In this document: positions 1 through 20,000 of the stretch, piece after piece
Position numbering within the stretch: position 1 is the stretch's first letter
How the letters are laid out: each line of letters opens with the position of its first letter
NCBI GenBank assembly: GCA_045837725.1
Contig: JBEWZL010000253.1
Coordinates: 234,808-254,807, forward strand
Origin: Vermamoeba vermiformis
Taxonomy: Eukaryota
Direction of reading: 5' to 3'
Length of the DNA: 20,000 nt
Program-made: the position numbers and the translations under genes
The notes under the pieces: generated by a model
The model's database searches: none
What the model saw: the letters and a program-made list of their open reading frames with translations, nothing else
Told to the model about the DNA's origin: nothing

Positions 1-167
1 TTGTACAACCGGCGGGCGAAATTACCTCGGAAAGTTTTTCGTATAAATTTCTGTACTATTGGAATTTCATCCTAGGATGAGTACTTACGTAATATCCCTG
101 CGAGTGTAGTTGCCTAAGACCGCCTTATCCGATTTTCGTGGTACCAATGCATAATAATATGACGCTG

Positions 168-1477
168 TTAATGAAACCACAAGTGATGTGCCCAGTCGTG
201 TTTGAACGAGTTCTCTAATTCACTGAATTGATGCACCCTGCTGCTCGTCGCGTTGAATAGCAACAGCGCCAGTCTGAAAGTGCTCTGATCGGACCAGCGA
301 TGCGTCACGAGTCCATTCATTGCCAAAATATAGTCTGCGTAGTGTTGATAGGCAGCAGATCTGAACCAGTTGACGCGACCCACTTGAAATGCACCGTGGA
401 ATACGGAATTGTTGAGTGCGCGGCGCTCAGCGGGTGTAATGTGCAGACAATCTAGGTAGTGCAGAGTCTCTTGCAGGGCCACGCACTGCTGAGGGTCATT
501 GCTCTCTGAGTAGACATTAATACTAGGAACGGACGTATAGCTGCATGACTTACGCGTAATGTAACCGTAGAGCAAGTTGTTGTCGTGCAGGTATTGGATC
601 GGATCTGGTTCAATTTCTTTGATCGGATACATGTCCGAGTCAATTGAAAGATAGTAGTCGAACTCTTTCATCAGCGGGTGGTCCCACAGGCCTAACAATA
701 GAAAGTTGTTAGTTGGAAGGCCAGTTGACCTAGTGTTACCTTTGATGCGCCAGTAGTTCATGAACACGTAGTTCATTGAATGCAACGAGTATTGCTGCAA
801 ATTTGACATGCACCGCACGTAGGCGTCAGGGTCTACCACGTGATTGGCAAAGAACTCTTGTTTGACACGTGTCACATCACTGAACACGACGTTTTGTTCG
901 ACAGTCGCGCGATTCAGCCAGTCAATGTCACTGCGCGAGACAGTCTCGTCGTAGAACACTATGACCGAGTAGTCGTGGCGGTGATTATAATAGCGCCATA
1001 TGTCCTGCAGGTGATAGTACAGCTCTTTCACATACGATCTAAACCACGGCGTGTTTTTTTCGTTGACGAGCAGATAGACAATCACTCCGCGAGGTTTCGA
1101 GTGCGCATTGGTCGATATGTTAGGTATAATAGCCTCGTATGGCGTTATTTTGCGCAGCTCGGTGCAGTTGGGTGGGACAATGACGGGGAGTTCGCGGATG
1201 TAGGCTAGATATCTCTGCCTTCGCACTTCTGATACCAAAGATTATTGCCACGATTTTTTTAGGTTTATTTTAAATTAAAGTGAAGATAAAAAATAAAGAT
1301 TTGAATTTTTTGGTGGATCTGACGCTGCCAAACGCACCTGCCAAGGGAAAAAATTTTAAAAAGTCAATTACCTCGATATTCTATTAATTTGGGGAAGCTG
1401 ACAATCCACAGTATTGTGGCAACTACACAAAAGCCTAATATTCCGTGCAGCACTCTTCTGCTGCGTGCAATCGCCAT
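168..1477 (-). CDS. Glycosyltransferase family 15 (KRE2/KTR-like alpha-1,2-mannosyltransferase), type II membrane protein, 4 exons
   Basis: ATG at 1477 gives MAIARSRRVLHGILGFCVVATILWIVSF (signal anchor). GT-AG intron 1371-1229 joins it in frame to the 168..1238 ORF. Two further 48-nt in-frame introns (739-692, 553-506) restore YWRIKGLWDHPLMKEFDYYLSIDSD. C-terminal WFRSAAYQHY..GLVTHRWSDQ matches GT15 motifs. Confidence 0.8.
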
Positions 1478-1648
1478 TCCTTTGCGAGTTAGCACAACTA
1501 TGATATTACGCTTAATACGCGACTGGGTCCTGATTGTGTTGCTCAAAAACGACTTAGAACAACGTTGCAAAAATAATGAGGCATTAGCGTGCTATCCGCC
1601 CAGCTGCACAACAATTAGTTAAACATATGTTATTTTTATTAACTTGAA

Positions 1649-4600
1649 ATGGACGTAAACAATAAAAAGCGTAAAGGAGAGGATCTGGAGCACGATCACC
1701 AAAAGAAGCAGCGAGTTAGTGAGAATACTAACGACTTTAATTGTAAGGCTAATTTTAAAAATCTACTAAATTCATTGTCTTATTTACAGCAATTTTGAAT
1801 GATAAATTATAGATCTGGAGTCGTTACCGCTTGAGATTCTTCTTGAGCTAGCAAAGGAAGTTGGCTCTTACTCGGTCGTACTCTTGTCCTTGACGTGCAA
1901 ACATTTCTACGACTCATTCTCTACCGACAACAAGTTCTGGTTCTCGTTGTTTTGCAATGAGCGCCTTGTCAACCGCACTGCTGTAGATCTCGACAACTCC
2001 TCGCTGCGAGAGGGTAATTGAATTTAGCTCATGGTCATTCTTTTGTTGATAATATTGTAGACTTGGAGGATTTGGAGGATGAAGACTATGTCTTTGACAG
2101 ATACGACGATGAATTGACTACTGACACGGCTCAAATACAACGCGAATTAATTTCAGACGATTATCGCCCAAAATATCTCAAAGGCAATGAGTTAATAGCT
2201 CAGGGACAGGAAGACAAGCCAATCAAATACGACGAGCAAATCAACTACAAAGAGTTGGCGGTCGATGAGTGGCTGAAGAGACAGCACTTTGAGCTCTGGA
2301 ACGACACTGCTTGTGCCTCACTGTACCAATCAACTTGCAATTGTCGTGCTGAAGAGACAGACCTCGTGTTGTACGACGACAATGGCAATGAGCTGTCAGT
2401 AGACTATTCGGACAATGAATTGGTAGTACTAGACGGACCAGCTGATAGCACCGTGGAATCACTGTCGGACGACGAGTCAGACGAGGATTCAGACCAGGAG
2501 ATGAGTGCTGTGAGCTGTGACAGTGACGCGAGTGAGGCTGATGAAGAGGTTGAGCCTGTGATGTTGACTGCAGAGCTGAGGGACAAAATTATCGCGTAAG
2601 ATAACGGTGATTATTGTTGTATCACATGATCTTGGTAATTGACACGGTACGAATAGGAGCGTAGCGGACAGTCCTCAGTTGAAGATATTCGTGCAAGTGC
2701 TCGATGCCGCAGTGCTCGGGCACATTCCTCCGTCGACGTGCCCTGACACGGAAAGACTCGCCGTAAGCAGAGTATATATATCTCTGTAACTTGGCTTTAC
2801 TGATGCCTTCCCTAGATAACTAAATTGTATCATAAAGTGGTGCACTTGGGCAATGTCGTCGAGGAAGTGATCGCTCAAATATCACGCGCTGTTAATTTGG
2901 ACGCACAAGCGTGTCACATGATGCTGTTTTGTGCCTTACAAAAGCTCTGCCTCACCGACTTGCTGTATTTGGATCAGGCGGTGAAAGCACGATTTCCGTA
3001 TTTTGCAAATGTTTTCTCAGGTCAGTAACAAGGCTAAGGTCGTTGTAACTAACTACTGACACCAACAACAGTGCATAATATTGAGCGCAGCGTGCCGGCG
3101 TCGTGGCATGATTTGGTGGCTTGCAATGAACCACATTGGGCATTCAGCTTTCACGCATCTATGGCCTCGAATGACGAGTTAGATTCGATGCCTGATTGGT
3201 TGTCGCGTGAGAGCTAGCTAACCAATCATATCGACCCCAAACTGACTGCTTCAGTGCGGCACTCCATTCATCGCCTCATGCGTTGCTGGGTATTAAATGC
3301 TACTCCAAGTGCTACCGGTCAGTATTCACCGTCGATTGTGAGCCTCTAACTCTTTCGCCAGAGCACGCCATCAGTGAACTAGTTGAATTTGTTCGAAGTA
3401 CTCTACAGAGTATTATTGAGCTGAAAGGCGCGTCAGATGCGCAATCAATTGAAGTTAGCGAGATTGACGTGTTGAAAGCAGTGTGCAGACATCCCAAAAC
3501 GGCAGACTTTGTCCAACCTCACACCATGTACTTGACGAGCAAACTGATGCAAGAGAGCATGGTGCAGTTGCGGTCTGACAGCGAGTGTTCGTACGCGAGC
3601 AGTTATTCCGATGCAAGTGAAGAGGAGGAGGATTTAAATCAGTTCGTGGAAGAGAATAAAACGAACATACTGCACGGCGGGCAATCACTGGCACTGGCCA
3701 ACAACGAAAACAAAGACGAGGACAGCATTGAAGAGGACTTGAATAATTACCAAGACCTAACCGAGCAAATCAAGGTAATTGAGCTGCGTGTGCACGCGCG
3801 AGTATTAACTAGTGTCACAGCGCAGCGTTCAGGGCGTGGAAGATGACACGAGCCCATTGTTGATGCGCACAGCAGTCGTGTACGGCCAAACTGACTTGAC
3901 CGCGGAACAACTCAATGACCTCAGTGACGAGGCATTCAGCGACAGCGACGAGCAAGTCGAGGAACAATTGATTGCGTGGTACGTCTGCACAGTGCTGCAT
4001 TTGAAGTAAATTAATCGACGAACCAGGCTGGCCGTTGACGATGACATTTACAACCCTGATTATGTGGAGAAAATGATTCACACCCTCAAACAAGACGCTG
4101 CGTACTATGCAGGCAATGGCGAGGCAGGTGATCGAGCAGAGGATGAGATGGGTGCAATCGACAGCAAGGTGCCAGATGATTTGCCTGAGTTGCGACAAGA
4201 CTTGTCAGAGGCCCATCGCGCTAAAATACTCGACGTGCGACGTAAGATTGTTTTGCAGAAAAGGAGTCGTTGTTCTAACTTCTTTATTTGCAGGAGAGAC
4301 CAATCGGCTGTTAAAAGCAGAAATTATGCGCGAACACAGCGAATTTTTGATGAAAAAGGTGGGATTATTCATTGTTCTTCGAACTAGTGACTGATTTCCT
4401 TGCCAGTACGATCGACTTTATGACAACTACATCGAGCACGGTGGCGTGCTAGATCCATTGCAAAGCAAGTCGTTGGAGATTAAATTCTTTTCAGATAACG
4501 ACAAGAACATCAAGCGCGCTGTCAATGAAGCAATCGAACTGATCGGTGAGTCGAGAACGAGTTCAGTTTTGATAGCTAATATTGACAGCACTGACAGGCA

Positions 4601-5318
4601 AAATTGAATCTTTGAAAACAATTAAAATTTACGACCACCACGACGCAAAGAATATTGAAGACGTGCCCGATGCTGTTCTCAACGAGCAATCTACGCCCAT
4701 CCAATCACTATTCGACGCTATTCAGAATAGCGCTAGCATCGATACGATCAAGCTTTACAGCTGTCATTTTCTAGACCTAGTGCCGCTGATTAAGTTGCTG
4801 TCGTGCAAGAAATTGGAAAGATTTCACTTCGTTTTTACCGATTCGTAAGTCACATCTGGCCCCAATCTTCTGGCTCTAACCTGCAATATGATTAGCTTTG
4901 AATTAGCCCCAGTCCAGCTCGCACCATTCTTGGACGAATTGAGCAAACATTCGTCGTTAAAAGAGTTGGCAATCGACTATCCAGTGGTCCGCAGAGCTAA
5001 CTTTCACATCCAAGAGGCACTGCTATCACTGCTGCCTTCACTTCAAGTTCTCAAATTGGTGTTGCCTTTCGGTTCAGCCGATCGTAAGTACCGTGCTGTA
5101 CAATTAAGCATTGATTAACTTGCTCATGCTCAGAGGCAACTCTCGAGCATTTAGAGACTCTGATGCCGAAGTGCAATTCATTGCAGAGAGTGGTACTGTG
5201 CTTCAATCGCTTTGACCTCTTTAAACAACCGACCGAATACTTCACACAAATGTGCCACAATATCACCGAGGCTGCGAAACCTGCTGCGGTGCTCTTCACG
5301 ATCAGTCTGAATTGTTGA
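1649..5318 (+). CDS. Large multi-exon F-box protein with acidic tracts and C-terminal LRR-like region
   Basis: ATG 1649 gives MDVNNKKRKGEDLEHDHQKKQR. After an intron comes LESLPLEILLELAKEVGSYSVVLLSLTCKHF..FW (F-box). ORF fragments at 2018, 2825, 3283, 3812, 4064, 4582 and 4888 are bounded by GT-AG introns. LRR-like segments include SLKTIKI, KLERFHF, SLKELAI, SLQVLKL and SLQRVVL. Last exon ends TGA 5316-5318. One junction near 3180-3220 is unresolved. Confidence 0.7.
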
Positions 5319-5392
5319 GGACAATAAAGGACTCCATCATTGTGATAAAATACTGGGAGCGTTTATCAATTAACTGTTACACAGTCTGGCAT

Positions 5393-6953
5393 CTAAACGG
5401 TGACGTAAGTGGACTCGTGAGCAATACCGCAAGTGTCATCGCCCATAGCCAAGAGGATGTAACCTTGAATACCCCAGTCGGTGTTCCAAGAGTTGCGCAC
5501 GATCCAGTAGGGAGTAGGGGCAGTGGTGTCGTAACCAACCAATTGCACGCAGTGGTCGAGGAAGTTGATCCAAGCGCACTCTTCCCAGTCCATAACTCCG
5601 CTTTGGTAGTCTTGCCAGTTAGCAGCATCGACGCACACACTACACGGAGAGTTAGAACTCGGTACGATCGCACAAAATAGGGTACAATTACCTCAAAGGA
5701 CCCTTGGTGACGAGGTTGGCTCTCAATTCGGACTCGCTGTACCAAGTCGTGGACTGTGAGGTCATTAGTCCAAGCACTTCGGAAAGTATATATCGACAAT
5801 CACTTACGTAAGCCCAGCTCTTGATCTTAGCGGCAATGCCAGACTTGTTGAAGGCGCACACACCGTCTTCACCAGTGTAGGGGTAGTACGCAGCGGATTC
5901 GAGACCACCAGCGCTGATGACTGAAGAGACAGTCAGTCAGGTTGCACACAAGTACTCATTGACTGTAGTACGTACCGTAGTCGTAGGCAGTAGGAGGCTC
6001 ACCACCTTCACAACCACCGTCAGAACCGTCGCAATCGACGATTTGTTGAGGAGCGAGGTTCAACTTGTCAGCGGTAGACTTGCCAGCCAAGATCCAAGCT
6101 GACTCGATGGTTTCGGTGGCACTGAAGGCCCAGCAACTGCGCACATTGATTCGTTAGTGCCAGCCCAATTGATGTAGCCAATAATATCTTAAGACAAGTT
6201 ACCTGCCGCATTGACCTTGATCCTTGACGGGAGTAACAGCACCACGGCTTCTCCTATGTAAAGTATAAGTTTCCACACTTAACAAAGGCCGTAAAATATT
6301 GCTGTGTTAACGGTAAATTACCAATCGAGCTTCTTAGGCTCAGCAGCAGCCAAGAGCTCAGCCTTGTTGGCCTTGATGGGGCTAGGAGTAGCAGGGATCT
6401 TGTTCTTCATCAAATAAAGTTCTCTGAACTCTTCAGGAGTGAGATCTGGTTGACACGTTAGTTTTACAGTCGATCTAGCAGCGAAGTCTTTGTTGATTCC
6501 GAGTTACGGATAACGATGGATTACCTGAGAACTTAGTAACGCCGTACTTGGCACCATTAGGGAATCGTCTGGTTCTTTCTTCAACGCGTTGAAGAGAAGC
6601 CTAAAAATAACAGTGTCAATAATTTGGATTTTAGAATCGTCAGTTAGTAAATATTTATGTGATTTATTTGTAAATAATAACAGCTATATATTTAATTTTA
6701 TTGTTACATACCTTGAAGTTGTTAAATCTGAGTTGAGCTTCTTCAGCGGTTTTGTAGTTCTTGTTGTAGGCCTTAGTGAACAATTGGAACTCGTCTAAAT
6801 AATTAATATGACATTAGTTTTATCGATAAACTCGCGTAATTGCAGTATCCACTTACTGAAAAGTTCGCTTTCAGATCGACCAGAGAATTGAGCGCTGGCC
6901 AAGCAGAGAACGGAGAGGGCGGCCAATAAGCCAATGACAACGGTGAACTTCAT
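5393..6953 (-). CDS. Papain-family (C1A) cysteine protease, pre-pro-enzyme (cathepsin L/F-like), multi-exon
   Basis: ATG 6953 gives signal peptide MKFTVVIGLLAALSVLCLASA, followed by an I29 prodomain (RFNNFK..YGVTKFSDLTPEEFR). Spliced active site VKDQGQCGSCWAFS; catalytic His in LDHCVQLVGY and Asn in YWIVRNSW; stop at 5393. Confidence 0.95.
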
Positions 6954-7350
6954 CGTTAAGTGTGTATTACTAACGCGAAGAAAGAATCAAATCAACAAAA
7001 AAGATTATTTTGTTTTTGACACTTCGTTTGACACTTGGACAGGACCAGCATGATTATCAAGCCCGAATTAATATTTAAATACGCAACTAAGTACATTTCT
7101 AATCAAGTCTTGTTTAATTGCAGCAACGTGATTCAAAACGCGATCCCACGAACATCTTTTTGTAGTTAATAGTGATGCTCGAGGCCTTGATATCGAGGTC
7201 ACAATATCAGCAAAATATGTCGTAGAAATTGGCAGAAATGTTGTAAAAATTTCTTAATTATTGAGCGAAAGACTTTTAAGCCGAGCGTCGTGCCCTTCTA
7301 ACCAGTTACATCTCTAATCTAACCATACTAGCACTTCAAATCAAACTTTC

Positions 7351-7843
7351 ATGTCCGCCTCTAAAGAAGCACCAACGCAAAACACTGAAACTCCGTACTC
7401 GGATACTGCAAAGGTCGAGTTGATCGAACCCACGAAGGATAAACCTACTAAGACGAAAGAGTTCAAGACTTCGACGTAAGCTCCTGATTGTTTGTTATTG
7501 TTGTTTGGGACTCTCGCTCGAATATTGACTCATAAAATTTGTAGCGACTTGCCTAGCAAGCCTAGCGATCAAATATACGGTGGAGCGCTAGAAAATGACC
7601 CCAGTAAGTATTTTCATTCGAGTGCAACGTAGTTTCTCGCAATTTTGAGATTTGCCACTGATTTACTTTTCGTTTCCAAATATAGATATGCCGGCTACAG
7701 ATCAATCAGCTTTCCCTGTCCCAACAACGAGCTACGAAGAAGTGCGACACCCTGAAGGTGAGGTAGAAGGCGTGCCGAAACTATTCAAAGGTCAAGCTTT
7801 GGACCAAGGCAGGGGTGAGGCCAAGAAGCAAAGTCAATCGTAA
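7351..7843 (+). CDS. Small (113 aa) hydrophilic, probably disordered protein of unknown function, 3 exons
   Basis: ATG 7351; introns 7476-7544 (GTAAGC..TAG) and 7604-7685 (GTAAGT..TAG) keep the frame to TAA 7843. AATAAA lies about 30 nt downstream. Confidence 0.7.
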
Positions 7844-8043
7844 AGAAGTTTCTCCGCCTTCTATTGTATCACGAATAAAGTGGTGACTTTGTTGTAGAAT
7901 TATTATTTATCTTCATATTACAAATACATTAATAGAAGTGCCACACGATAGTTTGTGGTTTTGGTGTGTGTGTTTTTTTTGTGGGTTTTAAAATTTTTTT
8001 TTTTGGTTTTTTGGTTTTCCGGCTCACCAGAAACTACGCGAGA

Positions 8044-9056
8044 TTAGTAGTCTGTTTGTTTCGACATGACAGTCAACTTACATTCGTATTGCGCACGAAT
8101 AGCAAACATTCCGTCAGGCGACAATACCATGTGCACAGCACCCTCTTCGTTGAACTCGAAGAGTTTAGTGCGCAAGGACTCGCCCGAAATAGTGCACAGC
8201 TCGTACAACGTAGGTCTAATGAGCACGAGATCATTGGATGCTGCACAATATCGTTATGAGCACGCGATGAATGTAAAACAAATTTGACACGTACCAGCCC
8301 ACGCAATGTCGTGCAATTGACCGCTGAGATTATTGCGCGTGAATGAGCCAATCAGCGACGGCGTGTAGTGCTCATCGAAGGCGTACACGACCACTTTGTC
8401 ACTGCCCTCAGGAGTGTGCAGTACAAATGCAATTTGACCGAGGCCTAGTGCGATCATTAGTACGGTAGAAATGATGCAACAATGAGTGACTTACTTGAAC
8501 TCGCAACGTGCGTCACGTCCAAATCAAAGTCCACAGCGCACAACTTGCGTCCTGTTTCGGTGCAGGTGATGGTGCATCGTCGATAATTGCGACTAATACG
8601 CGCTAGTTTGTGATCGTCCCATTTCAACAGTTGGACTGGCGTGCGTAACACAGCACGTTCTCGGCCCCAGCGGGGTGGCGGTATTGGTTCGTCAGCAGGC
8701 TGCAGAGACATTATTTTGACGCGGTAACCAAATGCTTCTTCGACCTGCGCTGCTCGTTTGATTGCCCGCACGGATTTGGCTCTGTTCGTCGATTGCAGTA
8801 AATCGTCGAATCCAACAGGGAATATTCTCTTGACGTAGGATTGCAAGCGAGAGTCGACTATGGACTTCAGTTTTGAACAAGTAGTCGCGAGTATCAATAA
8901 ACCTCGAGCACCAACGAAGTTCAACAGATGGAGAAGTGGATCGTCCGGCAAATCTGTCAATGGCGGCTCACTCTGTATACTGGCGCCATTTTTTTGTTTT
9001 TTGTTAGCTTCGAGATCAAGATCGAGATCGGCGCTTGCTTTTCTTTTCTTGTCCAT
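8044..9056 (-). CDS. F-box protein with bipartite NLS and beta-rich C-terminus, 3 exons
   Basis: MDKKRK..NKKQK, then LTDLPDDPLLHLLNFVGARGLLILATTCSKL (F-box). Introns 8494-8445 and 8294-8241 join ORFs 8457..9056, 8254..8457 and 8044..8226 in frame. Confidence 0.75.
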
Positions 9057-9337
9057 GGCGAATTTCTTCGTGCTTATTTAATAATTACGGCTAAATTAAC
9101 GGCGCTTGCGCAGATAGATATTTATGCTGCAAAGCACGTGTCAATCCTATTTTCACGATTTTATTCCTCGAAGGCCGCTAAAATTTACTAAGAGTTAATG
9201 ATTAAAGCCAGGCTCATCTTCTTATTTTAAATGGACCATTTAATTACGTAAGGTTCTAAAGTAGGCTTGTTGTGCTGATGCGCTATTCGTTGGAAATAAA
9301 AATCTTGTTTCGTTCGTAAGAGAAAAAGATCACCACG

Positions 9338-10121
9338 ATGAAACACCTGACCTCGTTCGTAGTATTACAAACAATTGTGATATTTTATTTTGCAATTACA
9401 GCTCACTCCGAGGCACTACCTGACGGATTTGTTCATCTGTCTGCGAGTTAATCCGACGATAATTCAAGAAATGCGCTATTATTCAGAGCACAATTTTGTA
9501 GGTCATAAAATTAATGGCTACGCAGCGCCTGAATGCATATTGACAGTTTCAGCAGCGAAGAATCTTAGCTTCGTGCAACAAGAGCTTCTTTCATTAGATC
9601 CACCCCTTAGTATTAAAGTATATGACTGTTATAGACCTCAGCGTGCAGTTGATGAATTTTACAGCTGGTCGCTCGATCCACAGCTCACGCAGATGCAGCT
9701 CGAATTTTATCCAGGCCTGAACAAGAGCACACTATTCGACCTCGGCTATATCGCACGCAAATCAGGACACAGTCGCGGCTCCACCATCGATTTGACCCTC
9801 GTGCCTTACCCTCCACCAGCACAGCCCGCCTACAAACCTGGCATGACACTCACGCCCTGCACCGCACCCTACGGGGTCCGATTTGACGACAACAGCATTG
9901 ACATGGGCACTGGCTTCGACTGTTTCAACGAGTTAGCGCACACCAGCAATCCGAATGTGCACGGCGTACAGCTTGAAAATCGTTTGCTGCTGAAGCGCAT
10001 CATGAACAAACACTTCTTCAACAATTATGCGCTGGAGTGGTGGCACTACACATTGATCGACGAGCCATTTCCCGACACTTATTTTGACTTTGAAATCACG
10101 TCAGTTTTATTCGCTTATTAA
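9338..10121 (+). CDS. ddpX: D-alanyl-D-alanine dipeptidase (VanX/DdpX, peptidase M15D) with signal peptide; apparent +1 frameshift at ~9440-9447
   Basis: Motifs VYDCYRPQRAV, SGHSRGSTIDLT (Zn ligands), DMGTGFDCF and EWWHY. Upstream frame from ATG 9338 encodes a signal peptide plus ALPDGFVHL, the typical family N-terminus, then stops at 9449-9451. Confidence 0.9.
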
Positions 10122-10218
10122 GTACATGAACCAGTATTAATTATTTACCCATACAGCCCTTCTTTGAGCGAAGAGTCAACAACGTACTGGTAAGTGAAAT
10201 CGCGTTGAGATTATGAAA

Positions 10219-11833
10219 TTACAACGGCCAATTTTGACGCTTCAAGCACATATCCCAAAACATGTATTCCATTTTCATTGCAGTTTTGAAATAATCGAGC
10301 ATGCGTTCTCTTTCTCCTGGAGGTAGCGTTACTGACACTTTGTCCATGAATGCGCGCAGTTTGGAGACCGAGGAGGTGAATTCATTGCCGCAATAATACT
10401 CGATCCATGTTGCGTAGGTGTCTTTAGCTTGATTGTCGTGCAAATAATGACCAATCTTATTATACAGCAAGAAGCAGGCCAACACTGATGCGAGACCAAC
10501 ATAGTACGGCTGTTCTCTCGTGACAGTGGTCAAGAACGACAAATAAAGTTGGTTGTTGGGCGCGAGTTGTGTGTTGAGAAAACTGTCCGTAATCTTCTTG
10601 TAACTGCTCGAGAGGTGCGTAATCATGTCTTTTTCATTCGATCCCGCTTCTAATATCTCGCTCAGTTCTTTTCTGAGCGATGCAGGAGTTTTTGATACGA
10701 TCACTGACAGCCGGTCGTCGAAAGTGTTCAAGAACTGCCGGTCTTGTTCGAGAAAGAACTGAAAGCTCTCTTTGGGCAGAGTGCCGTCTAGAATGCCCTG
10801 CACGAAACCATGAGCTCTGATCGTTTCGTACAGGTGCAGCGAGTGGGTCCAAAGGTACTCGGTGACTGGTTCAGGATGTCTCAGTAGTGGCCGACACGAG
10901 GTGTGCCAGAAGTGATTTAGAGGACCGTGGCCGTGTCCGACATTCAGTTCATCAGCTCGTTGAATCGCTCCTGCCACGTATTCATGCGCTTGTTTCACCG
11001 CATCCACAATGCTCATGCCCTAGGTTGTGCGTAAGCCTTGATTGAATTTTAGTCGCAGATACTTACTTGTGCGACAAACGCAGCTATTGCAGAGCTGAAA
11101 GTGCATCCACTGCCGTGCGTGTTTTTGGATTCGACTTTTGGGCTTGTAAACTCATGAAACGTGACCCCATCGTATAGTACGTCAGTTAGTGTTGTATGTC
11201 CTTCTAAATGACCTCCTTTAATCTAATTTCCATTAGATGAAATGCATGGCGAAGGGCGTTCCTACCAACACGTTGCGGGATCCAAAATCTTTTTGTATCT
11301 TCGTTGCTGCTTGCTTCATGGTTGGAATATCAGTGATTTTAATGTTCGTGATGAACTCAGCTTCTGGAATGTTCGGAGTTAATAGCGTGACGTATTTAAG
11401 GTTGGTTTTCAGCTCGATCTAAAAAAAGTATTCGAATTAATTGCAATTTAAAGCTGCAGCGCATATTTACAATGGAGCTCGGTTCCAGCAAGATAGACCC
11501 TCCTTTGGCAGTCATGACTGGATCCAAAACGATGGGAATATTTGTATCCTTGATCTGATCGAATACCGCCGAAATAGTTTCAGATGTGTGCAGCATTCCA
11601 ATCTTGATGCAATCGGTCCTTATGTCGTCAATAACTACTTTAATTTGCTCGCGAATATGTTGTGGAGGAATGTCAAATACCGAAGATACACCAAGCGTAT
11701 TTTGCGCAGTAATTGCAGTAATGACGGATGTGGCAAACACGCCCAGCGCAGAGATTGTCTTAATATCCGCTTGAATACCAGCTCCACCGCCAGAATCAGA
11801 TCCAGCAATCGTTAAACAGGTAAAGCAAGACAT
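10219..11833 (-). CDS. THI20: Bifunctional HMP/HMP-P kinase (ThiD) - thiaminase II/TenA fusion (THI20-like), 490 aa, 4 exons
   Basis: LTIAGSDSGGGAGIQADIKT, KIGML, VLDPVM, LLTPNIPEAE, IKGGH, NTHGSGCTFSSAIA, VGHGHGPLNHF, then TenA domain (FLEQDRQFL, LACFLLY, WIEYY, MEYMFWD). Introns 11470-11419, 11265-11223 and 11066-11020. Confidence 0.95.
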
Positions 11834-11995
11834 TTTGCAAAATGTGAGAGAGGATTTCTCGAATTACTTTTGCTGCAATTTATTGTTAAATAGTATTTCG
11901 AATGAGTTCAGTCTGAACTCACTGCACGGAAAATTTCATTGACAACGTGACAAGTTCTGCAACAAATTTTCTCAATACCTTTCGTCAGATCGAGG
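11834..11995. promoter_or_regulatory. 162-bp bidirectional promoter region with central perfect inverted repeat TGAGTTCAG-T-CTGAACTCA (11903-11921)
   Basis: Lies between two divergent ATGs. The palindrome centre (11912) is within 3 bp of the intergenic midpoint. Confidence 0.6.
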
Positions 11996-13544
11996 ATGCT
12001 ACCACTTGCAAAATGCTTATCAAAAAGATTAGGAAATTATGCAAAAAGAAGTTACAGCACTCACTCCAAGTATGGTGTATATTTGATTTTTGAAGACAAA
12101 ATTGCGGATGTGCCGCCTAAAATTGCCATCAATCAAGCCGTAGCAGGAAGTGCGACAATGGTTCAAATACGCGAGAAAAAAAAATCGACAAGCGAATTTA
12201 TCAAAGAAGCAAGAGAAATCAAAGCTCTGCTACGTGGCAGCAATGTGCCGTTGATCATAAATGACCGGGTTGATGTGGCCTTGGCATGTGATGCGGACGG
12301 CGTGCATGTTGGACAAACGGACATGGAGGTCAAAGATGCGCGAAGAATATTAGGCCCGAATAAGATCGTTGGCTGCACCGTCAGCACACCTTATCAAGCC
12401 AAGCTGGCGCTGTTTCAAGGAGCAGACTATCTGGTACGTCGCTGATAGCACTGTTTGCTGACTCAGCAACTCATATTCATATTAGGGCACTGACGCTATA
12501 TTTCCAACCGCAACGAAGCCCGACAGCAAGCCACTCGGCCTCGCAGCGTTCAAGGATATCTGCGCCTCTACTTCTTTGCCTGTTGTGGCTATTGGCAGTG
12601 TTAATCGAAACAACGCGCAATCGTGTCTCGATGCTGGTGCTGCTGGACTTGCAGCGTGTGCCAGTATTTTGGATTCGAGAGTGAATGGTGGTTCGATCAC
12701 AGAGGCTTGCAAAGAATTGCATCGGCTGGTGGACCTCTCGCAGCCAAAGTACTCGGACGAGCTTGCACGTGTGGCAGCGGAGGTGATTAGCGCGGTGAGA
12801 ATGAAGCATCCACTGATCGTGCACATCACTAATACTGTCACGATCAACGACGTTGCAAATGTCACTTTGCTGTGTGGTGCTTCGCCGGTCATGGCACAAG
12901 AGAACAATGAAATGGTCGAACTAGCCGACGCACTGGTACTCAATATGGGCACGCTGGACAACAATCAAATCGATGTTATGATCAGCTGTGGCCGCGTAGC
13001 CAACAAGCGAGGAATTCCCGTTGTGTTTGACCCTGTTGGTGCTGGTGCTACACCGTATCGAACAGCAGCAGCAAAGCGCATATTGGACAGCATTCATGTC
13101 GATGTTTTGCGCGGAAACGCCTCTGAGATAGCAGCACTTGCAGATTTACCTGCGAGCACACGTGGGGTTGATTCAGGAATTGTACAGAACAAACAAGCAG
13201 CACTCAAAGCTCTTGCTTCAACAGATCGAATAGTTATTATGACTGGCAAACACGACTTGCTCAGTGATGGACAGGTAGTCTATGAAGTCCACAATAATAG
13301 TGCTTGGCTTCAAACTGTTACTGGCACTGGCTGCATGCTCACAGCTGTTCTTGGTGCTTTTTCAACTGTTGGTCAATACTCAAGATTGAACACTTCTGCT
13401 GCTGCATTATCCTATTTTGCAGCAGCTGCAGAGAGAGCTGAATCTTGCAAACCAAATGGTCCTGCAAGCTTCAAGCAACTCTTTTTTGATGCTTTGGCTG
13501 AGGGAGGATCAGACTTTAAAATATTGTGTTCAAACCTCAAATAA
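11996..13544 (+). CDS. THI6: Bifunctional thiamine-phosphate synthase (ThiE) - hydroxyethylthiazole kinase (ThiM) fusion (THI6-like), 498 aa, 2 exons
   Basis: ThiE motifs VQIREK, LIINDRVDVALA, DGVHVGQTD, GADYL|GTDAIFPTATKPD, PVVAIG. ThiM motifs PLIVHITNTVT, GASPVMA, LVLNMGTL, VFDPVGAGATPYR, RGNASEI, VTGTGCML. Intron 12434-12485. Confidence 0.95.
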
Positions 13545-14289
13545 ATTTGTTTTAAAACCTTTTTGTGTCTGTTGCACACTGTCATTCTCAGCTACAACAA
13601 GGATTTTGATATTATCTGCAATTGGATAATAAAAACTTGATGCCATGCTCCTTCCACTTTTTCTCTTTTCTGAGTTAAAGCCAAGGTCAGGGTAACATCA
13701 CAGAATGGGTAGACATAAATGACCTTCATATCAGAAGTGCTTTAGATCTTATAAGCTAGTAGTCATCAGTGCAATGGTTTGATCTGCTCTTGGCCCACTT
13801 GGTACTGTACAACCAACTGTACTCTTCAGGTCCTGTCTCAATTATGGCCTCATAAGGTTCTCTAGTGTTCTGAACTCAATTTCTGGATTCCACATCATCT
13901 GTTCTTTGCAAATAAAACACATAGTTTACACCAAACTTTGAATCTCAAAAAAGAAAACAACATTTATTTCAATTTCCACCACATAAGAGCTGAAAAGTAA
14001 TCAGAGTTACAACAAAAGTCCTAGCTGGGTATCAATGCTTTCTCACTGAGTTGCCACAAGATATGGCAAGGTCCACGAGTCTCAGTCCTGAAGAAATTCA
14101 ATTTTTCGAAGAAATGTTCGGAAACTGTAATAATTCATACAACTAAATTAAATAAATAGTACGTTAAAAACAAACAGAGCATACTAGAGAAAAAACAAAG
14201 TTTATGAAAAAGAATTTTGCATATGAAAAAGATGTATTTATTGTAAAACAAAACGTGCTACAGGCAAAAAGTTTTACAAGTCAAATGCC

Positions 14290-15246
14290 CTACTTGGCAT
14301 TAGATTTGGACTTCTTGGTGAAGTTTGTAGGTGACGAAGGTTCATCACGTTTGCGCTTTTGGAAGTTGCCGGGGTTTCATCCATGATGCCAGGCACATAA
14401 GGAGTCTCAGGCAAATCCTCATCCACGGCCATCTTAGCAGGAGTGTCAGGCAGTCCCAGTGGCTCATCATCTTCATCACCTTCTTGCACTTTGTTTGTAA
14501 CAATCTCAAACAAAGTGTTTTGAAGGGCAGCGGCATCTTCTTGACTGGAGAAGCGTGAGGAAATGAACCTTGAAACATGCTGGCATGCCACCTCCTTGTT
14601 GTCGGTAAGCATGAAACCAAGGTAGGTGGCTGTCATGTTGACGCAAGTGCTCAGTCTCCGACTCCGTCATTTTTACGTCGTCAACTGTAGCAGCAAGAAT
14701 GTAGCAAGGCCATTCCGTAACACCCCTATTGCTGTTTTAGTATTGTGTTAAAAAACAACACCATTATTAACTTACATTTCCTTGAATATCTCGTATCGAT
14801 GGTTGCCGCCAAGAATTCGGTACTCGGGTTGCTTGCTTTTCTTCTTCGTTTTTTCGTCGGGCGGCAGCAGTTGAACAAGAAATGGCTCCGTACGATTTAA
14901 ACCATTCATGAAGTCACCAGCTCCTTGCGCAATAATGTTGTTCTTAATGGTGGCTTTTCCTTCTTCGGTAACAGTGCGGTACGTTCCTATCGAAAATTAT
15001 TAGAGCAACTTGAGAACAACAGTGAACGCGCCGCGCGTCCACAAATTTTTGAGTTTTTTATCAACGCGCCGCGCGTTCAAAAAAGGTAAAAATATTGTTT
15101 AAAAATACTACAACACATGTGCATAATAATCAGCTCTTTGGGCTGAACGCGCGGCGCGTTTATGATTTTTAAAATTTACTTTTCTTTACCTCGCACAGTC
15201 ATTTGAGCCAACGGGACTGAAGTAGGATTGCCTTCATTTGTGAGCC
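14290..15246 (-). pseudogene. Disrupted spliced ParB/Sulfiredoxin-domain gene with acidic C-terminus and NLS-like tail
   Basis: Splicing introns 15189-14987 and 14775-14726 gives TSVPLAQMTVRGTYRTVTEEGKATIKNNIIAQG..EPFLVQLL..EYRILGGNHRYEIFKEMGVTEWPCYIL, the ParB-N pattern. Frame breaks at ~14640-14660 and in an A-run at ~14357-14360; the corrected tail reads KRKRDEPSSPTNFTKKSKSNAK*. 5' start not located. Confidence 0.7.
15026..15160. repeat. Three GC-rich near-palindromes AACGCGC(C/G)GCGCGTT inside the ParB-like gene intron
   Basis: Copies at 15026-15038, 15063-15079 and 15144-15160; the last is the exact reverse complement of the second. Confidence 0.85.
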
Positions 15247-16180
15247 TTTTAGGGTTAGGGGAGCACTGGGGGGCGCCAAATGACTGGAAAACCGGAAAAT
15301 TTGGCGCCCCGAATTTAATGGCAAAAAATGGAACGAAATTGAACACTACTGTCTTGAACAAACAGTGTTCAATTTCGCGTTAATGCGAAACAATAGCTCA
15401 AACAATGAGCTAATATGGCAATATTAATTTTTTTGTTAATACGAGAAGGTAAGCGATAAATAGCGCGGGGATCCGAGGGAGCCAACGGGCCCCTGGATCT
15501 TTAAATTTTGATCCGGACCTCTCAATTAATTTTTATTTATTATTTTGGATTCAGACCGCCGAGAAACAACGGGCGAAATCAATGCCAAAATTCTCGGTGG
15601 CAGAGAAAGCAAGAAATTGTCGCGCCGATCCGTTGACTCAGAGTGACGGATCAACGAAGATTCATAAGAAAAGAACATCAAGAACATGATTAAAGGTACG
15701 TAATAATGATAAATATAGCAGCAATTTAAATATTGATTGTGTTCGAGGTCGGATTTAAACCTCGATCGAATTTCAAATCAGCGAGATTAACGAGATTATC
15801 GTTACTCGCGTTAAATTATGGAATTATTATCTTTGTTATTGTTATTTAAATCATTTTAAACAAGTTCTGCGGCGATCACCAAGTCAGTCAACGATCGCAC
15901 GCGTCATTTAAATTTAAATATAGACAGATCGATCACATTGGTCAATTTATTAATTTATTCTTGTTATTTATACGTTTTTTTAGCTTATAGCAACGCGCCA
16001 CGGCTTTAAGAGCCGTTTCAGCGCGAGTTATTTTGAATTTCCAAAATCGCACGCGCCAAGTTTTGACACTATTTTACAATTAATATACCTTTGGGGTTAA
16101 GGTTAAAGGTTGAGGGGTGAAGAGTCCCTGATTGTATGACGTAAATTAAATGAGTTAGTAGAAGTTTATACTCAGTCAAA

Positions 16181-16591
16181 GCATCCGAATTTCGGATGGT
16201 CAAAAACCAGCTTTGAATAACTGATAGCTAGATAGTTAGAGTCATCCGATGTTCGGACGGTTATAACCAGCTATGTACTTCTAATAGCCCATATTCTCCA
16301 ACAAGGGCATCCGATGTTCGGATGGTCTAACAAGTAGCTACAAAAACCTAATAGCTCATTTTTGAATGCATAGGCATCCGAAGTTCGGATGGTCTAAAAG
16401 TAGCTACGAAAACCTATTAGCTCACTTTTGAATGCATAGGCATCCGAAGTTCGGATGGTCTAAAAGTAGCTACGAAAACCTGATATCTCATTTTTGAACG
16501 TATAGGCATCCGAACTTCGGATGGTCTATAAAGTTGCCTGAAAAAGTTAAAGTCTCATTAGAAGGCACAGGCATCCGAAATTCGGATGGTC
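16181..16591. repeat. Array A: 7 units of 61-67 bp, each with the palindromic core GCATCCGA-NNN-TCGGATGGT
   Basis: Cores at ~16181, 16242, 16307, 16374, 16440, 16506 and 16571. Inter-core sequences are related to each other (AGCTA..TAGCTCA..TTTTGAATGCATAG) and diverge toward the array edges. Confidence 0.95.
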
Positions 16592-16806
16592 CAGTTATTT
16601 ACATATTAGTAGTTAAATGTACTTTATTTATTACAAAACAAAGTTAATACAAAAATCAATTTACTTTTTACCTGCTTTAAGGTAATTTAAGGAGTCTTCT
16701 CTCTCCTTCTTAGCTTTGCGGCGCTTGTAATTTATACTATATAGGAGGCTACTACAATTTAGGGTTATGCGTTCTACGGGCTGATAACGCCCTTGCCTCT
16801 TATCTA

Positions 16807-17114
16807 GGGTGTAGTTTTGAGGACTGCACCCTTTCAAACCAGACTGGGGGTGTAGTCCTCGAAACTACGCCCTTGCGAACCAGAACGGGGGCGTAGTCCT
16901 CGAAACTACGCCCTTGCGAACCAGAACGGGGGCGTAGTCCTCGAAACTACGCCCTTGCGAACCAGAATGGGGGCATAGTCCTCAAAACTACGCCCTTGCA
17001 AACCAGAACGGGGGCGTAGTCCTCAAAACTATGCCCTTGCGAACCAGAACGGGGGCGTAGTCCTTGAAACTACGCCCTCACAAGCAAGAACAGGCTTGTA
17101 GTTTGCAAACTACA
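16807..17114. repeat. Array B: 41-bp tandem repeat GGGGGCGTAGTCCTCGAAACTACGCCCTTGCGAACCAGAAC (9-bp stem hairpin), 6 copies plus flanking variants
   Basis: Units start at 16846, 16887, 16928, 16969, 17010 and 17051. There is a loop-inverted copy at 16807 and a terminal perfect palindrome TGTAGTTTGCAAACTACA at 17097-17114. Confidence 0.95.
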
Positions 17115-17220
17115 TGTGCAAAAAATATATCTTATTTACCATTATATACCCTATAGGGGTAGGGGTGGGTAGGTGGCGGGTTGCATATTCAATTTTCATT
17201 CACCTCAGCATCAAACAGGA

Positions 17221-17291
17221 TGCACGCATGCGCATCAGACAGAGTGTACGATTATCGTGCACACATGCGCATCAGACAGGGTGTACGATTA
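17221..17291. repeat. Two-copy ~36-bp direct repeat TGCACRCATGCGCATCAGACAGRGTGTACGATTA
   Basis: Copies at ~17221 and ~17257. Confidence 0.85.
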
Positions 17292-17671
17292 AATATGATA
17301 TTAGCAGTGTTAGCCCCCGCATAGAAAGGAGAATGAAAGTGAAGATGAAGTATTAAAGTGATGTTCAAAATAGAGTGAGATTTCACTCTGCATTCTCATG
17401 AAGAATGATGATTGGGGTGCATAGAATAGAATGATGATTATATATATAGTTAGGCTTAGCTAATTTAAGGCTTATAGGCCTAAAGCCTGGAAAATGTCAA
17501 ATTTTTGCATAAATGTTATTTATTTTTGAATATACAATAATGCCTAAAATCAGTACTATCTTTGTCTTCCCAATTTTGAATCACAAACGTTGTTTTCCCA
17601 TCCACTTGCCTTGGCAGGTTTACAATGAAGACAGAGCCTAAAGTTAACGAACTTAGTTTCATCGGTAACTA

Positions 17672-18699
17672 TTTTGAATATGCATACTTACAAAATGTCT
17701 ATTCATTTGTATGCATGTCCAACCAGTAGAGTGCAGAATTCTCGATCAACCGTAGTCCAAGGACTACGGTCAAATGCAGAATTCTTGACTAACCGTAGTC
17801 CGAGGACTACGCTCAAACAAAGAATTCTTGAAGACCTGATGTGTACCAGCCTAATCATGAAGGGTCAGAATATTTGAATATGCAAAATATTAAAATGTAT
17901 ATTCATTTATACCTGTGGGCCAGTCATATACGGCGAGTGGTGGGAGGTTGCAGCGACTGAATCTAACTCCAACTGAATATCTCTAAAGAATGTCAATATT
18001 TTGAATATGCAAAAAAAAATAGTGTCTATGCATTGTCATAGGGCACTACATTACTTAACAATTCCTCGAGTGTAGTCCAAGGACTACGGTCAAATACAGA
18101 ATTCTCAACTAACTGTAGTCCAAGGACTACAGTCAAATACAGAATTCCTGACTGAGCGTAGTCCAAGGACTACGGTCAAATGCAGAATTCTCGACTAACC
18201 GTAGTCCAAGGACTACGGTCAAATACAGAATTCTTGACATACCTGAAAACGGGCAAAGCAGCTTAAATTGTCTCTATGACCTGTAGAAGGGTGCATAAGT
18301 AATTTTGAATATACATTAATTAAAAGTGTATATTCAAAAGTTTGTAAAGATAACGTGACCGTAGACCAAGGACTACGGTCAAATACAGAATTCCCAACTG
18401 AGCGTAGTCCAAGGACTACGGTCAAATCAAGAATTCTCGACTAACCGTAGTCCAAGGACTACGCTCAAATGCAGAATTCCTGACAACTGGTCAGGGTTAT
18501 ACCATATACTTTGAGCGTAGTCCAAGGACTACGGTCAAATGCAGAATTCTCAACTAACCGTAGTCCAAGGACTACGCTCAAATACAGAATTCATGACATA
18601 CTTGAACAGGGGGAAACTGCCCAAAGGCATAACAGGTGACCTGAGAAAGGGAAGGTAAGTTATTTTGCATATACATTAATCTAATTTGTCTATTCAAAA
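17672..18699. repeat. Module D: dispersed AT-rich inverted repeat TTTTGAATATRCA-N~11-TGTMTATTCAAAA interleaved with array C blocks
   Basis: Copies at ~17672, 17873, 17999, 18303 (perfect 13-bp stem) and 18663, plus an inverted copy at ~19767-19800. Confidence 0.8.
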
Positions 18700-18832
18700 G
18701 TTTGAAAAGATGATGAAACAACCGTAGTCCAAGGACTACGCTCAAATTCAGAATTCTCAACTGAGTGTAGTCCAAGGACTACGGTCAAATGCAGAATTCC
18801 TGACTGAGCGTAGTCCAAGGACTACGGTCAAA
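17732..18832. repeat. Array C: 43-bp unit CCGTAGTCCAAGGACTACGGTCAAATGCAGAATTCTCGACTAA, 14 hairpin copies in 5 blocks (2,4,3,2,3)
   Basis: Hairpin cores at 17751, 17794; 18071, 18114, 18157, 18200; 18360, 18403, 18446; 18516, 18559; 18723, 18766, 18809. Confidence 0.95.
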
Positions 18833-20000
18833 GATTCACACCTATAACCCTGAAGACTTACATAACCCTAACAGTGCAGAATAAGTCCAAACCATCCAAT
18901 ACAGCCATCAGATATTACTTGTATGCTATAGTAAGGTAGATTAGCATCAGAGTGACAAAATAAAGAATCGAATTTGAATATTTAAAAAAAAATAATAACT
19001 ATTTATTTTTGTGGGTCCGCATTTGATTACTTACTGCTGCAATGAAAGGAAGCCATGCAGATACAGGTGTTCTTATATATTCTATAGTGGTGTTGTTGGC
19101 AAGTTGAATGTAACAGAAAATGAACAAAAAAATCTTTTTTTGGTCAAGCACGTGATCGATGCTCGTTAAAATCTGACCAATGCACGCACTGCCAACCTCC
19201 TAATACACTTCTCAAGGGGCACATCAGTAGTGTGCTACTATTCAAATATGTAAGAGGTCAAGGAGAGGGCCCATTGGTGAGGATCCGATGGTCAGCCGAT
19301 GTTGGATCGAGATCAGGATTTGCCAATTTCAGTCTGGTGGCTTCCAGTAAAGTAAGTAATCCAAGAATATTAATATAAATATTAACTACACTATGTGGTT
19401 AAACTGGTGGCATTATCTGCTACTATATAATAAAATAAATATTTAATAAAATCAAATCTAGCCGTTACCAAAAACTTTATAACTTTTTGTTAGCAGTTCG
19501 AGCCAGTAAGCATCAATTCATAGTGACAATAATATGAGTATTATGGTAAAATTAATGTCATACTTGTAGGATAAATAGTAAGTGAGATTTTGCCGATCCA
19601 GAGGCTCGTGCACGATCCAGGATCAATCAGTGTGGAGCTTCAGTGACCACTGGTAAGTTTGAAAACACACTCAAATAATTAACTACAGTGCTCTAATACT
19701 AGTTGTCAGGTCAACAGAAGGCAGCAAGAGCTGGTTAAGCAGATCCAGACAAGTCGAAGCTGTATTTTTTGAATAGACAAATAAATATTTTGAATATTCA
19801 TTTTTGTACAAACAAATTTAGTGTCTGTATGAGTGATAGTTGGTGGATATATCTTTCTACATTGGTCGCAGGTGGTTTTTGTTGAAGTTTGTGGGATTGA
19901 CATGCCCCCATGTTGAAAATGTTTGATGTCCTGGATCGCAGAATGCTGAGGTTCTCTCTGCCTTTGATAACCCTGCAAAGGACCATTGCTCTTAGTGTTC

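Follow-up and report, generated by a model that had tools for sequence, protein, structure and literature searches.

The window, the whole stretch of 20,000 nucleotides analysed here, contains a damaged ParB-like gene next to a mosaic of dyad-rich repeats, and the two are probably separate things that happen to lie side by side. The best explanation for the gene, held with the same degree of confidence, is that it is a low-copy nuclear member of a very small eukaryotic family. Nothing was found that ties the gene to the neighbouring arrays of palindromes, and an ordinary repeat-rich neighbourhood is therefore most likely, rather than a new partition module.

Structure and damage of the gene

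Removal of two GT..AG introns (203 and 50 nt) on the minus strand joins the exons into a ParB-like peptide in one frame (..YRTV.., IKNNI, PFLV and YRILGGNHRYEIFKEMGVTEWPC), with the first stop at 14506. This agrees with the splicing and the peptide proposed earlier from the letters alone. The putative exon 1 (15190–15202), modelled from the sequence, would consist of an ATG (15202–15200) and 10 nt, followed by a donor GT at 15189–15188. A short ORF that starts at 15236 is present upstream of it. Intron 1 (14987–15189) contains three GAACGCGCSGCGCGTTC palindromes (15025–15039, 15063–15077 and 15146–15160), compared with 0.03 expected, a count that 0 of 200 shuffles reach. Exon 2 (14776–14986) encodes the first half of a ParB/Srx-like domain and ends with a GGNHR (GxxR) strand and the start of a helix. 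It is separated by intron 2 (14726–14775, phase 2) from a remnant of exon 3 (14644–14725; GVTEWPC...EHL), which runs to the deletion junction 14644/14645.

The sequence-only reading held that this copy is broken, and the comparison with an intact relative, the metagenome locus L001, confirms it. BLASTP aligns exon 3 of the window with exon 3 of L001 (E = 1e-5) up to position 14644 and no further; similarity stops within the exon, at a Leu residue (14646–14644). Contigs of X1, a DNA run of the same organism, also depart from the window on either side of 14644/14645. The remaining part of the protein is found in a different frame, in the ORF 14274–14666. This C-terminal remnant (14290–14643, minus strand) occupies two other frames and comprises an acidic stretch followed by a basic, NLS-like tail, which ends in a TAG stop at 14292–14290; its match to the C-terminus of L001 is weak (E = 0.16). 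The basic tail belongs to a third frame that is reachable only with one extra T in the run after 14356. Precisely this T is present in X1 (depth 571.9 of 571.9), the T-run of the window being one letter shorter. The end of similarity, the frame changes and the T-run difference all mark a broken copy. The window allele is null: an internal deletion at 14644/14645 has taken out the middle of the protein and shifted the frame, and the one-letter difference in the T-run cuts the tail off from the rest of the protein. In an intact form the acidic stretch and the basic NLS-like tail would both be present, and the nucleus would probably be its site of action.

Fold and relatives of the encoded protein

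The fold of the N-terminal domain is most likely that of ParB/Srx proteins (ParB-CTPase), GGNHR forming the GxxR loop; this assignment from sequence comparison has moderate support. The spliced peptide of the window scores 16.5 bits in full against a local ParB_N profile made from bacterial ORFs, a value that 0 of 2000 shuffles reach (1621 scored, the top one at 6.6). Within the peptide, YRILGGNHRYEIFKEMGVTEWPCYIL aligns at 15.0 bits with the helix-strand segment y-x-i-x-G-x-R-R (GxxR strand-helix) of the profile; scores of 15–16.5 bits on this profile would fall below the Pfam cut-off of 26.3 bits, were the scales comparable. An hhalign comparison of four family members with 12 ParB_N sequences gave a score of 29.3 (P = 1.2e-4, probability 56%) over 59 columns in the ParB order. 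The 61 controls gave 14.6 for the reversed one, at most 16.1 for 30 column-shuffled templates and at most 16.2 for 30 column-shuffled queries. Against a single DUF6551 sequence, 14 columns aligned (P = 0.096). In the protein atlas the best score was 0.93, and the 30 matches comprised nine to DUF6551, six to the ParB_N set and 15 without a family, the ten best family-bearing matches all belonging to one clan. The number of features in common, 149 of 256, falls short of the 170 that genuine members of a family typically share. The PHROG family 723 (ParB-like partition protein) covers the same residues with E = 0.28.

The claim of a ParB/Srx N-domain stands in so far as the local profile, hhalign and the atlas point to it; the curated resources do not carry it. 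Searches of Pfam, NCBIfam and PADLOC with single exons (the window, P0001, P0003 and L001) returned no ParB family, searches of PDB sequences gave chance rows only, and the spliced peptide of L001 has no match to the local profile (score 1.1). An AlphaFold2 model of exon 2 built with four sequences has a mean pLDDT of 57.8, and Foldseek found no match to it in the PDB at E <= 0.001. The order of strands and helices in this low-confidence model is compatible with the ParB fold. The GxxR loop reads GNHR in the window and P0001 and GNHC in P0003/L001; the R of the motif is therefore absent from the latter, and GxxR is not invariant in the family.

A phmmer search with exon 2 against 1.84 billion representatives yielded five proteins at E <= 0.001. 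Three of these are exon-sized fragments that share 60% (P0001), 78% (P0002) and 54% (P0003) identity with the window. The other two, P0004 and P0005, are repetitive proteins of 2,100–2,300 aa that match over 24–25 residues, and were dropped. P0003 corresponds to the metagenome loci L001 and L002, the two confirmed among 177 pattern matches, which represent one locus seen twice. In L001, five exons splice into a single open frame of 407 aa, and the gene is intact. A splice acceptor just before G[TH]YR is common to all four members (the window, P0001, P0002 and P0003), and intron 2 of the window agrees in position and phase with that of L001, these being the two members with a readable next exon. 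This conservation fits a resident cellular gene family. L001 exon 4 gave no usable match in the protein atlas.

Palindrome arrays and their relation to the gene

The sequence-only reading had noted about 27 palindromes in three arrays upstream of the gene. The count comes to 27 sites, in tandem arrays of 7, 6 and 14, and for each array 0 of 200 shuffles reach the number. Array A (16182–16588) consists of seven CATCCGAAnTTCGGATG sites with a 66-bp period. Array B (16806–17116) has a 41-bp period and contains six good 25-mer copies of GGGCGTAGTCCTCGAAACTACGCCC (16848–17077) flanked by two degenerate ones. Array C (17751–18826) contains 14 CGTAGTCCAAGGACTACG sites in 43-bp units that also hold a AGAATTCT palindrome; the sites form five clusters within higher-order units of 300–360 bp that include TTTTGAATATRCA hairpins, of which there are six between 17665 and 19007. 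All three arrays are read on the plus strand. A CGTAGTCC core is common to arrays B and C, which probably derive from one unit with this core. Between the gene and the arrays lies a non-tandem, hairpin-dense stretch (15225–16080) with at least ten different local inverted repeats, whose predicted DNA fold has a z of -7.37, a value matched by 0 of 20 shuffles. The density of palindromes rises from 0.94 per kb in 1–13900 to 4.1 in 13900–16080 and 9.25 in 16080–19000. Taken together, the arrays, this hairpin-rich DNA and the TTTTGAATATRCA hairpins would be a dyad-rich mosaic that combines tandem (satellite-like) with dispersed repeats.

The earlier proposal that gene and arrays form one mobile-element module is not supported. 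L001/L002, the only related locus that is readable, shows 0 tandem arrays in the vicinity of the gene, and its palindrome density, 0.9 per kb, equals the background; the expected co-occurrence of arrays with relatives of the gene could be followed at this one independent locus, and did not hold there. In X1, the depth over the gene (14403–15203) is 355–480, compared with 104–544 over the thiamine genes and 1,767–20,233 over the repeats in 15204–19999. The depth of the gene is that of a single copy and the repeats reach 5–50 times that value, a contrast which, as the tool itself warns, does not equal copy number. As 350 of the 1088 placed X1 contigs fit two places, the tandem arrays inflate their own depth, and that of array C could come mostly from the window locus itself. 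High depth is also found at 17340–17606 (8,698), a stretch without a tandem array, and in a part of the hairpin-dense stretch that is multi-copy in X1 (about 2,650–2,715 in 15204–15737). The repeats of the mosaic would be present at numerous further sites in the genome, and their amplification probably went through unequal exchange or slippage.

A segment of 2178 bp (13903–16080) that comprises the whole gene and the hairpin-rich upstream DNA is absent from one X1 contig. This contig joins 13902 to 16081 at a depth of 258, with 2 filler letters and 29 letters on its shorter side, and a variant at 13872 is carried at the same depth, 258. The arrays therefore occur there without the gene. Loose ends at 16077/16079 reveal at least four X1 contigs in which the repeat is bordered by other flanking DNA.

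We consider it somewhat unlikely that the repeats rightwards from about 16080, and perhaps those of 15204–16080 as well, are one or more non-autonomous transposable elements. In such elements, of the Helitron/Helentron-like or foldback-like type or as clusters of MITEs, the tandem hairpin arrays would be internal or subterminal parts, and the gene would be a mere neighbour or would have been moved along. The sharp repeat boundary at 16077–16081, next to which X1 has three or more different flanks, the multi-copy state of non-tandem parts such as 17340–17606, the density of hairpins and the presence/absence of the 2178-bp segment with its filler letters are all consistent with this. The ends of that segment, 13903 and 16080, however, have no terminal inverted repeats (score 14, shuffles up to 28), and no target duplication was seen. 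None of nine ORFs searched in the repeat region matches a transposase, integrase, Rep/helicase or other mobile-element family. A start motif shared by 16073–16097 and 17135–17161 scores 23, inside the range of the shuffles (up to 28), and the termini are not definable from one copy.

An old subtelomere-like mosaic, in which telomere-associated tandem blocks are parted by short degenerate telomere repeats, is rather improbable. A perfect TTAGGGTTAGGG is located at 15249–15260 on the plus strand, and four degenerate copies at 16091, 16759, 17153 and 18860 (minus strand). These five TTAGGG-dimer-like motifs, although TTAGGG may not be the repeat of the host, exceed the 0.67 expected (0 of 200 shuffles reach five). 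All of them fall within 15249–18871, near boundaries of blocks and arrays, and a mosaic of repeat families with structural polymorphism would also be in keeping with a subtelomere. Against this, the single perfect motif has two units only and, at 47–58 nt upstream of the ATG, is equally a possible promoter element, and the immediate neighbours on the left are ordinary housekeeping genes.

Comparison with known systems

A canonical ParABS system finds no support: L001 exons 3–6 contain no recognisable HTH, other DNA-binding domain or family, and there is no ParA-like ORF within 13500–20000. More broadly, it is very improbable that the palindromic arrays are loading sites for a ParB-fold protein, whether in cis or in trans, and that with it they make up a eukaryotic system of centromere-like, partition or silencing type belonging to a selfish element or episome that now resides in the chromosome. 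Such a system would bring together the ParB-like fold with its GxxR loop, the basic NLS-like tail, the location of the arrays 1–3.6 kb upstream of the gene, and a fourth palindrome family inside the gene's own intron. It would also suit the 41- and 43-bp periods, which are close to four helical turns of DNA. In plasmid F, sopC is described as a series of 43-bp direct repeats, 12 in all, every one of which contains a 16-bp inverted repeat that SopB binds (PMC3177203), and array C is likewise made of direct 43-bp repeats with an inverted repeat in each, beside a ParB-like gene. Unlike sopC, the window has three or four different palindrome families, unrelated sequences that would demand several binding specificities; its repeats are multi-copy and far commoner in X1 than the gene, which one contig omits and whose relative has an arrayless locus. 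No SopA/ParA-like partner or replication protein came to light, nor did element ends, and no likeness to plasmid DNA or viral contigs was seen. A eukaryotic ParB/parS-type module would be of major importance for chromosome and episome biology; the present evidence points away from it.

On account of the sopC-like form of array C, a slim chance is retained for a nuclear ParB-fold NTP switch, encoded by one or few genes, that would bind dispersed palindrome arrays in trans and spread or bridge there by analogy with ParB at parS and sopC. Such a switch would serve a selfish repeat family as a tethering, silencing or centromere-like system, and the 43-bp layout of array C would reflect functional convergence or ancestry. 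Action in trans would allow one gene to serve many arrays.

The EBNA1 sites of EBV oriP are tandem and palindromic too, and EBNA1 is, to our knowledge, not a ParB-fold protein. As described in PMC2654434, this cluster of bound sites is an episome partition element in the eukaryotic nucleus; unlike oriP, the window revealed no viral genes or viral likeness.

Dyad symmetries are presented as a common property of satellites in PMC5889037 and PMC13081366. The window resembles such dyad-rich satellites (non-B-form DNA at centromeres) in its tandem units of tens of bp, short dyads and higher-order units of 300–360 bp, a likeness of sequence form alone. It differs from the satellites described in PMC5889037, with dyads under 10 bp, in having arms of 8–13 bp. 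Its arrays are, moreover, short (0.3–1.1 kb), and unrelated families abut each other beside genes. With gene and repeats taken as separate, the finding is a new member of a known fold adjoining dyad-rich satellite DNA.

The active-site motif of sulfiredoxin is FGGCHR, with a catalytic Cys that is replaced by Asn in the three sequences covering this position (GGNHR or GGNHC); the family is therefore not a sulfiredoxin enzyme, and this identity was rejected. Compared with the ParB-CTPase/ParB_N fold (PF02195 clan, including DUF6551, PF20188, and sulfiredoxin), the family remains under every curated threshold. It has one arginine in the window, and none in L001, instead of the ERR patch, and no ENLQR-type box was found, nor an HTH, a dimerisation domain or a ParA partner. 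Further differences are its spliceosomal introns and the tail, which is acidic and then basic. It resembles ParB_N in its GxxR loop (GNHR in the window) and in the alignment order of helix, PxxV strand, Y-x-I-x-G-x-x-R strand-loop, helix and V-P-x-x-V strand. The ParB-CTPase fold is described as binding CTP, ATP or GTP, with phage DUF6551 fusions binding CTP or ATP and sulfiredoxin being the commonest eukaryotic member (bioRxiv 10.1101/2025.10.10.680097). Given the likely fold and its GxxR loop, the encoded protein is probably nucleotide-binding. The family is almost absent from databases, with three exon fragments among the 1.84 billion representatives. If the fold holds, it would be among the few ParB-fold families in eukaryotes other than sulfiredoxin, with old introns, and would modestly widen the known range of this fold.

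Structure and family of the ParB-like gene

The ParB-like gene is read on the minus strand from an ATG at 15202, where a putative 13-nt first exon is followed by a GT..AG intron of 203 nt, exon 2 (14986–14776), a second GT..AG intron of 50 nt, and exon 3, which begins at 14725 and meets its first stop at 14506. Spliced and read to this stop, the three exons yield 147 residues. Residues 1–100, which end in ...EHL at a junction in exon 3, contain all the motifs quoted in the sequence-only reading, and the peptide beyond residue 100 is out-of-frame read-through.

A search of 1.84 billion representative proteins with exon 2 returned three exon-sized relatives, P0001, P0002 and P0003, with 60%, 78% and 54% identity, respectively; two further matches, long repetitive proteins aligned over about 24 residues, were left out. 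The clusters of the three relatives hold one or two member sequences each, on one to three contigs each. Word-based protein searches found no longer forms of exon 2 and, with exon 4 of the L001 gene, returned the query alone, and no relatives of the gene were found in viral contigs or prokaryote genomes. The metagenome contigs L001 and L002 both carry P0003 and represent one locus, at which five exons join into one open frame of 407 residues with an acidic stretch at its end. All four family sequences diverge completely immediately before G[TH]YR, which marks a common splice acceptor, and the next intron is identical in position and phase between the window and L001. Such a signature is that of an old gene family resident in eukaryotes. 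Three RNA runs with the species label of DNA run X1 gave 8, 5 and 1 reads, each partial, on 8 kb including a thiamine control gene. Their match to the thiamine gene (12801–13334) is partial with many differences, and the loose ends show diverged sequence. The runs appear to derive from a strain or species that has clearly diverged and, with so few partial reads, are uninformative on splicing or expression of the ParB-like gene.

The window is eukaryotic, from a microbial or otherwise small organism, with ordinary genes carrying short GT-AG introns over positions 1–13,544, and is higher in AT and rich in repeats from about 13,900 to its end. The left-hand part contains a GT15-like glycosyltransferase ORF (357 aa; 168–1241, minus strand), a papain-type protease gene and an F-box protein gene and, within 9381–13544, a D-Ala-D-Ala dipeptidase (Peptidase_M15) gene adjoining a head-to-head pair formed by ThiD/TenA (minus strand) and ThiE/ThiM (thiamine-phosphate synthase/thiazole kinase; plus strand). 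The dipeptidase and the thiamine pair are bacterial-type enzymes in a eukaryote whose other genes have almost no database relatives, and they may be old transfers; a thiazole-kinase query of prokaryote genomes gave no match. Databases cover the source lineage very poorly. At E ≤ 1e-20 the GT15-like ORF finds a single protein, a 208-aa fragment with 95% identity. A tRNA scan found none, and Rfam returned only miRNA-hairpin look-alikes below threshold (top 35.8 bits; gathering score 66). At the L001 locus (8567–9430, minus strand, and 11227–12018, plus strand), the ParB-like gene stands head-to-head with a coiled-coil and retropepsin-like gene (gag-asp_proteas, E = 6e-4), and a fragment of a reverse-transcriptase zinc finger comes next (zf-RVT, E = 1.6e-5); this neighbourhood, too, is rich in mobile-element debris.

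Evidence for a ParB-type fold

The gene product probably has a ParB-type fold, a reading that is moderately supported. The curated family libraries were run on single exons, where they identified no ParB family, and a substitute profile was built from ParB_N regions of bacterial genomes, fetched with PF02195 and PF20188, and run on the spliced peptides. Residues 54–96 of the window peptide align with profile positions 52–93 at 15.0 bits, in a segment that comprises a Y-x-I-x-G-x-R-R strand, the next helix and a V-P-x-x-V strand. For the N-terminal 110 residues the score is 16.5 bits; among 2000 shuffles, 1621 scored, with a top value of 6.6. Alignment of the four-member family with 12 ParB_N sequences by hhalign gave a score of 29.3 (P = 1.2e-4, probability 56%) over 59 columns in ParB order, compared with 14.6 for a reversed template and at most 16.1 and 16.2 for 30 column-shuffled templates and 30 column-shuffled queries, respectively. 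In the protein atlas, exon 2 is placed near DUF6551 and ParB_N clusters (0.92–0.93), with 149 features in common, a count typical of distant relatives or of chance. PHROG 723 (ParB-like partition protein) touches the same residues with E = 0.28.

The ParB/Srx N-domain proposed from the sequence alone thus gains from our profile and from hhalign, whereas the curated libraries are silent and the spliced L001 peptide, which has GNHC instead of GNHR, does not match the profile. Searches of the PDB by sequence and by profile gave chance matches only (E of 1.1 or more), and tblastn against phages gave one (E = 3). A single DUF6551 sequence aligned over just 14 columns in hhalign. The structure model of exon 2 is of low confidence (pLDDT 57.8), and Foldseek with this model returned nothing.

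The sulfiredoxin motif is GGCHR, and the GGNHR loop of the gene resembles it but lacks the cysteine, so that sulfiredoxin activity of the product is unlikely. A 2025 survey of the fold describes sulfiredoxin as its usual eukaryotic member and reports divergent members that bind CTP, ATP or GTP (bioRxiv 10.1101/2025.10.10.680097). We judge the gene to be a probable new member of this known fold.

Disruption of the window copy

The copy had been described as broken, and the break can be placed. The BLASTP alignment of window exon 3 with L001 exon 3 (GVTEWPC...EHL, E = 1e-5) ends at codon 14646–14644, and from 14645 downwards the sensible reading moves to another frame (ORF 14274–14666). In X1, the best-matching DNA run for the stretch (0.73 of its words), one contig matches 14948–14644 and continues with 137 letters unlike the window, and a second matches up to 14645 from the opposite side and continues with 255 letters unlike the window. 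This divergence on both sides indicates that X1 has extra sequence exactly at 14644/14645, of at least 255 nt, and that the window allele carries a deletion there whose length is not a multiple of three. About 190 residues are absent from the window copy relative to L001. The T-run after 14356 is also one letter longer in X1 (depth 571.9 of 571.9), which brings a basic KRKR-type tail into frame with the acidic stretch. Single-site differences between X1 and the window are numerous (for example, 8 within 559 bp of the thiamine gene). X1 therefore represents a different strain or haplotype, in which the gene may be intact. The window copy is a null allele.

Palindrome arrays and their relation to the gene

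The sequence-only reading had placed palindromes in three arrays beside a spliced gene, an observation that is confirmed for the two introns and for exactly 27 palindromic sites, 7 in array A (16182–16588), 6 in array B (16848–17077) and 14 in array C (17751–18826), with periods of 66, 41 and 43 bp, respectively. The core CGTAGTCC is common to arrays B and C. The unit of array C additionally contains a AGAATTCT palindrome, and the array sits in higher-order units of 300–360 bp that contain TTTTGAATATRCA hairpins. A fourth palindrome occurs three times in intron 1, and folding of the 856-bp stretch upstream of the gene is much stronger than that of its shuffles (z = −7.4). Five TTAGGG-dimer-like motifs, against 0.67 expected, lie at 15249–18871 near repeat-block boundaries; one is a perfect dimer (15249–15260) located 47–58 nt upstream of the ATG, and four are degenerate (16091, 16759, 17153 and 18860). 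Candidate explanations are a promoter element and a relic of healing at a chromosome end. A candidate start motif shared between repeat units scored within the shuffle range, the palindrome motifs had 0 matches in viral contigs, and blastn of 15000–18900 against plasmids gave no match. Between arrays B and C there are two 37-bp direct repeats (94% matches; 17221–17291), related to neither array. At 19200–19660 (plus strand), two mutually similar short open stretches, each with a GTAAGT-type donor at its end and with no family match, are candidate exons of a gene or repeat continuing past the window end.

The gene and the arrays had been proposed to form one ParB/parS-like module, a reading that is not supported, as the evidence speaks against a single unit. 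The comparison of their association covers one related locus, the only readable one (L001/L002), where tandem arrays are absent and palindrome density is at background. The depth of X1, which is no copy number and is raised by tandem units within themselves, is 355–480 in the gene bins (14403–15203) and 104–544 in the thiamine genes, compared with about 2,700 in bins 15204–15737, 8,698 in the array-free bin 17340–17606, 20,233 in the array B bin and 1,767–2,686 in bins 18942–19999. Depth is also high outside the tandem parts, which shows dispersed copies. X1 contigs enter the repeat at 16077–16081 from at least three other flanks, among them the locus's own left side, with 13902 joined to 16081 through two filler letters and 13903–16080 skipped, in one contig only, at depth 258 and with a shorter side of 29 letters; this joint suggests a 2.2-kb presence/absence difference that removes the whole gene. 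The mobile-element part of the proposal is likewise not supported. No terminal inverted repeats were found at the ends of 13903–16080 (score within the shuffle range), nine ORFs of the repeat region matched no transposase, integrase or Rep family, and comparison with plasmids, viral contigs and prokaryote genomes showed no similarity.

We conclude that the arrays consist of dyad-rich repeats, both tandem and dispersed. Dyad-rich satellites are common according to the abstracts of PMC5889037 and PMC13081366, and the satellite reading is more economical than a trans-acting module. A single gene that acts in trans on many arrays would fit the X1 depth data, and is in our estimate very improbable. 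The layout of array C is the same as that of sopC of plasmid F. According to the abstract of PMC3177203, sopC is a 43-bp unit repeated directly 12 times, and SopB, a protein of the ParB family, binds the 16-bp inverted repeat in each unit.
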